Source: Bacteroidales bacterium
Lineage (GTDB): Bacteria; Bacteroidota; Bacteroidia; Bacteroidales; WCHB1-69
Reading direction: 5' to 3'
DNA length: 64,000 nt
NCBI GenBank assembly: GCA_017962275.1
Contig: JAGCVQ010000073.1
Span: 4,543 to 68,542, forward strand
Part shown: positions 1 to 64,000 of the stretch, one piece after another
Numbering within the stretch: position 1 is the stretch's first letter
How the letters are laid out: each line of letters starts with the position of its first letter
Translations under genes and position numbers: made by a program
The notes under the pieces: generated by a model
Told to the model about the DNA's origin: nothing
What the model saw: the letters and a program-made list of their open reading frames with translations, nothing else
The model's database searches: none

Positions 1-1479
1 GGTGTCGAATGTAGCGTAGAGCTCGCACCCTTTGCCGTCGAGCAATCGCCGCTCGACGGGAATGACGAGCGTTGAATCGGCCGGAACGCCGTAAACGGAA
101 CGCACATCCCCGGAGGAGAGATACGATTTGTCCGTGATCACCGTTACCGTGTCCCGCTTTAGGATCGCGCCCGTGTGTGTGTCCGTGTAAACCCACGTCA
201 GCGGGTTGGTGTAATGGTACCGGTAGAACTCGTCATCGCCGTTTTGGGTGTATTTGTCCGGGGAATACTGCTGCGAAGCCCCTTCTTTATGATAATATAT
301 GGAATAATTCGCCAAGTGCCAATACGAGACGCGCACACAACCGCCTTCTTCGATTTTGACAGAGTCTGTGAGATCCATACTGTCCTTCGCGAAATAGTTT
401 TCATTCGGTTTAAGAATTCGGGTGACTCTGTTGAGCGAGGAGGTACCGCAACCCGATAGTTGGTATTCCAGTGTGATGTCGTGTTCCCAAATATCGCAAT
501 ATTTCTCGGCGCTTCGGATGGTGTCGTACAGGTGAATGTACCTTCCGGAGGTCGTGGCGTTTTCCGGGACGGGTCTCCAATCGCCGTCCGCCACACCGTC
601 GAAACGGAAACGGTAACTTCCATATTTATGAATAAAGCTGATGAGATCCGACACGCTGTTTTGGAAGTCAATACTGATTTTCACCACATTGGTGTCTGCG
701 AAATTGCCGGAGGAGGCGAAAACAGAAATGGAAGTAGCCTGAGGAATCGTGTACGTGCCCACCGATGCCACCACATCCGGCAGACCATACCCGCAGCCAT
801 CTTCCACGTGGAACGACCAGTTTCCGCCCGGTAAACTGTCAATCGAGTAGTAATCCTTATAGCTATAAATAGCCTCGAAGGTGCCGTTGTACTGACGGCT
901 TTCGAAAACTTGGGTGCGGAGCGTGTCGCCAGTGTTGTTGTTCCGAACCGTCACTGTGTAAGGAAATTGCCCATAGAGGATGCGTAACTGTACGCGGCCG
1001 ATGTTCTCGCAGGAAATGGTGGCGAGTGTGCCCGCATCATACCGTTGGAATTTTGCATCAAACGGCACGACTGCCGCCGTGGGTTTCTGGTAGGTGGTGT
1101 TGATGGTGAGCACGGTCTGCGTGTCCACCCGCGTGAATCCGCCCGCGCTATCGGCAAGCAGTCCTTCGACCCCTACGATATAGGTTCCGTAATTGATTGT
1201 CAATGTGTCGGTTCCGCCATCATAGTACCAGCCTGCATAGTGGGCTGAGTCCGTCTCGCTCAGCTTGTAATAGACGCGCACCTGCGACAATTGCGGGGGC
1301 AGACTGTTTTGTACCGTCCCGACATTGTCTGTCAGCGCATAGATCACCTTGCCGTTGTTGTAGCAAGTGGCGTCCCGAGATGAAAATCGGATGTGAAACC
1401 CGTTGTCCTCCTGCGCCAAGGCAGTGAGATACAGCCATCCTGACTGAAATAAAAGTAGAAAAAGTAGTGTTTTCTTCAT
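1..1479 (-). CDS. Secreted protein of unknown function, N-terminal part only (gene runs off the left edge)
   Basis: Absent from the ORF track because no stop lies in-window. My own minus-strand translation from ATG at 1479 gives MKKTLLFLLLLFQSGWLYLTALAQEDNGFHIRF... and stays open for all 493 codons to base 1. The N-terminus looks like a signal peptide. Confidence 0.7.
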   Translation of the reverse strand, partial: MKKTLLFLLLFQSGWLYLTALAQEDNGFHIRFSSRDATCYNNGKVIYALTDNVGTVQNSLPPQLSQVRVYYKLSETDSAHYAGWYYDGGTDTLTINYGTYIVGVEGLLADSAGGFTRVDTQTVLTINTTYQKPTAAVVPFDAKFQRYDAGTLATISCENIGRVQLRILYGQFPYTVTVRNNNTGDTLRTQVFESRQYNGTFEAIYSYKDYYSIDSLPGGNWSFHVEDGCGYGLPDVVASVGTYTIPQATSISVFASSGNFADTNVVKISIDFQNSVSDLISFIHKYGSYRFRFDGVADGDWRPVPENATTSGRYIHLYDTIRSAEKYCDIWEHDITLEYQLSGCGTSSLNRVTRILKPNENYFAKDSMDLTDSVKIEEGGCVRVSYWHLANYSIYYHKEGASQQYSPDKYTQNGDDEFYRYHYTNPLTWVYTDTHTGAILKRDTVTVITDKSYLSSGDVRSVYGVPADSTLVIPVERRLLDGKGCELYATFDT

Positions 1480-1916
1480 AGAGCCGTTTTTTTATGAATT
1501 AATTGTAAAAAGGATTATGCAAATGCGTGTGAATCTGAAAGTTCCGATGTTTAAATATTCGGTCAATTTCGAGCGATGACAATCGGATATTTGTCCTCTG
1601 AAGATCAAAAGGACTGATTTTTTAACTATTAATAGTAAATTTTTCATCATTGAGCTTCAATTTTCACTGCGGCAAAAATATAAAAATTCCGTATAGTTGA
1701 GCCTATATAATTAAAATATTTTTTACTTTCGATTTTTAACAATTAACTGTTAAAAATTAAGGTGCACGATTTTTGGACAAAAGGGAAGGAAAAACCAGGG
1801 TTTCTACTAGGCCGGTTTTGATTTCGGTTTGAAAATGCTTCTCCGGGGTGTCGATTTAATCCAAAAAATGCGATAGCCGGATTTTTTCAGAAAGAAAATC
1901 ATAACTAAAAAAAACG

Positions 1917-1924
1917 TATCTTTG
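1917..1924 (+). promoter_or_regulatory. Bacteroidota -7 promoter box TAtcTTTG
   Basis: Matches the TAnnTTTG consensus; 23 nt before the ATG at 1947. Confidence 0.55.
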
Positions 1925-1946
1925 CCGCTTGTATGATGAAGCAAAT

Positions 1947-3548
1947 ATGGAGATGAAAAGAACATTATGGATTGTTTTCGCCTTGATGATGGGCGTGACA
2001 CTGCAGGCGCAGAGTGTTGCGGATTATGAATCGGACGGCATGGAGTGCACTTCCATCACGGTGGGGAAGAAGGCTTCTGCCGATGGATCGGTGATGACTT
2101 CGCATACGGACGACAGCCATCGTTCGCGCACGAACATTTACGTGACGCCCGAGCAGGACTACGAACCCGGTGCCACGCAGACGCTTTACAAGCGCGAGTG
2201 GGCAAAGAAGCAGCAGCCCGGTCAGATGTTGCGCTATGATAACATTCCCGTGGGTGAAATCCCGCAGGTAGAGCACACCTACCAGTTCCTCAACACCGCT
2301 TATCCCTGCGTGAACGAGGCTCAGTTGGCCATCGGCGAATCGACTTTCGGCGGACGTCCCGAACTGAAGTCCGACAGCGGTCTCATTGATTGCCAGCGGC
2401 TCTGCATGCTGCTGCTGCAACGCTGCTGTACGGCCCGCGAAGCTATCGAAACTGCCGGCGTGCTGCTCAAGAAATACGGCTGGATTGACGCAGGTGAGTG
2501 CCTGACCATCGCCGACAAGGATGAGGTGTGGCATCTGGAGATCCTCGGTCCCGGCAGGGGCAAGTTAGGCGCGGTATGGGCGGCACAGCGCGTGCCCGAC
2601 GATCATGTGGCTGTCAATGCCAACGCCTCCACCATCCGCGAAATCAACCTCAAGGACAAGGATTACTTCATGGCCTCCGACAATGTCTATTCGCTGGCCC
2701 GCGATAACGGCTGGTGGGATGGCAAATCGACCTTCCGCTTCGCATACGCATACGCACCGCAAACCCGTACGTCGATGGCATGCCGCCGTCGCGAGTGGCG
2801 CGTCTTCGATCTCGTCGCCCCCTCCCTCCACCTCGACCCCAACGCCGAAAACTATCCTTTCTCTGTGAAACCCGACACGCTCGTCACCCTCGAAAAGATG
2901 ATGAGCATTTTCAGAGATTTCTATGAAGGCACCCCCTACGACATGCGTAAAACGCTGACCGTCACCGATAAAGACGGCAAGACCGTCATCTCCCCGATGG
3001 CCAATCCGTTCATGAAGCTCGACGAGCTGAAGTTGCACCGCATCAACGGAGGCTGGAATGAGCGCGGTGAACGCAGTATCGCTGTCCATTTTACCGTCTA
3101 TGCCACCATCATTCAATGCCGCAACTGGCTGCCCGATGAGGTCGGTGCCCTTTGCTGGTTTGCCCTCGACAATGTGGCTTCCTCCATCTATGTGCCTATC
3201 TATGCCAACGTTACGGATCTCCCGTCCACCTATAAAACGGATGGGCGCCTCACGGGATTCAGCAGGGAGTCCGCTTGGTGGGGCTTCAACCGTGTGGGCA
3301 CGATCGCCGCACAGCGTTGGGGCGACATGCACGTGACGGTGGATAAGACATGGCAGCCCTTGCAGAAAGAGTTCATCAAGGAACACTATGTCATCGAACA
3401 AGAGGCGATGGAGCTGATCAAGCAAGATCGTTATGAGGAGGCTGTACAGGTGCTCACCAACTTCACCGACATTTGCGGCAACGAGGCTGTGGAACGCGCC
3501 TGGAAGCTCGGCGACGAACTCTGGACAACCTACGACGGCCAATGGTAA
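1947..3548 (+). CDS. C69-family dipeptidase (secreted)
   Basis: Signal peptide MEMKRTLWIVFALMMGVTLQAQ, then the Cys-nucleophile context GMECTSITVGKKASADGSVMTSHTDD typical of C69 dipeptidases. The track start at 1929 is TTG; I moved it to the first ATG, 23 nt after a -7 box. Confidence 0.85.
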   Translation: MEMKRTLWIVFALMMGVTLQAQSVADYESDGMECTSITVGKKASADGSVMTSHTDDSHRSRTNIYVTPEQDYEPGATQTLYKREWAKKQQPGQMLRYDNIPVGEIPQVEHTYQFLNTAYPCVNEAQLAIGESTFGGRPELKSDSGLIDCQRLCMLLLQRCCTAREAIETAGVLLKKYGWIDAGECLTIADKDEVWHLEILGPGRGKLGAVWAAQRVPDDHVAVNANASTIREINLKDKDYFMASDNVYSLARDNGWWDGKSTFRFAYAYAPQTRTSMACRRREWRVFDLVAPSLHLDPNAENYPFSVKPDTLVTLEKMMSIFRDFYEGTPYDMRKTLTVTDKDGKTVISPMANPFMKLDELKLHRINGGWNERGERSIAVHFTVYATIIQCRNWLPDEVGALCWFALDNVASSIYVPIYANVTDLPSTYKTDGRLTGFSRESAWWGFNRVGTIAAQRWGDMHVTVDKTWQPLQKEFIKEHYVIEQEAMELIKQDRYEEAVQVLTNFTDICGNEAVERAWKLGDELWTTYDGQW

Positions 3549-3590
3549 CCCCATAACCCTATAACCGTGTAACCCTTTAACCTTCAACCC
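3545..3590. repeat. Degenerate 7-8-nt tandem array, GGTTA/TAACC family
   Basis: GTAACCCC ATAACCCT ATAACCGT GTAACCCT TTAACCT TCAACCC. It fills the stop-to-start spacer between the C69 and thioesterase genes and is the reverse complement of the family at 30766-30925. Confidence 0.85.
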
Positions 3591-3594
3591 ATCA

Positions 3595-4344
3595 ATGACA
3601 GACATCATCCCGATTCTCGAAAAGTCATTCCAAATCCCCTCCTATTTTGTGGATGAGAATGCGGAGCTCACCGTCAGTGCGCTTTTCAGCCTGCTGCAGG
3701 AGATGAGCGACAATCACGCATCCCTTTTGGGCGCAGGATGGCACGAGTTGCGGGTGCGGGGCTACTTTTGGGTCATTACCAAGATTCAGTTGAAAATCAA
3801 CCGGTTGCCGAAGTGGACGGAGCCGGTGCGGTTACGTACTTGGGTGAAGAATTCCAATGCGGCCACCTCTCCCCGCGACTACGAGATGTTGGATGTTGAT
3901 GGAAACCTGCTCGTTGCCGGAAGTTCGGTGTGGGCCATTCTCGACATCGCCAACGGCCGGCCTCAGCGAATGAGCATGTTCGACGGCTGTTTCCTGCCGC
4001 AGGAACGCAACGCCATCGACCGCATACCTCCGAAAATCAGCGCGTTGGATATTCCAAAAGAACCGCGATATTCCAAAGAGGTGGTGGCTTCCGACATCGA
4101 TATTAACCGCCACGTCAACAACGCCCGGTACATCCAATGGGCGTTCGATGCGGTGAAGGAGGAGTTCCGCCATACGCATCGTGTCTCCGGCATGACAGTC
4201 AACTTCCTGTCTCAAGCCAAGTTGGGCGACCACTATGCCGTCCATACCGAAACTGTTTCCGAGTACGAATATAAAACGACTCTTTACTCTTCTGATGATC
4301 GCCAAGAGTATTGCCGTATCCAATCCGAATGGAAGTCTATATGA
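3595..4344 (+). CDS. Acyl-ACP thioesterase
   Basis: 249 aa with a double hotdog-type layout. The FatA/B-like stretches YFVDENAELTVSALFSLLQEMSDNHA and DIDINRHVNNARYIQW are characteristic. Confidence 0.85.
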   Translation: MTDIIPILEKSFQIPSYFVDENAELTVSALFSLLQEMSDNHASLLGAGWHELRVRGYFWVITKIQLKINRLPKWTEPVRLRTWVKNSNAATSPRDYEMLDVDGNLLVAGSSVWAILDIANGRPQRMSMFDGCFLPQERNAIDRIPPKISALDIPKEPRYSKEVVASDIDINRHVNNARYIQWAFDAVKEEFRHTHRVSGMTVNFLSQAKLGDHYAVHTETVSEYEYKTTLYSSDDRQEYCRIQSEWKSI

Positions 4345-4381
4345 TTTATAACTGATATTTTTTCACTAATACCGACCAGCT

Positions 4382-4966
4382 ATGTATATAAACGAACAAC
4401 TTTTTTCAGATTTCCTGAAGGTGAAGGAGATTCTGTGGGTCGGTATCAACTTCTCACGAGCGAAATTCACCCGATCAGGTTTCGACTTTTCCCAGGAGAT
4501 TCTGCAGCACTATCTTCACGACTGGAACATGCTGATTTTGAATGACCAGAAAAAATACGACATTCGTATGAGTTTCCGGAAACCGGTCATGCAGTATAAC
4601 TTAAGTACCATCACCAAATTAAACAAAGCGTTAAAAGTCAACGACTTGCTTACGAATGTCATCAGTTCGAAACACGTCTATTCGGACGACCAGATGCTTG
4701 AGTACGCTTCAACATTAAAACTGCCGACCACGCTGCCTTACTCCCTGATGTTTGTGGTAGAGTCGTTTGATTCCTCGGTGAAAACCGCTTCTATCTGGGT
4801 GGTAATCAACCAAACGGAAATCCAAGAGGTCGTCCTTTGTGAAAAGTTTTTGAAAAGTCCGGCCGGTATCGGTACGCGAAATTATTGGGCCAGAACGTTT
4901 TACAATGTCTTTTACGACATCCAGTCCAATACGTTCCACCGCTGGGAGAACATGGTCCAGCCGTAA
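4382..4966 (+). CDS. Hypothetical protein
   Basis: Clean 194-aa ORF with an ATG start and no competing ORF of similar length. I recognise no motif. Confidence 0.55.
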   Translation: MYINEQLFSDFLKVKEILWVGINFSRAKFTRSGFDFSQEILQHYLHDWNMLILNDQKKYDIRMSFRKPVMQYNLSTITKLNKALKVNDLLTNVISSKHVYSDDQMLEYASTLKLPTTLPYSLMFVVESFDSSVKTASIWVVINQTEIQEVVLCEKFLKSPAGIGTRNYWARTFYNVFYDIQSNTFHRWENMVQP

Positions 4967-4975
4967 TCGTTTACA

Positions 4976-6199
4976 TTATATATATAGGTTGGCGTCGCCG
5001 TAGCTCAGGAATCGGTAACCGTTGTCCAGGGCATGGCGGTAAATGCGGTGCCATTCGTCTCCTAAGAAATTGGAAATCAGCAATAAAAGGGTGCTTTTCG
5101 GCTGGTGGAAATTGGTAATCAGTCCGTTGACAATGTGCCGTTTGTAGGTAGGCAGGATGATGAGGCGTGTGGCTGCCCGCAACATGTCGGTGTCCTGTTT
5201 CTCAAGATAGTTCAAAATGGCTGCAAGTGACTGATCCAATGTCACTTCGTGTATGGCTGGGTTCTCGTAGGTTTCCCATTGTTCCACCAATAGCGGATTC
5301 TCCAGACCGAGATGCAGCTTCGCCCCGACCACAAAGAGCGACTCGAGCGTCCTTGTGACCGTGGTTCCCACCGCAATGAGCTGTTTGTCTTTGTTCTTCA
5401 ACAACTTACGGATGAAGTCTTCTGTGATCACAATCTTCTCTTCATGCATGAAATGGCCTCCGATGGTTTCGGATGAGACCGGCTTGAAGGTCCCCGCGCC
5501 CACGTGGAGCGTAACGTACTCTGTTTGAACGCCTTTGGCCACAAGTGTTGCCAAGAGTTCGTCCGTGAAATGCAGACCGGCGGTGGGAGCGGCCACAGAG
5601 CCATCGTGGCGGGCATAGACGGTCTGGTAACGTTCTGTGTCACTGTCCTCCGCATCGCGGCGGATGTAGGGTGGAAGCGGCACTTTCCCGTATGCCTCGA
5701 TCCATTCGGCAAAGGAAACCTCCGTTTCGGCCCATGAGAACGTGACCTCGAAGGTACCCTCCACAGCCTCTCCGCGCTCGGCTTGAATGTGTATAACCCT
5801 CTCATCCAAAGGCACTTCGATGTCGATAGGGTGTTTCCATTTACGGGCGTTCCCCACCATGCACTTCCAAGTCACGCTGCCCGACAAGGTGAACGCGACA
5901 GCCGGGTCGGAAGTGGGTTTTAGCGGTTCCAGGCAGAAGATCTCGATGGCGGCACCGGTGGCGTTATGTACCAAAAGCCGCGCGTGAATAACCTTGGAAT
6001 TGTTGAACACGATCCAATGGTTCTCTGACAGGAAATCGGGGAGATTATGGAAGACAGAGTCTGTGATTGTATTCTCTTTCTTGTTGAATACCAATAATTT
6101 GGAGCTGTCCCGCTGTTCGGCAGGATAGTAGGCGATTCGCGACTCCGGTAACGGGTAGTCGTAATCTTCTATGCGGATGTTTTTATTCGGGTCACTCAT
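4976..6199 (-). CDS. queA: S-adenosylmethionine:tRNA ribosyltransferase-isomerase
   Basis: 407 aa. The N-terminal DYDYPLPESRIAYYPAEQRDSSKLLV and the overall length and pattern match QueA. Confidence 0.93.
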   Translation of the reverse strand: MSDPNKNIRIEDYDYPLPESRIAYYPAEQRDSSKLLVFNKKENTITDSVFHNLPDFLSENHWIVFNNSKVIHARLLVHNATGAAIEIFCLEPLKPTSDPAVAFTLSGSVTWKCMVGNARKWKHPIDIEVPLDERVIHIQAERGEAVEGTFEVTFSWAETEVSFAEWIEAYGKVPLPPYIRRDAEDSDTERYQTVYARHDGSVAAPTAGLHFTDELLATLVAKGVQTEYVTLHVGAGTFKPVSSETIGGHFMHEEKIVITEDFIRKLLKNKDKQLIAVGTTVTRTLESLFVVGAKLHLGLENPLLVEQWETYENPAIHEVTLDQSLAAILNYLEKQDTDMLRAATRLIILPTYKRHIVNGLITNFHQPKSTLLLLISNFLGDEWHRIYRHALDNGYRFLSYGDANLYI

Positions 6200-6204
6200 G
6201 GCGG

Positions 6205-6212
6205 CAAAGATA
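6205..6212 (-). promoter_or_regulatory. -7 box TAtcTTTG upstream of queA
   Basis: Only 6 nt from the queA ATG, which implies a leaderless or near-leaderless mRNA. Confidence 0.4.
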
Positions 6213-6258
6213 CAAAATTATTAACAATTTTTAACTTGACAAGGGCTTTTTATTGTTG

Positions 6259-6266
6259 TATCTTTG
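6259..6266 (+). promoter_or_regulatory. -7 box TAtcTTTG
   Basis: 24 nt before the ATG at 6290. Confidence 0.55.
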
Positions 6267-6289
6267 CAATAAAACAATTTATTCAAATA

Positions 6290-7084
6290 ATGAAAACGAA
6301 AATAATATTGAAATTATTAGTTATCAGCCATTTGTGTTTCGCGGCACCGATCCGTTGCCTGTCGCAGGATGCGCTGTTCCGCGCTTTCGCTACCGAAACC
6401 GCCACCGACAGGCCGTCAATAGGCTGCTTCGTCCCATCGTATGCGGCCCTCCACATCCGCAACGACTTCTGCACCAAGGAGATGACGACAGCGGAAATCA
6501 CAGGGCAGCTCACCCTGCACAAAAACGTGCTTCGCGTATCCGTAAGCCACTACGGATACGCCAATTACGGGGAATTGAAGATGTCCGCCGGCTACGGGCG
6601 ACAGTTCGGCGATCGCTTCGCCATGACGGCGAGGGTCTTCTACCTGATGGCGCATGCCCGAGACTATCCGTCAAGGCACTCCCTCTGCACGGACTTCTCC
6701 ATTGCGTGCAGCGCTTCGCCCAAACTGCTGTTCGACGCCACGGTCTATAATCCGTTTATGATGCGCTACGGTGTTGTGGGCCAAGATGTTATCCCGTTGA
6801 GATTCTCCATCGGGTGTACCTATACGCCCGTGCGGAAGCTATTGCTTGCCTTTGCGATGTCGAAAGAACTGCACGGCGGTTGGGAGATGGATTGCCGCTT
6901 CATGACCCAGCCGTTTCCGCCGCTGTTGCTCGCCGCCGAATGCTCCAACCTCCGCCTTGGCATTTACATCGGATGGATAATCAAACGTTTTTTGGTCTCT
7001 GTTAACGCTGCTTGGTATTACCGCATTTCCGTCTCCTCTGAGATTGGCGGATTCTATTTTCACGATGAAACGATTAGACGATGA
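6290..7084 (+). CDS. Hypothetical secreted or outer-membrane protein
   Basis: Signal peptide MKTKIILKLLVISHLCFAAP. The ATG lies 24 nt after a TAtcTTTG box. Composition is beta-strand rich with alternating aromatics. Confidence 0.55.
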   Translation: MKTKIILKLLVISHLCFAAPIRCLSQDALFRAFATETATDRPSIGCFVPSYAALHIRNDFCTKEMTTAEITGQLTLHKNVLRVSVSHYGYANYGELKMSAGYGRQFGDRFAMTARVFYLMAHARDYPSRHSLCTDFSIACSASPKLLFDATVYNPFMMRYGVVGQDVIPLRFSIGCTYTPVRKLLLAFAMSKELHGGWEMDCRFMTQPFPPLLLAAECSNLRLGIYIGWIIKRFLVSVNAAWYYRISVSSEIGGFYFHDETIRR

Positions 7085-7131
7085 GTAGATTATAATGACA
7101 GGTGAACAACTGTGAAATGAAAATAATAACG

Positions 7132-9081
7132 ATGAAAAGCAAATGCTTGATGGCGATTTTGTTGATTTTCGCACTACCGGTGTCTCTGTTTTCGCAAGAA
7201 GATAGTGTTAAGCTGGTGGAAAACGTCATTGATGACTTGGAATTCCAGATCGAGGAAATGGAGGTGCCGGAAAGTGTCTCGGAAGAGATGCTGGAGGTGA
7301 TGGAATCAGCGCGGATGAACAAGAAGCCCAATCTCAATGATTTGAGTTATGAAGTGGCGGTCAGTCAGTTGCATTTGTCTGATTACCAGTACTATCAACT
7401 GCAGCTGTACATAGAGACTTTCGGGCCTCTGTACAGCGTATATGAAATTCCCGCCATCGATGGATTTGGCGATGAGGAGATGAGGAGGCTGGCGGAGATA
7501 ACCGTCATCGCACCGCCGCCAAAACGACGGCCGACCTTCTGGGAACTGATGCGTTCCAGCAAGAGTGTGTTGTGGGTGCGCTATGGTCAGGTGGTGGAAC
7601 GACAAGCGGGTTACGACACTTCCCGGTCGAACCACTACGACGGGTCGCCTGCGCACCTGCAGTTCCGCTACGACTTCAGCATCCGGCAGCATTTCGGATT
7701 CCGCATTGCGGGGGAGAAGGATGCCGGGGAGCAGTTTTTCCGAGGCGACCAGAAACAGGGCTTCGACCATTATTCGGGTTCGGTATTCGTGAAGAATCTC
7801 AAATGGCTGAAATATGCTGTGTTGGGGGATTATCGACTCAATTTCGGGCAGGGACTGGCAATCGGGTCATCGATGATGTCGGGCAAAGGGGGCGGGGTGA
7901 CAACGATACGGCGTTTCAGTGACGGGGTTCGCGCAGTGGCCACGACGAACGAGGGAGAGCTTTTCCGCGGAGGGGCGTTCACGCTGGGCAACACGCGGTG
8001 GTCGGGGAGCGGTTTTGCCGGAGCCGTCACCGAAAGCAACCGCACCGCGTTCGGCGGGTCGCTTTCCTACCGACAGGCACAGTTCTCGGTAAGCGCACAG
8101 GCCATCTGCTACGGGGAATATGACGACAGCGCGAACGTCGGGGAGAAATGGCGGTCGTTAGGGCAACCCAAGCAGATGAACGCCGGTGTGTCGTACCATG
8201 CGTTGGTCGGAAAGGTACTGTTGTTCGGAGAGGGGGCCGTTAGCGAGAAGGGAAAACCTGCCGTGCTGCAGGCTGCGCTCATCCCCGTGGCTCCCGTATT
8301 CCAGATGGCGGCATTGATACGCTATTACGCCACCGGCTACCAATCCCCGATGGGTAGCGGCTTCCGGACTTCCTCGGGCGACTGCGGTGAGTTCGGGACG
8401 TATTTGACGGGGCATCTCGTCCTGTCAAAAAACGTGGAGGCAGACTTCTTCTGCGACTACTTTCGGTTATTGTGGTTGAGCTACCAAACCGATGCACCCG
8501 CACAGGGGATGGATGCCGGTGTGGCGTTAAGCTGCCGACTTCCGGGGAAGAATCTGCTGTATGTTCGCTATCAATGGCGGACCAAGTCGAAAAACGAGAG
8601 CGATGACACCTATTTGCATCGGCTGAGGGAGCAGAGTCGGCATCGGTTCCGGCTGCAATGGAGTTGCAATCCCCTGCCCTGGTTAGACACCAAAACCGAG
8701 ATCAGCATGGTGTTCAACAGGGGTCCCTGCATTGAAAAACGTTGGCACAAAGGAATTCTGATGTACCAAGATTTGGCGTTCAACTGGAAGAAGCCACAGC
8801 TCAGCATGCATCTGCGCATCGCCTATTTCGATACGGACCGCTACGATGAGCGGCTCTACGCTTACGAAAACGATGTCTATTACGCCTTTACGGTCGGCTC
8901 ATACTACTATCAGGGAATAAAGGCCTACTTGCTGTTACGCTACAAAATACGAAACTTCAGCATCTGGTTCCGTGTGGCCCGGACGCATTATCTGAACAGA
9001 AATGACATCGGCAGCGGCCTGACCTATATTGACAAGCCGTACAAAACAGAGGTGAAAGTGCAGGGAATGTATCGGTTCTGA
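7132..9081 (+). CDS. Large secreted or outer-membrane protein with an N-terminal ComEA-like helix-hairpin-helix module
   Basis: Signal peptide MKSKCLMAILLIFALPVSLFSQ. A ComEA/HhH-like stretch reads LSDYQYYQLQLYIETFGPLYSVYEIPAIDGFGDEEMRRLAEI. A long Gly/aromatic-rich beta-type C-terminal region ends in ...VQGMYRF. Confidence 0.6.
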   Translation: MKSKCLMAILLIFALPVSLFSQEDSVKLVENVIDDLEFQIEEMEVPESVSEEMLEVMESARMNKKPNLNDLSYEVAVSQLHLSDYQYYQLQLYIETFGPLYSVYEIPAIDGFGDEEMRRLAEITVIAPPPKRRPTFWELMRSSKSVLWVRYGQVVERQAGYDTSRSNHYDGSPAHLQFRYDFSIRQHFGFRIAGEKDAGEQFFRGDQKQGFDHYSGSVFVKNLKWLKYAVLGDYRLNFGQGLAIGSSMMSGKGGGVTTIRRFSDGVRAVATTNEGELFRGGAFTLGNTRWSGSGFAGAVTESNRTAFGGSLSYRQAQFSVSAQAICYGEYDDSANVGEKWRSLGQPKQMNAGVSYHALVGKVLLFGEGAVSEKGKPAVLQAALIPVAPVFQMAALIRYYATGYQSPMGSGFRTSSGDCGEFGTYLTGHLVLSKNVEADFFCDYFRLLWLSYQTDAPAQGMDAGVALSCRLPGKNLLYVRYQWRTKSKNESDDTYLHRLREQSRHRFRLQWSCNPLPWLDTKTEISMVFNRGPCIEKRWHKGILMYQDLAFNWKKPQLSMHLRIAYFDTDRYDERLYAYENDVYYAFTVGSYYYQGIKAYLLLRYKIRNFSIWFRVARTHYLNRNDIGSGLTYIDKPYKTEVKVQGMYRF

Positions 9082-9113
9082 AATGACGTTCTTTTCGTTC
9101 GTTCTTTTCGTCC

Positions 9114-9141
9114 GTAGAGACGCAAAATTTTGCGTCTCTAC
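9114..9141. repeat. Perfect 28-nt palindrome GTAGAGACGCAAAATTTTGCGTCTCTAC (copy 1)
   Basis: Read directly from the sequence. It lies between convergent genes and could act as a bidirectional hairpin or terminator, although no U-tract follows it. Confidence 0.9.
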
Positions 9142-9142
9142 T

Positions 9143-9170
9143 ATTGCCTGTTGCAAATTGCCTTTTGCCT
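9143..9170. repeat. Heptamer array, AGGCAAT family (reverse orientation)
   Basis: ATTGCCT GTTGCAA ATTGCCT TTTGCCT, with an exact period of 7. Confidence 0.8.
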
Positions 9171-9174
9171 CAGA

Positions 9175-9807
9175 TCAAAGAATCATCTCTTTTACGGAAT
9201 CATGGATGCCCAGTTCTTTGGCGATGCCGAGCAGTACGTTGTCGATTTTGTCCTTGACGAACTCTTCCGATTGGATGAGGTGGAGATTGGGATGCTTTGC
9301 CCACGCCTTGATGAGGTTGTCGTCCACTGCGATAGCTTCCGCCAAGGTTTCCTCCATTCTGGCGGAGTTGTTGCTCAGCGTGTAGCTGTTGGGGGCCCCT
9401 TTCGCGCTGGTGCAAAGGTGGAAAACCGCCTTGTATCGACCCATAAGTTCCTCCTCGGTGTGGCCGGTTTCGCGGAGCAGTTCTTGCCAGTCGGCGGGAT
9501 CCATGTAGGCCGAGATGTCCATCGCACCGCGGTCATTGACAATAAGCCCGGGTTTGCCGGTCGCTTCGGCAATCTCGTAGAACGACTCCTCCATCTGCAG
9601 CAGGAACCGCATCATACTCTTGTGAATCTCGAAATAAAGGTTCCGGTCCTTTGTCAGGAAGTCGGCACCCGCCTTGATGAACAGCGTGGGGGCTTCGGGC
9701 AGCGTGAAGACGGCATATCCCAACTTGGTGAAAAACTCCTCCACACGTTCATTGGTGGTGGTTTTGCCGGCGCACGGACCGCCGGTGAGCACGATCTTGG
9801 TTATCAT
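9175..9807 (-). CDS. P-loop NTPase (AAA_28-like ATPase)
   Basis: Walker A motif MITKIVLTGGPCAGKTT at the N-terminus; 210 aa. The opposite-strand ORF 9130..9825 looks like a shadow ORF. Confidence 0.75.
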   Translation of the reverse strand: MITKIVLTGGPCAGKTTTNERVEEFFTKLGYAVFTLPEAPTLFIKAGADFLTKDRNLYFEIHKSMMRFLLQMEESFYEIAEATGKPGLIVNDRGAMDISAYMDPADWQELLRETGHTEEELMGRYKAVFHLCTSAKGAPNSYTLSNNSARMEETLAEAIAVDDNLIKAWAKHPNLHLIQSEEFVKDKIDNVLLGIAKELGIHDSVKEMIL

Positions 9808-9834
9808 AAGGCTACACTAATCTGAATGGCGGCG

Positions 9835-9842
9835 CAAAAATA
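9835..9842 (-). promoter_or_regulatory. -7 box TAttTTTG
   Basis: 28 nt before the start at 9807. Confidence 0.5.
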
Positions 9843-9920
9843 CACATTTTCAGCTCTCAACGTGTTATAAAAATGTCTATTTGGTGTTACTATGATTATC
9901 GTTTTATTCAAGAAAAGTTG

Positions 9921-9928
9921 TATTTTTG
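9921..9928 (+). promoter_or_regulatory. -7 box TAttTTTG for the abiEi-abiEii operon
   Basis: 24 nt before the ATG at 9952. Confidence 0.55.
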
Positions 9929-9951
9929 CAGCGTCTTTTGAATAAAATGAT

Positions 9952-10572
9952 ATGACCTATTTGGAATTCAGAGAGCAGTGGCATACGGTGGGGTGTTTCA
10001 ATATCTACCAAATCCGTGCCTGGAAGCCTGATTTCGACAGAAGCAACCTTTTCCGTTGGGTGAAAAAGGGTTATTTGTCTAAGTTGAGGCAAGATTGGTA
10101 TGCTTTCAGCGACCTCAAGGGTAGTCCTGAAACAGCAAGATATGTGGCGCAGCGGATATACACCCCGTCGTATATCAGCCTACACACCGCATTGTCTTTC
10201 TATGGCATTATTCCTGAAGCGGTGACATCCATCATGTGCGTCACTTCCAATCGTCCAGCCACCTACAGCAACGATTTCGGCGAGTTCAGCTATCAAACGG
10301 TGAAGCCCGCCCTGTTCTTCGGTTACAAGCCCATGATCCTGTCGCCGCATGGCAGCTACCTGCTCGCATTTCCCGAAAAGGCCATCCTCGACCTGCTGTA
10401 TCTTTACCCGCAATACAACACAGAGGAAGCATTGATGGAACTCCGTTTGGATGAATGGTGGATGCAGGAAGAGTTGGACCGAGACCGATTGCTGGCGTAT
10501 TCCGAGCAAAGTGCCGTTAAGGCGTTACAATATAGAGTGAATCTACTGTTAAAAACATACAGAAATGATTGA
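9952..10572 (+). CDS. AbiEi-family antitoxin (type IV TA system)
   Basis: 206 aa. The N-terminal winged-helix-like FRWVKKGYLSKLRQDWYAF and then YISLHTALSFYGIIPE are typical of AbiEi. It overlaps the downstream AbiEii gene by 8 nt. Confidence 0.75.
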   Translation: MTYLEFREQWHTVGCFNIYQIRAWKPDFDRSNLFRWVKKGYLSKLRQDWYAFSDLKGSPETARYVAQRIYTPSYISLHTALSFYGIIPEAVTSIMCVTSNRPATYSNDFGEFSYQTVKPALFFGYKPMILSPHGSYLLAFPEKAILDLLYLYPQYNTEEALMELRLDEWWMQEELDRDRLLAYSEQSAVKALQYRVNLLLKTYRND

Positions 10573-11800
10573 TTTATCCTCACTGTTATCATTCTATCCT
10601 CAACAAATAGCGGCGAATGCTGCATTTCACAAGCATGTTCTCAAAGAATATGTGGAGCTTTTGGCATTAGAGCATCTGATGCAGTCCCCTTTTGCGCCAA
10701 AGTTGGTGTTTGTCTGGGGAACGAATCTCCGTCTTGTATATGGAATTGATCGTTTTTCGGAGGATTTGGGCTTCGACTGCAAAGGTTTGACCTCCGAGGA
10801 ATTCATCAGCATGACGGATTCTTTGGCGGAATATCTTCGTCTTCAGGGACTAAAAGTGGAACTTCGGGACAAGGAAAATCCAAAACTAACGGCGTATCGT
10901 CGCAACATCTTTTTCCCAGAACTACTCTTTGAAATGAATCTTACAGGTCATCGCGAGGAACGGTTTCTAATGAAGATTGAGGCACAAGTTCAGGGGGTGG
11001 ACTATATCCCTCAAACGGCTTTGGTCAATCGCTGTGGTTTTTTCTTTTCGGTCACGGTGCCTTCAAAGGAGACCTTGTTGTCCATGAAACTTTCGGCATT
11101 GTTGGCAAGAGCCAAAGGACGTGATTTTTACGACACGATCTTTTTGTGGCAACAAATCGCCCCTGATTTTGATTTTTTGAAACAACGGAATGGCATAGAG
11201 AATGCAGCCGATTTAAGGAAGGCGTTGTTGGACAAGTTGGAGAACACCAGTCTGTCGCAGAAACAGAAAGATTTCGAGCATCTGCTGTTCAATCCAGTCC
11301 GAAGTGCACAAATATTGCATTTCAGGGAGTTTGTGGAGGAAAAGATTAGTGATGACGGATTTCTATATGCAAATGAGATTGAGTTTAATGGCACTAAGGC
11401 ATATTTAAGCGAAGGACTCGCAGAAGTCGAAATAGGTAAGAAATATGGCTATATTGACAAAGATAAGAATTTGATTATCAACGCTGTTTTTGACGATGCA
11501 TATCCATTTGTCAACGGCACAGCACCTGTTGAAATAAAAGGCAAATGGGGATTGATTAACAAAGAGGGAGAATTTGTGATTGAGCCTAAATATGATGACA
11601 TAACATCATTTCATGAAGGATTGGCTGTGGTTGATCTCGATGGAAAAAGTGGGTATATTAACGAACAAGGTGAAATAGTGATACCGATTGTTTACGAGCA
11701 GGCGTCCGTTTTTCGGGATGGAGTTGCCCTTGTCTCTTTAGATGGCAAGAGTTTTTATCATATTGATAATCAGGGAAAAAAGATAAGGAAATGCGAGTGA
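10565..11800 (+). CDS. AbiEii/AbiGii-family nucleotidyltransferase toxin fused to C-terminal WG (KWG-type) repeats
   Basis: Nucleotidyltransferase signature WGTNLRLVYGIDRFSEDLGFDC. The C-terminal ~130 aa carry four tandem repeats of the GKKYGYIDKDKNLII / KGKWGLINKEGEFVI / DGKSGYINEQGEIVI / DGKSFYHIDNQGKKI type. Confidence 0.8.
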   Translation: MIDLSSLLSFYPQQIAANAAFHKHVLKEYVELLALEHLMQSPFAPKLVFVWGTNLRLVYGIDRFSEDLGFDCKGLTSEEFISMTDSLAEYLRLQGLKVELRDKENPKLTAYRRNIFFPELLFEMNLTGHREERFLMKIEAQVQGVDYIPQTALVNRCGFFFSVTVPSKETLLSMKLSALLARAKGRDFYDTIFLWQQIAPDFDFLKQRNGIENAADLRKALLDKLENTSLSQKQKDFEHLLFNPVRSAQILHFREFVEEKISDDGFLYANEIEFNGTKAYLSEGLAEVEIGKKYGYIDKDKNLIINAVFDDAYPFVNGTAPVEIKGKWGLINKEGEFVIEPKYDDITSFHEGLAVVDLDGKSGYINEQGEIVIPIVYEQASVFRDGVALVSLDGKSFYHIDNQGKKIRKCE

Positions 11801-12057
11801 TACTATCTCTTATTCTGATTGTCAACGTCCTCGCCTTCCTCCTCTATGGCATCGACAAGTGGAAGGCGAAGCGGGCGCGGTGGCGGATTCCCGAGAGTGT
11901 GCTGTTGGGGCTGGCGGCGGTCGGGGGCAGCATCGGCGCATGGCTGGGGATGCGCGTGTGGCACCACAAGACCCAGCACAAGAAATTCCGCTACGGTGTG
12001 CCGGCGATTTTGGTGGCGCAAATTGTGTTGCTGGTGTGGATTTTTTGGCCGAGGTGA
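11791..12057 (+). CDS. DUF1294-family small membrane protein
   Basis: 88 aa. LLYGIDKWKAKRARWRIPESVLLGLAAVGGSIGAWLGMRVWHHKTQHKKF matches the DUF1294 pattern. Its ATG overlaps the AbiEii stop by 10 nt. Confidence 0.7.
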   Translation: MRVILSLILIVNVLAFLLYGIDKWKAKRARWRIPESVLLGLAAVGGSIGAWLGMRVWHHKTQHKKFRYGVPAILVAQIVLLVWIFWPR

Positions 12058-12069
12058 TCAAAAAAATCG

Positions 12070-12077
12070 TATCTTTG
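12070..12077 (+). promoter_or_regulatory. -7 box TAtcTTTG for hipBA
   Basis: 32 nt before the ATG at 12109. Confidence 0.5.
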
Positions 12078-12108
12078 CAACTGATAATATTTTGGTTGTT
12101 TTTGCGGT

Positions 12109-12450
12109 ATGTATAAGGAAATAGATAATATGTTATCAGTTCTTGAGGGCTATTTGCTTGAGGATGCCGACCATGTTGGCAAGCAAATTGCGAATGATTT
12201 TCGCCATCGCAGGGTGGAGAAAGGATTGACGCGCGAGGAGGTGGCCGAACGTGCGGGAGTCGCCATGAGCAACGTGGTACGCTTTGAGCAAAAAGGTCTG
12301 ATCTCTCTGAAAAACCTGATAGGATTGGCAACGGCGTTGGGCTACGCCTCTGAAATCAAAGGGCTATTTGCCACGCCAAAATACTCAACCATGGAAGAAC
12401 TGACACAAATTCGCAAGAATTCTGGTAAAACAAAAGCATATAAGAAATGA
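12109..12450 (+). CDS. hipB: XRE-family HTH antitoxin (HipB-like)
   Basis: HTH stretch RRVEKGLTREEVAERAGVAMSNVVRFEQKG. An ATGA overlap joins it to the downstream HipA-like gene. Confidence 0.75.
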   Translation: MYKEIDNMLSVLEGYLLEDADHVGKQIANDFRHRRVEKGLTREEVAERAGVAMSNVVRFEQKGLISLKNLIGLATALGYASEIKGLFATPKYSTMEELTQIRKNSGKTKAYKK

Positions 12451-13571
12451 AAACGGATAAATTAACTGTGAAATATCACGACAGGACTGTCGGAACGTTG
12501 TCTCTTACTCCCGATGATCGTCTGTGCGCCTTTGAATATGACAAATCGTGGTTGTCTGACGGATTTAGCATATCGCCATTGGAACTTCCTTTGAAAACAG
12601 GATTGTTTATTGCCAAACATCAGCCTTTTCATGGAAATTTCGGCATCTTTGAAGACAGCCTCCCCGATGGTTATGGTCGCTATCTGCTTCACAAGGCGTT
12701 GTTGCGCGAAGGTATCAACGACGCAGACCTTTCTGCCCTCGACAGATTGAGTATCGTTGGGGATGGTGGTATGGGGGCGTTAACCTATCATCCTGAAAAA
12801 AAGATAATTAAAGAAGTTGATACAGTTGATTTTGATTTGCTCCAAGAGAAAGCATTGCAGGTGCTGAAGGAGCAACAGGATACTGATGCAGGTTTGCTTC
12901 TTTACAAAAGTGGAAACAGTGGAGGGGCTCGTCCCAAAGCCATTTTCAGTGATAAAGAAGGTCATTGGCTTATAAAGTTCCGTCACTATTACGACCCCGT
13001 TGACATCGGGCAGCAGGAACTCCATTACAATGAGGTGGCCAGACAATGTGGTATCAATGTCCCTGATTGTAAGCTGATTAACGGACGCTATTTTACGACA
13101 CGACGTTTCGATATCGCACCAAGCGGCGAGCGTATCCATACGGCTACGGCAGGTGGCTTGCTTTGTCTGTCGTTGACCATGCCGTATCTCGATTACACAA
13201 ACTTGCTTGCGTTGACTGGTTTTCTCTCTCAAAGCGCTAAAGAAGTGGAAGAGTTGTTTCGACGCATGGTGTTCAACTACTTGACTGACAACAAGGATGA
13301 CCACTGCAAGAACTTCAGTTTTATGGTTACAAAGACTGAGAGTGGACATTATTCCTGGCATCTTGCGCCCGCATACGATTTGACGCTTTGCACGGAGGGT
13401 TATAACGGAGAGCACGCCACTTCCGTCAACGGAACGGGAAATCCCACATTGAAAGATATGATAGCGGTGGGCACGAAAAACAAAATGAGCGAACAGCGTT
13501 GCAAAGAGATATATGAAGAGGTGAAATCGAACTGCGGCGATTTGCTTTTATGTAGAATCAAAGAATCGTAA
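12447..13571 (+). CDS. hipA: HipA-family serine/threonine kinase toxin
   Basis: 374 aa. N-terminal coupling domain (LTVKYHDRTVGTLS...FEDSLPDGYGRYLL) and a C-terminal kinase region (NKDDHCKNFSF...APAYDL). Confidence 0.85.
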   Translation: MKTDKLTVKYHDRTVGTLSLTPDDRLCAFEYDKSWLSDGFSISPLELPLKTGLFIAKHQPFHGNFGIFEDSLPDGYGRYLLHKALLREGINDADLSALDRLSIVGDGGMGALTYHPEKKIIKEVDTVDFDLLQEKALQVLKEQQDTDAGLLLYKSGNSGGARPKAIFSDKEGHWLIKFRHYYDPVDIGQQELHYNEVARQCGINVPDCKLINGRYFTTRRFDIAPSGERIHTATAGGLLCLSLTMPYLDYTNLLALTGFLSQSAKEVEELFRRMVFNYLTDNKDDHCKNFSFMVTKTESGHYSWHLAPAYDLTLCTEGYNGEHATSVNGTGNPTLKDMIAVGTKNKMSEQRCKEIYEEVKSNCGDLLLCRIKES

Positions 13572-15441
13572 TCGTTTCATCATCACTCACCCGCATCTCA
13601 CATCGCCCGCAATCGAACACCAACCGGAAACGGTGCTTGCCGGAAATGAGATACAACGGGTCTTTCGGAGAGTTCGCCTCGGGGGGAAGTTTCTTGCACC
13701 AACCCAACTCGTAACGAAGACAATATTTGCAGGTCATCAACGACTTGCCGGCGTAATCTTCGGTTTTGTCCAAACCGTACTCGATTTCCTTGGCCCCGAA
13801 ATCCTCATACACCTTCCGATGCGCCTCGTTGGTGATGTTCCGCAGATAATCGGCACGCTGGAAGAGAGGTTCGGGATGGTATTGTAACGGCGTGTCTTTG
13901 GGGTGGAAATGCGCGAGACGGGTGGCTGTTAACTGTTCCACCAACTTGGTTTTCAGTTCGTTGATATATCCGGCACGCAAAAAAGCCGTGCATTTGGGAA
14001 TGGTGACGGTGCGTGCCTCGAACGAGGTGCCGCCTAACTTCGACAACGCCGTACGCAATGTCTCCGCCATCTTCTCGGGCTGCTGCGCGGCCGTCAACGC
14101 CACATTGTCCTCCACAATCGCGGTGCATCCGTCCTCATCGGTCATGGTAACCCGAACACGATCAGTGAGCTCTTCGAATAGAATATCCACGGCAATCTTC
14201 CGTTCAGCGGTCTTTCCACTCAAAATCTTCTCGAATTGCTTGTCAATATTTCGGTACAACGCCACTTTGGTGAATTTGGACAGCGGCTTCTGCGGAATGA
14301 TGCGATTGCCTTCCACTCCGTTGACCAAAAAGCCCTCTAATTCGCCCTGCTCGTTGATAAAACACAGACCATCGCCGTTGGATATTGGTTGTTGGCTGTT
14401 AGCTTTCGGCTTTTGGCTATTAGCTATTGGCTGTTGGCTGTTGCCTAATCCCTCAAACCAATACTTCCCGCCACGCTGCCTTAGATACCCGACAAATTGT
14501 CCCATCGCCTTCGGTGTATCGAACGAGGTCATCTTTTCGCGCTGACCTTCAATGAAGTAGGAGGTGAAGTTGCGGTTGAAGGTCTTGTGCAGGTCGGGAG
14601 TAAAGAAGAAACGGGTGGTGCCGCTGCCAACCCGTTGATAATCGGGACGTTCTTCCAATATACGGTCGATGAGCTGACGGTAGTAGGCGGTGACGTTCTT
14701 GACGTAACTCTCGTTTTTCAGCCGGCCCTCGACCTTGAAAGAGCAAATACCCGCGTTCATCATCTCTTCAATGTGATCGGCGCGGCACATATCCTTCAAC
14801 GAGAGCAGGTGCTTGTTCCGGATAAGAGTCTTACCGTCAGCATCTTGCAAGTCGAAGCGGGTTCGGCAGATCTGAGCGCAGGCCCCTCGGTTGCCACTCC
14901 GTCCTGTCATCATCCGGCTGATGTAACACTGGCCGCTGTAGCAGACGCACAATGCGCCATGCACGAACGCTTCCAATTCGATATCGGTCTGTTTATGAAT
15001 CTGTTGTGCAGTCTGTAAATCCATTTCACGGGCCAGTACCGCACGGGTGAAACCTAACTTTTCGAGAAATTGGATGCGTTCCAACGAATGGTTGTGGCAT
15101 TGCGTGCTCGCGTGCAAGGCGATGGGCGGGATATCAAGCGTCAACAGTCCCAGATCCTGAACCAACACGGCATCGACACCGATGTTATAGAGTTCCCAAA
15201 GCAGCTTCCGGGCGGACTCTAACTCGTTGTCGTACAGCAAGGTGTTGACGGTGACATGCACTTTCGAGCCGTAGAGGTGGGCATGTTTCACCAGGGCTTC
15301 GATGTCCTGCAGGGAATTGCCGACCGCCTGACGCGCCCCGAACGCAGGCGCACCCGTATAGACAGCATCCGCGCCGTGGTTGATGGCGGTGATTCCGCAG
15401 GCCAAATCCTTGGCAGGCAACAAAAGCTCGATCTTACTCAT
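13558..15441 (-). CDS. Peptidase U32 family protein (collagenase-like/RlhA-TrhP type) carrying an internal low-complexity insertion
   Basis: IELLLPAKDLACGITAINHGADAVYTGAPAFGARQ and the long conserved body are U32-like. The track start at 15447 is TTG; the first ATG is at 15441. The insert is GNSQQPIANSQKPKANSQQPISNG. Confidence 0.88.
   Translation of the reverse strand: MSKIELLLPAKDLACGITAINHGADAVYTGAPAFGARQAVGNSLQDIEALVKHAHLYGSKVHVTVNTLLYDNELESARKLLWELYNIGVDAVLVQDLGLLTLDIPPIALHASTQCHNHSLERIQFLEKLGFTRAVLAREMDLQTAQQIHKQTDIELEAFVHGALCVCYSGQCYISRMMTGRSGNRGACAQICRTRFDLQDADGKTLIRNKHLLSLKDMCRADHIEEMMNAGICSFKVEGRLKNESYVKNVTAYYRQLIDRILEERPDYQRVGSGTTRFFFTPDLHKTFNRNFTSYFIEGQREKMTSFDTPKAMGQFVGYLRQRGGKYWFEGLGNSQQPIANSQKPKANSQQPISNGDGLCFINEQGELEGFLVNGVEGNRIIPQKPLSKFTKVALYRNIDKQFEKILSGKTAERKIAVDILFEELTDRVRVTMTDEDGCTAIVEDNVALTAAQQPEKMAETLRTALSKLGGTSFEARTVTIPKCTAFLRAGYINELKTKLVEQLTATRLAHFHPKDTPLQYHPEPLFQRADYLRNITNEAHRKVYEDFGAKEIEYGLDKTEDYAGKSLMTCKYCLRYELGWCKKLPPEANSPKDPLYLISGKHRFRLVFDCGRCEMRVSDDETITIL
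14384..14446. repeat. Nine in-frame heptamers inside the U32 peptidase CDS
   Basis: ATTGGTT GTTGGCT GTTAGCT TTCGGCT TTTGGCT ATTAGCT ATTGGCT GTTGGCT GTTGCCT = 63 nt. They encode NSQQPIANSQKPKANSQQPIS on the minus strand. Confidence 0.9.
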
Positions 15442-16654
15442 CGGCAAAGCGTTTCGCCTTCAGTGGGAACTGTTCGGCCAGTTCGCCGGAGTAATAAAAG
15501 TCATTGCAAATCACCCCGAAGGTGTAAATCTCATCGTGGACGGTGATGTGCGAGCCGCCGCACTGTGGGTCGGGACCCGGTTTGGAGGCTGCGAACCCGA
15601 GGTTGAAAAGGGTGAACAGAATGTCGGGACGATTGGTGATGTCGTATCCTGAACGCTTCCATTGCAGCATGGTCTGATGCAGGATACAACCCGTGTAAAT
15701 GTATGAGTACAAATGATTTCGGTAATTCGTGAGCCGGTTGAACCGCTCAGATTGGTGGTCAGCGGTCTGGAAATCGAGGATGTGCTCGTAGGTTTTGCCC
15801 ATGTAGAAAATGGAGGCGGTGTCGGTGAGGTTGCGTTCCACCTGCATGGCCGTGAAATCCTTGATGCCGTTGACCCCGAGCGAGAACTGCGACTGCACCG
15901 AAAGTACCTTCATCGGGCCGAGGTAGCGTTTGTACATTTCGCGTTTGCTGTTGAAAAGCCGTACCTGTTCTCCTACGAGACAGCCCACGATGAGGCGGGG
16001 CTCAACCCCGGTGAGACGGGCGGCTTCATAAATCACGGCGGAATCTTTCAAGATGGCAGCCTTCAACGCCGGCCATGCCGAATCGTTCATCCACGGAACC
16101 ACATTTCCTTCAAACGGAGACATCTTATTGGTTTTCAATAGATTGTTGATATCGTCCACCATCTTCTGATAGGCCGTGGCGTGTTCATCGTCCTGCATGT
16201 ACATGTTGGCGGCATAGAGCATCTCGCTGATGGCCGTGGGACGGTCACTGTATTGCGCGGCATTGAAGATCAGGTCGGCATTCTTCGGATAGAAGTGCCG
16301 CAAAACGGACAGCGAGCGGTAATCCGTGAGAATCTGCTCTTGGCTGTCTATCGAATCCGACTGCGATGTATATTTCTGTCTTTCAGATAGGTAGCGATTG
16401 TTTTGGTCGGCGCCGCCCTTGTTGTTGGTGAAGCCGAGTTCGAAAAACGCCCATGCGCCGAGGATGCCCGCACCCACCAGCGCAAACAGATGTAACACAA
16501 TCAGATAGAATTTGCTGTGTCCCTTCAGCCGTTTCCATGATTTCCACAAACTCCGCTTCTTGCGGAGTTTTTTCGAAGTTTGTTGGGACGTATTGCCATT
16601 GGATTGTAGAGACGGTGCATGCACCGTCTCTACAGAGGAATTTGTCTCTTCCAT
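15434..16654 (-). CDS. Hypothetical membrane-anchored protein
   Basis: 406 aa. A basic stretch is followed by one TM helix (FYLIVLHLFALVGAGILGAWAFF) and a large soluble domain. An 8-nt overlap (ATGAGTAA) joins it to the U32 gene. Confidence 0.6.
   Translation of the reverse strand: MEETNSSVETVHAPSLQSNGNTSQQTSKKLRKKRSLWKSWKRLKGHSKFYLIVLHLFALVGAGILGAWAFFELGFTNNKGGADQNNRYLSERQKYTSQSDSIDSQEQILTDYRSLSVLRHFYPKNADLIFNAAQYSDRPTAISEMLYAANMYMQDDEHATAYQKMVDDINNLLKTNKMSPFEGNVVPWMNDSAWPALKAAILKDSAVIYEAARLTGVEPRLIVGCLVGEQVRLFNSKREMYKRYLGPMKVLSVQSQFSLGVNGIKDFTAMQVERNLTDTASIFYMGKTYEHILDFQTADHQSERFNRLTNYRNHLYSYIYTGCILHQTMLQWKRSGYDITNRPDILFTLFNLGFAASKPGPDPQCGGSHITVHDEIYTFGVICNDFYYSGELAEQFPLKAKRFADE
16605..16634. 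repeat. Perfect 30-nt palindrome TGTAGAGACGGTGCATGCACCGTCTCTACA (variant of the GTAGAGACG family)
   Basis: Same outer arms GTAGAGACG/CGTCTCTAC with a different core. It lies within codons 8-17 (VETVHAPSLQ) of ORF 15434..16654. Confidence 0.9.
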
Positions 16655-16718
16655 TTACGTCTTACGTTTTAAATCTTACGTCAAAATCTAACGTCTAACG
16701 TCCTACGTCTCACGTCTA
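16655..16718. repeat. Heptamer array, ACGTCTC family
   Basis: TTACGTC TTACGTT TTAAATC TTACGTC AAAATC TAACGTC TAACGTC CTACGTC TCACGTC. It fills the spacer from the rnfA stop to the next start codon. Confidence 0.85.
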
Positions 16719-17309
16719 TTACACCAAATTCGCAAATCCCATGAACGCCATGGCGAGGATACCGGCGGTGATCAGCGCGATCGGAACGCCCTTCATGCCT
16801 TTGGGGATTTCCACCAGTTCGAGTTGCTCGCGCAGACCGGCGAAAATCGTGATGGCCAAGGTGAAACCGATGGCGATGGCGACGGCATACAACGTGTTGT
16901 CAATCACGGAGAAACCGTGGCCGGGGATGATGGTCTGCTGGGTCACGTTGATGGCGACACCCAACACGGCGCAGTTGGTCGTGATCAGCGGCAGGAAGAC
17001 ACCCAACGCACGGTAAAGCGACGGGCTGACCTTCTTGAGGATGATCTCCACCATCTGCACCAGACTGGCGATGACCAGGATGAAGACGATGGTTTGCAGG
17101 AAGGTGATGTCGAGCGGCACCAGCACATACTTCTGCAGCAGCGAGGTGACCAGCGTGGCCAGCGCCATGACGAACGTGACGGCCGCGCCCATGCCGAGGG
17201 CGGTGTTCACCTTGCTGGAAACACCCAAAAACGGGCATATACCAAGGAACTGCACCAAAATGATGTTGTTGACCAGCACAGCTCCGATGATCATTAATAT
17301 GTATTCCAT
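16719..17309 (-). CDS. rnfA: Rnf electron transport complex subunit A
   Basis: MEYILMIIGAVLVNNIILVQFLGICPFLGVSSKVNTALGMG is the RnfA/NqrE-type polytopic signature. It is the last gene of an rnfD-G-E-A order. Confidence 0.92.
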   Translation of the reverse strand: MEYILMIIGAVLVNNIILVQFLGICPFLGVSSKVNTALGMGAAVTFVMALATLVTSLLQKYVLVPLDITFLQTIVFILVIASLVQMVEIILKKVSPSLYRALGVFLPLITTNCAVLGVAINVTQQTIIPGHGFSVIDNTLYAVAIAIGFTLAITIFAGLREQLELVEIPKGMKGVPIALITAGILAMAFMGFANLV

Positions 17310-17340
17310 TTTTTTCTGTTATTTCGTTTGTTGTTTAATA

Positions 17341-17396
17341 GTGATCAGTGAACAGTGATCAGTGAACAGTGATTTGTGATTGGTAAGTAGAAATCG
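17341..17396. repeat. Heptamer array, CAGTGAA/GTGATCA family
   Basis: GTGATCA GTGAACA GTGATCA GTGAACA GTGATTT GTGATTG GTAAGTA GAAATCG, inside the rnfE-rnfA spacer. Confidence 0.85.
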
Positions 17397-17422
17397 AATA
17401 TTGTAGTGAGTACGAGCATCCC

Positions 17423-17457
17423 AACAATTATCCATTATCCATTATCAATTCTCACAA
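17423..17457. repeat. Heptamer array, ATCCATT family
   Basis: AACAATT ATCCATT ATCCATT ATCAATT CTCACAA. It overlaps the rnfE stop codon and last codons. Confidence 0.8.
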
Positions 17458-18065
17458 TGTTTCTTCTTCTCCTCTCTCTTGTTCACGATGAAGCGCACTG
17501 CCGCCATTACGAAACCGAAGACGAGGAACGCGCCGGGAGCCAAGACGAAGATCAGCATGTTGTACTCCGACGGGATGAAGTGGTAGCCGAGGAAGGAACC
17601 GGAACCCAGAATCTCGCGGATGGCACCGATGAGCGTCAGTGCGATGGTGAAGCCGATACCCATGCCGAGGCCGTCAAGCAGCGAATCGAGCACGGTGTTC
17701 TTGTTGGCGAAAGCCTCCGCACGGCCCAGCACGATGCAGTTCACCACGATCAACGGGATGAACACACCCAAGCTGGCGGACAATGAAGGCAGGAAACCCT
17801 GGATCAGCAGATCGATCATGCTCACGAACGTGGCGATGATGACGATGTAGCTCGGGATGCGCACCTTGTCGGGGATGACGTTTTTCAGTGCGGAGATGAG
17901 CATGTTGGACATCAGCAGCACGAAGGTCGTGGCCGCGCCCATACCCAAGGCGTTGGTCACCGAGGTGGTGACAGCCAGCGTCGGACAGCAGCCCAACACC
18001 AAAATCAAGGTCGGGTTTTCTTTGAAAAAGCCCTTGGTCAGTATGTTTAATTTGCTGTTACTCAT
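17445..18065 (-). CDS. rnfE: Rnf electron transport complex subunit E
   Basis: NPTLILVLGCCPTLAVTTSVTNALGMGAATTFVL is the RnfE/NqrD signature; 206 aa. Confidence 0.92.
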   Translation of the reverse strand: MSNSKLNILTKGFFKENPTLILVLGCCPTLAVTTSVTNALGMGAATTFVLLMSNMLISALKNVIPDKVRIPSYIVIIATFVSMIDLLIQGFLPSLSASLGVFIPLIVVNCIVLGRAEAFANKNTVLDSLLDGLGMGIGFTIALTLIGAIREILGSGSFLGYHFIPSEYNMLIFVLAPGAFLVFGFVMAAVRFIVNKREEKKKHCEN

Positions 18066-18642
18066 GATAATCCTCCTTTATTTTCATAAAAATGTCGTAA
18101 GCGCGTTGCACCGCGTCGCAGTAGGCGCGTGACGAAATCGTGGCCGCCGTGATGGCATCCACATCGCCGCCGTCTTTCTTCACCACCAGTTTGAAATCTG
18201 CAGGATTCTGATGGTTGAACTGCATGGCGAAGTCGCTTTTGCTTTTGTTGATGTTGTCGCCCAAACCAGGGGTCTCGTTAGCCTTGAGGACCTCGGTGTT
18301 GACGATGGCACCTTCCGCGTCGAAACCGACCATCAAATCGAAGCGACCCGAGAAGGCTTTCTTGGTGTAGGTCTCGATGCCCGCACCGCAAAGTTCGCCG
18401 TCCTTGCCGATGGCCAAATGCACGGGAATCTCTTCGTTGTCGGCATCCACAATCACAGTATCGCGTACAGTGCCCTCATAATCAGGCAGTACAGCCTGCA
18501 GGGCTTTTTGTTTCTTCTCCAGTTGACCCTGTTCGATAGGTCCTTTGGTGAGGGCATAGACGCCCGTCAATGCCAATGCCGCCAGCAAGGAGATGCATGT
18601 CAGCACAATCACTAATCTCCAGATAGAATCATTCTTTGCCAT
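18058..18642 (-). CDS. rnfG: Rnf electron transport complex subunit G (FMN-binding)
   Basis: An N-terminal TM anchor, then an FMN-binding domain with the flavinylation-type motif DAITAATISSRAY. It overlaps rnfE by 8 nt. Confidence 0.85.
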   Translation of the reverse strand: MAKNDSIWRLVIVLTCISLLAALALTGVYALTKGPIEQGQLEKKQKALQAVLPDYEGTVRDTVIVDADNEEIPVHLAIGKDGELCGAGIETYTKKAFSGRFDLMVGFDAEGAIVNTEVLKANETPGLGDNINKSKSDFAMQFNHQNPADFKLVVKKDGGDVDAITAATISSRAYCDAVQRAYDIFMKIKEDYHE

Positions 18643-18660
18643 ATCGATAGAATTTTAGGG

Positions 18661-19626
18661 TTAGTGAGCAAATTGTTTGGGTTTGAAGCCTTTGTTAATC
18701 AACGGCACCACAGCGTTCATCAGCAGGATGGAGAAAGAGACACCCTCCGGATATGCGCCGAAGAGGCGGATAATGATGGTGAGCAGACCGCAGCCGCAGC
18801 CGAACACGATCATACCCCAAGGGGAGGTCGGGGAGGTTACCATGTCGGTGGCCATGAAGCAGGCACCGAGGATGAGGCCGCCGGCGAGCACGTGGATGAA
18901 GGGGTTGACATACACTTCCGGATTCACCAGATGGAAGATGCCGGCCACCACAAAAACCGTGGCGATGAATGACACGGGGATGTGCCACGTGATGATGCGT
19001 TTCCAGAGCAGGAAGGCCGCGCCGATAAGCAGGGCGATGGCCGAAACCTCACCGAAGCTGCCGCCCATCTGTCCGAGGAGCATGTTGGCGTAGGTCGGAA
19101 GTTGCGTCAGGTCGCCGCCCTCCTTGATGAGACCGAGGGTTGTGGGACCCGTCACGGCGTCAGCGAAGTGGAAACTCCAGAGGGGAGTCGGAACCGGCCA
19201 GGAGGTCATCTGCACCGGGAAGGCGATGAGCAGGGTGACACGCGCCACCAAAGCAGGGTTGAACGGGTTGTGGCCCAGACCGCCGAAGGGCATCTTCGCG
19301 ATGCCGATGGCGACCAAAGCACCCACCACCATAATCCAAACCGGAAGGTTAGAGGGCACGTTGAAGGCCAGTAGAAGACCCGTGACCACGGCCGAACCGT
19401 CGTCAATGCTCGGCTTCTGATGCAGCATGAAACGTTGGATGAGGTATTCGAACAGCACGCAACATCCGATGGAGACGAGTGTGAGGATGATGACGGGCAG
19501 CCCGAAATAATAGACGGATACCAGCAACGCCGGCACCAGCGAGAGAACCACCGACCACATGATCTTCTTCACAGACTCGTCGCTGTGCACGTGTGGTGAT
19601 CCTGAAATGTGTAACAGTTTATCCAT
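18661..19626 (-). CDS. rnfD: Rnf electron transport complex subunit D
   Basis: 321 aa and polytopic. SGSPHVHSDESV..., GGLGHNPFNPALVARV and the C-terminal FMATDMVTSP are typical of RnfD/NqrB. Confidence 0.9.
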   Translation of the reverse strand: MDKLLHISGSPHVHSDESVKKIMWSVVLSLVPALLVSVYYFGLPVIILTLVSIGCCVLFEYLIQRFMLHQKPSIDDGSAVVTGLLLAFNVPSNLPVWIMVVGALVAIGIAKMPFGGLGHNPFNPALVARVTLLIAFPVQMTSWPVPTPLWSFHFADAVTGPTTLGLIKEGGDLTQLPTYANMLLGQMGGSFGEVSAIALLIGAAFLLWKRIITWHIPVSFIATVFVVAGIFHLVNPEVYVNPFIHVLAGGLILGACFMATDMVTSPTSPWGMIVFGCGCGLLTIIIRLFGAYPEGVSFSILLMNAVVPLINKGFKPKQFAH

Positions 19627-19672
19627 TGATTGTTGATTTTATTGAATTCTACCTGTCAAAATAATCAAACCG

Positions 19673-19680
19673 CAAAAGTA
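19673..19680 (-). promoter_or_regulatory. -7 box TActTTTG for rnfDGEA
   Basis: 47 nt before the rnfD start at 19626. Confidence 0.45.
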
Positions 19681-19710
19681 CTCTTTTTTTGAATACGTTG
19701 TGTTTTTAAA

Positions 19711-19801
19711 AGACGTAAGACGTGAGACGTAGGACTTAAGATGTTTGGCTAAGGAATTCGCCCTCTCCAATCCAACGTCTCACGTCTTAGATCTTACATC
19801 A
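19711..19801. repeat. Inverted pair of ACGTCT-family heptamer arrays
   Basis: Left arm: AGACGTA AGACGTG AGACGTA GGACTTA AGATGTT (19711-19745). Right arm: AACGTCT CACGTCT TAGATCT TACATCA (19774-19801). A 28-nt spacer separates them. The pair lies between the T9SS gene stop and the rnfD promoter. Confidence 0.85.
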
Positions 19802-19802
19802 G

Positions 19803-22142
19803 CTATCGTATCAACGTTATGGTTCCCGTTCGCACCTTCTTCTCATCGGGAGTTCCGATGCGGGCGTAGTTGATTTTCCAGAGATAGACGCCTTGTGGTG
19901 CGGGTTTTCCGCCAAGGGTGCCGTCCCAACCCGTGTCGGGGTCGTTGGTGTAGAAAATCAGCTCTCCGTCGCGGGCATAGATGATGAACTCGTAGTTCAC
20001 CACATCGTGCACCTTGGGCAGGAACACTTCGTTCAAACCGTCGGTGTTGGGCGTGAAGGCGTTGGGCACGAAGAAGGCGAAGTTGTCCTCCACGGGCACT
20101 ATCTGGATGGTGTCGTCGCTGCAGCCGTCGCTGTTGGTGACCATCAGCCGCACCGTCATCAGGTCGCTTTCCTGCAGATGATAGGCGTGCGAGGGCTCCT
20201 GCACGTACGAGGAATGTCCGTCGCCGAAGTTCCAGCTGTAGTTGGTGATGTTGGTGCCGGTGGAAAGGTCGAAGAAGAAGACCTCCTCGCCGTTCTCGGG
20301 CTCCGACGGACTGAAGAGGAAGTCGGCGTGCGGGTATCCGGCCACGTGGACGATGTTGTTCAGCACCAGCGAATCATAACAGCCGGGAGCCGTCGTCACT
20401 GTCAATTTTGCGGAATAGTAACCTTCGTCGGCCAACGAGGTGTGCAAGGTGGCGGTAGAGTCGATGTAGGTGTATGTACTGTCGTTATAGATGTTCCATA
20501 GCAGGGTGGCGTAGTTGGGACTGTATTGCGCCTGCCAGGTCACCGGCAGTGGCTGGCATCCGTGGTCGGGTGTGTAAGTGATGTCGATCTCGGGTCGCGG
20601 CACAATGGTCACCTGCACGGTGGCGGTGTCAGTCATACAGCTCCACTGGTCACGGGCCACCACTTTGTAGGTGCCGCTCGATGTGATTTCGCACTCGGTG
20701 GCGAGCCGGTCGGGATGGGTGATGCCCGTGGTGGGGATCCACTCAAAGACCACAGAGTCGGAACCTCTCAGTTTCTCCACCTCTACGTAACGGAGCGTGT
20801 CGCACGCCGTGAAGGCGGTGTCGCGCAAGCGCACGCTGTCGTTGGCGCGCAGATGCAGAATGATGGTGTCGTATGTCCGGAGATGAGGAGCTAAGTTGGC
20901 GAAACCGTCGCAACCCTGCGTGACGACGTACAGCCGCACCTCTTTCACCTGGTTGGGGTTCGAGAACTGAACGGACGGCAGCATTCTGACGTGCACCAGC
21001 TGCACAGTATCGCCGGGAGGATAGTTGAAACTGTTGTTTTCGATGTCGATGGTGTCCCCGTTCGGCTTGATCAGGGAATAGTCAACGTTCAACACCGCAT
21101 CGCCTCCCGTCTCAATCACGATGGAGGTGTTGGCGGTGATGGCCGGGCGTTCGATACTGAACGTGAGGTCGAGGTTACGGCAGTTCTGCACCAGGGTGTC
21201 GCCACCCTCTGACGATCCCCAGTCCTGACCGATCTGCACGTGGGGACTGTAGAAACTGCCCTCTTCGAGGAACACACCGGAGTCGAGGCTGTTGTCGCCC
21301 ACATTGGCCACAGCCAATTTCATGTGGTAGGTCTGGCAGCTGAAAATGGTGGCACCGGCAGTCAGTGCCGTAGTGTAACCATCATATTCCACACCTGAAG
21401 ATAGGTTGTTGCTGACGTAAAAAGAAGAATATGGGGCAGAAGAGCCCGGAGGAATACAGTTGCCTGCGGAGCCTGAACTACCTGGGCCCGCATTGATGGT
21501 GTTGATGGCGACAGGAAGTCCATTTGGATTGGCGGCCGTCACCGTGCCGGGAATAATGGCCACATTCTTCGTTGTGGTATTCAGGGTCACCGGGTCAATA
21601 CCGGTCAGAAAAAAACCGAAGACATCGTTGTAAGAGGAACAAGCCCATTCGGGATACTCCTCGGATGCAAAAATGTAGTTGAAAGCGAATTCATCGGCCA
21701 TGGCGATAAAGTCGAACTCCAAGGAAGCAGATCCATTGATACTACTGCTGGCCAACGGGCCGAGTTGCGATTCCGTATAGTAATTCGAGACAGAACTGGT
21801 GGATCCGGAACTGGAGTTGGGACCTGCTGCCACGGAAACATTGCCGGTTGTCAGCACCAGCCCTGTAGCGAAGGGGAACGCGGAAAAACCGTTACGGTTG
21901 AACGTCCCTATCTGAGGGTACGTGACGTTGCCAGATTGGTTGTTGAACTTGCCCTTCTGCGACGCATCAAACACATCCGGATCCGGAAAGCCCGAAATCA
22001 TCACCCCGTCGCCCTGCAAGTGGTGTTGCAGAATGGTGTCCACATGCGTTCCCTGCAGCGATGTCACCGTCAGATTCTGGTTCTGCGCCTGCATTATGGA
22101 AAATGCCAAAACGATAATCGTTCCCCAAAGAAACCTCTTCAT
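19803..22142 (-). CDS. T9SS cargo: choice-of-anchor-L-like N-terminal domain, Ig/PKD-like repeats, type-B (gliding-motility CHU_C) C-terminal sorting domain
   Basis: Signal peptide MKRFLWGTIIVLAFSIMQAQ. ASLEFDFIAMADEFAFNYIFASEEYPEWACSSYNDVFGFFLTG is choice-of-anchor-L-like. The C-terminus VPNAFTPNTDGLNEVF...GVYLWKINY...GTITLIR is the T9SS type-B domain. The start is set at the ATG that precedes the signal peptide. Confidence 0.85.
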   Translation of the reverse strand: MKRFLWGTIIVLAFSIMQAQNQNLTVTSLQGTHVDTILQHHLQGDGVMISGFPDPDVFDASQKGKFNNQSGNVTYPQIGTFNRNGFSAFPFATGLVLTTGNVSVAAGPNSSSGSTSSVSNYYTESQLGPLASSSINGSASLEFDFIAMADEFAFNYIFASEEYPEWACSSYNDVFGFFLTGIDPVTLNTTTKNVAIIPGTVTAANPNGLPVAINTINAGPGSSGSAGNCIPPGSSAPYSSFYVSNNLSSGVEYDGYTTALTAGATIFSCQTYHMKLAVANVGDNSLDSGVFLEEGSFYSPHVQIGQDWGSSEGGDTLVQNCRNLDLTFSIERPAITANTSIVIETGGDAVLNVDYSLIKPNGDTIDIENNSFNYPPGDTVQLVHVRMLPSVQFSNPNQVKEVRLYVVTQGCDGFANLAPHLRTYDTIILHLRANDSVRLRDTAFTACDTLRYVEVEKLRGSDSVVFEWIPTTGITHPDRLATECEITSSGTYKVVARDQWSCMTDTATVQVTIVPRPEIDITYTPDHGCQPLPVTWQAQYSPNYATLLWNIYNDSTYTYIDSTATLHTSLADEGYYSAKLTVTTAPGCYDSLVLNNIVHVAGYPHADFLFSPSEPENGEEVFFFDLSTGTNITNYSWNFGDGHSSYVQEPSHAYHLQESDLMTVRLMVTNSDGCSDDTIQIVPVEDNFAFFVPNAFTPNTDGLNEVFLPKVHDVVNYEFIIYARDGELIFYTNDPDTGWDGTLGGKPAPQGVYLWKINYARIGTPDEKKVRTGTITLIR

Positions 22143-22226
22143 ATTCGAATATTGTTTAATCATCAAAACGCCTCGTATCCTCTCTATTTTCTGCATAACG
22201 AAAAAAATCAAAAAATGTGGCAAAAA

Positions 22227-24563
22227 TTATTCCACCTCAATTTCATCAACGAAAATCCAAGCCGGGTAACCGTAACCGGTATGTCCTTCAGGCAGTTGGT
22301 GGCCGGTAATGGCCACACGCACATAGCGGGTACGTACGGCTTCGAACGGAATCTCGTGACGCTCAATAGTGCTTTCGCTGCCCCATTCGGCCAACGGATA
22401 GTCCACGTGGGCCACCTCGCGAAACTCCTCGCCGTCGTCGGAAACGCTGATCACGCAGGATTTCGGGTTGTAAATCCAGTCGTTGATGTTGAGGATAGTG
22501 CTGAATGCAACTTTTTGTATGTCAGTGGGTTGAAGCAAGTCGATGGTGGCTTCCAACGGGGTTTCCCAGAATCCTATCCAACGGCCGGTGCGGTAGTTCT
22601 GGCTGCCGTGCAACCCGTCGATGAGCGTGGGGGCGCCGTCGTAGGCGTAATTCACGTGCGGCGGCTCCTTCAGCGAAATCGGTTTCATCGACGATTTCGA
22701 GAAACGGAACTGCGTCTTATATTCCGAAGTCGCGCCGTCGGGACGAATCAGAATGGCCCGGAAGTCGGTGTTTTTCCGAATCTCCACCGGATCGGTGTAG
22801 AGTTCCCCTTTCTTGGGGTCGCTGCCGTCAAGCGTGTAACGGATCTCGCCGTCACCGAACTTGGAGAGCATAACCAAGATGCAGCCCTCTTCATAGTCGG
22901 GCTCCACCTCCGCCTGCAGGTCGAAAATATGGTGCGCATAGTGGTAGTCATACATGTCGTAGATTTTCGCCATCTTGAAGCACCGTTTCACAAAGTCTTG
23001 ATAATCGCGCTGTTGCGGCTTGCACCATTGGAGTTCCGCCAAGGCCGCCATACGCGGCAGGGCGTCATACTCCACGTCGCGGAAACTGTGGACATACTCG
23101 CCCCAGATGTTGGCTTGCACCCCGATGATGTGCTTCTTCTGCCGTTCGTTGAGCTCGTCCGGCAGCGGCTGGAACTTATAGACCCGCTCCACAGGCAGGT
23201 AGCCGTCAGCGAAGACAGGCTCCTCCTCAGGCGTAAGCGACTGGCCCTGACTGAAATAGAGGTAGTCGCCGGGAGTCATCACCACATCGTGACCCTTCTT
23301 GGCCGCGGTAATGCCGCCAGCCGTTCCGCGCCAGCTCATAATCATCGCAGTCTTGCTGATGTCGCCCTCCAAAATCTCGTCCCAACCGATAACGCGGCGG
23401 CCACGAGCCTTCACCACCTTCTCCATGCGGTTCATGACGTAGCTTTGCAGGTAATCCTCTGCAGTGCAGCGGCCGGTGGTGTGAAATCCCAGCTCCTGGA
23501 TCTTCGCCTGACATTTCGGGCATTCGTGCCAGCGGGTCTTGGGACATTCGTCGCCGCCGATGTGGATGATGTCCGACGGGAAAACGTCCATCACCTCGTT
23601 GAGGACATCCTCCAAGAAGCGCATAGCCTCCTCGTTGCCGGCGCAGATCACCTCGTCGGAGACGCCCCAGCGCCGCCACACCTCGTAGGGACCGCTGGTG
23701 CAGCCGAACTGCGGGTAGGAGGCCAGTGCGGACTGCGTATGACCGGGCAGGTCGATTTCGGGGATGATGGTGATGTGGCGTTCGGCAGCGTAGGCCACCA
23801 GGTCGCGAAGCTCGTCCTGTGTGTAGAAGCCGCCGTGACGGATGGTGTCGTAGCTGTTGGTGTTGCGTCCAAGCACGGTGCCGCTGCGCCATGCCCCGAC
23901 CTTGGTCAGCTTGGGGTACTTCTTGATCTCCATGCGCCAACCTTGGTCTTCGGTAAGGTGGAGGTGGAACTTGTTGATATTGTGCAGCGCCATCATGTCG
24001 ATGTAGCGTTTCACGGAATCGAGCGGGAGGAAATGGCGACCGACGTCGAGGTGCATGCCGCGGTAGGCGAACTGCGGATAGTCGCGAACCGTGCCCGCAG
24101 GGAAGTTTACGACATCGATTTTTTCGCCGGCGGGGACGCTTTTGCGAAGGGTCTGGATGCCGTAGAAAACGCCGGGGCGGTCTGCGCCGCGGACGACGAT
24201 TTTGCTTGAGGAGACGTCAATCTGATACGATTCGGGACGCTGGCAGGTGTTGGTGTCAATGATCAGGTAAACGCCGGAGGCTGTCTGTTGGGTCATCGGC
24301 TTGAGCTGGAGTTTTTCGCGCAGGAAATCCGACAGGTATTCGGCGAGGAACTCGGCCTCGCGCCGCAGGGTGTCGGTTTCGGAGTAGAAGATAACGGTGG
24401 TTTCGGAGAGCGCGAACGGTTCCGATTTCGCCAGGGCGATCTCCTTCGGCAGGGGGATGACTTGGTAGTCGGCCTCCGCCACGCGCTGTTTGCACCCGCA
24501 GAAGAGTGCGGCGCAGAACACTGCCGTCAGTAGAATCCCAACTCTTGCGTATAATTTTCCCAT
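22227..24563 (-). CDS. GH20 beta-N-acetylhexosaminidase lipoprotein with a C-terminal discoidin/F5-8-type domain
   Basis: Lipobox LFCGCKQ. GH20 core HLDVGRHFLPLDSVKRYIDMMALHNINKFHLHLTEDQGWRMEIKKYP and HIGGDEC. The track start at 24572 is GTG; the first ATG is at 24563. Confidence 0.9.
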   Translation of the reverse strand: MGKLYARVGILLTAVFCAALFCGCKQRVAEADYQVIPLPKEIALAKSEPFALSETTVIFYSETDTLRREAEFLAEYLSDFLREKLQLKPMTQQTASGVYLIIDTNTCQRPESYQIDVSSSKIVVRGADRPGVFYGIQTLRKSVPAGEKIDVVNFPAGTVRDYPQFAYRGMHLDVGRHFLPLDSVKRYIDMMALHNINKFHLHLTEDQGWRMEIKKYPKLTKVGAWRSGTVLGRNTNSYDTIRHGGFYTQDELRDLVAYAAERHITIIPEIDLPGHTQSALASYPQFGCTSGPYEVWRRWGVSDEVICAGNEEAMRFLEDVLNEVMDVFPSDIIHIGGDECPKTRWHECPKCQAKIQELGFHTTGRCTAEDYLQSYVMNRMEKVVKARGRRVIGWDEILEGDISKTAMIMSWRGTAGGITAAKKGHDVVMTPGDYLYFSQGQSLTPEEEPVFADGYLPVERVYKFQPLPDELNERQKKHIIGVQANIWGEYVHSFRDVEYDALPRMAALAELQWCKPQQRDYQDFVKRCFKMAKIYDMYDYHYAHHIFDLQAEVEPDYEEGCILVMLSKFGDGEIRYTLDGSDPKKGELYTDPVEIRKNTDFRAILIRPDGATSEYKTQFRFSKSSMKPISLKEPPHVNYAYDGAPTLIDGLHGSQNYRTGRWIGFWETPLEATIDLLQPTDIQKVAFSTILNINDWIYNPKSCVISVSDDGEEFREVAHVDYPLAEWGSESTIERHEIPFEAVRTRYVRVAITGHQLPEGHTGYGYPAWIFVDEIEVE

Positions 24564-24590
24564 AGTCGTCACTATTTACAATTGAAACGG

Positions 24591-24598
24591 CAAAGATA
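24591..24598 (-). promoter_or_regulatory. -7 box TAtcTTTG for the GH20 gene
   Basis: 28 nt before the ATG at 24563. Confidence 0.55.
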
Positions 24599-24605
24599 CA
24601 TTTTT

Positions 24606-24640
24606 AATTGATAATGGATAATTGATAATGGATAATTGTT
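24606..24640. repeat. Heptamer array, ATCCATT family (reverse orientation), left arm of an inverted pair
   Basis: AATTGAT AATGGAT AATTGAT AATGGAT AATTGTT. Confidence 0.85.
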
Positions 24641-24738
24641 CGGGGCTTCGATAATGATTGGGAAGGATGTTTCAGCTGCGGTTCTATGTTTCGAAGCCCA
24701 AAATGCCATCATAACGCACCAACATAACGAGCGACCCC

Positions 24739-24773
24739 AATAATTATCCATTATCCATTCTCAATTATCCATT
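24739..24773. repeat. Heptamer array, ATCCATT family, right arm of an inverted pair
   Basis: AATAATT ATCCATT ATCCATT CTCAATT ATCCATT. Confidence 0.85.
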
Positions 24774-24780
24774 AAATTCG

Positions 24781-24788
24781 TATTTTTG
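24781..24788 (+). promoter_or_regulatory. -7 box TAttTTTG for gmk
   Basis: 22 nt before the ATG at 24810. Confidence 0.55.
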
Positions 24789-24809
24789 CGCTCCAAAATC
24801 CAACCGATT

Positions 24810-25379
24810 ATGACAGGCAAAGTAATCATCGTATCCGCGCCCTCGGGGGCTGGCAAAACCTCCATCGTCAAGCATGTGCTGGACTTCCTCCCCGAGCTGC
24901 GTTTCTCCACATCCGCGACCACCCGTGCCATGCGCGAGGGCGAGATCAACGGCCGCGACTACCATTTTCTCACCGTCGATGACTTCAAACGCGGCATCGA
25001 CCGCGACGAGTTCCTCGAATGGGAGGAGGTTTACCACAACCAGTTCTACGGTACTCTCAAGAGCGAAATCCGCCGCATTTGGGATGAGGGCAAGGTCGTG
25101 ATTTTCGATGTCGATGTGAAGGGCGGTCTCAATATCAAGAAGTTCTTCGGCGACAACGCATTGGCGGTTTTCATTGAGCCGCCCACCGTGCAGGAATTAG
25201 AGAACCGGTTGCGCAAGCGCGGTACCGAAACGGAAGAATCGTTGCGAAAACGGGTGGAGAAGGCCGAATACGAACTCTCGTTTGCACCTCAGTTCGACAA
25301 GATCATTGTCAATGACAATCTTGACGACGCCCGTGCCGAGATGCTCCACACTATCCGCGAATTCCTTGACGAAGAATGA
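24810..25379 (+). CDS. gmk: Guanylate kinase
   Basis: MTGKVIIVSAPSGAGKTSIV P-loop, then TTRAMREGEINGRDYHF. The ATG lies 22 nt after a -7 box. Confidence 0.92.
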   Translation: MTGKVIIVSAPSGAGKTSIVKHVLDFLPELRFSTSATTRAMREGEINGRDYHFLTVDDFKRGIDRDEFLEWEEVYHNQFYGTLKSEIRRIWDEGKVVIFDVDVKGGLNIKKFFGDNALAVFIEPPTVQELENRLRKRGTETEESLRKRVEKAEYELSFAPQFDKIIVNDNLDDARAEMLHTIREFLDEE

Positions 25380-26497
25380 GTTGTAAGCACAAACATATCG
25401 CCATTGTCGGGGCGGGGGCGTCGGGACTGTTCTTAGCGAAGAAGTTATCCGAGGCACCAAACTTGGAGGTTTCCGTGTTCGAGAAAAACCGGCAGGTGGG
25501 CGCGAAACTTCGGGCTTCAGGCGGCGGCAAGGCCAACATCTTCAACCGAGACATCCGTCCTGAACACTACAACCAGCCGGCTTTTGTGTCTGATTTGCTC
25601 TCCCGCTATACCCCGGAACAGCTTGAAAACCAGTTTGCTGCGTGGGGATTAGTGACCGTCGCCGACGAGGAAGGACGTGTCTATCCCGCCTCGCAGTTCT
25701 CGCAAACGGTGGTGGATGTGCTGACTGACTTCGCCTCTGACAATATACACCTTAAAACGGAGCATAACATTCAACATATTGTGAAAGAGGGTGATAAGTG
25801 GATAATTGACGATGAACCCGAGAAGTTTGATGTGCTGGTGCTCGCTTCGGGATCGCCCGCTGGCATGATTCCCAAAAACCAGCGGGGATATAACGGCTAT
25901 CTGCAAGATTTTTCGCTGAAAACCAATCCGTTGCAATCCTCTTTGGCCGGTTTCCTTTTGGAGAATTATCCCAAGTCATTGTCGGGTTGCCGCACCAAAG
26001 CGATTGTCTCCTTATTTCAAGACAAAAAACTGATTCACAAAGAGTTCGGGGAAATCACGTTCAAAGATGACGGGGTGTCCGGCATTGTAATCATGAATCT
26101 GTCGGCCTACTACCGCAGATTGTCGTCCACCCATGATTGCCGCCTGGAAATCAACCTCACCTACTGGGACGAGAATTTCGATATTAGCGCATATTTGCGT
26201 AACAATCAAAATGTTACGGGATTATTGCACCCGAAATTGGCCGCCTTCTATCAGCAACATCCCTTCGACATCCACCGGCTGACGTTCCCCATTGCAGACA
26301 CTTATTCTTTAGACACGGCGCAGGTGGCCCACGGCGGCATCGATCTGTCGGAAATCGACTACCGTTTTAAAGTAAAAAACGTCCAGAATCTCTATCTGTT
26401 AGGAGAAATCCTGGACGTGGATGGTGTGTGTGGCGGCTACAACCTGTTTTTCGCATTCGCCTCGGCGGCTGTGGTCGGGGCGGAGCTGTTGCGGTGA
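25376..26497 (+). CDS. HI0933/BaiN-like NAD(P)/FAD-dependent oxidoreductase
   Basis: Dinucleotide fold HIAIVGAGASGLFLAKKL, then LRASGGGKANIFN, typical of the HI0933 family. An ATGA overlap joins it to gmk. Confidence 0.8.
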   Translation: MSCKHKHIAIVGAGASGLFLAKKLSEAPNLEVSVFEKNRQVGAKLRASGGGKANIFNRDIRPEHYNQPAFVSDLLSRYTPEQLENQFAAWGLVTVADEEGRVYPASQFSQTVVDVLTDFASDNIHLKTEHNIQHIVKEGDKWIIDDEPEKFDVLVLASGSPAGMIPKNQRGYNGYLQDFSLKTNPLQSSLAGFLLENYPKSLSGCRTKAIVSLFQDKKLIHKEFGEITFKDDGVSGIVIMNLSAYYRRLSSTHDCRLEINLTYWDENFDISAYLRNNQNVTGLLHPKLAAFYQQHPFDIHRLTFPIADTYSLDTAQVAHGGIDLSEIDYRFKVKNVQNLYLLGEILDVDGVCGGYNLFFAFASAAVVGAELLR

Positions 26498-26526
26498 CAG
26501 CGGTAGTTCCCTTTACCGTTGAAACT

Positions 26527-28158
26527 TTACGGTTCCATCACCGTTCTGTCTGACGGTTTGTATCCCAGTTTTTTCATCAGATTGCGTTCAAACTCGACCT
26601 TCATGGCGAACTTTTGGGGGTCTTTTTTCTCTTTCGGGCTCCAAACGCATTCTGACAGCGCAAAGAGTCGCGGCATAATCATATATTCGGCCGTTTCGGG
26701 GTCGTTGACGAACTCGGTCCAGAGGTTGCACTGCCCACCGAGGATGTGCTTGGCCTGCTTCTCGCTGAGCCCTTCCGGCATCGGGTCGAAAGAGTAGGCC
26801 TTGCCCAAGGAGACGTAACCCTCCATGCAGAGCCGCTCGTCCTTGTCCTTGCTCTGGTAGTAGTTGTAGTAGCAGTGCGTGGTGGGGCACATAATCACGT
26901 CGTTACCGTGTTTGGCAGCGGTTTTCGCCACGTCAAGGCCCTGCCAGCACATAATGGTGGAGGTGTTCACCATGTCCTCCGATACGATGTCGTCCCAAAT
27001 GATGGCCTTTTTGCCGAGCGAATCCAGATGGTGTTCAATCTGGTTCATCAGCCATTGTTGCAGCTCGAACTCGTTCTTAAGTCCCTTGTCCTGAATGCGT
27101 TGCTGACACTTCGGACAGACCTGCCAGTTGTCGTTGAAGGCCTCGTCGCCGCCGATGTGGATAAGCGGGTAGGGGAACAGTTCCGCCACCTCGTCGAGCA
27201 CGTTTTTGTAGAAGGTGAGCACCCCGTCGTTTCCGGCGCACATGATGGCTTTCGGGGGCCAGTAGGGACCCACGGCCACGGTGTAGGGGTAGTCGTCGCA
27301 GGCGTACTGCGGGTAGGCGGCGAGGATGGCACTGCAATGGCCGGGAATCTCGATTTCGGGGATGATGTCGATGTGGCGGGCGGCGGCATAGCGCACGATG
27401 TCGCGGATTTGCTCTTTGGTGTAGAAGCCGCCGTAGGTCATGGGTTCATCGGGCAATACCGGATGCAGCGTGTCCCACGAAGTGCGCTCGGGTCGCCACG
27501 CGCCCACGGAGGTCAGTGCCGGATATTTGTCGATTTGGATGCGCCAGCCGTGGTCGTCGGTGAGGTGCCAGTGGAACTTGTTGATCTTGAAGAACGCCAG
27601 CATGTCGATGTACTTCTTCACGAAGGCTGTGTCGAAGAAATGTCGCGACACGTCGAGGTGGGCGCCGCGGTAGGCGAAGCGCGGGTAGTCGGTGATTTGG
27701 CAGCAAGGCACGGCGAAGGTTTTGCTGTCAGCCAGCTTGTCGGTGCCGGCCATCTGCATCAGCGTCTGCATGGCGTAGAAAAGTCCGGCGGTGGAATTGG
27801 CCTCCACGACAATTTTGTTGGATTTCACCAGCATTTTGTAGCCCTCATCGCCGATGTCCTTGATTTCTTTCTTGCTGATACTGAACAGGATGGAGTGTTT
27901 TTTCGCGCTCTCTGCATCGCCGAGGTTGGGTCGCATCTTGAAGTAGCTCTCGTAGAGGTCGCGGATCATCTTCGAGGTTTCGGCACCGTCCGCGCCGAGG
28001 TTTTCGAAGCAGAGCATCGTCTTGTTGTCGATGGTGAACTGTCCGGCTTTGGGCGTGACTTCCACCGGCTCGGGAATGACGACGACGGCTTTGGGTTTCT
28101 GGCAGCCGAAGAGCACTACGGCTGCGAGGATGATGGTCAAAAGGGAGATTTTTTTCAT
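26527..28158 (-). CDS. GH20 beta-N-acetylhexosaminidase lipoprotein
   Basis: Lipobox VLFGCQK. GH20 core HLDVSRHFFDTAFVKKYIDMLAFFKINKFHWHLTDDHGWRIQIDKYP and HIGGDEA. Confidence 0.9.
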   Translation of the reverse strand: MKKISLLTIILAAVVLFGCQKPKAVVVIPEPVEVTPKAGQFTIDNKTMLCFENLGADGAETSKMIRDLYESYFKMRPNLGDAESAKKHSILFSISKKEIKDIGDEGYKMLVKSNKIVVEANSTAGLFYAMQTLMQMAGTDKLADSKTFAVPCCQITDYPRFAYRGAHLDVSRHFFDTAFVKKYIDMLAFFKINKFHWHLTDDHGWRIQIDKYPALTSVGAWRPERTSWDTLHPVLPDEPMTYGGFYTKEQIRDIVRYAAARHIDIIPEIEIPGHCSAILAAYPQYACDDYPYTVAVGPYWPPKAIMCAGNDGVLTFYKNVLDEVAELFPYPLIHIGGDEAFNDNWQVCPKCQQRIQDKGLKNEFELQQWLMNQIEHHLDSLGKKAIIWDDIVSEDMVNTSTIMCWQGLDVAKTAAKHGNDVIMCPTTHCYYNYYQSKDKDERLCMEGYVSLGKAYSFDPMPEGLSEKQAKHILGGQCNLWTEFVNDPETAEYMIMPRLFALSECVWSPKEKKDPQKFAMKVEFERNLMKKLGYKPSDRTVMEP

Positions 28159-28172
28159 ATTTCGGTGATTAT

Positions 28173-28481
28173 TTATTCGTTATAAGGTGCGGGATCCTCC
28201 GCCACTTGGTTTACATGCGAGAAATCATCATTTTTCGTTGAGATGCTGTGCTCATAAAGAAATTCGGGAGCAAAATCCACCCCGTTGTACCATTCTAAAG
28301 TCCATGGTGTCAATGCAAATTGAATGAATTTGTGCTTGTCGCGGAGTTCGTCGAAAAATTTGCCATGCAAAAGAGGCTCAAAGTTCATTATTCGGATTTC
28401 TCCGTTGTTGAATTCGAGTTTCATCACGTAGTCATGAAGATATTCTACATCTATTACTCTTAAAAATCCAAAATCTTCCAT
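28173..28481 (-). CDS. DUF2442 domain protein
   Basis: 102 aa. VIDVEYLHDYVMKLEFNNGEIRIMNFEPLL matches the DUF2442 pattern. It lies 6 nt downstream of the DUF4160 gene. Confidence 0.7.
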   Translation of the reverse strand: MEDFGFLRVIDVEYLHDYVMKLEFNNGEIRIMNFEPLLHGKFFDELRDKHKFIQFALTPWTLEWYNGVDFAPEFLYEHSISTKNDDFSHVNQVAEDPAPYNE

Positions 28482-28487
28482 AATGTT

Positions 28488-28745
28488 TTATTCTAACGGT
28501 TTAATGGATAATGGTTCTTGCCCGTTCTTGAGACGATTCCAATTGTCTAAGATTTCATTATAATGTAAATCCATCCATGTATATATTTTAGCAAGCTCTT
28601 TTCGGGACATTTGTCCAGTAACAATTCCCTTTTTTATAGAAATAACGGCTCGTTGGTCACCATATCTTACATGAAAGTGGGGCGGATTGTGATCATCTGC
28701 GAACATCAAAATGATGATACCATAGAATCTGCATATTTCGGGCAT
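28488..28745 (-). CDS. DUF4160 domain protein
   Basis: 85 aa. FYGIIILMFADDHNPPHFHVRYGDQRAVISI is the DUF4160 signature. Confidence 0.75.
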   Translation of the reverse strand: MPEICRFYGIIILMFADDHNPPHFHVRYGDQRAVISIKKGIVTGQMSRKELAKIYTWMDLHYNEILDNWNRLKNGQEPLSIKPLE

Positions 28746-28771
28746 AGTATTCTTAGTTTGGTTTCAAAAGG

Positions 28772-28779
28772 CAAAAGTA
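28772..28779 (-). promoter_or_regulatory. -7 box TActTTTG for the DUF4160-DUF2442 pair
   Basis: 27 nt before the start at 28745. Confidence 0.5.
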
Positions 28780-28834
28780 CAAAAAAAACATACAGAATTA
28801 TCTGCCACGAAATATTGTCATACGAATTATTTTG

Positions 28835-28842
28835 TACCTTTG
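28835..28842 (+). promoter_or_regulatory. -7 box TAccTTTG for ogt
   Basis: 40 nt before the ATG at 28882. Confidence 0.45.
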
Positions 28843-28881
28843 CAGCGGCAAATTTAAGGTTTGCCGTCAAATTCAGCTGAA

Positions 28882-29493
28882 ATGAACGACGAAAAACACT
28901 GCCGCGTATGGATAGAGCCGATGTCGCGTGAGGAGTTCTCGGGCAAGGGGAAGCCCCTCACCATCAGCTACAGCATCTACGCCGCCCCTTTCGGGCGCGT
29001 TTTGATTGCCTCTACCGCCAAGGGCATCTGTTTCCTCATGCCCGCCGCGATGAAATGGGAGCCTGAGGCGACCCTGAGAAGGCATTTCCCCAAGGCGCGG
29101 TTCCGCTGTCGTACCGTGGCCCTGCACAAGAAGGCGCTGTTGCTGCTCCGACAACGCTATGACAAGGTGCCGAGCCTTTGTCTCCATCTGTACGGCACTC
29201 CCTTCCAAATGGAGGTGTGGCGCGATTTGTTGTCCATTCCCGTCGGTATGGTGACCACCTACCAGCACATTGCCGACCGCATAGGCCGACCCAAATCGGC
29301 ACGGCCGGTGGGACAGGCGGTGGGGGCCAACCCGGTGATGTATATCGTGCCCTGCCATCGCGTTGTCCGCACTGACGGCTCTCTCGGGGGCTTCCGTTGG
29401 GGGATCTCCCGCAAAATCAAGTTCCTGAACGAGGAGGCCAAGGCCGCCACGAAAGTCGCGGGGCTCAAGAAGTGGGAGCCGACGCTGTTCTGA
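28882..29493 (+). CDS. ogt: Methylated-DNA--protein-cysteine methyltransferase
   Basis: Active-site motif IVPCHRVV preceded by TYQHIADRIGRPKSARPVGQAVGANP. The track start at 28861 is TTG; the first ATG is at 28882. Confidence 0.85.
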   Translation: MNDEKHCRVWIEPMSREEFSGKGKPLTISYSIYAAPFGRVLIASTAKGICFLMPAAMKWEPEATLRRHFPKARFRCRTVALHKKALLLLRQRYDKVPSLCLHLYGTPFQMEVWRDLLSIPVGMVTTYQHIADRIGRPKSARPVGQAVGANPVMYIVPCHRVVRTDGSLGGFRWGISRKIKFLNEEAKAATKVAGLKKWEPTLF

Positions 29494-29512
29494 TAATGAC
29501 TATTCGCGAGGT

Positions 29513-29540
29513 GTAGGGACGTAAAATTTTGCGTCTCTAC
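29513..29540. repeat. 28-nt palindrome family, copy 2 (GTAGGGACGTAAAATTTTGCGTCTCTAC)
   Basis: It carries two transitions in the left arm relative to the perfect palindrome. Both still allow G-U pairing in a plus-strand RNA. It lies 20 nt after the ogt stop. Confidence 0.85.
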
Positions 29541-29565
29541 AAAACAGATCATATATTGTCTCTTC

Positions 29566-29620
29566 CTCCGGTCCAACTCCGGTCCAACTCCGGTGTAACT
29601 CCTGTGTAAGTCCTGTGTGG
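29566..29620. repeat. 11-nt tandem array with stepwise drift
   Basis: CTCCGGTCCAA CTCCGGTCCAA CTCCGGTGTAA CTCCTGTGTAA GTCCTGTGTGG. It abuts the hemW stop. Confidence 0.88.
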
Positions 29621-29622
29621 GT

Positions 29623-30756
29623 CTATTCGTTCGTCAGGAATGCGCCGCTGGCGATGCCGTCCGCGAACCAGAGTCCCTGCGCGGTCAGGTGCAGACGGTC
29701 GGGGGTGCGGATGTAGTGCTCGTCCGGGACTTCCGAAGAGAAGTAACAGAGTAGCGACTTGACCTGTACTGCGCCAAACAGTCCCTCCATTTCCTGTAAG
29801 TCAATGCCCGAAGCGGTTCGTAACCGCAAGAGGATGAACTCGTTGTGCTTGTCGATGTCGGTCAAGGTCTCGCGCTCGTGACAGGGTTTCCGCCGCTCGA
29901 TTTGGGCGAAGTAGCCCGACAGGGTGGGGGCGTTCCATGAACGGTGCTCCCCGTCGAAGGAATGCGCCGAAGCCCCTAATCCGATATACGGCACGCTATG
30001 CCAGTAGGCGGAGTTGTGCTTTGACTCCCAGCCTTTTACCGCAAAGTTGGAGATCTCGTATTGTTCGAACCGCGAATTGGTCACTGCTTCCGACAATATT
30101 TTATATTGTACGGAAGCCAAATCTTCGTCGGGCTCCACGTCGCGGTGCTGATGGATGCGGCGGTAGAGCAGGGAGTTCTCCTCCACGGTGAGCGCGTAGG
30201 CGGAAAAATGTTTGACGGGCAAGCCGAAAGCTATGTCCAACTCTTTCTGCCATAGCGTATTGTCACGTTCATTCACCCCGTAAATCAGGTCGATGGAGAT
30301 ATTGTCAAAACCGGCAGCATGCGCGTTCTCAACGGCTTGCATTGCCTCTTTTGCGGTATGCTTGCGTCCCAAGAATTGCAATATGTCATCGTGAAAGGAT
30401 TGTATCCCGATGCTTATCCTGTTGAATCCCAATGATTTCAACGACTTGCAATGCTCGGATGTGAGTTGTTCAGGATTCGCCTCGATCGTGATTTCGGCGT
30501 TGGGATTAATGGTGTAATTCCGATGAATATTGTCCAGGATATGCTGTAGTTGAGCGGGTTGCAACAACGAAGGGGTTCCGCCGCCGAAATAGAGAGTCCG
30601 GATTTTATCGCCCGCCGTTTCGTCCTTCCGCAAAACCATCTCCGTATCCAACGCTGTCAGGTATTTTTCCATATCCTTTTGGTTCACTGTGGAATAGAAT
30701 CCGCAGTAAACGCACTTGGACTTGCAGAAGGGGATGTGGAGGTAGAGGCCGGGCAT
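29623..30756 (-). CDS. hemW: Radical SAM heme chaperone HemW (HemN-like)
   Basis: LYLHIPFCKSKCVYCGF is the CxxxCxxC radical-SAM motif, followed by TLYFGGGTPS; 377 aa. Confidence 0.88.
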   Translation of the reverse strand: MPGLYLHIPFCKSKCVYCGFYSTVNQKDMEKYLTALDTEMVLRKDETAGDKIRTLYFGGGTPSLLQPAQLQHILDNIHRNYTINPNAEITIEANPEQLTSEHCKSLKSLGFNRISIGIQSFHDDILQFLGRKHTAKEAMQAVENAHAAGFDNISIDLIYGVNERDNTLWQKELDIAFGLPVKHFSAYALTVEENSLLYRRIHQHRDVEPDEDLASVQYKILSEAVTNSRFEQYEISNFAVKGWESKHNSAYWHSVPYIGLGASAHSFDGEHRSWNAPTLSGYFAQIERRKPCHERETLTDIDKHNEFILLRLRTASGIDLQEMEGLFGAVQVKSLLCYFSSEVPDEHYIRTPDRLHLTAQGLWFADGIASGAFLTNE

Positions 30757-30765
30757 TGTTCTAAT

Positions 30766-30925
30766 GGTTATTGGTTATAGGTTATTGGTTATTGAAGCTT
30801 AGAGTTTAGGGTTAAAGGGTTAAAGGGTTATAGGGTTAAGGGTTACACGGTTACATGGTTACACGGTTATATGGTTACACGGTTACATGGTTACATGGTT
30901 AGGGGTTAGAGTTTGGGTTTGGGGG
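30766..30925. repeat. About 160-nt degenerate 7-8-nt tandem array, GGTTA family
   Basis: GGTTATT GGTTATA GGTTATT GGTTATT ... GGGTTAAA GGGTTAAA GGGTTATA GGGTTAA GGGTTACAC GGTTACAT GGTTACAC GGTTATAT GGTTACAC GGTTACAT GGTTACAT GGTTAGGG GTTAGA GTTTGG GTTTGGGGG. It spans the spacer and the last codons of 30906..32444. Confidence 0.9.
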
Positions 30926-32444
30926 TGCCGCAGAATAGTAAGATTGGGGTGAAGGTGGTGAAGAGCATGAGGCCGGTTTGGGCGTTGAGGGTGTCTTCGA
31001 CCAGCATGGAGAGGAACATCATGGCGATGAAGGCGAAATAGAGGAAAGAGACTCGTCTCCTCATTGTCGCGAAGGGATAAACCAAGATGAAGCAGAAATA
31101 GAGCATGGGGATGATGCCGGCGGCGAGCCAGTAGGTGAGGAATTGGTTGTGGCTGCCGCGACCCAGCCGTTTGCCGGCGATGGGTGAGTGCTGTATCTCC
31201 AACTGTCGGTCGAGGGCCGCCCGTTGCTGCCCGATGCCGATCCCGAACAGCCAGTGCTCGCGGATGACCTGCCACGACGCCCGCCAAAGCTCCACCCGCT
31301 CCATTAACGATGACTCTTTGATAATGCCGTATTTCCCGTACAGCGTGAATCCGAAGTAGGTTTCGTACAAGGCCCGCCGCAGACTGGCTTTCCGCGTGTA
31401 ATAGACGTTGGCGTAGTGGTTCTCGATGTTGCGGATGTCATTGTCGCTCAGGCTCATCACGGCGGCGGAATCTTTGCGCAGACCGAGTGAGTTGAGGTAG
31501 CGCAGCAGGGCGGAGGCCGTCACCTCGTCGTACGCCGAGTCTGAACGCATGGCCCAGGCGGTCTGCATCTCCTGTTCGCACACGTAGTGGCCGATATAGT
31601 GGCCGTTTTCCACCATCGGATCCTCCTCGAAAGTGTAGGGGTTGCCCGAAGCAGTCAGCGCGGAACGGTTGGGTGCGGGATCCTTCACGTGGAAATAGTC
31701 GTACGATATATATATGGTATAGACGATGGTGGCGGTGAGGGTCAAGGAAAGAGCTCCGCCAAGTACCCGTTTTGTCTTGTTATCCTTTTGGTTTACAATA
31801 AGATGGATAAGGTAGCAGAGCGCGATAACCATCAGGATTACAATGCCGGAAAGGGTTTGGCTGTAAAGCAGGTAGAAGAGTAGTAATAGGCTGATTATTA
31901 TGCAGATAATATGGGTGGCTGAGATGTTTCTCGGAAGGTTGGTCAGAAAATGCAGGCAAAGGATGATGGAAAAGGTCACGCAGAGGCTGAAACGGATGTG
32001 GTCGATGAAGCGCGACATCTCCCGGAAGTCGTTCAACGTGTGGGTTTGGGCGTAGCCGAAGTTCCAGCAGCAACCGAACAGCGTGGCTAAGACAAAAGCC
32101 CCGAATATCCAATGTAACTGTCTGTTGTTAAACGGTTTGGAAGTGATGACTACAATGGGGGTGAGGAGGAACGGCAGCTTGCCGAGCATCTCCTTGCCGG
32201 CCGCGTTCCAGTCAGTGACGTGAATCAGACCGATGGCGTAGACGAGGTAGAAGGCCGCGAACCAAAGTCCTTGACGGTTTTTGCGCAATCGAATCCGTTT
32301 TTCCTTCCAGTTCCATTCCGCTATCCAGTTGAGCAGCAGGAGGAAAGGGGCCAGTCCCATGAGAAAGTGCGACAGCGGGATGGCTGCCGCCAAGGTGACG
32401 GTGCCGAGCAGGTAGAATAGGTTGTGGAAGTCGGCGCGGCGCAT
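30906..32444 (-). CDS. O-antigen ligase (Wzy_C)-like polytopic membrane protein
   Basis: 512 aa with many TM helices. The GRGSHNQFLTYWLAAGI region is typical of O-antigen ligase-like proteins. The last codons (PKPKL) are encoded by a tandem repeat. Confidence 0.75.
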   Translation of the reverse strand: MRRADFHNLFYLLGTVTLAAAIPLSHFLMGLAPFLLLLNWIAEWNWKEKRIRLRKNRQGLWFAAFYLVYAIGLIHVTDWNAAGKEMLGKLPFLLTPIVVITSKPFNNRQLHWIFGAFVLATLFGCCWNFGYAQTHTLNDFREMSRFIDHIRFSLCVTFSIILCLHFLTNLPRNISATHIICIIISLLLLFYLLYSQTLSGIVILMVIALCYLIHLIVNQKDNKTKRVLGGALSLTLTATIVYTIYISYDYFHVKDPAPNRSALTASGNPYTFEEDPMVENGHYIGHYVCEQEMQTAWAMRSDSAYDEVTASALLRYLNSLGLRKDSAAVMSLSDNDIRNIENHYANVYYTRKASLRRALYETYFGFTLYGKYGIIKESSLMERVELWRASWQVIREHWLFGIGIGQQRAALDRQLEIQHSPIAGKRLGRGSHNQFLTYWLAAGIIPMLYFCFILVYPFATMRRRVSFLYFAFIAMMFLSMLVEDTLNAQTGLMLFTTFTPILLFCGTPKPKL

Positions 32445-32447
32445 CTC

Positions 32448-34091
32448 CTATTTTTTCGGGGAGAGGATTTCGCGGTAGCGGCTCGGATTGAGCAGCACGC
32501 TCTTGGCGGCTTCGATGTCGCGGTCGTGATGCAGGCTGTTGACGAGCTTGCCGGTGCTGAAGTAATAGCGCGAGACGATTTCCTGCGTGAGGGCGCGGGC
32601 GATTTCGGACTTCTGGGTGGTCAGTTCCTGCGTTTTGAGGTTTTCGATCTGCGACTTCAGCTGGTTGTAGGCGTTTTGGATGCCCGCGAACGAATGATCG
32701 TCTTCGGCAGCGGTTTTCAGCTCTTCCAGCTTTTTCTCGATTTCGGTCGTGTAATCGTACTTTTTCGCTTTGAGGAATTGCAGAAAATCGTTGTAGATGG
32801 CATCGTCCACGACAAAGTCCTCCGCCTTGGCGATGGTTTCGTGTTTCGCACGGTAGTCGTTGGCAAAGTCGAAGATGGCCTGATCCTCGATGAGCGCGGT
32901 CAGGATGTCGGGCACGTCCTCGTCCGCCACGGGTACGTCGGGTTCCACGCCGCCCTTGTCATAGACGGTGCGTCCGTTCTTGGTCTTATATGCAACAGCC
33001 AATGAATCAGGAATCTTGTAACCGCCCTTGGTGGTGTCGCGGTCGAAATACTCGATATTCTGCACGCAACGGCCGCTGGGAATGTAGTATTTCGACACGG
33101 TGACCTTCATGCTGGTGTTGTAATCCATGGGATAGACCTTCTGCACCAGACCCTTGCCGAAGGATTTCTTCCCGACGATGACGGCGCGGTCGAGGTCTTG
33201 CAGCGTGCCGGAGACGATTTCCGATGCCGAGGCACTGTGTTCGTTGACCAGCACCACGATGGGGATATCTGCGTCGGCCGCCTCATTGCGGGTGCTGTAA
33301 ATCCGGTTCATCTCCGCAATCTTGCCCTTCGTTTCCACTACCTTAACATCCTTGCCCACAAAGAGATCGATGATGTTGACCGCTTCGCCGAGGAGACCGC
33401 CGCCGTTGTCGCGCAGGTCGATGATGAGGTACTCCATGCCGTCCTCTTTGAGTTTCTTGAAGGCGTCATAGACTTCCTGTCCGGCGTTTTCGAGGAATTG
33501 GTTGAGCTTGATATAGCCCACTTTGTCGCCAAGAAGTCCGGACCAGGGGATGTTGGGTTGTTTCACCTTCTCGCGTTTCACCTTGAACGTCAGGTTCTTG
33601 CCGTCGGTCGGACGGAAAACATCCACGGTGTAAGTGCTTCCGGGCTGCCCGCGCATGGCGAGGATGAGGGCGTCAATGTCGCGGCTCTCGGACGATTGTC
33701 CATTGATTTTGAGGATGCGGTCGCCGACGCGCAGACCGGCCTTCGCGGAGGGACCTTCACCCACCATATCGATGATAACCGGCTGTTTGTCAATGACTTT
33801 CAGGGTGACATCCACATCGCCTGATTCACCAGCGTTCATCATGCGGTAAGTTTCGATTTCGCCCTCGTTGTAATAGACGGTGTAGGGGTCGAGGCTCAAC
33901 AGCATGGCCTTGATGGCGGTCTGGGTCAGTTCGCCGGGAGAAATCTCGTCGGCGTATTTGTCGTTCAGCTCGTTGAGCACGCTGATGAAAATATCGACAT
34001 TCTTGACGATTTCAAAGTCGTTTTGGGCGGAAATGTTGGTAAAAAGTCCGGTGATTGCGATGATAATTGCGGTTATTATGGTTTTTCTCAT
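32448..34091 (-). CDS. S41 C-terminal processing (tail-specific) peptidase
   Basis: PDZ region (GPSAKAGLRVGDRILKING) and the catalytic region VVLVNEHSASASEIVSGTLQDLDRAVIVGKKSFGKGLVQ. Confidence 0.9.
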   Translation of the reverse strand: MRKTIITAIIIAITGLFTNISAQNDFEIVKNVDIFISVLNELNDKYADEISPGELTQTAIKAMLLSLDPYTVYYNEGEIETYRMMNAGESGDVDVTLKVIDKQPVIIDMVGEGPSAKAGLRVGDRILKINGQSSESRDIDALILAMRGQPGSTYTVDVFRPTDGKNLTFKVKREKVKQPNIPWSGLLGDKVGYIKLNQFLENAGQEVYDAFKKLKEDGMEYLIIDLRDNGGGLLGEAVNIIDLFVGKDVKVVETKGKIAEMNRIYSTRNEAADADIPIVVLVNEHSASASEIVSGTLQDLDRAVIVGKKSFGKGLVQKVYPMDYNTSMKVTVSKYYIPSGRCVQNIEYFDRDTTKGGYKIPDSLAVAYKTKNGRTVYDKGGVEPDVPVADEDVPDILTALIEDQAIFDFANDYRAKHETIAKAEDFVVDDAIYNDFLQFLKAKKYDYTTEIEKKLEELKTAAEDDHSFAGIQNAYNQLKSQIENLKTQELTTQKSEIARALTQEIVSRYYFSTGKLVNSLHHDRDIEAAKSVLLNPSRYREILSPKK

Positions 34092-34252
34092 AGTCGAAGT
34101 TCAAGGTTCAAAGTTCCAGGTTCAAAGTTCCAGGTTCAAGGTTCAAAGTTCAAGGTTCAAAGTTCAAGGTTCAAAGTTCAAGGTTCAAAGTTCAAGGTTC
34201 AAAGTTCATAAGTCCTAAGTCTCACGTCTCACGTCTCACGTCTCACGTCACC
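34092..34252. repeat. About 23 tandem heptamers, GTTCAAG family morphing into CGTCTCA family
   Basis: AGTCGAA GTTCAAG GTTCAAA GTTCCAG GTTCAAA GTTCCAG (GTTCAAG GTTCAAA)x5 GTTCATA AGTCCTA AGTCTCA CGTCTCA CGTCTCA CGTCTCA CGTCACC. The period is exactly 7, running from the stop at 34248 to the start at 34091. Confidence 0.95.
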
Positions 34253-35015
34253 CGTGCCGGCCTTTTTTCTTGCCGAAGTTGAAGGAAAGATAGCCGGTGA
34301 GGTAACATTTCTTGGCGGGGTTGAAGGCCATCTGCTGGATGAACGGGAAGACCATCTGGACTTGCAGACCGATTTCGAGGGCGGTGAGTTTGTAGTCGTT
34401 CTTGGCGAAGTCGAAAACGAGTCCGGTTTTGGCGTAGAATCCGGGCCGGAAGATGGTCTGCGAGATGCCGTTGTAGAGCCGGGCGCCGCCGAGGATGTTG
34501 TTGAGGTTGTGCTTCTCGGGGTCGTAGCGCACGATTTCGGAGAAGCCGGTATTGTAGTTGAGCACCTCCACGTAGTTGGGGATGCCGATGCCGAGGGCGG
34601 GGCCCGCCGACAGGGTGTAGCGGATCTGCACGCCGCCCCAGTAGGGTTTCAGGTGGAGGGTGCGCTGGTAGCCGTAGCCGGCCTGCAGGAAGAACAGCGA
34701 GTAGAGCTGGCCGTAGCGGATGGGGCGCACGTTTTCGTAGAAGGCGTTGATGGAGCGGATGGATTTGGGGTGCTTGTTGACCATGAACTGCACCTCCCAG
34801 AAGTGTTTGTTGTAGAGGTCGGGGGTGCGTCCGTGTTGGAAGCCGCCGCCGAGACCTTCCGTATGTGCGATAATCTGGAAGTTCCACTCCTTGTCGGTCA
34901 CATCGTGGTAGTACTCCCCGACGTTCTGGGCCATCGACAAACAGCAAGCGACCGCCAACAGCAATGTCAGCGGCGCTCTCTTGAGGATGAGCCGACCCAA
35001 GCCCGTCGTTCGCAT
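34248..35015 (-). CDS. Hypothetical outer-membrane-type protein
   Basis: Signal-like LLLAVACCLSMAQ and a beta-barrel-like alternating pattern. Two overlapping ORFs in other frames have shadow-type composition. Confidence 0.6.
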   Translation of the reverse strand: MRTTGLGRLILKRAPLTLLLAVACCLSMAQNVGEYYHDVTDKEWNFQIIAHTEGLGGGFQHGRTPDLYNKHFWEVQFMVNKHPKSIRSINAFYENVRPIRYGQLYSLFFLQAGYGYQRTLHLKPYWGGVQIRYTLSAGPALGIGIPNYVEVLNYNTGFSEIVRYDPEKHNLNNILGGARLYNGISQTIFRPGFYAKTGLVFDFAKNDYKLTALEIGLQVQMVFPFIQQMAFNPAKKCYLTGYLSFNFGKKKGRHG

Positions 35016-35027
35016 GAGGGCGGGTGG

Positions 35028-35168
35028 TTAGTTCAGATTGTCCGGGTTCTCAGCCGGCATGTTGTAAGAGTAGTGGCCGTAGGCAGCGCATTTGTGCTGC
35101 GTGTCGCAGGCGGAGAAGATGAGGATGGAGCCCAGAATCATGATGGCTAAAGCGATGATCTTTTTCAT
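35028..35168 (-). CDS. Small lipoprotein (46 aa)
   Basis: Below the ORF-track cutoff. My translation is MKKIIALAIMILGSILIFSACDTQHKCAAYGHYSYNMPAENPDNLN, a signal peptide plus a lipobox Cys. A TAtcTTTG -7 box lies 26 nt upstream on the same strand. Confidence 0.5.
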   Translation of the reverse strand: MKKIIALAIMILGSILIFSACDTQHKCAAYGHYSYNMPAENPDNLN

Positions 35169-35193
35169 TTTTTTTATGTTTTTAATCAAACGG

Positions 35194-35201
35194 CAAAGAT
35201 A
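35194..35201 (-). promoter_or_regulatory. -7 box TAtcTTTG for the small lipoprotein gene
   Basis: 26 nt before the start at 35168. Confidence 0.5.
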
Positions 35202-35254
35202 CGATTTTATTGGATTAGTTTAATCTTTTTTCTCAGACGCTATGTCAAAAAGTG

Positions 35255-35262
35255 TATCTTTG
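35255..35262 (+). promoter_or_regulatory. -7 box TAtcTTTG
   Basis: 23 nt before the ATG at 35285. Confidence 0.55.
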
Positions 35263-35284
35263 CGCTTTGTTTTTAGAAATTGGA

Positions 35285-36010
35285 ATGATGAAGTCAATCA
35301 AACGAATAACCCGCCTGTTTCTGCTTGTGCTCCTTTCCGCCGCGGCTGTCTCCTGCAACACCGGCGAGGGTCCTGGCGGCACCGGCTCTATCGAAGGCAC
35401 TGTTTACAAGGTGCTTCACCCCGATGACAACTACAATTTGGAGACCGACACGGTACTGGCCGCCAAGGAGGATGTTTTCCTGGTTTACGGCACTCAGGAC
35501 TTTTACGGGGATGACGAGGAGACCGACCACACCGGCTTCTATCGGTTCGACTATCTGCGTCCCGGCACCTACACCGTCTATGCCTATTCGTCTTTGGCGG
35601 GCGGCGAGCGCGTAGCGGTTCCGCAGACGGTCGAGGTGCAGCGCGGCAAGACGACCACCGTGCCCGACATCTACATCCACGACGGCAAGGCCTACGGCAC
35701 CTCCATCGTGAAGGGGCGCGTCTGGGCTTACTACATCGACAAGAACGGCAACGTGATTTCCCAGGGCTGGGCCTACGGGCAGCGCATGTACATCCAGCGG
35801 CAGGGCGAGGACTACTCCTTCGACGACGTGCGGGTGGGTCTCGACGGCGTGTTCGCTTTCCAGAAACTTTCGCCGGGTAACTATACGGTCTTCACCTTCG
35901 GCGAGGATGAGGACGAGGTTCCCTACGTGGTCTCCAAAACGATTTCCATTCCCGAAACCGACCAGATTTTCTGGTTCCCGGACACGTTCAAAGTGAATGT
36001 CAAACCATAA
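35285..36010 (+). CDS. Lipoprotein with carboxypeptidase-regulatory-like (CarboxypepD_reg-type) repeats
   Basis: MMKSIKRITRLFLLVLLSAAAVSCN lipobox. Repeated G.Y.F..L.PG.YTV motifs (GFYRFDYLRPGTYTVYA, GVFAFQKLSPGNYTVFT). The ATG lies 23 nt after a -7 box. Confidence 0.65.
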   Translation: MMKSIKRITRLFLLVLLSAAAVSCNTGEGPGGTGSIEGTVYKVLHPDDNYNLETDTVLAAKEDVFLVYGTQDFYGDDEETDHTGFYRFDYLRPGTYTVYAYSSLAGGERVAVPQTVEVQRGKTTTVPDIYIHDGKAYGTSIVKGRVWAYYIDKNGNVISQGWAYGQRMYIQRQGEDYSFDDVRVGLDGVFAFQKLSPGNYTVFTFGEDEDEVPYVVSKTISIPETDQIFWFPDTFKVNVKP

Positions 36011-36011
36011 A

Positions 36012-36046
36012 AGGCATTAGGCAATAGGGAACGAATAGAAACGATA
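36012..36046. repeat. Heptamer array, AGGCAAT family
   Basis: AGGCATT AGGCAAT AGGGAAC GAATAGA AACGATA, immediately after the stop at 36010. Confidence 0.75.
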
Positions 36047-36072
36047 TATTTTATGTAAATATTCATTGAGCA

Positions 36073-36132
36073 GTCCCGAAGGGACAACATCTTAATAACC
36101 CCACACAAGGCGTGAGCCGCAGTGTGGGGTTA
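36073..36132. repeat. Hairpin element: GTCCCGAAGGGAC mini-hairpin plus TAATAACCCCACAC-N15-GCAGTGTGGGGTTA (copy 1)
   Basis: The stem AACCCCACAC/GTGTGGGGTT was read directly. The same element recurs at 62474-62511 and, inverted, at 62612-62657. Confidence 0.8.
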
Positions 36133-36141
36133 GAAACCAAA

Positions 36142-36555
36142 ATGAAGAATATGAAAAAAATAATCCTGTTATTATCCTGTGTGTTGTTGTGCGTTGCCGT
36201 TTCTTACGGACAGGATTCCGAGAAGAAGGAGCTGCGCAAGAATACCACCGTCAAGACGTGGAAAACCCCGACGAAGGGCACCAAATATCTGGACCATGTC
36301 ACGAAATACGACGCCAAGGGGCGCAAGTCGGAGGAGATTGAGTACAACGGCTCCGGCATGAAGGCCCGCGTCACCTACGAGTACGACGCAAACGACCGCG
36401 TGGTGCGCGAGGTGGTCTATGACGAGCACAACAAACCCTATCGCGTCCACAAGATCGAGTACAACGCCGACGGTACCAAGAAGCGGCAGCTGAACTACAA
36501 TACGAAGGGTAATCTGCTGTCTGTCAGGGAGTACGAATACATTCGCGGCAAGTGA
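36142..36555 (+). CDS. Small secreted protein with YD/RHS-like short repeats
   Basis: Signal peptide MKNMKKIILLLSCVLLCVAVSYGQ. Repeated ...YEYDANDRVVREVVYDE...IEYNADG...REYEY segments. Confidence 0.6.
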   Translation: MKNMKKIILLLSCVLLCVAVSYGQDSEKKELRKNTTVKTWKTPTKGTKYLDHVTKYDAKGRKSEEIEYNGSGMKARVTYEYDANDRVVREVVYDEHNKPYRVHKIEYNADGTKKRQLNYNTKGNLLSVREYEYIRGK

Positions 36556-37346
36556 TGGAATCCTTGGAAAGCATCCTCCTGCAGATGGACCCCATTTCCT
36601 TGGAGGCGATGGGTTCTGTGAAGCTGATGAACCGCGTGGACAGCAAGTTTCCCACGAACAGGGAGACGCTGTTGCGTATGGCTCCGCTTTGGAGGGAGCA
36701 TTTCTATGTGCAAGAGAATGAGGGTCAGCGCATTGCAAACTACAGGACGCTCTATTTCGACACGCCCGATGCGGTGACCTATACCATGCATCACAACCGC
36801 AGGCTTCGTCGTCAGAAGGTACGCCAACGCATCTATGTGGAGTCCAATATCGCCTTCTTGGAGATCAAAAACAAGAAAAACACCGGCCGTACCAAGAAAA
36901 AGCGCATCCGGATTCCCATGGAGCAGTGGGGAGACCTCTATTCCGTTCCCGAGTCTGCTGATTTTATTCGCGAAAAGGTCTGGGTGACCGACCAACCGAT
37001 GTCGCCGCGATTGGAAAATGCCTTCCAGCGCATCACGTTGGTGAACAAGGCCAAGACCGAGCGCGTTACCATTGATTTCGGAATCACTTTCCACAACCAT
37101 CTAAGTAATTGTGATTCAGATGTTTCCGATTTGGTGATTATCGAAGTGAAGCAGGACGGGACGTTGCATTCCAGGTTCAAGGACATCCTTCGGGAGTCCC
37201 GTGTGCAGCAGAAGGGACTCAGCAAATATTGTCTCGGGATGCTCCTGACCGACGAACATCTCAAATACAACCGTTTCAAACAGAAGATACGGTATGTCAA
37301 TAAGTTAACTGGTAAAAATTACATAATTAAATCGTTGGAACAATGA
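36555..37346 (+). CDS. VTC-domain (polyphosphate polymerase-like, CYTH-type) protein
   Basis: NRVDSKF...YRTLYFDTPDAVTYTMHHNRRLRRQKVRQRIY is the bacterial VTC-domain pattern. The track start is GTG at 36552; the ATG is at 36555. Confidence 0.8.
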   Translation: MESLESILLQMDPISLEAMGSVKLMNRVDSKFPTNRETLLRMAPLWREHFYVQENEGQRIANYRTLYFDTPDAVTYTMHHNRRLRRQKVRQRIYVESNIAFLEIKNKKNTGRTKKKRIRIPMEQWGDLYSVPESADFIREKVWVTDQPMSPRLENAFQRITLVNKAKTERVTIDFGITFHNHLSNCDSDVSDLVIIEVKQDGTLHSRFKDILRESRVQQKGLSKYCLGMLLTDEHLKYNRFKQKIRYVNKLTGKNYIIKSLEQ

Positions 37347-38059
37347 TACAATTTGATTCAGAGTTGTTTGATCCCTCCATTGCAAGCGAGTTCGCTGAAG
37401 ACGCTACAGGTCTTTTCGGCATTCCGTGGTTCGACGGTCCGAGCTTGTGGCAGATGTTGATCCGCTTTGCCCTCAACTTGGCGGTCTGCTGGTTCATCGT
37501 GGGCTGCCTTTACTACAAAAAGAGCAAGCGCCGTGACTACTATTTCACCTTCATGCTGTTCAGCATCACGATTTTCTTCCTGATATTCCTGATGGACAAC
37601 GTGAAAGTGCAGATCGGATTCGCGTTGGGACTGTTCGCCATATTCGGGATGATACGGTACCGGACAGAGACCGTGCCGATTCGCGAGATGACCTACCTGT
37701 TCGTGGTGGTGGGCATTTCGGTCATCAACGGTCTTGCCATGACGGTGAGCTACACCGAACTTTTCATCACGAACCTGATCATCGTGCTGGCGGTTTGGCT
37801 GTTCGAATCGATTCACCGCAAAACGCATCTGGAAAGTAAGATCATTGTGTATGAGAAGGTTGCGTTGGTGCATGCCGACCGCCAGAACGAACTTATGGCC
37901 GATTTGAAGTCCCGCACCGGTCTCGACATCCGCCGCGTGGAAGTCGGCCACATCGACTACCTCAAGGACATCGCCTACGTGAAGGTCTATTACGCCTCCG
38001 ACCAGCCGGAGAACACGATCAATCAGCTCACCAAAGTGAAAAAGGACAACCTTTTTTAA
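37343..38059 (+). CDS. DUF4956-family membrane protein
   Basis: ATGA overlap with the VTC gene. TM helices and the GLFAIFGMIRYRTETVPIREMTYLF motif are typical of DUF4956. Confidence 0.8.
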   Translation: MIQFDSELFDPSIASEFAEDATGLFGIPWFDGPSLWQMLIRFALNLAVCWFIVGCLYYKKSKRRDYYFTFMLFSITIFFLIFLMDNVKVQIGFALGLFAIFGMIRYRTETVPIREMTYLFVVVGISVINGLAMTVSYTELFITNLIIVLAVWLFESIHRKTHLESKIIVYEKVALVHADRQNELMADLKSRTGLDIRRVEVGHIDYLKDIAYVKVYYASDQPENTINQLTKVKKDNLF

Positions 38060-38082
38060 TGAAGAATGCAGAATGAAGAATA

Positions 38083-38820
38083 ATGAGTAAAAAGCTCATC
38101 ATAGTGCTGTGTGTCATCCTGTGCGTATGTCGAGTGGCGAAAGCTCAGACGTACGCGATGGGGTGTATTGGAGGGGCGGAATGTGAGCTGAAAATTCTTA
38201 AAGGATGGCATGTCTCTTTGGAAGGGGAGTTGCGGTTCGTGCTCTATGAGAAAGATTCGCCCCAATTCGACAGGGCCAAGGTGGGGATATCCACTGACTA
38301 CATGTTCTTGAAAAAGTGGGTTAAAGTCGGGGCGGCCTACAATTACCTGAATTACTACAACCAGGAGGACCATTTCTATGAAAACCGCCATCGGGTGAAG
38401 GGTTTTGTGACTGTTTCTCAGAAGTTTGGAGCATGGAAACCCTCTTATCGACTTCTGGTTCAATCGACGTTTCGCGATGAGCGGCGCGGGGATTACAGGT
38501 TTAACCCGAAAACCTATATGCGCAATCGTTTCATGGTGTCCTGGGCGGTGCCGCGGAGCGATGTAAAGCTGTATGTATCGGAGGAGTTCTGGTGGCGGCT
38601 CTATAAACCCGGCGACAATATCATTGACCAGCTGCGTTCCGTCATCGGGGTGCAGTATATTTTCAACAAACGCCATTCGATGGATGTCTTTTTTCGCGCT
38701 GACAACGAAATTCAGGTTAAAAATCCGGAGAATGTGTTCTCGATGGGAATTACGTACTCCTTTTCGGGCCCTTTGAAATTCAAACATAAGAAGGTGGAAT
38801 CACAGGAAGACTCATTTTGA
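38083..38820 (+). CDS. DUF2490-like outer-membrane protein
   Basis: Signal peptide MSKKLIIVLCVILCVCRVAKAQ and a beta-barrel-like pattern. Preferred over the antisense ORF 38056..38787. Confidence 0.7.
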   Translation: MSKKLIIVLCVILCVCRVAKAQTYAMGCIGGAECELKILKGWHVSLEGELRFVLYEKDSPQFDRAKVGISTDYMFLKKWVKVGAAYNYLNYYNQEDHFYENRHRVKGFVTVSQKFGAWKPSYRLLVQSTFRDERRGDYRFNPKTYMRNRFMVSWAVPRSDVKLYVSEEFWWRLYKPGDNIIDQLRSVIGVQYIFNKRHSMDVFFRADNEIQVKNPENVFSMGITYSFSGPLKFKHKKVESQEDSF

Positions 38821-38835
38821 TAAAATCGATTTGAT

Positions 38836-39684
38836 ATGGAAAATACATCCGCAACCAATTGGGATTCATTTGCTTCCGGAGCGAAGCAGTTTTTGAACGA
38901 CATCGTGTTCCTGTATGTGCCGAAGCTGATTATGGCCGGCATCGTGCTGTTTGTGGGTTGGAAACTTATCAACCTGCTGAACAAGGTCATGCAGAAGGCC
39001 TACGACCGTCACAAGGTCGATCCTTCGTTGCAGCAGTTCTTGCATTCGGTGATTGATATCCTCTTGAAGGTGCTGTTGGTGCTCACGGCGATGGGCATTA
39101 TGGGCATCCAGATGACCTCCTTTATCGCCATCCTCGGTGCCGCGGGCGTGGCCATCGGCATGGGGCTGCAAGGCACGTTGCAGAACTTTGCCGGCGGCGT
39201 TATCATCCTGTTGCTCAAGCCGTTCAAGGTGGGTGACTATATTGAGCAGGGCTCATACGCCGGCTTTGTGGAGAGTATCCAGATTTTCAACACCACGTTG
39301 CGCACGTACGATGCCCGCAAGATCATCGTGCCCAATACCGAGCTGGCTACCAAGTCGTTAGTCAACCATTTCAACCTGCCGCAACGGCGCGTGGCCATCG
39401 ATGTGGGGTTGGCCTACGGCATGTCCGTGGAGAAGGCCAAGGAGGTGATGCTGCGGGTGGCCGATGAGAATCCGCTGGTGCTGCATGAGCCAAAAGCCCC
39501 CTTCGCCACGTTGGAAAAGCTCGGGGACAGCTCGCTTAATATGCGGCTCTATGCCTGGACGCTTCCCGAGAATTACTGGACGACCCTCTATTCGCTCAAC
39601 GAGGCGGTTTACAACGCTTTCCGCTCTGAGGGTTTGGAAATCCCGTTCAACCAGATGGATGTGCATATTCGAAATCAGGAATAA
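38836..39684 (+). CDS. Small-conductance mechanosensitive channel (MscS family)
   Basis: GIQMTSFIAILGAAGVAIGMGLQGTLQNFAGGVIILLLKPFKVGDYI is the MscS pore and beta-domain signature. Confidence 0.88.
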   Translation: MENTSATNWDSFASGAKQFLNDIVFLYVPKLIMAGIVLFVGWKLINLLNKVMQKAYDRHKVDPSLQQFLHSVIDILLKVLLVLTAMGIMGIQMTSFIAILGAAGVAIGMGLQGTLQNFAGGVIILLLKPFKVGDYIEQGSYAGFVESIQIFNTTLRTYDARKIIVPNTELATKSLVNHFNLPQRRVAIDVGLAYGMSVEKAKEVMLRVADENPLVLHEPKAPFATLEKLGDSSLNMRLYAWTLPENYWTTLYSLNEAVYNAFRSEGLEIPFNQMDVHIRNQE

Positions 39685-39716
39685 TGTCACTGTAGTGTCG
39701 TTTTAATTACAATCGA

Positions 39717-40904
39717 ATGAAGATTCTCCATACTTCGGATTGGCACATCGGGCAAGTCCTTAACTTCCACTACGACAGGCAGGAAGAGCATCAGTTTTTC
39801 CTGGATCAGTTGTGCGAGATTGTCCAAAGTGAACGCCCTGACGCCTTGATTGTCAGCGGCGACCTTTACGACAAGAACACGCCGGGCAACAGTTCCATGC
39901 GATTTTTGTCCGACAACCTGCTCCGGATCTGCGATATAGCTCCCGAAATGCCGATTATCCTCACCGCCGGCAACCACGACAGCAGTTCGCGCATCGAGAG
40001 CATGTCGGGGGTGTGGAAGCGCGTGAACACCCACTTCATCGGGGCGGCGGAAAGGATAGGGGAGGAGTACCGGTTGGACAAGCACATCCTCGAAATCCCG
40101 GGCAAAGGTTGGATTGCCGCGATACCGTACATTCCTGATTATCAGAATGATTTGTACAATATCGTGTTGAAGGAGATTCGGGAGAAGAACACCGAGAACT
40201 TGCCGGTGATTCTGATGGGGCACACCACGATTGGCAATGCTGTCTTCACTGCGCACGAAAGCACCACGTTCAACGGTCGCGACATTGTGGGCGGCATCAA
40301 CAGCATGAGTCTCAGCGACATTGATGACGATTACGACTACTTCGCGTTGGGACATATCCACACACCGCAGACGTTGGGTAACGGCAAAGCCCGATATTGC
40401 GGAAGCCCGGTGCAGCTCAATTTCAAGGAGCAGTTTGCGCATTCGGTGACGATGGTAACCATTGAGAATCACGGAGATATGCCGAAAACCAAGACCATCG
40501 AGCTGGAGCCGCTACGGAAATTCTATGTGATTCCTGAAAGGCCCGCGCCATTGGAGGATGCACTCGCCTATTTGGAGAACAATCTTCCTGACAGTCAGGG
40601 TTATGTGCAGGTCAACATCCTGTCGGCGGAGCGGTTGCCCTCCGACACGGAGAATCGCATCCGCAGCATTCTCGACAAGGGCGAAAATCTCCTTTATTGC
40701 GACTACAAGTGTACCCGTCCGGCTGCTGACGGTAAGGCTGTCATTGAGAAGCCCGACTTCAACCTGTCGGAGTTCCGCGAGAAGGACCCGTTCGAGATTG
40801 CCGAACGCTATTTTACCGATACGCTGCAGACGGATATGGACGATACGTTGAAGGAGCTGTTACATACGGTCATCCAAGAAGTTAGGGAAGAACAGGCTCA
40901 ATAA
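39717..40904 (+). CDS. sbcD: Exonuclease SbcCD, nuclease subunit D
   Basis: MKILHTSDWHIG...ALIVSGDLYD...TAGNHD...GHIH are the Mre11-type phosphoesterase motifs. Confidence 0.9.
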   Translation: MKILHTSDWHIGQVLNFHYDRQEEHQFFLDQLCEIVQSERPDALIVSGDLYDKNTPGNSSMRFLSDNLLRICDIAPEMPIILTAGNHDSSSRIESMSGVWKRVNTHFIGAAERIGEEYRLDKHILEIPGKGWIAAIPYIPDYQNDLYNIVLKEIREKNTENLPVILMGHTTIGNAVFTAHESTTFNGRDIVGGINSMSLSDIDDDYDYFALGHIHTPQTLGNGKARYCGSPVQLNFKEQFAHSVTMVTIENHGDMPKTKTIELEPLRKFYVIPERPAPLEDALAYLENNLPDSQGYVQVNILSAERLPSDTENRIRSILDKGENLLYCDYKCTRPAADGKAVIEKPDFNLSEFREKDPFEIAERYFTDTLQTDMDDTLKELLHTVIQEVREEQAQ

Positions 40905-40916
40905 AACCGGTTTGTT

Positions 40917-43900
40917 ATGAAATTCAGGAAATTAGAGATACACAATATCAACTCCATCGCGGAGGCCGTCATCGATTTTGAGCGGCTGATGCCGGAGGAC
41001 CAGCACATTTTCATGATTTGGGGGCCGTCGGGCGCGGGCAAGAGCACCATTTTGGATGCGATTTGTATGGCGTTGTTCTGCAAAACGCCCCGTTTACAGA
41101 GCATTGCGGAGAAGAAGGAGAACCAATACGTTGACCCCGAATTCCAGTTCAGCGACAAGAGCAAAGGCATCGCCATCAACGACCTGCGGCAGTATCTGAA
41201 GCGCGGCACGAAAGAGGGCTACTGTTCACTACAATTCGTTGGAAACGACAGTGTTACCTACACTGCCAAGACCCTTTTCTCCATTAATCGCAACGGCAAT
41301 CTCAACAACATCGAATGGTCGCTGTCTTCCGAAAACGGCCAATGGAGCAAGGTGAAAGAGGTTGAGCAGCAGGTGATTACCGTTACGGGACTGACCTACG
41401 AGCAGTTCTGCCGCACCACGATGCTCGCGCAGGGCGAGTTCACCAAGTTCATGAAGAGCGACCAGAACGCCAAGGCCGAGATTTTAGAGAAACTGACCGA
41501 TACCAGCATCTTTTCGGAGATTGGTCGTCGGATTTACGAGAAATATAACGCACAGAAGAAGGCCTACGAGCAGCTTGACAGTCAAAATGAGAACATTGTG
41601 AGGCTGAATGACGAGCAAATCGCCGAATACCAAGCGCAAATCAACGCCATCGATCGTGAGAACAAACAGCTGGATTCAGAGCTCCATATTTTGAATCAGA
41701 AAGCCACGTGGCTGAGGCATCTTGCTGTCTTACAAGAGGATGTCATCCATTCCGAGCAGTTATGGCAAGCGGCGATAGCCAAATTGAATTCCGAGGATAA
41801 CCTTCGTGCCCGGCAGCTGATCACGCGATGGGAGCAGACCGAAAATGAGCGCAACGCTTTTCTCGAATTGCGGAAACTGCGTCAGAACGCCAGCGCGTTG
41901 GCGCAGACGGAAAGTCAATACTGTGTTCAGTATCAGAAACTTACAGCCGGTTATAACTTCTTGTTGCAAACCATTGGACAAACGGAAGCGGTCAAGCAGC
42001 AATTGCAGGAACAACTCAATGCGCTCTCTTTCAAATGCGAAACCTTTGCGAACGCTCCTGTCATTTCAGAAAAGCTCAAACAGTTTGCCCTGCTTGGACA
42101 GAATGTGGTCGCTCAAAAGCAGAAACTCCAAAAGAATGCGGAAACGGTGGCTGCCATTCAGACGATTCTTGCACAAAAAGAGGAGGAAATCGGTCAGGCA
42201 AAGGCTGGTTTCGATCAGAAATCGGCTGTGTTGTCGGATTTGAAGGAGAAATCCAAATTGTTCGATCTGAATCAGTTGACCTTGTTGCAGGCCAACCAAA
42301 AGGACCGGATTCGCGATTTGAACGAAGCGAAGAAAGCGGTGCAAACACTGAAAGATCAGCAGAATGAGATTAAAAACCTCAAGAAGACGCTGATGGAGAA
42401 ACAAACGCTTGCGGATACGTTGACAGCGCAGATGCAGCAGGAACAGCAGGGGTATGTGCAGGCACAGGCCGCCCAAGACTCGGCGCAGAAATGCTATGAT
42501 TCAGCGGCACAAAGCGTGCATGATTTCGCGAAACAGGTGCGTGCGACGCTGAAAATCGGCGATGTCTGTCCGGTTTGCGGGCAGAAGGTGGCGCAACTGT
42601 TGACCAATGAAGCGGCGGAAGAGAGTCTTTTGAAACTCAAAAATGAGCTCGAAGAGGCTAAAAAAGTGGTGTTGACTGCCAGAAAACGGCTGGATGACAC
42701 GATCACGATTCTGAAAACGACAGAAGGGGAGCTGGCCGCCGTGCAAAAGGATTTGCAGAGCAAGTTGCAGAAACAGAAGTCCGATTTGGCTGGATTGGAG
42801 GAGAGTTGTAAGCGGTTGCAGATTATCGTCGATGAAACGATTTTAGAGCAGCTGGAGCGGCAAATTGAGGACAGTGAGCGTGCTTTGAAAGAGACGGAAG
42901 AGAAAATCGCCGTCTCACGCAAGCTGAACGCGCAAATGGAGCAGGCAAGTGCGGAGTTGGAAAAGATGAAACAACAGCAGGAGACGTTGTTGGGTCTCAA
43001 GCATGCGAAAGAGCTCGAGGCGACTAAATTGCAAGAGGAGACCAGGGTTTCGCAGACACAATGTTTGGACATGGAGAATCAGCAAGCGGCTTTGCAGTCG
43101 GAATTGTCGGGCTTTTTGGCGACGACGTATCCGAAATGGGAGGAGAATCCTTCCAAAACGGCTCAGGAATTGACCGCTGAGGCTGAGGATTATGCCCGAA
43201 AGCAGGAGAAATTAGCCAAACAGCAAGAATTGTCTGATGTGTATCAACGTGATCAGCAGCAGGTTGAGCGGAATATTCAACAAGTGCGGACGCTTTTCGA
43301 TTGGCCGGTTTCCGAGAAAGCACAATTGGTTGACAAATTGGTGGAGAATTGGGCGGATTTCCTCCCGAATTGCACGGTTCTTTCGCAAAATAGAGCGAAT
43401 TTGGATGCCGAAATGGCGAATAAGGAATTCTTCCTGCAAACTTTCTATTCCGAACATCCGGACATTCAAGAAGCGATCTTGGCGCAACTGGCGAATACGA
43501 CGATCGAAACTGTCACGCAACTGCGTGAGCAACAGACGGATGCGCAGAATCAAGTGCAAAATACCCACGGGCAATATGAGAAAGCACAGGTCTCGTTGCA
43601 GAAGCACCAGGAATCGAAGCCGGTCTTCTCTGAAGGGGAAGATCTTGCCCGAATTGAGACGAAAATCACCGAAAAGAATCAACAAAAGGAGGAGAAGTCG
43701 CAGAAAATCGGGCAGATACAGCATGTTTTGGAGGAGGATGCCGATAATAAGCGTCGATACGCTGAAACTTTGGCGAAATTGGAAGCTTTGCAGCAGCAGG
43801 TGCGGCAGTGGGAGCGCCTCAACAACGTTTTCGGCGACAGCACTGGCAAGACGTTCCGCAAGATTGCGCAGAGCTTCATCCTGCAGAAGCTGCTCGACAA

Positions 43901-44306
43901 CACCAACTACTTCCTCGGAATGCTCTCCGACCGTTACGAGCTCACCGGTGCGGGTCGCGAGCTGATGATCTTGGTGAAAGACAAGTACTTGGGGGACGCC
44001 CCGCGCCCTGTGGAGATGGTCTCCGGCGGCGAGAGCTTCCTCATCTCCATCGCCCTCGCGTTAGGACTTTCAAACCTCGCCATGCAGGGTATCTCTTCCG
44101 ATTTCCTCTTCATCGACGAGGGCATCAGCCAACTTGACGGCGGCCTCTGCGACAGTGTGGTGAACACGCTCCAGCAACTGCATCACATTGTACATTGCAA
44201 CATCGGTATTATCAGTCACTTGGATGTGCTCGCGGAGAAGATTCCGACGAAGATTGTCGTGCAACCCATAAGCCACGGCACGAGCCAATTAAGAATTCAG
44301 AATTAA
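40917..44306 (+). CDS. sbcC: Exonuclease SbcCD, ATPase subunit C
   Basis: Walker A GPSGAGKSTILDAI, a very long coiled coil with the zinc hook CPVCGQ, and C-terminal SGGESFLISIALALGLS...FIDEG. The last five codons and the stop lie in a heptamer array. Confidence 0.9.
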   Translation: MKFRKLEIHNINSIAEAVIDFERLMPEDQHIFMIWGPSGAGKSTILDAICMALFCKTPRLQSIAEKKENQYVDPEFQFSDKSKGIAINDLRQYLKRGTKEGYCSLQFVGNDSVTYTAKTLFSINRNGNLNNIEWSLSSENGQWSKVKEVEQQVITVTGLTYEQFCRTTMLAQGEFTKFMKSDQNAKAEILEKLTDTSIFSEIGRRIYEKYNAQKKAYEQLDSQNENIVRLNDEQIAEYQAQINAIDRENKQLDSELHILNQKATWLRHLAVLQEDVIHSEQLWQAAIAKLNSEDNLRARQLITRWEQTENERNAFLELRKLRQNASALAQTESQYCVQYQKLTAGYNFLLQTIGQTEAVKQQLQEQLNALSFKCETFANAPVISEKLKQFALLGQNVVAQKQKLQKNAETVAAIQTILAQKEEEIGQAKAGFDQKSAVLSDLKEKSKLFDLNQLTLLQANQKDRIRDLNEAKKAVQTLKDQQNEIKNLKKTLMEKQTLADTLTAQMQQEQQGYVQAQAAQDSAQKCYDSAAQSVHDFAKQVRATLKIGDVCPVCGQKVAQLLTNEAAEESLLKLKNELEEAKKVVLTARKRLDDTITILKTTEGELAAVQKDLQSKLQKQKSDLAGLEESCKRLQIIVDETILEQLERQIEDSERALKETEEKIAVSRKLNAQMEQASAELEKMKQQQETLLGLKHAKELEATKLQEETRVSQTQCLDMENQQAALQSELSGFLATTYPKWEENPSKTAQELTAEAEDYARKQEKLAKQQELSDVYQRDQQQVERNIQQVRTLFDWPVSEKAQLVDKLVENWADFLPNCTVLSQNRANLDAEMANKEFFLQTFYSEHPDIQEAILAQLANTTIETVTQLREQQTDAQNQVQNTHGQYEKAQVSLQKHQESKPVFSEGEDLARIETKITEKNQQKEEKSQKIGQIQHVLEEDADNKRRYAETLAKLEALQQQVRQWERLNNVFGDSTGKTFRKIAQSFILQKLLDNTNYFLGMLSDRYELTGAGRELMILVKDKYLGDAPRPVEMVSGGESFLISIALALGLSNLAMQGISSDFLFIDEGISQLDGGLCDSVVNTLQQLHHIVHCNIGIISHLDVLAEKIPTKIVVQPISHGTSQLRIQN

Positions 44307-44328
44307 GAATTAAGAGTTCAGAATTTTT
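44287..44328. repeat. Heptamer array AATTAAG/AATTCAG
   Basis: AATTAAG AATTCAG AATTAAG AATTAAG AGTTCAG AATTTTT. It encodes the last sbcC codons (LRIQN) and its TAA stop. Confidence 0.85.
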
Positions 44329-44382
44329 TTCACAAACTGCAACCTTTTGCGTTTTTTTCGTCTTGATGGTTGAAAAATGTGT

Positions 44383-44390
44383 TATGTTTG
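44383..44390 (+). promoter_or_regulatory. -7 box TAtgTTTG
   Basis: 24 nt before the ATG at 44414. Confidence 0.5.
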
Positions 44391-44413
44391 CCAACCGAAT
44401 AAAAATTAGCAAT

Positions 44414-46162
44414 ATGAAGCGTAAGATATTAACACTCATTATGTTATTTGCATCCGTGGTGGTTTTCGGGCAGACTCCGAGGCATCTGCGTGTGCTCAAC
44501 TATGTGCCCGACAGCTGCTATTCGCTCTCATTGGTGAATCTCGACACCGTGGCGCGGGTCATCGAACTGGAGTCCTTGCACCGGGAAAGGGTTTTCAAAC
44601 CGCTTTATGACAGCGTGAAATTCACCAAAAAGTTAGTGCAGAGCTGGATAAAACGGGACAGCAAATTAGGTGTGGATTTTACTGCCTCTGCGGCATACGT
44701 GGATTCCCGCTATGTCTTTCTGCCATTGAACAACGAACGCAATTTCGAGAAGATGCTGCGTTCGTTAGACAAGTCGATGCCGCCGTTTGAGACGATGACC
44801 GACGCGGATGGGCGGAAAATCCGTTGCATGACCTTGACGGAGAATGGTATGAGCGCAGCTGTGTTCTGTACTGAGGATGTCGCTTGTTTCGCGATGCTTG
44901 CCGATATGAACGCCATCTACTCAAGCCCGGTGTTCAATGCTGATATGGACACGTTTGACACGGAAGCTCAGTATGATGTGGTGATGAATTACACGGAGAC
45001 GCCGATGCAGGTCTGGACTCGTTTGAGCCGGTCGCACTTTGCCGAAAGTGCTTTGGCGGCCAACATGATGGCCAAGGGCTGGGACTCCTACACGGCTTAT
45101 AAGTACGGCAATCCGCTCGTTAACACATATATCGCAGCGTTGCAACTCTATTTTCCCGCTTCTGCGGACATCAAAAACGCGTTCAGCCAGTTGGACATAG
45201 AGATTTTTGCCAAAGCCGAGGCTCGGCATGACCGCATTACCGCCAATAGTGAGTTTCATATAGAGAACAAACAGCCGGGGAAACAGGCGCTGACATTCTC
45301 TCCCGCGGAATTGAAGAAGCTGATTCCGTACATTCCCGGTGACTATATGGCGTTGGTTGTCAGTTCGATGGAAGGCTACGGGAATCTTATGGAACCGTAC
45401 ATGGGGAAATTTCCGCAATGGCGGGAACTCTGTCCGCTGATGAACAAGCCTTTCGTGTTCACGGCGTCTTCCTTGGAGGACAAGGACATGCAGCTCATCA
45501 CCCTCGTGGATCATCCCGAGCAGGTGCGCGGCATTTTGGAACGTTTCGTGGAGACCAGCAACCACATCACCGATTCCACATACAAGGCGAGAAAAAACAT
45601 GGTGATTGAGGAAGTGGTGGAGGAACCCTATATTATCCCCGTGGAATCTGAGGATTCAGAGAAAGCGGAAGATGTTGCTCCTTCCGATGTGATTGAACTG
45701 CCGTATGCACTCGGTGAGGAAGAAGTGGATTCCACTATCGATATGAAATCGCTGAGGTACAAAAAGATAGATGGATGGGATGCGTACATCATCGTGACGA
45801 ATAGAAAAGAGATGGACTATGACACCTACACGCAGATCGTGAAAGAAGACTCCTCTTGCGTGTTGGTGAAGGATAATCTCCTGTTCTACACCACAAGCTT
45901 GGATGCGGTTCATTTGCTGTCGCAGCCGATGGAGCGCGAATGGCAGAAGGAGTATTTCGAACATCCCTTCTTCGCACGGATTGATTTCGGGGCATTAGTA
46001 TCCCTTTTCGGTCCCGAGGCCGCCATGCCTGTCCGCGACATGACCTGCTATGTCGAGGATAACACCCTCACAATGAATGTCACCGCTGTGCCGGGACTGC
46101 GTCACGGAATCCTTTACGAAATAGTGAAATACGTCGCCGACCTCCTCCAAGATTTCGATTAG
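44414..46162 (+). CDS. Hypothetical secreted protein
   Basis: Signal peptide MKRKILTLIMLFASVVVFGQ. The ATG lies 24 nt after a TAtgTTTG box. The track start at 44195 would overlap sbcC and read through a repeat. Confidence 0.6.
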   Translation: MKRKILTLIMLFASVVVFGQTPRHLRVLNYVPDSCYSLSLVNLDTVARVIELESLHRERVFKPLYDSVKFTKKLVQSWIKRDSKLGVDFTASAAYVDSRYVFLPLNNERNFEKMLRSLDKSMPPFETMTDADGRKIRCMTLTENGMSAAVFCTEDVACFAMLADMNAIYSSPVFNADMDTFDTEAQYDVVMNYTETPMQVWTRLSRSHFAESALAANMMAKGWDSYTAYKYGNPLVNTYIAALQLYFPASADIKNAFSQLDIEIFAKAEARHDRITANSEFHIENKQPGKQALTFSPAELKKLIPYIPGDYMALVVSSMEGYGNLMEPYMGKFPQWRELCPLMNKPFVFTASSLEDKDMQLITLVDHPEQVRGILERFVETSNHITDSTYKARKNMVIEEVVEEPYIIPVESEDSEKAEDVAPSDVIELPYALGEEEVDSTIDMKSLRYKKIDGWDAYIIVTNRKEMDYDTYTQIVKEDSSCVLVKDNLLFYTTSLDAVHLLSQPMEREWQKEYFEHPFFARIDFGALVSLFGPEAAMPVRDMTCYVEDNTLTMNVTAVPGLRHGILYEIVKYVADLLQDFD

Positions 46163-46200
46163 TTTGCTCCCTGACGCTTAATTACTTCTCCACAATCTTA

Positions 46201-46259
46201 CTCACTGCTCTTCACTGTTCACTGTTCACTGTACACTGTTCAATAATCACTAATCCCTC
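46201..46259. repeat. Heptamer array, TTCACTG family (reverse complement of the array at 17341-17396)
   Basis: CTCACTG CTC TTCACTG TTCACTG TTCACTG TACACTG TTCAATA ATCACTA ATCCCTC. It abuts the hflX stop. Confidence 0.85.
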
Positions 46260-47448
46260 AATACAGGAAATTGTTGTACGGGTAAATCTGAATATGCAAC
46301 TTTTTGATCTCCTCGTACAGGAAATCGCGCATTTCGTTGACGTTTTCCTTCGTTTTGGCGGATATGAAGAGCGTTTTCGGACCGAGTTTCGCCATCCAGG
46401 TGGCTTTCAGCTCGTCTAAGGTGATATTCTCTTTGGTCTTGGGCGTAAGGTCGTCTTCGGCCTTCTCCACCCAGGAGTACTGGTCTATCTTGTTGAAAAT
46501 GATGACAGTAGGTTTGCCGCCGCAGTCGATTTCGTCCAAGGTTTTCTGCACCGTCTGAATCTGCTCCTCGAAGTCGGGATGGCTAATGTCGACCACGTGC
46601 AGAAGCAGGTGCGTCTCGCGAATCTCGTCAAGCGTCGATTTGAATGATTCCACCAAACCGTGCGGCAACTTGCGGATAAATCCCACCGTATCAGAGAGTA
46701 AGAACGGCAAGTTTTGGAACACGACTTTGCGGACGGTCGTGTCCAGCGTGGCGAAGAGTTTGTTTTCGGTGAGCACATCGGAGTTGCTGAGCAGGTTCAT
46801 GATGGTCGATTTTCCGACATTGGTATAGCCTACGAGGGCCACGCGGACGAACTGCTCTCGGTGTCCGCGCTGGGTCTTCTTCTGTCGGTCGATGTCTTTC
46901 AACCGCTTCTCCAACAACGAGATACGGTCGCGGATGATACGGCGGTCGGTCTCGATTTCCTTCTCACCGGGACCCCTCATGCCGATACCGCCGCGCTGCT
47001 TTTCCAGGTGCGTCCACATACCCGTGAGACGCGGCAGCAGGTACTTGTACTGCGCCAACTCCACCTGCGTTTTGGCGTGGGCCGTCTGTGCGTGCTTGGC
47101 GAAGATGTCGAGGATGAGGTGAGTGCGGTCCATCACCTTGCATCTCATAAGTTGCTCGATGTTACGCTGTTGAGACGGCGGCAACTCATCGTCCACCACC
47201 ACCATGTCGATGTCGTTCTCGTGCACATAATCGGCCACCTCGCGGATCTTGCCGGAGCCGAAGTAGGTGCGCGTGTCGGGATGGGCGAGGTTCTGGATGA
47301 ACTTCTTCACGCACTGTCCGCCGGCGGTTTCCACCAAGAAAGCCAACTCGTCGAGGTATTCCATCGTTTTCGCCTCCGCCACGTCGGGCGTGGAGACGGC
47401 AATCAGTACGGCCGTTTCGCGGTAATTGTCAGGATTTTCTATCGCCAT
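46258..47448 (-). CDS. hflX: GTPase HflX
   Basis: HflX N-terminal domain (ELAFLVETAGG...) and G-domain motifs GYTNVGKST and DTVGF. Confidence 0.92.
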   Translation of the reverse strand: MAIENPDNYRETAVLIAVSTPDVAEAKTMEYLDELAFLVETAGGQCVKKFIQNLAHPDTRTYFGSGKIREVADYVHENDIDMVVVDDELPPSQQRNIEQLMRCKVMDRTHLILDIFAKHAQTAHAKTQVELAQYKYLLPRLTGMWTHLEKQRGGIGMRGPGEKEIETDRRIIRDRISLLEKRLKDIDRQKKTQRGHREQFVRVALVGYTNVGKSTIMNLLSNSDVLTENKLFATLDTTVRKVVFQNLPFLLSDTVGFIRKLPHGLVESFKSTLDEIRETHLLLHVVDISHPDFEEQIQTVQKTLDEIDCGGKPTVIIFNKIDQYSWVEKAEDDLTPKTKENITLDELKATWMAKLGPKTLFISAKTKENVNEMRDFLYEEIKKLHIQIYPYNNFLY

Positions 47449-47483
47449 TCGTATCGTAAAAGGTTAATCGGTGAAACAGGCGG

Positions 47484-47491
47484 CAAAAATA
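47484..47491 (-). promoter_or_regulatory. -7 box TAttTTTG for hflX
   Basis: 36 nt before the start at 47448. Confidence 0.5.
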
Positions 47492-47500
47492 CGAATTTTA

Positions 47501-47549
47501 AGGCAACAGGCAAAAGGCAATGGAGAACAGACGATAGGGAACAGAGGAA
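47501..47549. repeat. Heptamer array, AGGCAAT family
   Basis: AGGCAAC AGGCAAA AGGCAAT GGAGAAC AGACGAT AGGGAAC AGAGGAA, between the divergent hflX and araC-type promoters. Confidence 0.85.
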
Positions 47550-47579
47550 GTGATTTTGTTGTTTTGTGGATAAAATGTG

Positions 47580-47587
47580 TATTTTTG
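47580..47587 (+). promoter_or_regulatory. -7 box TAttTTTG for the AraC-family gene
   Basis: 26 nt before the ATG at 47613. Confidence 0.55.
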
Positions 47588-47612
47588 CCTTCCAGAATGA
47601 TAAGGAATAACT

Positions 47613-48626
47613 ATGATTCAGAGTAAATTGACAGTAGGGGGAAAAGTGATTTTCTCGGGCGAGTTTCCCGAGGCGGCCACGTTGCGCAAAGTGGAGGAGG
47701 ACGGCCTCGTCACCACCTATTGCGACAACGAGTTCTTCAGCAGCCGGCTGACGGAAAACCGAGTGGGTCGCTATCTGCTTTTGGGGCAGAAAGCCCAAAG
47801 CCATGTCGATTGCGAGTTCGAGGTGCATCGGACGGGACTGCCGGTGCTGATGATGTCGTTGGCGAAGGACAGCGACATCGTGCGCACCCGCCGTGAGGAC
47901 CGCCGCTGGCGTACGGGGGATGTGTGCCTTTCGCTGTTCCCTGAAGAGGATTCCGTTGTTAACCACTGCAAGCGCGGAGCATCGTTAGAGCTGTTCAACA
48001 TTGTGCTGACCGAGCCGGTGGTGCGGCAGCTGGCCGAGCGGCATCCCGATGCGCTGAACAGTTTCTGTCGCGATTTCGAACGCAACGAGGCGATTGCCTA
48101 TACGCCTGAGGGCACGCAGGCGGATCGCAAGCTGTTGAACCTGTTTCGCGCCATAGAGGAATGCAACGAGATGGGTAACTACGCAGCCAAGTATCTGGAC
48201 ACCATGATTTTGGATACGCTGTCGATGATGATCAACCGGGCCAACGAATCGGACGAGACGCTCGCGCCCGTCAATTTGGCGCTGTCCGAAAAGGTACATG
48301 CCGCCCGCGACATCATGATGACCCAGTACCAAGATCCGCCGTCGCTGCACGCGTTAGCATTGATGGTGGGCACCAACGAGTGCACGCTGAAGTCGGCTTT
48401 CAAGCAGGAGTTTGGGGAGACCGTCTTCCAGTGCCTCTTCGATTACCGCATGTCGTTGGCAACCAAGTATTTGTTGGAAACCTCATGGCCCATCGCCGAG
48501 GTCGGGCTGTTGCTCGGCTACGAATACCAGAGCCATTTCTGCACCGCCTTCCGCAGGAAGTACGGCATGTCACCGACGGAGTTCCGGGAGATCAATACCG
48601 TTCCACAAAATCCTTCACTAACCTGA
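47613..48626 (+). CDS. AraC-family transcriptional regulator
   Basis: C-terminal double HTH: LHALALMVGTNECTLKSAFKQEFG...IAEVGLLLGYEYQSHFCTAFRRKYGMSPTEFR. Confidence 0.85.
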   Translation: MIQSKLTVGGKVIFSGEFPEAATLRKVEEDGLVTTYCDNEFFSSRLTENRVGRYLLLGQKAQSHVDCEFEVHRTGLPVLMMSLAKDSDIVRTRREDRRWRTGDVCLSLFPEEDSVVNHCKRGASLELFNIVLTEPVVRQLAERHPDALNSFCRDFERNEAIAYTPEGTQADRKLLNLFRAIEECNEMGNYAAKYLDTMILDTLSMMINRANESDETLAPVNLALSEKVHAARDIMMTQYQDPPSLHALALMVGTNECTLKSAFKQEFGETVFQCLFDYRMSLATKYLLETSWPIAEVGLLLGYEYQSHFCTAFRRKYGMSPTEFREINTVPQNPSLT

Positions 48627-49857
48627 AAATCGGTTCGTAACTGTCGAAAATCGCGTTCTCGTAGTTGTCGAACGGGGTGTGGTAAAAGGGGAAGGCGTCG
48701 CCGCTTTCGTTCTCGAAAAGGATGCTCGGCACGCCTTTCTCAGTGAACGGATAGTGGTCGCTGTTACCGGCTAACTCCCCGCGGTTCAATCCTTTAAAGT
48801 ATTTCTTTTCCGTGTTGATTTTGTCGAATGTCGTGAAGCCTCGGTCGGAGTTGGTTTCTACGTATTGCATGGGGTTGTTGTCACCGATCATGTCGATGTT
48901 GATGAGGAACTTGATTTGCTCTAACGGAACGGTCGGATGCGCCACGTACCACTCCGAGCCGCGCAAGTTGGCATCCTCACCGGAGAAGGAGATGAAGTAG
49001 ATGTCGTACTCGGGACGGTTCTGGGCGTAATAGGCCGCGAGCGTCACAATGGCGGCAGTGCCGGAAGCGTTGTCGTTGGCTCCGGCGTAGAACACCTTCT
49101 TGCCGAGGTTGCCGAGGTGGTCGTAGTGCGCCGTGAAGACGAAGCAGCTGTCGTGCCGCTTGCCCTCCACCTTGGCGATGACGTTGAAGAGTTCGTAGTT
49201 CTCCAGGAACTTGTTCTCAATGTTGACGGTGATGCTCTGCGCGTCCTTCGGGAAGTCGGTGGTGCACCAGATAACGGGCTTGCCCATGATCTTCTCTCCG
49301 TAAGCCTTATAGAATTTGAGATGCGGCTCCCAAGTCTGGATCATGCCGGCGTTGGTGCAGCCTTCCTTACCCCAAATCTTCTTGAAGTCTTGGTAATGGC
49401 GGTAAGAGAAAAAGAAGTCACACACCACGAAGCAGTCCTTGTACTCGGGTTTTGCGAGGTCGGCGAACATCTTCTCGGCATCGTAATTGTTCGTATCGAC
49501 GTAGTAGAGTTTGTAAGTGCCGCGCACGCCCGGCGAGTACTCGCGCATCGAGAATTCCACGCCCGGGGTCAGCTTGCGGCCATCGACGGACATCTCCATC
49601 TTGCCGGGAAAGGTGTTGATGTTGATGGTGAACGGCTGGCAGATAACCTCATCGACGCCCGCCTTCTTGTATTCCTTTGCCAAATACTTCCCCGCTTTGT
49701 TGGCACCGCCGTAGGCATAGCCGCGCCCTTGGTATTTCGCGGAAGTCAGCTCTTTGAGCACCTGTTTGTAATGCTCTAAATTCTGAGCCTGTAGGGACGA
49801 GGTGCACATCGTCTCTACCAACAAAAATGCCAATGCTATGATAGTCAGTTTTTTCAT
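48592..49857 (-). CDS. M28-family aminopeptidase (secreted)
   Basis: Signal peptide MKKLTIIALAFLLVETMCTSSLQAQ. FTAHYDHLG...GANDNASGTAAIVTLA...FISFSGEDANLRGS are the M28 metal-ligand motifs. The start is set 25 nt after a -7 box; the 655-aa track ORF is an upstream extension. Confidence 0.85.
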   Translation of the reverse strand: MKKLTIIALAFLLVETMCTSSLQAQNLEHYKQVLKELTSAKYQGRGYAYGGANKAGKYLAKEYKKAGVDEVICQPFTININTFPGKMEMSVDGRKLTPGVEFSMREYSPGVRGTYKLYYVDTNNYDAEKMFADLAKPEYKDCFVVCDFFFSYRHYQDFKKIWGKEGCTNAGMIQTWEPHLKFYKAYGEKIMGKPVIWCTTDFPKDAQSITVNIENKFLENYELFNVIAKVEGKRHDSCFVFTAHYDHLGNLGKKVFYAGANDNASGTAAIVTLAAYYAQNRPEYDIYFISFSGEDANLRGSEWYVAHPTVPLEQIKFLINIDMIGDNNPMQYVETNSDRGFTTFDKINTEKKYFKGLNRGELAGNSDHYPFTEKGVPSILFENESGDAFPFYHTPFDNYENAIFDSYEPIFRLVKDFVERY

Positions 49858-49881
49858 TGTTTTGGGTATTAAATGATTCGG

Positions 49882-49889
49882 CAAAAATA
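49882..49889 (-). promoter_or_regulatory. -7 box TAttTTTG for the M28 peptidase
   Basis: 25 nt before the start at 49857. Confidence 0.55.
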
Positions 49890-50013
49890 CAATCTGTTTG
49901 GACATTGTGTTTTCAAAAAACGGAAAAAGTTTCTGCTGACCATACAATACCACAAAATTCTCAAGAATTGAATCTTTTTCCGTCATTTGAAAATCGGGTC
50001 TCGAAATCTGTTG

Positions 50014-50021
50014 TATTTTTG
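50014..50021 (+). promoter_or_regulatory. -7 box TAttTTTG for the Ere-family gene
   Basis: 23 nt before the ATG at 50044. Confidence 0.55.
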
Positions 50022-50043
50022 CCGCGTAAAAAATGTGGCTGTT

Positions 50044-51345
50044 ATGAAAGAAAAAGGAAGCAAAAAACATCTCTTCGGAAAGATTCTTCTTTGCCTGCTC
50101 GCGGTTGCCGTTGTCGTAGGCTGTATCTTTTCTTATTTCGGAGGTTTCGGCACAGGTAAATGTGCTGATAAGAAGGAGTTTGCGAAATATGCCGGTGCCG
50201 TTTCGGACATCGTCATCCCGGATGGTGTGCGCGTCATTGCGTTGGGTGAAGCCACGCATGGCAATGCGAAGTTCCAGCAGTTCAAGCTGGATGTGTTTAA
50301 GTTGATGGTCGAGAAATGCGGCGTGCGGGCGTTCGCGCTGGAGGGCGACTACGGTGGCTGCGAGGCGGTCAACCGGTACATCCACGGCGGGAAAGGCACG
50401 GCGGAAGAGGCCGCTGCGGCCATCGGCTTCCCCATCTACCGGACCAAGGAGATGGCGGATCTCATTGAATGGATGCGAAAGTATAACGTTACTGCCGCAG
50501 AGGACGAAGATTTGCGTTTCTACGGCTTCGACATGCAACTCTACGAGCGCAGCTACCAATATTTGCTGGAGGCTGCCAAGACCTTTGCAGTTCCGACGGC
50601 GGAACTGGAGACGCTATGGGACAAGTCGGAAGGGAAGTACTCGACCTCCTATTCTGCCGACCAAAAGGCGAAAGTGGTAGAGGCGGTGAAGCAGAATTTA
50701 TTGCAGTTGAACGACTCAACGACGGCGCAGGCGGTGCATTTTGCAGATATGCTGCTCCAAAATATCGCTTTAGGGAAGATGATGGACAATATGGCGAAGG
50801 GAGTTATGCTTCGCGACTCACTGATGTTCGTGAACACGCACTGGATCATGGAACAGGAGGAAGCCCGTGGCAGCGAACGCATTCTCATTTCAGGACATAA
50901 CGGGCACATCCAGCGTGTCCACGATTACGGAACGGACGGAAAAGCCATGGGGGCTTTGCTGGCCGACGAGCTTGGGGAAGCGTATTTCGCCATCGGCACC
51001 GATTTCTACAAGGCGAAAGTCAGTTTGCCAAAGGGCTCTAGTGCGAGTAAGAGCAAAAAGCGGAGCAACCACACCTTCTATTCCCACGACCCGTTGGCCA
51101 AAGCCGCCAAAAAGTGCGGATATGAGATCTGTTGGCTCGATTTCTCGAAAATTCCGGACAGTTCCGTACTTAAACAACAAATCACGGACTACACTTGGAT
51201 GGGTGACGTGGGTGAAGGCCACACCCCGCTCATGGCACTTATGCCGATGTCGTACCGCGACTGGGTTTCCCCCGCGAAGCTCTACGACGGCGTGATTTTT
51301 GTGGCGAAGGCAGAACCGATAAAGGTTAGAGGGATAAAGGGTTAA
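50044..51345 (+). CDS. Erythromycin-esterase-family protein with an N-terminal membrane anchor
   Basis: VIALGEATHGNAKFQQFKLDVFKLMVEKCGVRAFALEGDYGGCEAVNRYIHG is the Ere-family (PF05139-type) pattern. The ATG lies 23 nt after a -7 box. Confidence 0.85.
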   Translation: MKEKGSKKHLFGKILLCLLAVAVVVGCIFSYFGGFGTGKCADKKEFAKYAGAVSDIVIPDGVRVIALGEATHGNAKFQQFKLDVFKLMVEKCGVRAFALEGDYGGCEAVNRYIHGGKGTAEEAAAAIGFPIYRTKEMADLIEWMRKYNVTAAEDEDLRFYGFDMQLYERSYQYLLEAAKTFAVPTAELETLWDKSEGKYSTSYSADQKAKVVEAVKQNLLQLNDSTTAQAVHFADMLLQNIALGKMMDNMAKGVMLRDSLMFVNTHWIMEQEEARGSERILISGHNGHIQRVHDYGTDGKAMGALLADELGEAYFAIGTDFYKAKVSLPKGSSASKSKKRSNHTFYSHDPLAKAAKKCGYEICWLDFSKIPDSSVLKQQITDYTWMGDVGEGHTPLMALMPMSYRDWVSPAKLYDGVIFVAKAEPIKVRGIKG

Positions 51346-51388
51346 TGCCAATGATCAACTGAAATTTAAGTACTTGCAATTATAAGCT

Positions 51389-51886
51389 ATGTCGAAACGA
51401 GCCAGACAATACATCGGGATATTAGCGGCGGTTGTCGCGTATTACATCGTCCACGAAGGGGCGCATCTGCTTGTCGCCTTGTTCATGGGCGTTTTCAAAG
51501 AGGTGAAATTCATGGGGTTGGGTATGCAGATTGATGTCTTTGCGGAGCGGATGACCGATACGCAGATGGGCCTGTTCTGCCTCGCTGGGGCGGTCGCCAC
51601 TTTCTTGGCTGGCTGGATTTTGGTACTTATGTGCCGAAAAATCTGTGCCTTGGAATCGAAGGTGCTAAAGGCTGTCTTTTGGTATGTGACAATTGCCCTG
51701 CTTGTGCTTGATCCACTCTATCTGAGCGTGTTGTGCGGTCTCTTCGGCGGCGGCGACATGAACGGCATCCGTTTATTGACTCCCGAAGTGGCAGCCAGAA
51801 TCATCTTCGCGGTCATCGGCGTGATCCACGTCTTGGTGATTTGGAAGTATCTGCTGCCAAGGTATAAGGAAGCGTTCAACTCGTAA
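51389..51886 (+). CDS. Polytopic membrane protein with an HExxH motif (DUF3267-like putative zinc peptidase)
   Basis: YIVHEGAHLLVALFMG carries HEGAH at the end of the first TM helix. About 5 TM helices. Confidence 0.6.
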   Translation: MSKRARQYIGILAAVVAYYIVHEGAHLLVALFMGVFKEVKFMGLGMQIDVFAERMTDTQMGLFCLAGAVATFLAGWILVLMCRKICALESKVLKAVFWYVTIALLVLDPLYLSVLCGLFGGGDMNGIRLLTPEVAARIIFAVIGVIHVLVIWKYLLPRYKEAFNS

Positions 51887-51956
51887 TGGAGTAGCATCAT
51901 TTCGGCAAGTTCTGCGTTGCTCCACGGGATAATTATCGAATAAGATTTTTTTCAAT

Positions 51957-52454
51957 ATGAACTGGACCATTATCATCATAGAAACCATCGTCATGACCGC
52001 CTCGTTCACGGCCATGATTCTGATTCCGCTCGTGAAGAACCCTGTGTGGTGGATTCACGACTATCCGGAAGACATTCAGGAGGAATACTTCAAGACGCAT
52101 GAGCGCGTGCCGTCGAAGTTCTTCACCAAGACCGTGCTGATTAAGAAAGGCCTTGCCCTTCTCATTGCCCTTGCCTTAATGCTCGGACTGATGAGGTTAG
52201 CCGGCGCATACAACTTCTGGTCGGCCTTCGCATTGAGCTACGGTATCTGGCTCGTCATCGACTGGTACGACTGCTTTTTCCTCGACTGGGTGCTCTTCGC
52301 TAACATGAAGTCAGTGCGTTTGCCCGGGACCGAGCACATGGACGCGGCCTACCATCAGAAAAAGTACCACTTTGTGCAGTCGTTGTGGGGCATGTTGATC
52401 GGACTGATTCCGTGCCTTATCGGGGCGGGATTATATGCGTGGTTGTTTTGTTAA
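51957..52454 (+). CDS. Hypothetical membrane protein
   Basis: 165 aa with 4 predicted hydrophobic helices, an ATG start and no competing ORF. Confidence 0.55.
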   Translation: MNWTIIIIETIVMTASFTAMILIPLVKNPVWWIHDYPEDIQEEYFKTHERVPSKFFTKTVLIKKGLALLIALALMLGLMRLAGAYNFWSAFALSYGIWLVIDWYDCFFLDWVLFANMKSVRLPGTEHMDAAYHQKKYHFVQSLWGMLIGLIPCLIGAGLYAWLFC

Positions 52455-52573
52455 TTTTATCTCCACGGATCACGCGTATCTACACGTAAATCAAACCGTT
52501 CAATCTTATTTATACGCGCAGATACTAGCGATACGCGGAGATGATATTTCTACGGAAGAATTAAAAAGTTAAT

Positions 52574-52987
52574 ATGACAAAACTCGAAAAATTTCTGACC
52601 CTTTTCATCGGTATCGGCGCGGTGGGCGGCGCGGTGATGATGTGGGTTGACCCTACGGGCGTAAAGTGGGGCGGCGAGCCACTGTTAGAGATGCTGCGTG
52701 ACAAGATGCCCTGGCCGGACATCTTCTTTCGGAACTTCATCCCCTCCGGCTTCGTGCTGTTGGTTCTGAACGGAATCACCCAGTTGGCTGCAGCGTATCT
52801 GCTCTTCAAGAAGCACCCGCTCGCGCAGTGGGCCGTGCTCGCCTGCGGCATTATTTTGATGCTCTGGATCGTCCTCGAATGGTGGGTCTGGGGCTTCAAC
52901 GCCATCAGCAACCTCTATTTCGTGTTCGGACTGGCGGAAGCTTTGGCAGCGGCGATAAGTATGAGGCAACAGAAAGGGATTAGTTAA
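52574..52987 (+). CDS. Hypothetical membrane protein
   Basis: 137 aa with 4 hydrophobic helices. Preferred over the antisense ORF 52561..52911. Confidence 0.55.
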   Translation: MTKLEKFLTLFIGIGAVGGAVMMWVDPTGVKWGGEPLLEMLRDKMPWPDIFFRNFIPSGFVLLVLNGITQLAAAYLLFKKHPLAQWAVLACGIILMLWIVLEWWVWGFNAISNLYFVFGLAEALAAAISMRQQKGIS

Positions 52988-53097
52988 GAGTTAAGAGATA
53001 ATAGTTAATCGTTGATGGGGATAAGTCATAGTCTAAGTTATAAGTCAAAGTCATAGTCAAAGTCATAGTCAAGGTCATAGTCTATACTAACAACCAA
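52983..53097. repeat. Mixed 6-7-nt tandem array, GTCATA/GTCAAA family
   Basis: GTTAAGA GTTAAGA ... GTTAATC GTTGATG ... GTCATA GTCTAA GTTATAA GTCAAA GTCATA GTCAAA GTCATA GTCAAG GTCATA GTCTATA CTAACAA CCAACAA. It fills the stop-to-start spacer. Confidence 0.85.
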
Positions 53098-53102
53098 CAA
53101 AT

Positions 53103-53594
53103 ATGGCTAACCTCATCACCACCGTCCGCATCCTCTGCAGCGTCGCCCTCTTGTTCTGCGCGGCGCTCTCCCCGTGGTTTTACGCGCTCTACATCACCGC
53201 GGGCGTTTCCGATATGGTTGACGGGTGGGTCGCGCGCAAGACGAACACGGTCAGTGATTTCGGTTCGAAATTAGACACCGTTGCGGACATCATTTTCGTT
53301 GTGGTTTGTCTGCTCAAGTTGCTGCCGGTCTTGCATCTCCCCGTTTGGATTTACGTCTGGGTCGGCCTCATCACCTGCATCAAGCTTTTCAATATCGTTT
53401 ACGGTTATATCGTTAGGAAGCAGCTCTTAGCCGACCACAGCATCCTGAACAAGGTTACTGGCGCGTTGCTGTTTCTCCTTCCGCTGACGTTGTCTGTCAT
53501 CGATGTGAAGTATAGTGCGGCGGTGGTCTGTGCGGTGGCGATGATTGCGGGAATACAAGAAGGAATTCGGGGAAAAATGAAACATTACAAGTAA
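53103..53594 (+). CDS. CDP-alcohol phosphatidyltransferase family protein
   Basis: Motif DMVDGWVARKTNTVSDFGSKLDTVADII, that is D-x2-DG-x2-AR-x8-G-x3-D-x3-D. Confidence 0.8.
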   Translation: MANLITTVRILCSVALLFCAALSPWFYALYITAGVSDMVDGWVARKTNTVSDFGSKLDTVADIIFVVVCLLKLLPVLHLPVWIYVWVGLITCIKLFNIVYGYIVRKQLLADHSILNKVTGALLFLLPLTLSVIDVKYSAAVVCAVAMIAGIQEGIRGKMKHYK

Positions 53595-53639
53595 ATAGTA
53601 GAACAATACCGTATTGACGAATCCGATAATCAGCAAGCG

Positions 53640-54692
53640 ATGAATCCCGTAACATCCCGACTTCTCAACCAGCAGCTTGTGGCGCCGCAGTTCAGTGATC
53701 CGGCGGAGGTAGTGAGCCATTTGGGCGCGATGCAGGCGCAGGAATACCGACTGATGCGGTGGGCGGTGGCGATGCGTACCCGCAAACCGTCGTTGTCGGC
53801 GTTCACGAAGGCATTCGACGACGGCCGTATCATTCGTATGCACCTCATGCGCGGCACATGGCAGTTGGTGGCCGCCGAGGACTACTGGTGGATGCTCGAA
53901 CTCTGTGCCCCCAAGGCCATCTCAGTCACCAAGGGGTGGATGCACAGCAACAAAATCGACATTCCCGAAAAGGAATACCTGAAAATCAGGGAGATACTGG
54001 CGCAAACCGCCGCCGACAAAGGGAGCGTGACGAAGGAGGATTTCGTGAACGCGCTGTCGGAAAAGGACATCACGATGGATGACCATCGGCTGTCGTATCA
54101 TATCCGCATGTGCGAGATGACGGGAACGCTTTGCAGCGGCAATCTGCAGCCGATGAAAGCGACCTACGCCCTCGCTTCCGAAAAGGTGAAACGGACGGAA
54201 CCCCTCGACCGCGACGAAGCTCTGATGCGCTTCACCCGAAAGTATTTTCAAAGCCGGCAGCCCGCCACATTGGAGGATTTCGTGTGGTGGTCGGGGCTGA
54301 ACATCAGCGACTGCCGAAGGGGAATTGAATTGTTGGGCGATTATCTACATGTAGAGACGCAAAATTTTGCGTCTCTACCACGCAGGGAATTCTATTTGAC
54401 CGACGACTGTCGCACGCGGGGCTTCCGCAAAGGACAATACCTGCTGATTCCGCCCTACGACGAGTACCTGATCGGTTACAAGAGTCGCGACATCGTGCTG
54501 CAGCCGGAGCATCAGCACCGCGCACACAACAACCGGGGCATCTTCCAGCCCATCATCGCCCACGACGGTCTCATCTGCGGCAACTGGGCACCTTTCAAGA
54601 AGGAATTCCAGGTGGAGTTTTTCCGCGAAGGACACAATGCGGAGGATGTGTTAGGTGCGTGGGAGGGGTATGCGCGGTTTCGAGACATGTAA
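53640..54692 (+). CDS. YcaQ/AlkZ-like winged-helix DNA glycosylase family protein (DUF1006), carrying an in-frame palindromic-element insertion
   Basis: LLNQQLVAPQFSDPAEVVSHLGAMQAQEY...RMHLMRGTWQLV is the YcaQ-family N-terminal pattern. Codons ...HVETQNFASLP... are encoded by the 28-nt palindrome at 54351-54378. Confidence 0.8.
   Translation: MNPVTSRLLNQQLVAPQFSDPAEVVSHLGAMQAQEYRLMRWAVAMRTRKPSLSAFTKAFDDGRIIRMHLMRGTWQLVAAEDYWWMLELCAPKAISVTKGWMHSNKIDIPEKEYLKIREILAQTAADKGSVTKEDFVNALSEKDITMDDHRLSYHIRMCEMTGTLCSGNLQPMKATYALASEKVKRTEPLDRDEALMRFTRKYFQSRQPATLEDFVWWSGLNISDCRRGIELLGDYLHVETQNFASLPRREFYLTDDCRTRGFRKGQYLLIPPYDEYLIGYKSRDIVLQPEHQHRAHNNRGIFQPIIAHDGLICGNWAPFKKEFQVEFFREGHNAEDVLGAWEGYARFRDM
54351..54378. 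repeat. Perfect 28-nt palindrome GTAGAGACGCAAAATTTTGCGTCTCTAC (copy 3), inside a CDS
   Basis: Identical to the copy at 9114-9141. It lies within the open reading frame of the YcaQ-like gene. Confidence 0.9.
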
Positions 54693-54728
54693 CGAAGGCC
54701 GCAGTTCCTCTTACGTAACGGTTCCCAA

Positions 54729-55136
54729 CTACACCAGAACGGCATTCCGCATAGTTTCGGCAAATTTGGTCACGCCCGCTTGAATGCGTTTCACGGTCTT
54801 CGGGGAGGGTTTTCTGTATCCAGTGACGTAATGGCTCAGTTGCTTACAGTTGATGCCGGTTGCTTTTGACAATCCGATAAGGGAGAATGGCGAGTATTTG
54901 AGAAACGAGATGGTGTCAAAAACATACTCGAAGTCAAGATGATCGAAATCGAAACTTTCGCCAGCCTCTTCATATACCGCCTTCATTTCTTCTTTGCTGT
55001 TCAGGAGATCGGCCTTTGCCTCCTCAATGGTATCGCCTTGTCCGAGCAGCATAAAACCCAAAGATTCGTCATCAGTATGGATGTCGTAATCCAAATTCTT
55101 TCCAGTTTCTATAATGGCTCTTACTCTCATATTCAT
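54729..55136 (-). CDS. hicB: HicB-family antitoxin with a C-terminal HTH
   Basis: N-terminal HicB-like fold pattern (AIIETGKNLDYDIHTDD...GQGDTIEEAKADL) and C-terminal HTH (LSKATGINCKQLSHYVTGYRKPS). It lies directly downstream of hicA. Confidence 0.75.
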   Translation of the reverse strand: MNMRVRAIIETGKNLDYDIHTDDESLGFMLLGQGDTIEEAKADLLNSKEEMKAVYEEAGESFDFDHLDFEYVFDTISFLKYSPFSLIGLSKATGINCKQLSHYVTGYRKPSPKTVKRIQAGVTKFAETMRNAVLV

Positions 55137-55174
55137 CAGCTTTTTTTATTTCTAACAACTAATTTACGGTACCG

Positions 55175-55357
55175 TTATTTGATACCCGCTATTTTTAATA
55201 TTTTCTCCAAAGTTCCTTTTTTCACTTCCTCTGACTTATGATGACCAGTTTGGAAACGTTTCCCTGTTTTCGGACTGTACCATACTGGGTGTGCATTGTT
55301 GCCTACAAGATAGCAACCTGCTTTTCTTAATATCTTTTCTAATTCCGAGTACTTCAT
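55175..55357 (-). CDS. hicA: HicA-family mRNA interferase toxin
   Basis: 60 aa. MKYSELEKILRKAGCYLVGNNAHPVWYSPKTGKRFQTGHHKSEEVKKGTLEKILKIAGI matches the HicA/YcfA pattern. A -7 box lies 23 nt upstream. Confidence 0.8.
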   Translation of the reverse strand: MKYSELEKILRKAGCYLVGNNAHPVWYSPKTGKRFQTGHHKSEEVKKGTLEKILKIAGIK

Positions 55358-55379
55358 ATTTTTGTTTTCAAAAACGCTG

Positions 55380-55387
55380 CAAAGATA
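55380..55387 (-). promoter_or_regulatory. -7 box TAtcTTTG for hicAB
   Basis: 23 nt before the start at 55357. Confidence 0.55.
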
Positions 55388-55461
55388 GAAAAAAAACTAA
55401 CATACATAAGTTCTTCAAAAATTTTTTCCCTTACGAATGTGAACTTGACCAGGATTTTTTT

Positions 55462-55469
55462 TACTTTTG
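55462..55469 (+). promoter_or_regulatory. -7 box TActTTTG for the AT-rich unknown gene
   Basis: 58 nt before the ATG at 55527. Confidence 0.4.
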
Positions 55470-55526
55470 CCGCCTTAAGTGTATTAACATGTAATTAAAT
55501 TGTTGCTCCCGACACAAAAAAGGGAT

Positions 55527-56615
55527 ATGAGTATGAAAATTGAAATTGGAGAATCTTTAATTTATACATGGCTTCGTCATGTCAAGGGTTGTCAAACAGT
55601 TCAAACGAATTGGAGACCATCCGAACTATGGTCTCTTAATAATATACGAGATTTGGAGGCCATTATGGATGCTGTTAATAAACGATTTCCTAACTATTCC
55701 ATATTTGGTCATAAAAAGAACGTGTCATTAATACAATTTATTGGGCAAGCAGAAATAGATGTCATAGGTTCCTGTAATGTAGGTGACAAAATTTATGCCG
55801 TGGACGTTGCCTATCATGAAAGTGGTTTAAATTATGGTGGAGGTGATGAAAACACAGCTAGAATTATCAAGAAATGCTTACGTTCGGCAATGTGTGTTTA
55901 TGGCTATTTTAACAAGAAAGATGCAGAAATCGTTTTTGTTGCGCCCAAAATCCATAATGCAGACTGGCCATTAATATGTCAAGGCATTGATGACCTAGAA
56001 AACGAATTGAAACAATTGGGATATAATTTTGTTTTTAAAGTGATTTGCGATCAGTCAAATCCCAATTTTCAAGCAGAGATATTAGATTCTGTAATAGGGG
56101 TGATAGATAACATCTCTGATACCAATGAGCTGTTTGTCAGAAGTGTTCAATTGTTGAATATGTTTTACAACTGTACATCAAAAAATGTAACAACCATACC
56201 CAATATACGTGTTGTGACCTCACCCGCGAATAAACCTCAGATTCGCATGGTTTTAAACAGAACTGACTCATCCGCAGCAAATGCTAGTCATTTTAAAGTA
56301 TATTTGAGTTCTGTAATGAAAAGTAACGGAACCCCTTTTTCTCCAACTTCAATCAATAATTATTGTTCTTCATTAAATTATTCTTTATTCAAAGAAGTTT
56401 TGGTTAACCATGGTCTTTCTGAAGACATCTACGACTGTACAGACATAACAGCATTGAAAGCAGTCTATGATGAACTCAAGCGACAAACTACTCCCATTGC
56501 TCGAAAAGTAAAGAACGAGCGGCATGGATCTTGTACATCAGCATTACGAGAATACACTAATTATTTACGAGAATACTCCTTGGCCACTAATGATAATAAT
56601 CAAGTTTTTGCTTGA
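55527..56615 (+). CDS. Hypothetical protein in an AT-rich islet (possible nuclease-like N-terminal domain; function unknown)
   Basis: Long clean ORF in visibly AT-rich DNA with A/T-ending codons. The track start is TTG at 55500; the first ATG is at 55527. I recognise no family; the spacing of acidic and Lys residues (E..EIDVIG..AVDVAYHE..IIKKC) is only suggestive. Confidence 0.65.
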   Translation: MSMKIEIGESLIYTWLRHVKGCQTVQTNWRPSELWSLNNIRDLEAIMDAVNKRFPNYSIFGHKKNVSLIQFIGQAEIDVIGSCNVGDKIYAVDVAYHESGLNYGGGDENTARIIKKCLRSAMCVYGYFNKKDAEIVFVAPKIHNADWPLICQGIDDLENELKQLGYNFVFKVICDQSNPNFQAEILDSVIGVIDNISDTNELFVRSVQLLNMFYNCTSKNVTTIPNIRVVTSPANKPQIRMVLNRTDSSAANASHFKVYLSSVMKSNGTPFSPTSINNYCSSLNYSLFKEVLVNHGLSEDIYDCTDITALKAVYDELKRQTTPIARKVKNERHGSCTSALREYTNYLREYSLATNDNNQVFA

Positions 56616-56701
56616 ATTCTACTGTTTTAAAGTTTTCCAAATGAAAATATAGTTCTTTCACTAACTGTTCTTTTGCCACCTCAAAATTCTACGTTAGAAC
56701 A

Positions 56702-57331
56702 ATGAATATCCGATTAGAACAACCGCAAGATTACCGCGAGGTGGAGAACCTCACGCGCGAGGCATTCTGGAACGTCTATCGTCCGGGATGCACAGAGCAT
56801 TATGTGCTCAATCAATATAGAAACAACCCCGATTTTATTCCGGAACTGGATTTCGTGATGGAAGAAAATGGTCATATCATTGGGCATGTGATGTTTTCGA
56901 ATGCTGAAATCACCTTTGATGACGGCACTGCCTTTCCTTCCTGGACTTTCGGCCCCATCAGCATCCATCCCGACTACAAGCACAAAGGCTACGGACTAAA
57001 ACTGCTGCAATATGCGCTGGAGAAAGCCAAAGCGATGGGCATCGGTCTGCTCCAGATGGAGGGCAACATCGACTTCTACAAACACGCCGGCTTCGACTTC
57101 GCCAACAAGCTCCACATCCATTATCACGCGGAACCGCGGGAGTCGGAAGTGCCATACTTTCTCGCGCAAGAGCTCATCCCCGGCTACTGGGGCGACCGCG
57201 AAGGAACTTATTGTCCTCCAAAGGGTTATTTTGTGGCAGATGAGAACCCAGAGGCGTTTGAGGCATACGAGGCGACATTTCCTTATAAAGAGAAATTGCG
57301 GTTGCCAGGACAGTTGGGGTACGAAGAATAA
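56702..57331 (+). CDS. GNAT-family N-acetyltransferase
   Basis: GPISIHPDYKHKGYGLKLLQYALEKAKAMG is the acetyl-CoA-binding motif A. Confidence 0.8.
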   Translation: MNIRLEQPQDYREVENLTREAFWNVYRPGCTEHYVLNQYRNNPDFIPELDFVMEENGHIIGHVMFSNAEITFDDGTAFPSWTFGPISIHPDYKHKGYGLKLLQYALEKAKAMGIGLLQMEGNIDFYKHAGFDFANKLHIHYHAEPRESEVPYFLAQELIPGYWGDREGTYCPPKGYFVADENPEAFEAYEATFPYKEKLRLPGQLGYEE

Positions 57332-57346
57332 ATCCTCAAAACATTG

Positions 57347-57354
57347 TATTTTTG
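57347..57354 (+). promoter_or_regulatory. -7 box TAttTTTG
   Basis: 18 nt before the ATG at 57372. Confidence 0.5.
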
Positions 57355-57371
57355 CGGCCTCAAATTCTTGA

Positions 57372-57893
57372 ATGATGCAAACCGAAAGAATCCTATTGCG
57401 TCCGTGGCGCGAGAGCGATGCCGAGACGCTTTACAAATACGCCTCCGATCCGGAGGTGGGTCCCCGCGCAGGCTGGGCGCCGCACCAAAATGTGGAAGAG
57501 AGCTTGGAGATTATCCGCACCGTGTTCAACGATGCGCTGAACACGTGGGCTATTGAGCTGAAAGCCACTGGCGAGGCTATCGGCGCGATGGGCTACGGTC
57601 CTTCCTGCGACTGCAAACTGCCCGCCCGCGAAAACGAGCCCATCTGCGGCTACTGGGTGGCCAAACCTTACTGGAACCAGGGCATCTGCACGGAGGCACT
57701 TCGGCTGATGCTGGACCACATCCGCAAGACCACGGAGATCAAATCCCTCATCAGTGGTCATTTCATTGACAATCCCGCCTCGGGTCGCGTGATGGAGAAG
57801 TGCGGCTTCGTGCCGACCGGCGAAACCTGCATTGACGAGACGCAGTATCAGGGAGCAGGCAGACCCATTCGGGTGCTGCGGCTGGAATTATGA
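57372..57893 (+). CDS. GNAT-family N-acetyltransferase (RimJ/RimL-like)
   Basis: TERILLRPWRESDAETLYKYASDPEV...YWVAKPYWNQGICTEALRLMLDH is the RimJ/L-type pattern. Confidence 0.85.
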   Translation: MMQTERILLRPWRESDAETLYKYASDPEVGPRAGWAPHQNVEESLEIIRTVFNDALNTWAIELKATGEAIGAMGYGPSCDCKLPARENEPICGYWVAKPYWNQGICTEALRLMLDHIRKTTEIKSLISGHFIDNPASGRVMEKCGFVPTGETCIDETQYQGAGRPIRVLRLEL

Positions 57894-59435
57894 TTCGTTT
57901 TCCCGCTTCTCAATTCTTTTCGCCACCCCGATAGCACCTGACGGACAAACCAACCGGCATAGGTGGCAGCCGACACATTTCGTGCCTATCAAATGTGGCT
58001 GGCGACTCTCTGCATCGAAAGTGAGGGCCTGATGTCCGCCGTCACGGCAGGAGATGTAACACCGCCCGCATCCGATGCATTTCCCGTGGTCGAACACCGG
58101 CAGGACTTTCGTGTCGCGGTCAAGGTCTGAGGCTGGCACAAACGACGGCACCATTTCGCCCACAATATCCTCAAGATGCTCAATACCACGTTCTTGCATG
58201 TAGGTCTGCATACCGGAGATGAGGTCGTCGATGATGCGGTAACCGTACTGCATGACGGCGGTGCACACCTGCACGTTGCGACATCCTAACTGCATGAATT
58301 CCAGAGCGTCACGCCACGTTTCAATGCCGCCGATACCGCTGAATTCTATATTTTCGTTTTTCGGCAGTCGGGTGTTGCTTGCCGGCAACGATTGGGCAAT
58401 ATTGACATCCTCTTTGTTATGCTGTCGGTTCACAATCGGATTCTGCGCCATTTCGAGGATGAAGCGCAGGGCGATGGGCTTCACGGCACGTCCTGAATAA
58501 CCCGAAACGGTCCATTTATCACTGACTTTAGCCTCTGGCGACATCGTCACGCTCTTGATGGTGTTGATGGCCGAGATGGCATCGGCACCGGCAAAGTAGG
58601 AGGCTAAAAGAGGACGGTTCATTTGCGTGATGTTGGGCGTCATTTTGGGAATGACGGGAATATTTACGTGGTGTTTCACGTAAGATGTGTAGTACGCCAC
58701 GAGTTCTGTGTCCTGTCCCACGTCGCTGCCCATGCCCGCCAGACGCATCTGTGGACACGAATAGTTCAGCTCAATGGCGTCACAGCCGGCATCTTCGGCC
58801 ATTTTCGCCAAAGCAATCCAATCCTCCTCAAACTCACCCATGATGCTGGCCACAATCACCTTGTTCGGGTAGTTTTGCTTCAGCCGGCGCAGGATCTCAA
58901 AATCGACCTCGTAGGGATTTTCGCTCAGTTGTTCCATATTACGGAAACCGGCAAACGTGGTGCCATCTTTGATAGCGTCGAAGCGGGGCGACACCTCGTG
59001 GATGTCCTGCTTGCAGATGGTCTTGTAGAAGACACCCGCCCAGCCCATCTCCAAGGCGCGGGCCACCATGTCGTAGTTGGTGCAGATGGCCGACGAAGCG
59101 AGGAAGAACGGGTTCTCGCAGGGAATACCGCAGAACGTGATGGCGAGACAGGGGGCCGGTTTATCGGTTGTAACCACCTTGCAGTCAGCCGCTTTCAACA
59201 GTTCGCGGATACGGATTGGCCGGTCGTAGTGGATACAGGCCTGTTCGGCGCGTTCGAGATCGGCGTCGGTGCAGCCGGCAACCCACTTTCCGGCATTTTT
59301 CGCGTTGTTGAACCGGATGGCGCGGATGGCGCGCGCGGGATCCCCTTTCCCACAAGCCTTGGTGCAGGGCGCATCCTCGCACAGCAGACAGCGGGTCGCC
59401 TCTTCGTTAATATGTAATTGGTGCTGATTCATCAT
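57888..59435 (-). CDS. Dihydropyrimidine dehydrogenase PreA-like / DHOD-family flavoprotein with N- and C-terminal Fe-S modules
   Basis: N-terminal CLLCEDAPCTKAC, a central DHOD/DPD TIM-barrel pattern (GCDAIELNYSCPQ, SGIGGI), and C-terminal 2x[4Fe-4S] (CIGCGRCYISC, CVGCHLCRLVCP). Confidence 0.85.
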   Translation of the reverse strand: MMNQHQLHINEEATRCLLCEDAPCTKACGKGDPARAIRAIRFNNAKNAGKWVAGCTDADLERAEQACIHYDRPIRIRELLKAADCKVVTTDKPAPCLAITFCGIPCENPFFLASSAICTNYDMVARALEMGWAGVFYKTICKQDIHEVSPRFDAIKDGTTFAGFRNMEQLSENPYEVDFEILRRLKQNYPNKVIVASIMGEFEEDWIALAKMAEDAGCDAIELNYSCPQMRLAGMGSDVGQDTELVAYYTSYVKHHVNIPVIPKMTPNITQMNRPLLASYFAGADAISAINTIKSVTMSPEAKVSDKWTVSGYSGRAVKPIALRFILEMAQNPIVNRQHNKEDVNIAQSLPASNTRLPKNENIEFSGIGGIETWRDALEFMQLGCRNVQVCTAVMQYGYRIIDDLISGMQTYMQERGIEHLEDIVGEMVPSFVPASDLDRDTKVLPVFDHGKCIGCGRCYISCRDGGHQALTFDAESRQPHLIGTKCVGCHLCRLVCPSGAIGVAKRIEKRENES

Positions 59436-59475
59436 AAAAGTTTTTTGTCAATCAGATTGATATAAATTGAAAACG

Positions 59476-59483
59476 CAAAATTA
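59476..59483 (-). promoter_or_regulatory. -7 box TAatTTTG for the PreA-like gene
   Basis: 41 nt before the start at 59435. Confidence 0.45.
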
Positions 59484-59588
59484 GTTTTTTTTCAATAGTA
59501 AATCAAAAAAAATCCGCATGTCTGCGATTTTCGTTCAACAAACAGCCAGTTATTCCGCTATATGAAAAGCGCATATCCTCGTTTTGTG

Positions 59589-59596
59589 TACTTTTG
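59589..59596 (+). promoter_or_regulatory. -7 box TActTTTG for the zinc-ribbon/CAT-like/membrane operon
   Basis: 28 nt before the ATG at 59624. Confidence 0.5.
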
Positions 59597-59623
59597 CCGC
59601 GTGAATAATCAGTTAAGAACAAT

Positions 59624-60214
59624 ATGGAAAAAGAAATGAATTTTTGTCAGAGCTGCGGAATGCCGCTCACCCCGGAGATCCTCGGCACCAACGCCGATGG
59701 CAGCAAGAACGAAGAATATTGCATCTATTGCTACAAAGACGGTGCCTTCACGGGTGATTTCACTATGGAAGAGATGGTGGAATTCTGCGCGCAGTTTGTG
59801 GAGGAATACAACAAAAACACCGGTCAAAACCTCAGTCGTGAAGAGTACAAGGGCGTGCTTCGTCAGTATTACCCCAATCTGAAACGCTGGCAACTGCCCG
59901 CCGACCAACTTCCACACGCCACTTCGCCCATCAAACAGCAACTCATTGATGAAGTCAATGCACTAGGCATCAAGGATATGCCGCATATTGACAACCTCTT
60001 CGTGTTGCAAGGCTCTTTTGTCAATATGGAGTACACCATCAACGGCAACAAGGTGAAATTGCTCGATGATAATGCCACCTATTGGGGCAACCAAGTGGAA
60101 AAAGGCGATGGCCGTTGCTTCGGCATCGCATGCGACGAACACTGCATCCTCGTGAGCGAATATGGCAAGGATGGCGCGGATGCCGAGCTGGTTGTATTCA
60201 AAAGAAGAGGATAA
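59624..60214 (+). CDS. Zinc-ribbon domain protein
   Basis: NFCQSCGMPL...GTNADGSKNEEYCIYCYKDGAF is the 'putative zinc ribbon' pattern. A TAATG junction joins it to the next gene. Confidence 0.7.
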   Translation: MEKEMNFCQSCGMPLTPEILGTNADGSKNEEYCIYCYKDGAFTGDFTMEEMVEFCAQFVEEYNKNTGQNLSREEYKGVLRQYYPNLKRWQLPADQLPHATSPIKQQLIDEVNALGIKDMPHIDNLFVLQGSFVNMEYTINGNKVKLLDDNATYWGNQVEKGDGRCFGIACDEHCILVSEYGKDGADAELVVFKRRG

Positions 60215-60831
60215 TGAAAACCGAAATACAACCCCAAGAGACCAAGCGGGCGTTTGCCTTTGAGATGTGGATGACGTCGCCGATGCCGATGGTGACGCTC
60301 ACCAAGACCTTTGATGTGAGCCGTATCCACAAGATTTCCAAACGAAAAGACCTGAAATTCAATATGCTGCTTTGCTGGTGCATCGGCAAGGCGGCCAGCG
60401 GGATGGAAGAATTCTACACCCTGCCGGAACAGGGCAAGATGTACCGTTACGACCGTATGGCCATCAACGTCATCGTGAACAACAGAGCTGGCGGCATCAA
60501 CTCCTGCGACATCCCCATTTCCGAGGATTTGCAGCAGTTCAACCGCGATTACATGGAACTGACCTCCAAAGCGGCGGCGGAATGCGAAAGCAGCTTCCTT
60601 GAGGACCACATCATTGTCGGGACATCGGCGATGGTGCAAACGGAGCTCGACTGTTTCGTCAACCAATACACCGAAAAGTTCCTCAACCCGTTAGTGATGT
60701 GGGGCAAGTACCGCAAAAGCTGGTTCAAAATCACCTTGCCCATCTCGTTCCAGTTCCACCACGTGCAGATGGACGGCGGGGATGCCGCGAGGTTTTTGGA
60801 GCGGCTGCAACAAACCATTTACGCGCTATGA
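60214..60831 (+). CDS. CatA-like (chloramphenicol acetyltransferase-like) O-acetyltransferase
   Basis: ISFQFHHVQMDGGDAARFL is the CAT catalytic HHxxxDG motif. The start is set at the ATG at 60214; the track ORF begins upstream inside the previous gene. Confidence 0.8.
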   Translation: MKTEIQPQETKRAFAFEMWMTSPMPMVTLTKTFDVSRIHKISKRKDLKFNMLLCWCIGKAASGMEEFYTLPEQGKMYRYDRMAINVIVNNRAGGINSCDIPISEDLQQFNRDYMELTSKAAAECESSFLEDHIIVGTSAMVQTELDCFVNQYTEKFLNPLVMWGKYRKSWFKITLPISFQFHHVQMDGGDAARFLERLQQTIYAL

Positions 60832-61283
60832 GGCTGCTCAAACATTACCGTTTCGGCTTTGACCTGTCGGGGCTAATCCTCTTCCTGTTGGTGATGCTCC
60901 CGAACTTCATCTGGTTTGCCGTCCCTGCACCAAATGATGTTTTACGAACAGAATCGGTCACGCCGGTGGTGGATGTCATTGCATCCATTTGCCAAGTCCT
61001 GACCGTCGTCTGCCTCTGCTTTCTTATCAATGAAGAAAGAGGTAAGCTACGTTTCTCACCGTTGGTTATCGCCGCAGTCGTCTGTGTTGCAGTCTATTAC
61101 CTAGGCTGGGTGTTGTACTATTCCGGCATCGCCAACGCATGGGTCATTCTCCTGCTGACCCTCCCGCCCTGCTTGGCGTTCATCCTTTTCGCCGTAGACC
61201 GTAAGAACCTCCCGGCGGTGTTGTTCGCTTCGGTATTTGCGGTAGGGCATTTGGTTTTTGGGGTGGTGAATTTTGTGATTTGA
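60828..61283 (+). CDS. Hypothetical membrane protein
   Basis: ATGA overlap with the CAT-like gene. 151 aa with 4-5 hydrophobic helices. Confidence 0.55.
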   Translation: MRLLKHYRFGFDLSGLILFLLVMLPNFIWFAVPAPNDVLRTESVTPVVDVIASICQVLTVVCLCFLINEERGKLRFSPLVIAAVVCVAVYYLGWVLYYSGIANAWVILLLTLPPCLAFILFAVDRKNLPAVLFASVFAVGHLVFGVVNFVI

Positions 61284-61287
61284 CGAA

Positions 61288-61345
61288 ATTCGTCACCAGC
61301 TTGGTGACGAATTAGAGGCTGCAATTCGTCAACGACTTGTTGACG
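61288..61345. repeat. Two adjacent hairpins sharing the core TTCGTCA(C/A)C
   Basis: AATTCGTCACCA-gct-TGGTGACGAATT has a 12-bp perfect stem. TTCGTCAAC-gactt-GTTGACGAA has a 9-bp stem. Both lie between convergent genes and may act as terminators or a protein-binding site. Confidence 0.75.
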
Positions 61346-61369
61346 AAAAAGGGATATTTACACTCTGTC

Positions 61370-62143
61370 TTATTCTTCATTCCCGTTTTCTAACGGCATC
61401 AAATCAATAATGCTCCCGTTGCATTGCGGAAAGTTTTTGCAGACAATCTGATCAAAATCGTCATCACTACGGTATTGTGGACTCATCCTGATAGCCTTGA
61501 CATACCTATATTTAAATCGATCACCGCAATGCAAACATTCCACGGTTTCCTCGAGTGAGAAACCTAATCCTTTTTCTTGATGGTCTTTAATGGCGGCCAT
61601 TTTATCTTGCTCGTTAAGTTCGATGTACATTTCTTCAAAATTTAAGTTGTTATTATTTGGGGTTAAATTGACTGGCGTAGAGTTCCATTTCTTTGCCAAA
61701 TCGATTCGATAAGGAATAAAATCACTGCGATGTTCATCGGAGTTTAGAAACACCTGCTTGAATATTTCAAGTTTCATTTCATTATTAAATGAAGTATTGT
61801 TCATGTCTTCAGCTTCGGCGATGTACCAATCCCATTCTTCAATACTTATTTTATGGGCATTGTCAAACAGAAGATGTGCAAGTTCCAATTCTGCTGAGGT
61901 TGCTTTCAATAAGGTACTCCAGTTTGAAAATCCAGCAACTTTAGCAATGACATGTTGAGCATTCATTAATGTGAAACTAAAAGATGATTTGTCATCGTTT
62001 AATTCCAAATCAAGGAAAATTCCTCCAATGTCAAAAAAATTAGGGCTGTACTCGTAAAAACCTTCCTTGGGGTTGAAATAACGAGTTTTGTAATCTTTTA
62101 GAAGATTCTTAGCTTGAAGCTTAAAATACTCAATGTGGTCCAT
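61370..62143 (-). CDS. Hypothetical protein with a C-terminal Cys4 zinc-ribbon-like motif (AT-rich islet)
   Basis: 257-aa clean ORF in AT-rich DNA. The C-terminus reads CLHCGDRF...VCKNFPQCNGS (CxxC...CxxxxxC). Confidence 0.6.
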   Translation of the reverse strand: MDHIEYFKLQAKNLLKDYKTRYFNPKEGFYEYSPNFFDIGGIFLDLELNDDKSSFSFTLMNAQHVIAKVAGFSNWSTLLKATSAELELAHLLFDNAHKISIEEWDWYIAEAEDMNNTSFNNEMKLEIFKQVFLNSDEHRSDFIPYRIDLAKKWNSTPVNLTPNNNNLNFEEMYIELNEQDKMAAIKDHQEKGLGFSLEETVECLHCGDRFKYRYVKAIRMSPQYRSDDDFDQIVCKNFPQCNGSIIDLMPLENGNEE

Positions 62144-62473
62144 AATGTTTAATCTTTATTATGTGCCAAAGCTTTTATCTATAAAATAACCCGTACCTTT
62201 AGTGACAAAAACCATGACACTTAGGTTAAACATTAAACCCACGAGTGGTATGATAAAATCTTCGCACGGGCAGCAGGCGTTACCACTAAAACCGATGGCA
62301 AAAATATAAAAGTTTTTAATACGTCGACATTCATACTTGAAGGTTTTAATAACATGGGTGCGTTAACTTTTTCAAGGTTAGTGTAAATCTTTGATAATAT
62401 ATGAATTATGACGTTTGTCAATGAACTCGATATGAAATCATTTGGTGCAAGGCGTGTTGGAAACACGCAATCC

Positions 62474-62511
62474 TAATAACCCCACACTAAACAAAGTGCA
62501 GTGTGGGGTTA
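62474..62511 (+). repeat. TAATAACCCCACAC-N13-GCAGTGTGGGGTTA hairpin element (copy 2)
   Basis: Read directly from the sequence. Confidence 0.8.
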
Positions 62512-62611
62512 CGATGCGCGTGCGAGAAACTGCGTGCCAGAGGCACGCTACCTCCAGATTCGCAAATAGTAGCGTGTCTTCGACACGCCATCTACACTCC
62601 GCTGCCGCCAC

Positions 62612-62657
62612 TACCCCACACTGCGCTCCACTTCGTTACGCTGATGTGGGGTTATTA
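62612..62657 (-). repeat. TAATAACCCCACA-N20-GCAGTGTGGGGTA hairpin element (copy 3, inverted)
   Basis: The reverse complement of TACCCCACACTGC...TGTGGGGTTATTA matches the family consensus. Confidence 0.75.
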
Positions 62658-62751
62658 TGATAGCGTACCTCCGGCACGCCACGTCTGTGTTCCAATTCCT
62701 TCAATGTGATTTGTCGAATAAATTATTTTTGGCTACAACTCGTATTTTTTG

Positions 62752-62759
62752 TATGTTTG
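62752..62759 (+). promoter_or_regulatory. -7 box TAtgTTTG for the flavoprotein gene
   Basis: 31 nt before the ATG at 62790. It sits inside a 10-bp inverted repeat, TTGGCTACAA...TTGTAGCCAA. Confidence 0.45.
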
Positions 62760-62789
62760 TAGCCAAAAATACGGTAAACAGAAATAACA

Positions 62790-63329
62790 ATGAACATTCT
62801 CATCCTTTCCGGCAGTCCGCGCAAGAACGGCAACACCGATTTGTTAGTAGAAGCCTTTTCCAAAGGCGCTTCAGAGAAACATCACGTGGAGGTCGTTTCG
62901 GTACACGACTATCATGTGCATCCGTGCATGGGGTGCAATGCGTGCTTCACGAGCGAGGGGAACACCTGTGTGCAGAAAGATGATATGTCGCTCATTTACG
63001 GCAAGTTAGCGAACGCCGATATGCTCGTGATTGCCTCGCCGGTCTATTTCTACGGCTTGAGTGCGCAGCTGAAGGCCGTCATCGACCGCTGCCACAACCT
63101 CATCCGAGACACGTTCCACATCCGGAAAGCCGCCCTCCTTTTGGTTGGTGCTGCCTCGCTGCCCGAACTGTTCGACAGCATCCTCACCCAATACCGGCTC
63201 TGCCTCAACTTCTTCCACATCGAAGACGCGGGTCACGTGCTGGTGCGCGGCGCGAAAGAGAAGGGTGGCGTTCGGGACACGAAAGCGATGGAAGAGGCGG
63301 AGGCGTTGGGAAGGGCGATAGCACAATAA
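62790..63329 (+). CDS. Flavodoxin-like NAD(P)H-dependent FMN reductase / iron-sulfur flavoprotein-type protein
   Basis: MNILILSGSPRKNGNTDLLVEAF...CMGCNACF...ADMLVIASPVYFYGLSAQLKAVIDR. Confidence 0.8.
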   Translation: MNILILSGSPRKNGNTDLLVEAFSKGASEKHHVEVVSVHDYHVHPCMGCNACFTSEGNTCVQKDDMSLIYGKLANADMLVIASPVYFYGLSAQLKAVIDRCHNLIRDTFHIRKAALLLVGAASLPELFDSILTQYRLCLNFFHIEDAGHVLVRGAKEKGGVRDTKAMEEAEALGRAIAQ

Positions 63330-63374
63330 ACCTCATCCCATCTCGTTTACACTATCGTTTGAAACCGTTTTGCG

Positions 63375-63725
63375 ATGAACAATACTCTACGCATTATACT
63401 GAAAGTCCTGATGGTCATCACGTGGGTTTTGATGATGGCGTGGTATATAACCCTTCTCCTCACCCTCGTGCAGGCGTATCGCATGTACGGAAATATGACC
63501 ATCAGTGAAGTTCCGTACCCTTCTCCCATGTTCCTAATTTGTTTAGTGTCTGGATTTTACAATTTTCTTGTGATGATATTCTTGGGATTTCCTTTGAATC
63601 TTTGGAATATGATCCATGAGTTTAAGCTCAAGAAGATCAGCACCCTTTTAATATCGGCATGTTACATTCTACTTGCCCTGGTATTCATTATCATCTGGTT
63701 TTACCTCTGGACGTTTATTGATTGA
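63375..63725 (+). CDS. Hypothetical small membrane protein
   Basis: 116 aa with 3-4 hydrophobic helices and an ATG start. Confidence 0.5.
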   Translation: MNNTLRIILKVLMVITWVLMMAWYITLLLTLVQAYRMYGNMTISEVPYPSPMFLICLVSGFYNFLVMIFLGFPLNLWNMIHEFKLKKISTLLISACYILLALVFIIIWFYLWTFID

Positions 63726-63730
63726 TGGTC

Positions 63731-63785
63731 AGCCAACAGGGAATAGGCAAAAGGCAAAAGGCAATAGTCAAAGTTAAAGTTTAAA
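63731..63785. repeat. Heptamer array, AGGCAAT family
   Basis: AGCCAAC AGGGAAT AGGCAAA AGGCAAA AGGCAAT AGTCAAA GTTAAA GTTTAAA. It fills the spacer between the stop at 63725 and the start at 63789. Confidence 0.85.
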
Positions 63786-63788
63786 AAT

Positions 63789-64000
63789 ATGACCGAATTC
63801 GACAATTTGAAAGGACTCCGCCACAGCGAACAGTTGGTGGTGGAGCATAAAGACACCGCCGCCGTGTATGGCTCCGGCGCGTTGGAGGTGTTCGCCACCC
63901 CCGCGATGATTGCCCTCATGGAGAAGACCTGTCTTATGGGCGTATGCGACAAAATCGGTGAAGGCAACACCACCGTCGGCATTGCGGTGAATATCAAGCA
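63789..64000 (+). CDS. Hotdog-fold thioesterase-like protein, N-terminal part only (runs off the right edge)
   Basis: Not in the ORF track. My translation is [52 protein letters not shown]..., which resembles the fluoroacetyl-CoA-thioesterase-like hotdog family. It stays open to the window end. Confidence 0.65.

Follow-up and report, generated by a model that had tools for sequence, protein, structure and literature searches.

The spacer between the S41 peptidase gene and the gene upstream of it, at positions 34092-34252 of the 64,000-nt stretch of Bacteroidales DNA analysed here (hereafter the window), is a further example of the known class of heptanucleotide simple repeats. It is probably a slippage-born, hypervariable heptanucleotide VNTR of the LSSR type that has no sequence-specific function. 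Its length beyond chance, its whole-unit polymorphism between strains and its non-coding location are the properties by which LSSR and VNTR loci are recognised. In itself the tract reveals no new regulatory system; what is new here are a series of strain alleles, the seeding of arrays at stop codons, their apparent link to the arms of a dispersed palindrome and the limits of the clade in which they occur.

The 161 bases of the tract are exactly 23 heptamers with zero indels. The description given in the first-pass annotation, of a spacer that is wholly period-7 from the S41 start codon to the upstream stop, holds in full, including the order of the units: AGTCGAA, GTTCAAG, GTTCAAA, GTTCCAG, GTTCAAA, GTTCCAG, (GTTCAAG GTTCAAA)x5, GTTCATA, AGTCCTA, AGTCTCA, CGTCTCA x3, CGTCACC. 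The parts of the tract are the following.

34092..34252, minus strand: whole tract, 23 in-register heptamers, occupying the intercistronic space between the S41 ATG and the upstream stop codon
34092..34098, minus strand: degenerate edge unit AGTCGAA (sense TTCGACT), adjoining the S41 start codon
34099..34210, minus strand: 16 units of the GTTCAAR/GTTCCAG family (sense YTTGAAC/CTGGAAC), including the perfect (GTTCAAG GTTCAAA)x5 core
34211..34224, minus strand: two transitional units, AGTCCTA and AGTCTCA, kept in every allele spanning that end (L014-L018)
34225..34245, minus strand: CGTCTCA x3 (sense TGAGACG), one unit fewer in L016 and L018
34246..34252, minus strand: last unit CGTCACC, containing the TGA stop of the upstream gene at 34248-34250

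Since this TGA lies inside the last unit, the array begins at the stop codon. At a lag of 7, 124 of 154 positions match (81%), and 84% match at a lag of 14, whereas lags other than multiples of 7 give 4-35%; TRF scored the two halves of the tract at 157 and 62. The bases TC at columns 3-4 are constant across all 23 units. Neighbouring units had been described as 0-3 substitutions apart; the actual range is 0-4, the first pair (AGTCGAA/GTTCAAG) differing at four positions. The units are contiguous without spacers between the repeats, hence the tract is not a CRISPR, as had been stated. Its non-coding nature was likewise confirmed by stops in all three sense frames and by alleles that differ by 21 and 70 nt. 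Antisense coding by the plus-strand ORF 33904-34218, which is open through the array, was ruled out because the 70-nt allele difference is not a multiple of 3. A Rho-utilisation site is unsupported, the sense strand having no excess of C (32) over G (36).

The tract lies within a minus-strand operon with the following features.

32448..34091, minus strand: S41 peptidase gene, 547 aa, PDZ and Peptidase_S41 domains, directly downstream of the tract, ATG at 34091
34248..35015, minus strand: upstream 255-aa gene, no Pfam match, same-strand neighbour of S41 in seven sister species
35194..35201, minus strand: Bacteroidetes-type -7 box TATCTTTG, the nearest on this strand and the putative promoter of the operon
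30757..30905, minus strand: next array-filled spacer of the same operon, between Wzy_C and the radical-SAM gene, TAACC-type period 8, then period 7

Starting from TATCTTTG, the gene order is a small lipoprotein-like ORF, the 255-aa gene, the tract, S41, Wzy_C, the array-filled spacer and a radical-SAM/HemN-like gene; S41 and Wzy_C are separated by 3 nt, and the arrays at 30757..30905 begin at the TAA stop of Wzy_C. The Bacteroidetes -7 motif TAnnTTTG was found 25-54 nt before the start codon in those genes of the window that head transcription units, and it is missing in front of S41 and the other genes of the window that follow an array in a co-directional spacer. No TAnnTTTG occurs in or beside the tract; because the nearest one is about 1.1 kb upstream, the tract appears to be an intercistronic stretch of a polycistronic mRNA. 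A scan for sigma-70-type promoters at the tract gave weak consensus matches only, and neither a terminator-like site nor an inverted repeat was found in it. Rfam yielded zero gathering-score matches across the window, and around the tract even a cut-off of E <= 1 gave nothing.

Strains that encode an identical S41 protein carry the tract with 13, 20 or 23 units. L014, with 99.99% identity to the window, shares the 23-unit form, 20 units are present in L017, and L016 and L018, which come from two samples, have 13 units in the same structure. The allele sizes differ by 21 and 70 nt, always in whole heptamers, and the order of the internal variants differs as well. These unit counts were taken from short-read assemblies, in which the exact counts are uncertain for the longest alleles. 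The segment 34099..34210 is the most variable part; at the other end, the alleles hold four or three copies in the GACGTGA sense register at 34225..34245, the smaller number in L016 and L018. The flanks of the divergent strains L016-L020 are 96.4-99.3% identical, and 98.3-99.3% in all segments but one, hence the unit-number polymorphism bears out the proposed proneness to slippage. Other spacers behave similarly: that after Wzy_C differs between strains by 24 and 40 nt, i.e. by multiples of 8, and the rnfE-rnfA spacer varies between two and three copies of GGATAAT and by a 7-nt insertion. The spacer after rnfA has been swapped wholesale in the sister strains L144 and L145, where a GTTTAAG array and a palindromic GTAGAGACGG..CCGTCTC hairpin stand in place of the ACGTCT-N array of the window.

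The tract is one of many such arrays. With TRF (score >=30, >=3 copies), 18 arrays of period 7 or 8 were found in the window, the tract being counted as two, which corresponds to a density of about 1 per 3.5 kb, whereas the mean was 0.16 and the highest count 1 when the window was simulated 200 times with an order-3 Markov model. Period 7 accounts for 16 of the arrays and period 8 for two; periods 4, 5, 9 and 10 gave none. Sixteen of the 18 are intergenic, located within the 10.2% of the window that a crude ORF map leaves as intergenic, and the combined span of all 18 (774 bp) is equivalent to about 12% of the intergenic bases by that map. Enrichment over chance is thus established for the window. 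The first-pass annotation had counted at least 18 other arrays; many do exist, and TRF leaves 16 besides the tract plus about four that are weaker or of another period (9140, 19774, 29566 with period 11, and 53023 with period 6/12). They occur in tandem, convergent and divergent gene contexts, as had been noticed, and in non-coding DNA of every kind; some belong to housekeeping operons (Rnf), others precede promoters, and one even lies in a coding linker. The latter is the array at 14377, an in-frame 21-nt (7-aa) repeat in the linker of a U32 peptidase, while the second non-intergenic array, at 63734, sits only in a 93-aa ORF without Pfam match. The distance to the start codon is 0 nt for the tract and 0-1 nt for the arrays at 16655 and 38058. 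Several word families recur in the window, namely ACGTCT-N, GGATAAT, TAACC, CAGTGAA and AGGCAAA; such recurrence is not expected from purely random local seeding and in this respect speaks against the slippage reading.

Among the nine co-directional array-bearing spacers of the window, the array overlaps the upstream stop codon in seven and lies within 2 nt of it in the remaining two, and the same placement is seen in L002, L005, L006, L007 and L144. After Wzy_C, in the window as in L002, L005 and L007, the stop TAA and a following CC make up the first TAACC unit, with periods and registers that vary at this gene end: in L007 the unit CATTAAC comprises the last codon and the stop, and L002 reads TAACCGCA. 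After rnfA in L144 and L145, the letters GTT-TAA-G around the stop are the first GTTTAAG unit, and in L006 a TAG stop begins the repeat. Since the arrays start at upstream stop codons, 33 of 36 sense frames in the arrays contain a stop, compared with 17 of 36 antisense frames. Units that are free of stops are under-represented relative to letter-shuffled ones in the window (3 vs 5.9 expected) and also in 195 arrays from unrelated metagenome contigs (65 vs 90.6 expected). The simplest reading is that the spacers once measured a few nucleotides, that the only 7-nt duplications then tolerated were those including the stop codon, and that the arrays extended from there as far as the following start codon.

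Among public genomes, the nearest are uncultured rumen Bacteroidales MAGs with an S41 identity of 77-88%. In these, the orthologous S41 spacer is only 4-15 nt long (L003, L007), is an AT-rich stretch of about 70 nt without array (L001), holds a hairpin of the GTAGAGACG..CGTCTCTAC type (L002, L004, L005) or consists of a long array of unrelated units with periods 8 and 21 (L006). Because the seven sister species differ in this way, neither word nor length nor presence of the array is conserved at the S41 spacer. All sister species keep an A-rich leader before S41 (..GAAATTATG; ..AAATTATG), which in the window is replaced by the array adjoining the S41 ATG (a run to position -4 in the species comparison). 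To our knowledge, the phylum of these bacteria generally does without Shine-Dalgarno-led initiation. The overwriting of the leader, as seen in the sequence comparison, argues against selection for a good initiation context. TAACC-type arrays at the 3' end of Wzy_C are present in five of eight species, a persistence that could indicate constraint. Sister genomes with 77-88% identity contain 0-5 arrays per 10 kb, with zero arrays in the 10.6 kb of L003 (80% identity), and almost none were found in relatives at 59-62% S41 identity and in outgroups. Hence, the clade boundary separates most relatives at or above 77% S41 identity, which have arrays, from those at about 60%, in which they are nearly absent.

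One of the recurrent words leads to a dispersed palindrome, GTAGRGACG-N8-10-CGTCTCTAC, that has five copies in the window.

16607..16636, no strand assigned: palindrome copy, separated by about 20 nt from the array of ACGTCT-N units at 16655
9115, 29514, 49792 and 54352: the other palindrome copies
16655..16717, minus strand: ACGTCT-N array, filling the spacer after rnfA

The word CGTCTCA had been regarded as the unit of separate arrays at 16655, 19711 and 19774. Each of these contains only one exact copy; they are really made of ACGTCT-N variants, and the array at 19711 has the opposite orientation. The ACGTCT-N words coincide with the arms of the palindrome GTAGAGACG..CGTCTCTAC. In the S41 spacer of L002, the left arm of the hairpin is tandemly duplicated, and the GTGAGACG units of the window align to this arm. 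It is therefore likely that this one word family derives from palindrome arms, which offers a non-functional explanation for the recurrence of the same word. More generally, recurrent seeds, i.e. the context of stop codons, palindrome arms and the TTTGCC of the -7 box, may explain why words recur, as judged from a few loci. Two ACGTCT-N arrays in inverted orientation at 19710-19800 are predicted to fold into a hairpin (-42 kcal/mol, z = -5.7), with a U run behind it, just past a gene end, and the structure looks like a terminator.

The tract itself behaves differently from these inverted arrays. It had been described as not being a classical REP hairpin, and it has indeed no inverted repeat and a weak fold; the palindrome that marks REP/BIME elements is missing, although one word family of the tract matches the arm of the palindromes located elsewhere in the window. 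The minimum free energy of the sense RNA is -20.5 kcal/mol, that of shuffles -24.6 kcal/mol; its centroid structure is almost free of pairs, and the z scores of +1.4 (dinucleotide shuffles) and +4.4 (mononucleotide shuffles) mean that it folds more weakly than shuffled sequence. Among the 15 arrays compared, 34-88% of random heptamer arrays of equal composition were equally or more unstructured. Hence, weak folding is a by-product of direct repetition and not of selection, and a selected structure-free leader was ruled out, because random heptamer arrays fold as weakly.

The history of the tract might be reconstructed as follows. A short spacer in an operon for a small lipoprotein, the 255-aa protein, the S41 peptidase and Wzy_C would have been inflated by 7-nt tandem duplication that started from the sequence around the upstream stop codon. 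A palindromic hairpin of the GTAGAGACG type, which is found at the same spot in sister species, probably provided the seed with its 5' arm. Whole units of 7 or 14 nt would then be gained and lost by replication slippage, possibly associated with transcription, and point mutations in single units would be copied by later slippage, giving rise to the stepwise morphing of one word into the next and to the degenerate edges. Selection might set the borders only, in that the upstream reading frame and the S41 start codon must stay undisturbed, which would explain why the tract fills the gap exactly. The tract would be transcribed as a passive, weakly structured stretch with a stop triplet in every frame of the sense strand, and its sole likely effect would concern the distance and context between the two cistrons.

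Several functional explanations have to be weighed against this origin by slippage without sequence-specific function. The tract might act as an expression rheostat, i.e. a contingency locus in which the unit number tunes the translation or mRNA fate of the S41-Wzy_C envelope genes, an analogy that brings hmw1A of H. influenzae to mind. In the 5'-UTR of that gene, expression is inversely proportional to the number of ATCTTTC repeats and repeat changes need transcription (PMC12721329), so that a heptamer precedent is documented. The tract resembles it as a transcribed heptamer array of slippage-variable unit number directly before the start codon of an envelope-related gene pair, strains do differ in unit number, and overwriting the A-rich leader of the sister species could plausibly alter initiation. 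However, the hmw1A repeat is one arm of a long hairpin cleaved by RNase III and lies downstream of its own promoter (PMC12721329), whereas the spacer studied here has no promoter and no hmw-type 5'-UTR hairpin arm, its centroid being almost unpaired at z = +1.4. Moreover, it is one of many arrays in the genome, and because equivalent arrays are found in the Rnf operon, ahead of promoters, between convergent genes and within a coding linker, the occurrence of arrays is a genome-wide property and not specific for this locus. There are also sister species that manage without any array at the S41 spacer. Taken together, we regard a rheostat as unlikely. It appears improbable that a protein binds to every heptad, be it on DNA in the manner of ParB/omega or on RNA in the manner proposed for S1, Csp or CsrA. 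ParB/omega binds cooperatively to four or more contiguous heptads in parS of plasmid pSM19035 (PMC9499535), and binding of S1, Csp or CsrA to RNA has been proposed for TAACTGA repeats (PMC4679880). The units of parS are contiguous, 7 bp long, direct or inverted and upstream of genes like those of the tract, the word families recur in the window, and the two constant base positions in all 23 units would also fit bound sites. However, parS relies on one conserved word, one protein and a minimum of four repeats (PMC9499535), while the words found here are diverse and unconserved: the at least six unrelated word families of the window would need as many binders, the word changes between species and was replaced wholesale between strains at the rnfA spacer, the GGATAAT family is oriented inconsistently relative to transcription, and in viral contigs ACGTCT-N does not exceed the control words in frequency. 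The earlier proposals of protein-binding arrays or RNA-level insulators are thus not supported by a spacer that is unconserved in word, length and presence and by arrays that fold like random heptamer arrays.

It is even more doubtful that the tract is derived from a mobile or terminator element, a decayed palindromic, REP-like member that still insulates or processes the mRNA between cistrons. Such an origin would be in line with the five GTAGRGACG..CGTCTCTAC palindromes in the window, with the hairpins at the S41 spacer in L002, L004 and L005 and at the rnfA spacer in L144 and L145, with the strong fold and subsequent U run of the inverted ACGTCT-N arrays, and with hairpins whose arms are heptamer arrays, which are common in metagenome and viral contigs. 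However, the tract has no inverted partner, stable fold or terminator-like site, and 16 of its 23 units come from a word family other than that of the palindrome. An assembly or scaffolding artefact is hardly conceivable. It is true that L015 has a scaffold N gap and the contigs of L019 and L020 end inside the array, and that short reads have difficulty with the perfect 70-nt core. However, independent ENA and Logan assemblies of different samples contain the same tract with its flanks, the 13-unit allele, which at 86 nt is shorter than a typical 150-nt read, is identical in two samples, and the alleles differ in internal unit order and not in length alone.

The distribution of the words in public contigs is consistent with an arbitrary choice of word. 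In the metagenome, scanning for three ACGTCT-N units yielded at least 120 loci in contigs of 29-73% GC, and among the matches listed many contigs bear several other heptamer arrays or inverted pairs. When viral contigs were scanned for three tandem units with the seventh base free, ACGTCT-N was found at 9 loci, compared with 34, 46 and 30 loci for the control words ATCGCT-N, ACTTGA-N and TCGATA-N; the idea of ACGTCT-N as a special cross-phylum word was ruled out by these numbers. GTTCAA-N gave at least 120 viral loci; it is commoner because a hairpin family dispersed in some phage contigs has arms made of this word. Since Shine-Dalgarno-like AAGGAGG motifs stand beside the arrays in these contigs, the phage arrays are taken as convergence rather than homology with the tract, as far as the sequence context indicates. 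Every heptamer word scanned, controls included, forms arrays in tens of unrelated public contigs, and arrays of arbitrary heptamer words are thus widespread.

Heptameric repeats are known to be in excess in bacteria yet have been little studied (PMC4692102). As summarised in a later study, Mrazek surveyed prokaryotic genomes in 2007, in most of which heptanucleotides ranked first among the long simple repeats, and proposed polymerase slippage (via PMC4679880). According to the same summary, the LSSR class of Mrazek, Guo and Shah (2007) agrees with the arrays of the window in its head-to-tail units of 5-11 nt, length beyond chance, dominance of period 7, non-coding location of units that are not multiples of 3, and slippage as the proposed origin (via PMC4679880). 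In contrast to the survey as summarised there, the density here looks unusually high, there is no uniform dominant word, and Bacteroidales do not appear among the genomes listed as repeat-rich (via PMC4679880). The statement that no equivalent was known for Bacteroidota has to be corrected, because heptamer arrays were described in five Bacteroidetes, including the Bacteroidales species Paludibacter (PMC4679880). These are intergenic TAACTGA arrays of up to 43 copies, often just before start codons, that occur in Beggiatoaceae, cyanobacteria and the five Bacteroidetes (MacGregor 2015, PMC4679880), the author of which also made the above-mentioned proposal of RNA binding. Their spacers hold other heptamers, close relatives lack the array, and contigs break inside the repeats (PMC4679880), and the arrays reported here resemble them in all these respects as well as in intergenic position, proximity to start codons and stop-bearing units. 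Unlike the TAACTGA repeats (PMC4679880), the arrays of the window belong to many word families, begin at the upstream stop and fill the spacer. For the words TGAGACG, CGTCTCA and GTAGAGACG, no relevant paper turned up in the literature searched.

Provided that the window is typical, about one eighth of the intergenic DNA of this organism consists of heptamer and octamer arrays that outpace point mutation. Such arrays break short-read assemblies and can mislead ORF callers, and they offer very fine strain markers for rumen metagenomics. Stop-codon seeding and the palindrome-arm link show concretely how arrays are born, and the clade boundary gives a comparative route to the change in replication or repair that permits them. 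A more far-reaching reading, for which we see a rather small chance, is that a clade-specific regime of 7-8 nt duplication, seeded at stop codons and at the arms of dispersed palindromes, inflates operon spacers and that the resulting leaders, being weakly structured, frame-closed and strain-variable, set the expression of the downstream cistrons. If true, spacer length would be a fast-evolving, genome-wide expression dial and might provide a handle on why 7 nt is favoured in prokaryotic repeats.

The window arrays share with the cyanobacterial STRR repeats the intergenic position, the tandem heptanucleotide unit and the several word families per genome, while the host here is not cyanobacterial. 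The STRR words are CCCCAGT (STRR1), TTGGTCA (STRR2) and CAACAGT (STRR3). No tandem copies of these three words, and no tandem TAACTGA, exist within the window. Nearest to STRR comes the GTTGGCT array at 14377, the reverse-complement rotation of which, CAACAGC, is one mismatch from STRR3, and sister loci carry TAACTAC and TAACTGC units that are one mismatch from TAACTGA.

Heptamer arrays in the window can be arranged as inverted pairs, and the two ACGTCT-N arrays (seventh base free) at 19710-19800 pair over about 28 bp to give a hairpin (-42 kcal/mol, z = -5.7) that is followed by UUUUAAAAA. Because it lies directly after a gene with a CHU_C/T9SS domain, this hairpin is read as terminator-like, with the heptamer arrays as its arms. 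The elements discussed here are listed below.

Repeat elements in the window
19710-19800, minus strand: inverted ACGTCT-N arrays forming the hairpin
24605-24638 and 24743-24774: inverted GGATAAT/ATTATCC arrays on either side of a divergent promoter core
14377-14443, minus strand: GTTGGCT heptamer array within the U32 peptidase gene
30808-30901 and 3546-3582: period-8 arrays of AGGGTTAC / TAACCCTA
29566-29618: 11-mer CTCCGGTCCAA array, 4.8 copies, in a convergent intergenic spacer
53023-53084: 6/12-mer AAGTCATAGTCA array, about 5 copies, in an intergenic spacer, adjoining an AGTTAAG heptamer array
17340-17395, minus strand: sense heptads AATCACA AATCACT GTTCACT GATCACT between rnfE and rnfA
9115-9141, 16607-16636, 29514-29540, 49792-49818 and 54352-54378: dispersed palindrome GTAGRGACG-N8-10-CGTCTCTAC

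Each array of the second inverted pair (GGATAAT/ATTATCC) is situated immediately 5' of a TAnnTTTG -7 box, and the two are oriented alike with respect to their genes. The 191-nt divergent promoter region comprising these arrays also folds stably (-55 kcal/mol, z = -4.6), and the GGATAAT word was found again at position 17427 and in the sister-species contig L004.

Further elements were noted in other contigs.

Elements in other contigs
L264, L220, L204, L241, L268 and L203 (viral contigs, IMG/VR): dispersed hairpin family
L021:10507-11416, L113:3661-4723, L121:2810-6051 and L138:5440-6086 (metagenome contigs): very long heptamer arrays, 0.6-2.2 kb
L002:9275-9375, L005:7470-7580 and L007:9465-9570 (sister-species contigs): conserved non-coding stretch (TTTTTTTCTCCCCCATGTCACC ... 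GTTGAATCGATTCGGTAA.TAACGGAA)

The phage contigs contain as many as 10 of these hairpins per 12 kb, with arms composed of the heptamer arrays (GTTCAAR)n and (YTTGAAC)n; the hairpin at L220:7685-7775, for example, has a folding energy of -27.3 kcal/mol (z = -4.8). The word GTTCAAR is common to these arms and the tract in the S41 peptidase spacer, and in the phage contigs the arrays often adjoin a Shine-Dalgarno-like AAGGAGG motif of a nearby gene; these contigs with Shine-Dalgarno-like motifs are taken to be unrelated. The very long arrays consist of TGAGACG, ACGTAAG or GTGGGAC units, and their low-GC contigs (34-41%) may be eukaryotic. The conserved stretch is absent from the 64-kb window; in the three sister species it is located 3' of TAACTAC arrays and 5' of a cluster of three genes.

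The GTTGGCT array represents an in-frame 21-nt repeat translated into NSQQPIA / NSQKPKA / NSQQPIS; its unit contains no stop triplet on either strand, and the word family is also present in L001, L002 and L006 (sister species). It occupies the linker joining the Peptidase_U32 and DUF3656 domains. The period-8 arrays resemble eukaryotic telomere repeats (TTAGGG, TTTAGGG) and could cause false telomere or contamination flags when MAGs are screened.

For the dispersed palindrome we know of no name; the 24-nt core AGAGACGCAAAATTTTGCGTCTCT is identical in two of its five copies. The copies at 16607, 49792 and 54352 overlap crude ORF calls and lie within them, therefore these ORFs, or the starts assigned to them, may be incorrect.

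The heptads between rnfE and rnfA look similar to WATCACW, the consensus heptad of the omega repressor of pSM19035, which is probably a coincidence. Within the same spacer, the A run immediately 5' of the rnfA start codon (17310-17320; L141-L145) varies among strains between A7, A8 and A9, and is a second type of slippage polymorphism.

Follow-up and report, generated by a model that had tools for sequence, protein, structure and literature searches.

The window, by which we mean the whole 64-kb stretch of Bacteroidales DNA that was analysed, carries on its forward strand at 53640..54692 a gene for an AlkZ-like (HTH_42) DNA glycosylase of 350 aa that is open throughout. The protein matched Pfam PF06224 (E=2.9e-46, 159 bits, cut-off 25.9) and the AlkZ structure PDB 5UUJ (E=4.7e-17). 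A QxQ motif, as defined for the AlkZ-like subgroup in PMC13303869, lies at residues 32-34 and is invariant as Q32-A33-Q34 among 22 orthologs, which places the protein in the AlkZ-like subgroup of HTH_42 and not in the YcaQ-like QxD subgroup. The original prediction of a YcaQ-like glycosylase was thus right about the HTH_42 family and wrong about the subgroup. The gene neighbourhood is highly variable.

Inside this gene, positions 54351-54378 hold GTAGAGACGCAAAATTTTGCGTCTCTAC, a perfect 28-nt palindrome, all 28 bases of which are repeated at 9114-9141, as had been noticed before. No 28-mer matches appeared in 100 dinucleotide-preserving shuffles of the window. The element, to which no strand is assigned, consists of a GTAG foot, the stem AGACG, a 10-nt palindromic core CAAAATTTTG, the stem CGTCT and a CTAC foot, the anatomy of a putative double-foot REP. 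The window contains five family members, where mononucleotide shuffles searched with an equally loose criterion gave 0-1, and all five start with GTAG and end with CTAC. The identical copy (9114..9141) sits between convergent ORFs, 33 nt downstream of the stop codon in 7102..9081(+) and 34 nt away from the 3' end of 9175..9807(-). The copy at 29513..29540 (GTAGGGACG TAAAATTTTG CGTCTCTAC) has two mismatches to the 28-mer, is slightly decayed and also has convergent ORFs on either side. The remaining two share the outer stem of the family and differ in their cores: the member at 16605..16634 (core GTGCATGCAC) is a perfect palindrome of 30 nt (TGTAG...CTACA) read in frame 1 at the N-terminus of ORF 15434..16654(-), and that at 49791..49818 (GTAGGGACG AGGTGCACAT CGTCTCTAC) lies 12 nt past ORF 48937..49779(+), with a decayed orthologous copy in locus L003.

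The only stop codon in the element is TAG in frame 2, frames 1 and 3 being stop-free on both strands. Translation bore out that the glycosylase ORF continues through the element for its full 350 aa, reading it in frame 1 as V-E-T-Q-N-F-A-S-L, and VETQNFASL or VETQNFTSL is present in the shadow ORFs 8935..9156(-), 29259..29576(-) and 54304..54525(-), as expected. About 29% of 132 metagenomic REP copies lie inside long ORFs, and 84% of copies have a self-complementary dinucleotide at their centre. RNA folding predicted a stem of 12 bp closed by a loop of 4 nt, in agreement with the anticipated mRNA hairpin of about 12 bp. A terminator and promoter scan around the glycosylase gene found the hairpin without a U-tract, so that it does not qualify as a classical intrinsic terminator. 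An Rfam gathering scan of the window gave no family matches, a tRNA scan found none, and a literature search for the literal string GTAGAGACG returned primer matches only. REP-free counterparts of the intergenic copies, sought among related loci for insertion boundaries, yielded no informative pairs, and the mobile unit may be 24, 28 or 30 nt.

A codon-level comparison of 81 orthologs revealed what changed in the gene. The 50 REP-free orthologs read H-V-E-K-W-K-G/R-R-E-F, whereas the 31 REP-bearing ones read H-V-E-T-xxxx-S-L-P-R-R-E-F; palindrome-free homologues encoding the same peptide, which would have spoken against an insertion, were therefore not seen among them. In the window gene, 27 nt at 54357..54383 (+), encoding T-Q-N-F-A-S-L-P-R, stand in place of the 12 nt encoding K-W-K-G/R, a net addition of 15 nt or five codons. 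The element is read in frame as originally proposed, but 28 nt is not a multiple of three, and residues were added as proposed but only five of them, not about ten. GTAGAG, encoding Val-Glu, is already there in many REP-free orthologs. With 12 nt giving way to 27 nt, the change must have included one or more additional deletion or substitution steps, and the original insertion has no clean reconstruction. In L053, the codons AAA TGC were taken for a remnant of the K-W codons; this reading was withdrawn, AAA CGC being one substitution away.

These comparisons show that the ancestor of one rumen Bacteroidales clade acquired a REP copy in its AlkZ-like glycosylase gene. The insertion is old and common to the whole clade, not private to the window strain, and the polymorphism among close relatives lies in the 10-nt core rather than in presence or absence of the element. 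However, REP-bearing alleles were monophyletic in none of 200 bootstrap replicates of a neighbour-joining (NJ) tree, so that repeated gain or recombination must be invoked. REP-bearing genes are intact, with dN/dS of 0.06-0.10, which shows, as judged from substitution rates, a gene under purifying selection that was apparently kept functional after the REP was gained, as the claim of a landing that spared the gene would have it.

In the structure model, the inserted segment follows helix 222-232. AlphaFold2, run on the 22-sequence alignment, gave a mean pLDDT of 53, with residues 234-342 below 50. Because this model is poor around the site, placement in a loop rests on winged-helix topology and on the HMMER alignment to AlkZ (5UUJ), in which the segment is aligned gap-free. 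The insertion is probably located at a beta-hairpin tip, that of the wing in the third winged-helix motif. Streptomyces AlkZ has a segment of equal length at the position of the REP insertion in the window protein.

A link between the element and RAYT genes was found outside the window, within which tblastn found no RAYT gene. Among 120 loci retrieved by the DNA pattern alone, eight carry a RAYT, seven of which contain the 28-mer in the reading frame immediately past the HUH strand; REPs in frame in RAYT genes are read as VETxxxxSL. VETQNFAS-type peptides follow HUH in 80 of 120 RAYT relatives, whose motifs are NH[IV]H (110/120), WQ (117/120) and, in most, YIxNN[VPI], with V commoner than P. 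It should be noted that these RAYTs, with NCBIfam scores of 46-60 bits, fall short of the curated cut-off (80 bits) and that the Pfam score of one (22 bits) is just under the cut-off of 23. The RAYT of locus L070 matched NCBIfam REP_Tyr_transpos with E=1.8e-16 and has the HUH motif PNHLH, and its gene has GAGACG..CGTCTC hairpin arrays on its flanks and one hairpin inside. Loci L201-L204, from a ruminant Bacteroidales MAG, have the CAAAATTTTG core of the window; the RAYT gene of L201 has three hairpins of this type upstream and two within. In L070 and L201-L204, the same repeats flank the RAYT, the arrangement of a REPtron.

The element also has the marks of double-foot REP subclass 2.4, namely a 5' GT[AG]G, a 3' C[TC]AC and a repeated palindromic stem-loop of 20-40 nt. 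A REP in the strict sense is extragenic, and the copy at 54351-54378, lying within a CDS, is not; intragenic exceptions are documented in passages of PMC3733652 and PMC6006769. We conclude that the palindrome is very probably a double-foot REP of the type associated with the RAYT/TnpAREP HUH-tyrosine transposases of subclass 2.4, with its core replaced at the AlkZ site. The original label of REP/MITE-like element therefore survives in its first half, by virtue of the GTAG anatomy and the RAYT link, and fails in its second. A MITE measures 70-300 bp, carries terminal inverted repeats that come from its parent IS and is bordered by a target-site duplication, whereas the element has 28 nt and flanks without a shared duplication. 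A MITE origin from a DDE-type insertion sequence is scarcely credible, and so is a chance palindrome: short, repeated and palindromic though the element is, it is far below MITE size, has different flanks at every copy, gave no matches in shuffled sequence and is specifically associated with RAYT genes. Rickettsia palindromic elements (RPEs) lie in frame in functional genes, as the window copy does; however, their consensus is of about 100-150 bp, and the 28-nt element is unrelated to it in sequence. RPE-1 itself is about 100-150 bp long.

The E. coli REP/BIME and the Pseudomonas REPINs are non-autonomous elements mobilised in trans by a single-copy RAYT, an HUH-Y1 enzyme (RAYT/TnpAREP) that recognises their GTAG-footed hairpin and acts on single-stranded DNA. 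They are imperfect palindromes with real loops and a single foot, and are essentially extragenic. The E. coli REP/BIME with its RAYT and the Pseudomonas REPINs were reportedly described by Ton-Hoang in 2012, Messing in 2012, and Bertels and Rainey in 2011. Unlike in these systems, the palindrome of the window family runs through the centre.

Closer relatives are the double-foot REPs of RAYT/TnpAREP subclass 2.4, placed in Bacteroidetes and Cyanobacteria in passages of Quentin et al. 2018 (BMC Genomics 19:475, PMC6006769), where the subclass corresponds to RAYT group 4 of Bertels et al. 2017. The window family resembles the subclass, as described in those passages, in its 5' GT[AG]G and 3' C[TC]AC feet, long hairpin and Bacteroidetes hosts, and its RAYTs in the motifs NH[IFV]H, WQ and a YIxNNP-like motif. 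The association of repeats and RAYT genes found here is just the one set out for subclass 2.4 by Quentin et al. However, the same passages report the class only, not the GTAGAGACG-N10-CGTCTCTAC family, and do not mention a variable palindromic 10-nt core, an intragenic share of about 29% or in-place replacement of cores.

The GTAG-tagged REP superfamily, for which intragenic REPs, often in repair genes, were previously reported, is treated in Di Nocera, De Gregorio and Rocco 2013 (BMC Genomics 14:522, PMC3733652). As far as the relevant passages of that paper go, the window family is like this superfamily in its GTAG tag, short loops, sub-families with complementary stem changes and preference for sites after the 3' ends of genes. 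In those passages, however, the GTAG of the superfamily is an unpaired tag confined to one end, whereas in the window family it is paired and at both ends; they contain no Bacteroidales family with this consensus, and GTAGAGAC is absent from the main text. The intragenic hosts found here are the AlkZ-like glycosylase and, in L199, a UvrD-type helicase-nuclease. The Rickettsia palindromic elements, cited in the same passages as in-frame palindromic repeats in functional genes with insertions in surface loops, are alike in these respects, although RPE-1 is given there as longer than the 28-mer and RPE hosts are Alphaproteobacteria, whereas the window host belongs to Bacteroidales. These passages of PMC3733652 equate RPE-4 and RPE-6 with short CGTC REPs and report no dedicated transposase for CGTC repeats.

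The core was compared among genes at the orthologous AlkZ site. Genes of L019 and L052 have 94% nucleotide identity, yet their cores differ at 10 of 10 bases, and the window gene and that of L001, 91% identical, show the same contrast. At the DNA level, five cores were confirmed in genes that share 87-92% identity with the window gene. Conversely, the window gene is only 69% identical (dS 2.3) to those of L019, L021, L022 and L041, yet all 28 REP bases match. All eight intact cores at the AlkZ site were also found at unrelated loci, and pairs sharing a core had no excess flank identity (residual +0.008 vs -0.001). Third-position identity was 0.87 in the stem codons (ACG in 27/27, TCT in 29/29), compared with 0.64 gene-wide. 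L005 and L009 look mosaic, being nearest to the window clade around the REP (0.82-0.86) and nearest to REP-free TIH-type genes elsewhere. Gradual compensatory evolution of the core was ruled out, as all five pairs of the core differ between genes of 91-94% identity and cores recur at unrelated loci. That cores differ between genes 87-94% identical, match at 69% and recur elsewhere argues for overwriting of the core in place, with a shared pool of REPs as the source. On the evidence of these alignments, the comparison shows a 10-nt core that has apparently been swapped many times as a unit, between stems invariant even at synonymous positions. Such in-place turnover at one orthologous site appears to be a new result.

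In the history we propose, the clade ancestor gained a REP in the AlkZ-like gene, with five codons added net and function apparently kept. The core would then have been overwritten ectopically, either by RAYT-catalysed excision and a new insertion at the GTAG foot left in place, or through template switching or short-tract conversion between REP hairpins, with the 9-nt stems serving as homology. The REP-bearing segment would additionally have been moved among gene lineages by homologous recombination. In the mRNA, a 12-bp hairpin without a U-tract would be expected, which is most likely tolerated rather than functional. More tentatively, we suggest that the intragenic REP might be a hot-swappable cassette, the core and the four amino acids of the wing tip being repeatedly overwritten from the genome's REP pool, by RAYT or hairpin-guided template switching, faster than the surrounding synonymous divergence accrues.

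The core diversity could instead be old polymorphism of the glycosylase gene that was shuffled among strains and species as alleles underwent ordinary homologous recombination, neither other REPs nor RAYTs contributing to it. The mosaic look of L005 and L009 and the variable gene neighbourhood would suit this explanation. However, recombination should be ineffective between genes at a saturated dS of 2.3, and the 28 bases, identical there, should have changed; together with the occurrence of all eight cores at unrelated loci and the lack of excess flank identity in same-core pairs, this makes allelic shuffling unlikely. Alternatively, different REP variants may have inserted independently in each lineage at one hot-spot, the GTAG in CAT GTA GAR, without any resident REP being overwritten. 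Alleles with different cores nevertheless have one derived right flank, in which the K-W-K codons are lost and CTA CCA CGC AGG is present, and independent events would not recreate it. Genes sharing 94% identity can have different cores, with no REP-free intermediate seen, nor was a REP-free gene found among the 29 clustered relatives listed, which are 90.3-95.4% identical to the window protein (except the truncated exact copy P0248). Independent insertion is thus quite improbable, even though GTAGAG pre-exists in many REP-free orthologs, REP-bearing alleles are non-monophyletic in the NJ bootstrap, and a 24-nt unit placed 3' of GTAG would keep the frame.

It is very doubtful that the hairpin is selected in this gene, whether as an RNA structure for translation or mRNA stability, as a protein-binding DNA site, or for a variable four-residue DNA-binding wing tip. 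Many unrelated genes also carry the element in frame, intergenic DNA contains it too, most orthologs are without it, and there is neither a U-tract nor any sign of a terminator. Conservation of the stems at synonymous sites would be expected under selection, but repeated overwriting explains it equally well. Selection would also fit retention of the element across deep divergence and the over-representation of intragenic REPs in replication and repair genes, as given in passages of Di Nocera et al. 2013 (PMC3733652).

The intragenic REP in the AlkZ-like gene is a further case of a known class, to which it adds a Bacteroidales repair gene. The Bacteroidales crosslink glycosylase and the UvrD-type helicase join a still unexplained list of repair genes with in-frame REPs. 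For annotation, the recurrent VETxxxxSL and RDxxxxVST peptides to which the family gives rise seed spurious ORFs and protein similarities in Bacteroidota. REP movement and turnover are still argued mainly from population statistics, and to our knowledge RAYT-driven transposition has not been observed in vivo. A REP fixed in a conserved reading frame marks exactly the same orthologous position in dozens of genomes, where the core changes as a unit and the flanks barely change, and this anchor makes the rate, donors and mechanism of REP replacement directly testable. If the cassette reading is true, the site would keep a natural record of REP/RAYT activity, and repair enzymes could owe localised peptide hypervariability to REPs.

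The perfect 28-nt palindrome GTAGAGACGCAAAATTTTGCGTCTCTAC at 54351-54378 lies inside ORF 53640..54692 on the forward strand, and a search found the identical copy at 9114-9141 noted in the original prediction. A third copy (29513-29540) carries two mismatches, and an inverted-repeat scan with fuzzy searches added two family members, at 16605-16634 (centre GTGCATGCAC) and 49791-49818 (centre AGGTGCACAT), both keeping the outer stem GTAGAGACG/CGTCTCTAC. The family therefore numbers five copies in the 64 kb compared with 0-1 in shuffles, and 100 dinucleotide-preserving shuffles of the window gave no GTAGAGACGCAAAATTTTGCGTCTCTAC-type match. No similarity among the window copies was found beyond the 28-30 nt. 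The four copies other than that at 54351 lie just past gene ends or between convergent genes, a placement typical of REPs. The copy at 16605-16634 falls in frame 1 close to the N-terminus of ORF 15434..16654 on the reverse strand (MEETNSSVETVHAPSLQ...), and is either a second intragenic copy or the product of a start codon called too far upstream. Each family member contains two inverted CGTCTC motifs (54354-54375 in the glycosylase gene), CGTCTC being the BsmBI/Esp3I type IIS recognition sequence, a match that is probably coincidental. The window also holds a second, unrelated intergenic hairpin repeat, TAACCCCACAC - variable loop - GTGTGGGGTTA, at 36094-36132 and 62475-62511 and partially at 62612-62655. 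The small adjoining hairpins at 62532-62588, GCGTGCC-AGA-GGCACGC-TAC and GTAG-CGTGTC-TTCG-ACACGC, resemble single-foot GTAG REPs from a different family, placed tail to tail.

The translation of the element as VETQNFASL within the ORF was confirmed, and the peptide was present in all three shadow ORFs where it had been predicted, since an element that is its own reverse complement encodes the same peptide on the opposite strand. TAG occurs in frame 2 of the element, whereas neither strand has a stop in frames 1 and 3; an insertion in either orientation is thus tolerated in two of its three phases.

The host ORF runs uninterrupted for 350 aa, as predicted, and matches Pfam PF06224 (E=2.9e-46) and PDB 5UUJ AlkZ (E=4.7e-17); NCBI uses the name "AlkZ family DNA glycosylase" for a cluster relative. 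On sequence grounds it is an AlkZ-like HTH_42 glycosylase. The earlier assignment as a YcaQ-like glycosylase holds for the HTH_42 family and not for the subtype, since its motif is QxQ (Q32-A-Q34), which is AlkZ-like, and not QxD. The dN/dS of REP-bearing orthologs was 0.06-0.10 outside the site, so the gene is not a pseudogene and the element has indeed landed without destroying it. Directly downstream, at 54729-55357 on the reverse strand, is a HicB/HicA-like pair (judged by eye). Close relatives have HicA or HipA modules at this position, seen as Pfam hits for L216 and L212, and their remaining neighbours are unrelated, so the neighbourhood is highly variable even between orthologs more than 90% identical.

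The site was compared across 80 orthologous loci from species-representative genomes, all uncultured gut/rumen Bacteroidales MAGs. Fifty orthologs lacked the REP and read CAT GTA GAG AAA TGG AAA GGC AGG GAA TTC (H-V-E-K-W-K-G-R-E-F), whereas the other 30 and the window read CAT GTA GAG ACG [10 nt] CG TCT CTA CCA CGC AGG GAA TTC. The peptide was missing wherever the palindrome was missing, so the finding that could have refuted an insertion, the same peptide in palindrome-free homologues, was not obtained. The insertion is in frame as predicted, but it differs from a plain 28-nt gain: in place of 12 nt there are 27, a net gain of 15 nt (five codons), and a few REP-bearing alleles gain 18 to 24 nt from CAA repeats. 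The left arm GTAGAG pre-exists as Val-Glu in many REP-free genes. Five REP-free, KWKRREF-type genes (L004, L006, L007, L008, L016) read A TGG AAA CGT CGC GAA TTC TAT CT, which loosely resembles the REP left arm (TGGAAACG vs TAGAGACG), possibly by chance. HMMER aligned the REP-bearing segment with Streptomyces AlkZ without gaps, which places the longer loop inside the natural range of the family. The AlphaFold model of the host protein is poor (pLDDT 53), with helices 211-218 and 222-232 immediately preceding the site; winged-helix topology would make the REP segment the wing hairpin in the third WH motif.

The description of the element as REP/MITE-like is borne out, on the REP side, by its anatomy and by the same hairpins at genes for RAYT (TnpAREP), the HUH-tyrosine transposase associated with REPs. 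At the ortholog locus L070, a 219-aa ORF matched the REP-associated tyrosine transposase (NCBIfam NF047646, E=1.8e-16; Pfam Y1_Tnp, 22 bits; HUH motif PNHLH), with arrays of GAGACG-N10-CGTCTC hairpins, starting with GTAG and ending with CTAC, on both sides and one such array in frame within the gene. Scanning metagenome contigs for GTAGAGACG-N10-CGTCTCTAC gave at least 120 loci and at least 132 copies, borne by contigs of 29-66% G+C. Eight of these loci, among the matches listed, encode a homolog of the L070 RAYT, and in seven of the eight the 28-mer lies within the RAYT gene at one conserved position immediately after the HUH strand, translated as VETxxxxSL or, in frame 3, RDxxxxVST. A protein search with the L120 RAYT returned 4746 relatives (JGI name "REP element-mobilizing transposase RayT"); most of the best 120 have the motifs NH[IV]H, WQ, and YIxNN[VP], and 80 of them carry one to five VETQNFAS-type peptides in the post-HUH linker, a fraction biased upward because the word-seeded search favours this peptide. 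In a ruminant Bacteroidales MAG (L201-L204), three hairpins upstream of the RAYT and two within it have the window's core, CAAAATTTTG. Expanded forms, GTAG-[hairpin + ~24-nt spacer]n-hairpin-CTAC, occur upstream of and within RAYT genes (L070:2005-3018; L201:2867-3352; L058:3966-4048), and within genes the result is tandem peptide repeats of 14-16 aa. With n=0 the formula describes the 28-mer. In Quentin et al. 2018 (PMC6006769), TnpAREP subclass 2.4 comprises Bacteroidetes and Cyanobacteria, with NH[IFV]H, WQ, and YIxNNP motifs, "double foot" REPs (5' GT[AG]G, 3' C[TC]AC), and in-frame REPs inside the tnpAREP gene between HuH and Y; that paper already covers the anatomy of the present element and RAYT. 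Di Nocera et al. 2013 (PMC3733652) describe a GTAG-tagged REP superfamily, whose intragenic members they note to be enriched in genes for replication and repair.

Among the 132 metagenome copies listed, 38 (29%) are within long ORFs, read in frame 1 or 3; a few of these ORFs may be spurious ones on high-GC contigs. Three hosts were confirmed by Pfam. The first is a helicase of the UvrD type that ends in a PD-(D/E)XK nuclease; its REP (L199:2583-2610, VETLNFASL) occupies the linker that joins UvrD_C to the nuclease domain, so that here too a repair gene carries a REP in frame. The second is a single ORF for an MmeI-like restriction-modification enzyme (L101:171-1520; DUF7149, DUF7814, and MmeI_Mtase); its four REPs all have core CGATTAATCG and are in frame, with frames 1 and 3 used twice each. 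In the third, a succinate dehydrogenase/fumarate reductase flavoprotein, the REP separates the two domains. By eye only, further hosts look like a GH2-type glycosidase, which has two copies, and secreted proteins whose REP immediately precedes a YPNP motif resembling a T9SS tail start.

RNA folding predicted a 12-bp stem and 4-nt loop for the element at 54351-54378, in agreement with the hairpin originally proposed for the mRNA; its 88-nt context had an MFE of -27.3 kcal/mol (z = -3.5), and a sequence scan around the glycosylase gene found no U-tract after the hairpin. The palindrome continues through the centre, where hairpin pairing is impossible. Of the 132 copies listed, 111 have a self-complementary central dinucleotide (84%, vs 25% by chance; AT 66, GC 31, TA 14, CG 0), and the commonest central tetramer is CATG (40/132, L081-L200). 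Perfect palindromes make up 85/132 cores, where chance would give 1 in 1024. This symmetry is not accounted for by hairpin selection alone; repeated exchange between both arms, with repair ending symmetric, is one possibility. Just outside the element, T is favoured on the left side and A on the other, and in 18 of the 135 copies listed the palindrome runs on into the flanks for 3 nt or more (~2 copies expected).

In a neighbour-joining tree with the site masked, REP-bearing genes formed a single clade in 0/200 bootstrap replicates: the window clade joined REP-free KWKRREF-type genes (92%) and the large REP-bearing clade joined REP-free L070 (99%). The local residues YLH and RREF are common to all REP-bearing and KWKRREF-type genes. 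Two orthologs, L005 and L009, look like mosaic genes by sequence, being nearest to the window clade over ~180 nt around the REP (0.82-0.86) and to REP-free TIH-type genes elsewhere. We take the distribution to suggest that the YLH lineage acquired the REP once, long ago, and that homologous recombination later carried the segment laterally to some extent; repeated gain at this site may have occurred instead.

The stems are kept in all REP-bearing orthologs and the 10-nt centres vary, nearly always remaining palindromic (CAAAATTTTG, GTGTGCACAC, TGGCATGCCG, TGGCGCGCCG, CACGGCCGTG, TTTCATGAAA, TTGCGCGCAA, TGCCATGGCG). Core type does not follow gene relatedness. L019 and L052, with identities of 94.1% across the gene and 96.7% across the ±60-nt flanks (dS 0.23), have cores mismatched at 10/10 positions; cores contrast likewise between the window and L001 (91.3% identical). 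The window and L019/L021/L022/L041 share 28/28 bases at 69% gene identity (dS 2.3, saturated). Within the window's 90%-identity protein clusters the site peptide is QNFA, LRAT, VCTP, LHAK, GRAP or WHAA, and DNA from seven contigs (87-92% nucleotide identity) confirmed GGGCGCGCCC, TTGCGCGCAA, GTGTGCACAC, CAAAATTTTG, and TGGCATGCCG; no REP-free allele was seen in these clusters or contigs. Stem codons show far higher synonymous conservation than codons elsewhere (0.87 vs 0.64; ACG 27/27, TCT 29/29).

Gradual compensatory change of the core cannot yield this mismatch between core type and relatedness. Independent insertion of each core into an empty site is unlikely, because alleles with different cores have the same derived right flank. 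Each of the eight intact cores, including imperfect ones with a T/G end pair, is also found at unrelated loci in the set of 132 metagenome copies listed, and no extra flank identity was found in same-core pairs. The simplest reading of these sequences is that other REPs of the genome's pool have overwritten the resident one again and again. Overwriting might proceed by RAYT-mediated excision and reinsertion at the retained foot, or by template switching or very short conversion between hairpins, for which the 9-nt stems would provide the homology.

Both the element and its occurrence in frame within genes, notably repair genes and the RAYT gene, belong to an already described kind. In the portions of Quentin et al. 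2018 and Di Nocera et al. 2013 consulted, we found no description of cores turning over like cassettes at a fixed intragenic site, and evidence of such turnover is what the present analysis adds.

Follow-up and report, generated by a model that had tools for sequence, protein, structure and literature searches.

HicAB modules are type II toxin–antitoxin systems in which HicA is an mRNA-cleaving toxin. The pair of genes described here shares with them a significant HicA, the toxin-then-antitoxin order, small proteins, a putative DNA-binding antitoxin and the state of a stand-alone mobile cassette, but its antitoxin fits no HicB model and belongs to a narrow Bacteroidales clade of proteins annotated as helix–turn–helix (HTH) regulators. 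The likeness to HicAB accounts only for the left third of an AT-rich islet, in which a divergent gene encodes a 360-amino-acid (AA) protein. This protein recalls the solitary (Type IV-like) restriction enzymes, Mrr-like and MspJI-like, in being made by one gene that joins a putative effector to a separable small recognition domain, in having no obligate methyltransferase, and in its defence islands, patchy distribution and carriage in AT-rich cargo. It differs from them in lacking a recognisable PD-(D/E)xK, HNH, PLD, GIY-YIG or known reader domain, and in its order, which runs from a putative catalytic N-terminus through a disordered linker to a recognition C-terminus. HamA of the Hachiman system (PF08878), a PD-(D/E)xK-type effector, shares with it an N-terminal helix with E-x-G-E-x-L. 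Identity with HamA was rejected: the best match was E=0.032, in 2 of 48 family members, the hhalign probability was 3.9%, and no HamB helicase neighbour is present in the window, that is, in the whole 64,000-nt stretch of DNA analysed here. Finally, the core-binding domain of tyrosine recombinases (Phage_int_SAM_1, PF02899) aligns in register with the C-terminal domain of the protein, and with that of a protein P0170, at F-x-x-YL, S-x-x-T-x-x-x-Y and SALR-x-[FY]-x-x-YL; unlike it, the window domain sits C-terminal to an unrelated enzyme-like domain, in a protein devoid of a recombinase catalytic domain. The features of the locus are as follows.

54727..56687, no strand: AT-rich composite cargo block (hicB–hicA and the divergent 360-AA open reading frame, ORF), delimited by GC content and alignment to a metagenome contig
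54729..55130, minus: HicB-type antitoxin candidate, 133 AA, with a C-terminal XRE-type HTH
55175..55357, minus: hicA toxin gene, 60 AA, first of the pair
55358..55532, no strand: intergenic region between the divergent genes, with two -7 boxes of Bacteroidetes type
55533..56615, plus: 360-AA protein of an unannotated family (MKIExGES ... DVA[FY]HE ... DTxELFxRS; 542 homologues)
55533..56177, plus: conserved N-terminal alpha/beta domain, residues 1–215, putative catalytic effector (alignments, AlphaFold2)
56178..56270, plus: low-complexity disordered linker, residues ~216–246 (pLDDT <50, no conservation)
56271..56612, plus: rare helical C-terminal domain

Two mobile cassettes in one block

The GC content in 300-nt steps is 0.33–0.37 over 55100–56750 and 0.50–0.58 in the flanks, which bears out the AT-rich islet placed by the preliminary description at about 55140–56640; hicB, at 0.39–0.49, is intermediate compared with the rest of the islet. 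A block of 1.96 kb (54727–56687) aligns with exact limits, at 93% identity, to a metagenome contig (L023) in which its flanks differ from those in the window. In the window the slot is bounded on one side by the gene of an AlkZ-like glycosylase (end at 54692) and on the other by GNAT genes, and in a sister species (G005) the same AlkZ–GNAT2 slot holds 2.1 kb of different AT-rich cargo. Because the block recurs with different neighbours and the sister species carries other cargo in the slot, the block is mobile cargo within a variable chromosomal hotspot of a rumen Bacteroidales bacterium. Together with a composition unlike that of the flanks, these observations uphold the horizontal acquisition proposed earlier. 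The direct or inverted repeats found to flank the block are only short, chance-level ones, and no integrase was found near the islet.

The block is a composite of two independent mobile cassettes side by side, because the hicAB pair occurs alone in a congener (G010, 73–77% AA identity) and none of 80 other loci of the ORF family carries hicAB. Homology to the solitary pair in G010 ends at window position 55406, so the cassette junction lies near 55406. In addition, a 62%-identical homologue of the ORF lies in another AT-rich islet without hicAB (G003). Promoters were sought with the motif TAnnTTTG, a sigma-70 promoter scan being set aside as not meaningful for Bacteroidales; one match, at 55462–55469 (+), is the -7 box already claimed for the ORF, and another, at 55380–55387 (-), precedes hicA. 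Two independent mobile cassettes would have landed adjacent in a chromosomal cargo hotspot, cassette 1 being presumably a HicA/HicB type II toxin–antitoxin pair and cassette 2 a self-contained gene that would use its own promoter.

One could propose instead that hicAB and the ORF form one three-gene unit, in which, for example, HicB controls the ORF by binding within the divergent promoter region that they share, or HicA acts as an abortive arm. Such a unit would account for the divergent layout, with both -7 boxes within 175 nt, and for the whole block being kept at 93% in a second genome. Nevertheless, the co-occurrence is confined to near-identical copies, the family loci elsewhere are free of hicAB, the pair is solitary in G010 with homology that stops at the junction, and the G003 homologue does without it, so that we give this proposal little credence. 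A functional pairing of hicAB with the ORF was likewise rejected on the 0/80 count and the solitary pair of G010.

The hicAB cassette

The HicA protein matches the Pfam profile HicA_toxin (PF07927) at E=8.2e-12 (45.5 bits for a cut-off of 27), and its residues 4–59 cover profile positions 2–58 of 58, which makes it a full-length HicA. It also matches PHROG 353 'toxin' at 1e-14 and carries His23 within a GNNAHP motif. The partner gene is co-directional and begins 38–44 nt downstream of hicA, an alternative start at 55136 giving 135 AA; residues 89–118 of its product match HTH_3 at E=0.005, below the Pfam cut-off. No match was found to the HicB families of Pfam, NCBIfam and PHROGs, or to PDB sequences, and the homologues of this protein are 133 AA long and annotated 'helix-turn-helix transcriptional regulator'. 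The order expected of a HicAB module is thus present, with hicA first and a small gene with an HTH_3-like stretch next, and the pair is kept together in G010 and L023. Compared with the L023 copies, hicA has a dN/dS of 0.04 and the hicB candidate a dN of 0. The minus-strand hicA–hicB of the preliminary description therefore stands, HicA by its profile and the HTH partner as HicB-like by position and size; from these two properties and the weak HTH_3 match we only tentatively call the product of 54729..55130/55136 HicB. This HTH antitoxin would neutralise HicA and probably repress its own promoter. The cassette and the hotspot are ordinary.

A family of solo, modular genes

The reading frame of the ORF is open from 55500/55527 to 56615. 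As all homologues start with MKIE, the likely start is at 55533, giving 360 AA; the long clean divergent ORF seen previously is real, its length of 363 AA is not, since the start at 55527 gives 362. Compared with a 92%-identical copy, the dN/dS of the ORF is 0.25 (0.19 for the N-domain, 0.54 for the linker and 0.29 for the C-domain), and the gene is functional and under purifying selection. Neither the single sequence nor a 48-sequence profile gave a usable match in Pfam, NCBIfam, PADLOC, PHROGs or PDB sequences, and no family of PADLOC-DB 2.0, hence no known defence component, was matched at E<=1. Forty-eight family members scanned singly gave only scattered sub-threshold matches and no consistent PHROG, and no paper was found in the literature via six protein accessions of the family. 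The family comprises ~1,890 clusters at 50% identity (E<=1e-3), with 333 loci in GTDB species genomes, and spans at least eight phyla (Bacteroidota, Bacillota, Campylobacterota, Pseudomonadota, Myxococcota, Cloacimonadota, Chloroflexota and Actinomycetota). It has 3 matches in plasmids, 21 in 2.9 M IMG/VR contigs and none among 50,697 phage genomes.

The family is modular, a conserved N-domain being joined to swappable C-terminal domains. At least six C-terminal classes exist, plus N-domain-only forms; the main class has 183 of 228 members, and that of the window only ~6. A search with the window C-domain found only three relatives, and in one protein (P0298) a domain of this type is joined to an N-terminus of 340 AA that is unrelated. 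The last 110 AA are predicted as six helices (pLDDT ~90), in agreement with the helical C-terminus described before. The window domain aligns with the N-domain of XerC/D in register over 83 columns, with an hhalign probability of 36.6% (P=3.6e-4) and no Pfam match, and the C-terminus of another protein (P0170) independently gives 37.2% against the same domain (P ~3.5e-4); in column-shuffle controls (n=30) the maximum was 28.8% and the mean 1.2%. The C-domain is possibly DNA-binding, like the SAM-like (core-binding) domain at the N-terminus of integrases.

The family genes are solo, as no conserved partner gene was found at their loci, and they often sit in defence-island neighbourhoods. Among 107 immediate neighbours, PADLOC recognised UzuA three times, mREase_IV, PbeA, ZacB, PDC-S13 and PDC-M10B twice each, as well as REase_II, a DpnI-type mREase_II, several methyltransferases (MTases), PDC-S01/S02/S37 and DruM. 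As a background, a small set of 62 ordinary window ORFs gave only one AbiE pair and generic SbcC-type matches; the ORF calls behind this comparison were crude. On a Priestia plasmid the family gene is embedded among clustered Sau3AI, dcm, MutH-like and SNF2 genes, and at other loci its neighbours are DUF2779, WYL and AAA genes, or the genes of an nSTAND NTPase and a Macro-domain protein. No MTase is found near the window gene, as a Type II restriction–modification (R-M) system would have, and a C5-MTase cluster occurs at only 6 of ~63 non-redundant family loci. The idea of a defence effector beside a toxin–antitoxin module is upheld in spirit: relatives are solo and often adjacent to R-M, Uzume, PbeA, PDC or Type IV restriction genes, and the search of homologue neighbourhoods revealed frequent association with defence genes and, at 80 other loci, no hicAB pairing. 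In Campylobacter concisus and C. showae the family gene lies between the housekeeping genes EamA and kdsA, outside any defence island; these housekeeping flanks speak against a defence reading.

What the 360-AA protein may do

The N-domain carries 24 residues that are invariant across 65 sequences at 46–94% identity, many of them charged (MKIE numbering: E7, S8, W13, H16, C20, Q24, N26, W27, W33, E74, D76, G79, D91, A93, H95, G98, Y101, K114, R117, F135, P138, D196, E199, R203). Several of these positions fall in the N-terminal motifs GES, EIDVIG, DVAYHE and IKKCL, which had been singled out as conserved-looking. The AlphaFold2 model of the domain (pLDDT 92.7, pTM 0.90) predicts the order a-b-a-a-b-b-a-b-a-b-a-a. 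This order is compatible with an alpha-beta-beta-beta-alpha-beta core; the best Foldseek match in PDB, however, was at E=0.069 with TM <=0.29. The best in BFVD was at 2.9e-3, so that neither the full-length model (against PDB and BFVD) nor the N-domain model (against PDB) gave a match at E<=0.001, and restriction-endonuclease (REase)-type folds form a weak theme amid unrelated Rossmann-like matches. The invariant D76 and D91 stand where PD-(D/E)xK requires them. No (D/E)-x-K motif is present in the domain, which has an invariant Ala in place of the Lys (D91-V-A93), and the lysine would have to be K114 or K139. In hhalign the N-domain scored 3.9% with HamA (7 sequences) and 1.0% with Mrr_cat (18 sequences), a comparison without power, since the HamA–Mrr positive control also scored 0.1%. 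The earlier guess of a PD-(D/E)xK-like nuclease is accordingly unconfirmed, with no profile match and no significant Foldseek match in spite of a confident model, and the remote-homology and Foldseek searches assign neither a nuclease nor any other family. The lack of a family or structure match, and the replacement of the (D/E)xK Lys by A93, speak against a nuclease.

The reading that we tentatively favour, short of calling it probable, is that the ORF, a member of a large uncharacterised family, encodes a stand-alone, restriction-like defence effector that targets nucleic acids; we infer the catalysis, the substrate and the defence role of its product. The N-domain would be a metal-dependent nuclease, and the order of its invariant acidic and basic residues would fit a restriction-endonuclease-like core: helix 1 contains E7, strand 2 opens with E74-x-D76, strand 3 closes with D91, and K114/R117 are on the helix that follows. 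Binding or recognition of the target would fall to the small exchangeable domain at the C-terminus, here a helical one that would resemble the core-binding domain of integrases, and the protein would counter invading DNA in the manner of a solitary (Type IV-like) restriction enzyme or of an abortive-infection enzyme.

Other accounts of the same gene give the N-domain a different task or none. In a defence or conflict effector whose N-domain is an enzyme other than a nuclease, one that, for instance, processes nucleotides or NAD or modifies bases, the C-domain would aim or trigger the activity. The absence of a detected nuclease fold and of the (D/E)xK lysine, the neighbouring defence genes, and weak Foldseek matches to CD38, TIR, flavodoxin-like, PP-loop and ThrRS-editing folds are all compatible with it; however, these matches are likewise insignificant, the conserved acidic order better suits a metal-dependent phosphodiesterase and the C-domains look DNA-binding, so that we consider this account unlikely. 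A selfish mobile gene that does not benefit its host, for instance that of a free-standing homing-type endonuclease or of an orphan toxin, spreading by insertion between conserved genes, would explain why a solo AT-rich gene is set precisely between Campylobacter housekeeping genes, its patchy distribution and the lack of a nearby integrase or flanking repeats. We judge it highly improbable in view of purifying selection, of stable synteny across ~14 Campylobacter genomes and of the near-absence of the family from phages, where homing endonucleases thrive. More improbable still is a protein of mobile DNA that has no catalytic role and serves in DNA binding or regulation: although the C-domain may bind DNA and no enzyme family is assigned, D, E, H, K and R abound among the 24 invariants, which lie in a globular domain of 215 AA, and N-domain-only forms exist.

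Returning to the restriction-like effector, it is conceivable, if rather doubtful, that the N-domain is an unrecognised catalytic fold or an REase-like core diverged past detection, and that the family is a new, widespread, single-gene anti-phage family, in which ~1,900 clusters at 50% identity from at least eight phyla would have this domain in common and plug-in C-terminal recognition modules, shared with other effector families, would set the specificity. If the protein is a defence effector, it would add a compact, single-gene, phylum-spanning system whose catalytic domain is unseen by current profile and structure libraries, and it would provide a clear example of recognition domains shuffled between effectors.

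The AT-rich islet and its hotspot

The preliminary description had placed an AT-rich islet here, and a 300-nt sliding window bears this out: GC content is 0.33–0.37 over about 55100–56750 versus 0.50–0.58 in the flanks, hicB lying between the islet and flank values. The stretch is occupied by three ORFs, with two -7 boxes in a 175-nt intergenic region:

54729..55130/55136, minus strand: HicB-type antitoxin candidate, downstream of hicA (133–135 aa; weak HTH_3 match)
55175..55357, minus strand: hicA (60 aa; HicA_toxin E=8.2e-12, above the Pfam cut-off; PHROG 'toxin' 1e-14)
55380–55387, minus strand: Bacteroidetes -7 box (TAnnTTTG)
55462–55469, plus strand: Bacteroidetes -7 box (TAnnTTTG)
55533 (likely start)..56615, plus strand: divergent ORF (360 aa)

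All homologues of the divergent ORF begin with MKIE, so its start is likely at 55533 and its product 360 aa long, not 363 aa as first given; it was otherwise rightly described as a clean ORF, open to 56615, with its own -7 box. The hicA–hicB pair stands for hicA, a significant HicA_toxin member, but less firmly for the downstream gene, whose product matched no HicB model. Its 133 homologues are Bacteroidales proteins named 'HTH transcriptional regulator', and only its position and architecture lead us to call it a candidate HicB-type antitoxin.

The congeners of the window genome (2.77 Mb, 94% complete, the window being its contig 28) are uncultured Bacteroidales MAGs. One of them, G010, has a lone hicAB pair with 73–77% amino-acid identity to that of the window, and their nucleotide homology stops at 55406; another, G003 (contig C8, locus L026), has a 62%-identical ORF homologue in another AT-rich islet without hicAB. 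Neither HicA nor HicB was found by tblastn at 80 further loci encoding family members. A three-gene unit, in which the ORF and the adjacent hicAB would belong together, appears improbable, and we conclude with high confidence that two mobile cassettes, unrelated to each other, make up the islet within a hotspot: an ordinary HicAB module and a gene of a large, uncharacterised family.

The block 54727–56687 aligns at 93% to the metagenomic contig L023, which has an additional 178-aa gene between AlkZ and hicB and a different gene after the ORF. In the sister species G005 the flanks are 92% identical to those of the window (AlkZ-like glycosylase on the left, GNAT2 and a PreA-like gene on the right), and between AlkZ and GNAT2 lie 2.1 kb of different AT-rich cargo, including the 178-aa gene of L023. 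This makes the slot a hotspot for cargo and supports the proposed horizontal acquisition; flanking repeats and a recombinase were not found at the block.

The G005 slot (locus L010, contig C196, 2100–4280) carries two paralogous 67–71-aa ORFs (MKRKKDQ.NR...CEPRVAYN), one adjoining a 77-aa ORF, together with a 129-aa ORF and the 178-aa ORF. The nearer of the GNAT genes on the right-hand side of the islet (56702–57331) is missing from G005 but adjoins GNAT2 in genomes G013 and G009, so the variable segment reaches about 57334. At locus L011 (G003:C8, 3695–6024) a 353-aa homologue is flanked on either side by paralogous genes (142 and 225 aa) with the common sequence CKLSYSP(D/N)SNYVEITLD..GLLQFM.LLRSKKGKL, perhaps an immunity-like or accessory repeat. 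Within the AlkZ-like ORF lies, in frame, the perfect 28-nt palindrome GTAGAGACGCAAAATTTTGCGTCTCTAC (54351–54378; peptide VETQNFASL), which has 101 copies (at most two mismatches) in the window's genome and is present in nearly every congener; at the same AlkZ site, the G005 palindrome has another centre. Elsewhere in the window, an AbiEi/AbiEii pair (9952–11800; 9952..10572, 206 aa, and 10565..11800, 411 aa, coordinates by eye), with PADLOC E-values down to 2.4e-93 and a C-terminal KWG-repeat extension on the 411-aa protein, constitutes a further defence or TA module, and a second AT-rich patch (61250–62150, GC about 0.35) holds a 257-aa ORF (61370..62143, minus strand) with no Pfam match.

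The family of the 360-aa protein

The ORF has no match in Pfam, NCBIfam, PADLOC or PDB sequences. A word-indexed search gave 542 homologues, and an exhaustive profile search 1,890 clusters (50% identity, E<=1e-3; 566 of them with E<=1e-30); named members are all labelled 'hypothetical protein', and no paper mentions any of six family accessions. In alignments, an N-terminal domain of 215 aa in which 24 positions are invariant (including, in MKIE numbering, E7, H16, C20, Q24, N26, W27, E74, D76, D91, A93, H95, K114, R117, P138, D196, E199 and R203) is followed by an unconserved linker and a variable C-terminal domain. Among 228 members clustered by C-terminus, 183 form the major class, the window's class and another have 6 each, and the remainder are several rarer classes and about 13 N-domain-only proteins. 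The window's rare helical C-domain also occurs on the 458-aa metagenomic protein P0298, behind a different, unannotated 340-aa N-terminus, so that effector families appear to exchange their recognition modules. Comparison with a 92%-identical copy gives dN/dS of 0.19 in the N-domain, 0.54 in the linker and 0.29 in the C-domain, which shows purifying selection on the gene.

A total of 333 family loci were found among 185,579 species genomes and span at least eight phyla; there are 3 matches in 72,556 plasmids, 21 in 2.9 million IMG/VR contigs and none among 50,697 phage genomes. Clustering all neighbours at 80 loci revealed no conserved partner gene, and the sole synteny is in Campylobacter concisus and C. 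showae, with the gene alone between EamA and kdsA. The 107 immediate neighbours from about 63 non-redundant loci, screened with PADLOC and Pfam, include many defence genes (UzuA/DUF2779, Type IV and Type II restriction enzymes, DpnI, methyltransferases, PbeA, ZacB and several PDC candidates), against a background of one AbiE pair and generic SbcC-type matches in 62 ordinary window ORFs; this enrichment is qualitative because ORF calling was crude. On a Priestia plasmid the gene is set among Sau3AI, dcm, MutH-like and SNF2 genes; elsewhere it adjoins WYL, AAA and zeta-toxin genes or, at another locus, an nSTAND NTPase and a Macro-domain gene. Of the two associations proposed for checking in the homologues, defence genes are frequent neighbours, and HicAB was found at none of the 80 further loci.

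Predicted structure and possible function

The structural check proposed for this protein gave a confident N-domain model (pLDDT 92.7, pTM 0.90; predicted order a1-b1-a2-a3-b2-b3-a4-b4-a5-b5-a6-a7), but Foldseek yielded no match at E<=0.001, either in PDB with the full-length and N-domain models (top E=0.069, TM <=0.29) or in BFVD with the full-length model (top E=2.9e-3). In the full-length AlphaFold2 model (pLDDT 83.8) the linker is disordered and the C-domain has six helices. The weak matches repeatedly include restriction enzymes, Mus81, FAN1, Cas4, UL24 and bunyavirus endonucleases, but also flavodoxin-, CD38- and PP-loop-type folds. Alignment of the N-domain with HamA and Mrr_cat by hhalign was negative, in a test without power, as the HamA-versus-Mrr control failed too. 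The suggested PD-(D/E)xK assignment is compatible but unproven, because the motif order suits a restriction-endonuclease-like core (helix-1 Glu, Asp starting strand 2, Asp ending strand 3) but the canonical Lys is replaced by an invariant Ala, and the searches yielded nothing significant. The C-domain can be aligned in register to the N-terminal core-binding domain of XerC/D (hhalign probability 37%, P=3.6e-4; shuffled controls, maximum 28.8%), and so can the different C-domain of protein P0170; the resemblance is suggestive only.

A non-nuclease defence enzyme would share the same defence neighbourhoods and could accommodate the invariant Ala and the CD38-like matches, but is unlikely given the nuclease-like motif order. 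A selfish endonuclease or toxin, for which the lone Campylobacter genes might speak, is improbable given the purifying selection and the lack of matches in phage genomes, and a non-catalytic DNA-binding protein, compatible with the XerC/D-like C-domain, is very improbable for an N-domain with so many invariant acidic and basic residues. We tentatively favour a stand-alone restriction-like defence effector, in which the putative role of the N-domain would be nucleic-acid cleavage and that of the exchangeable C-domain target recognition.
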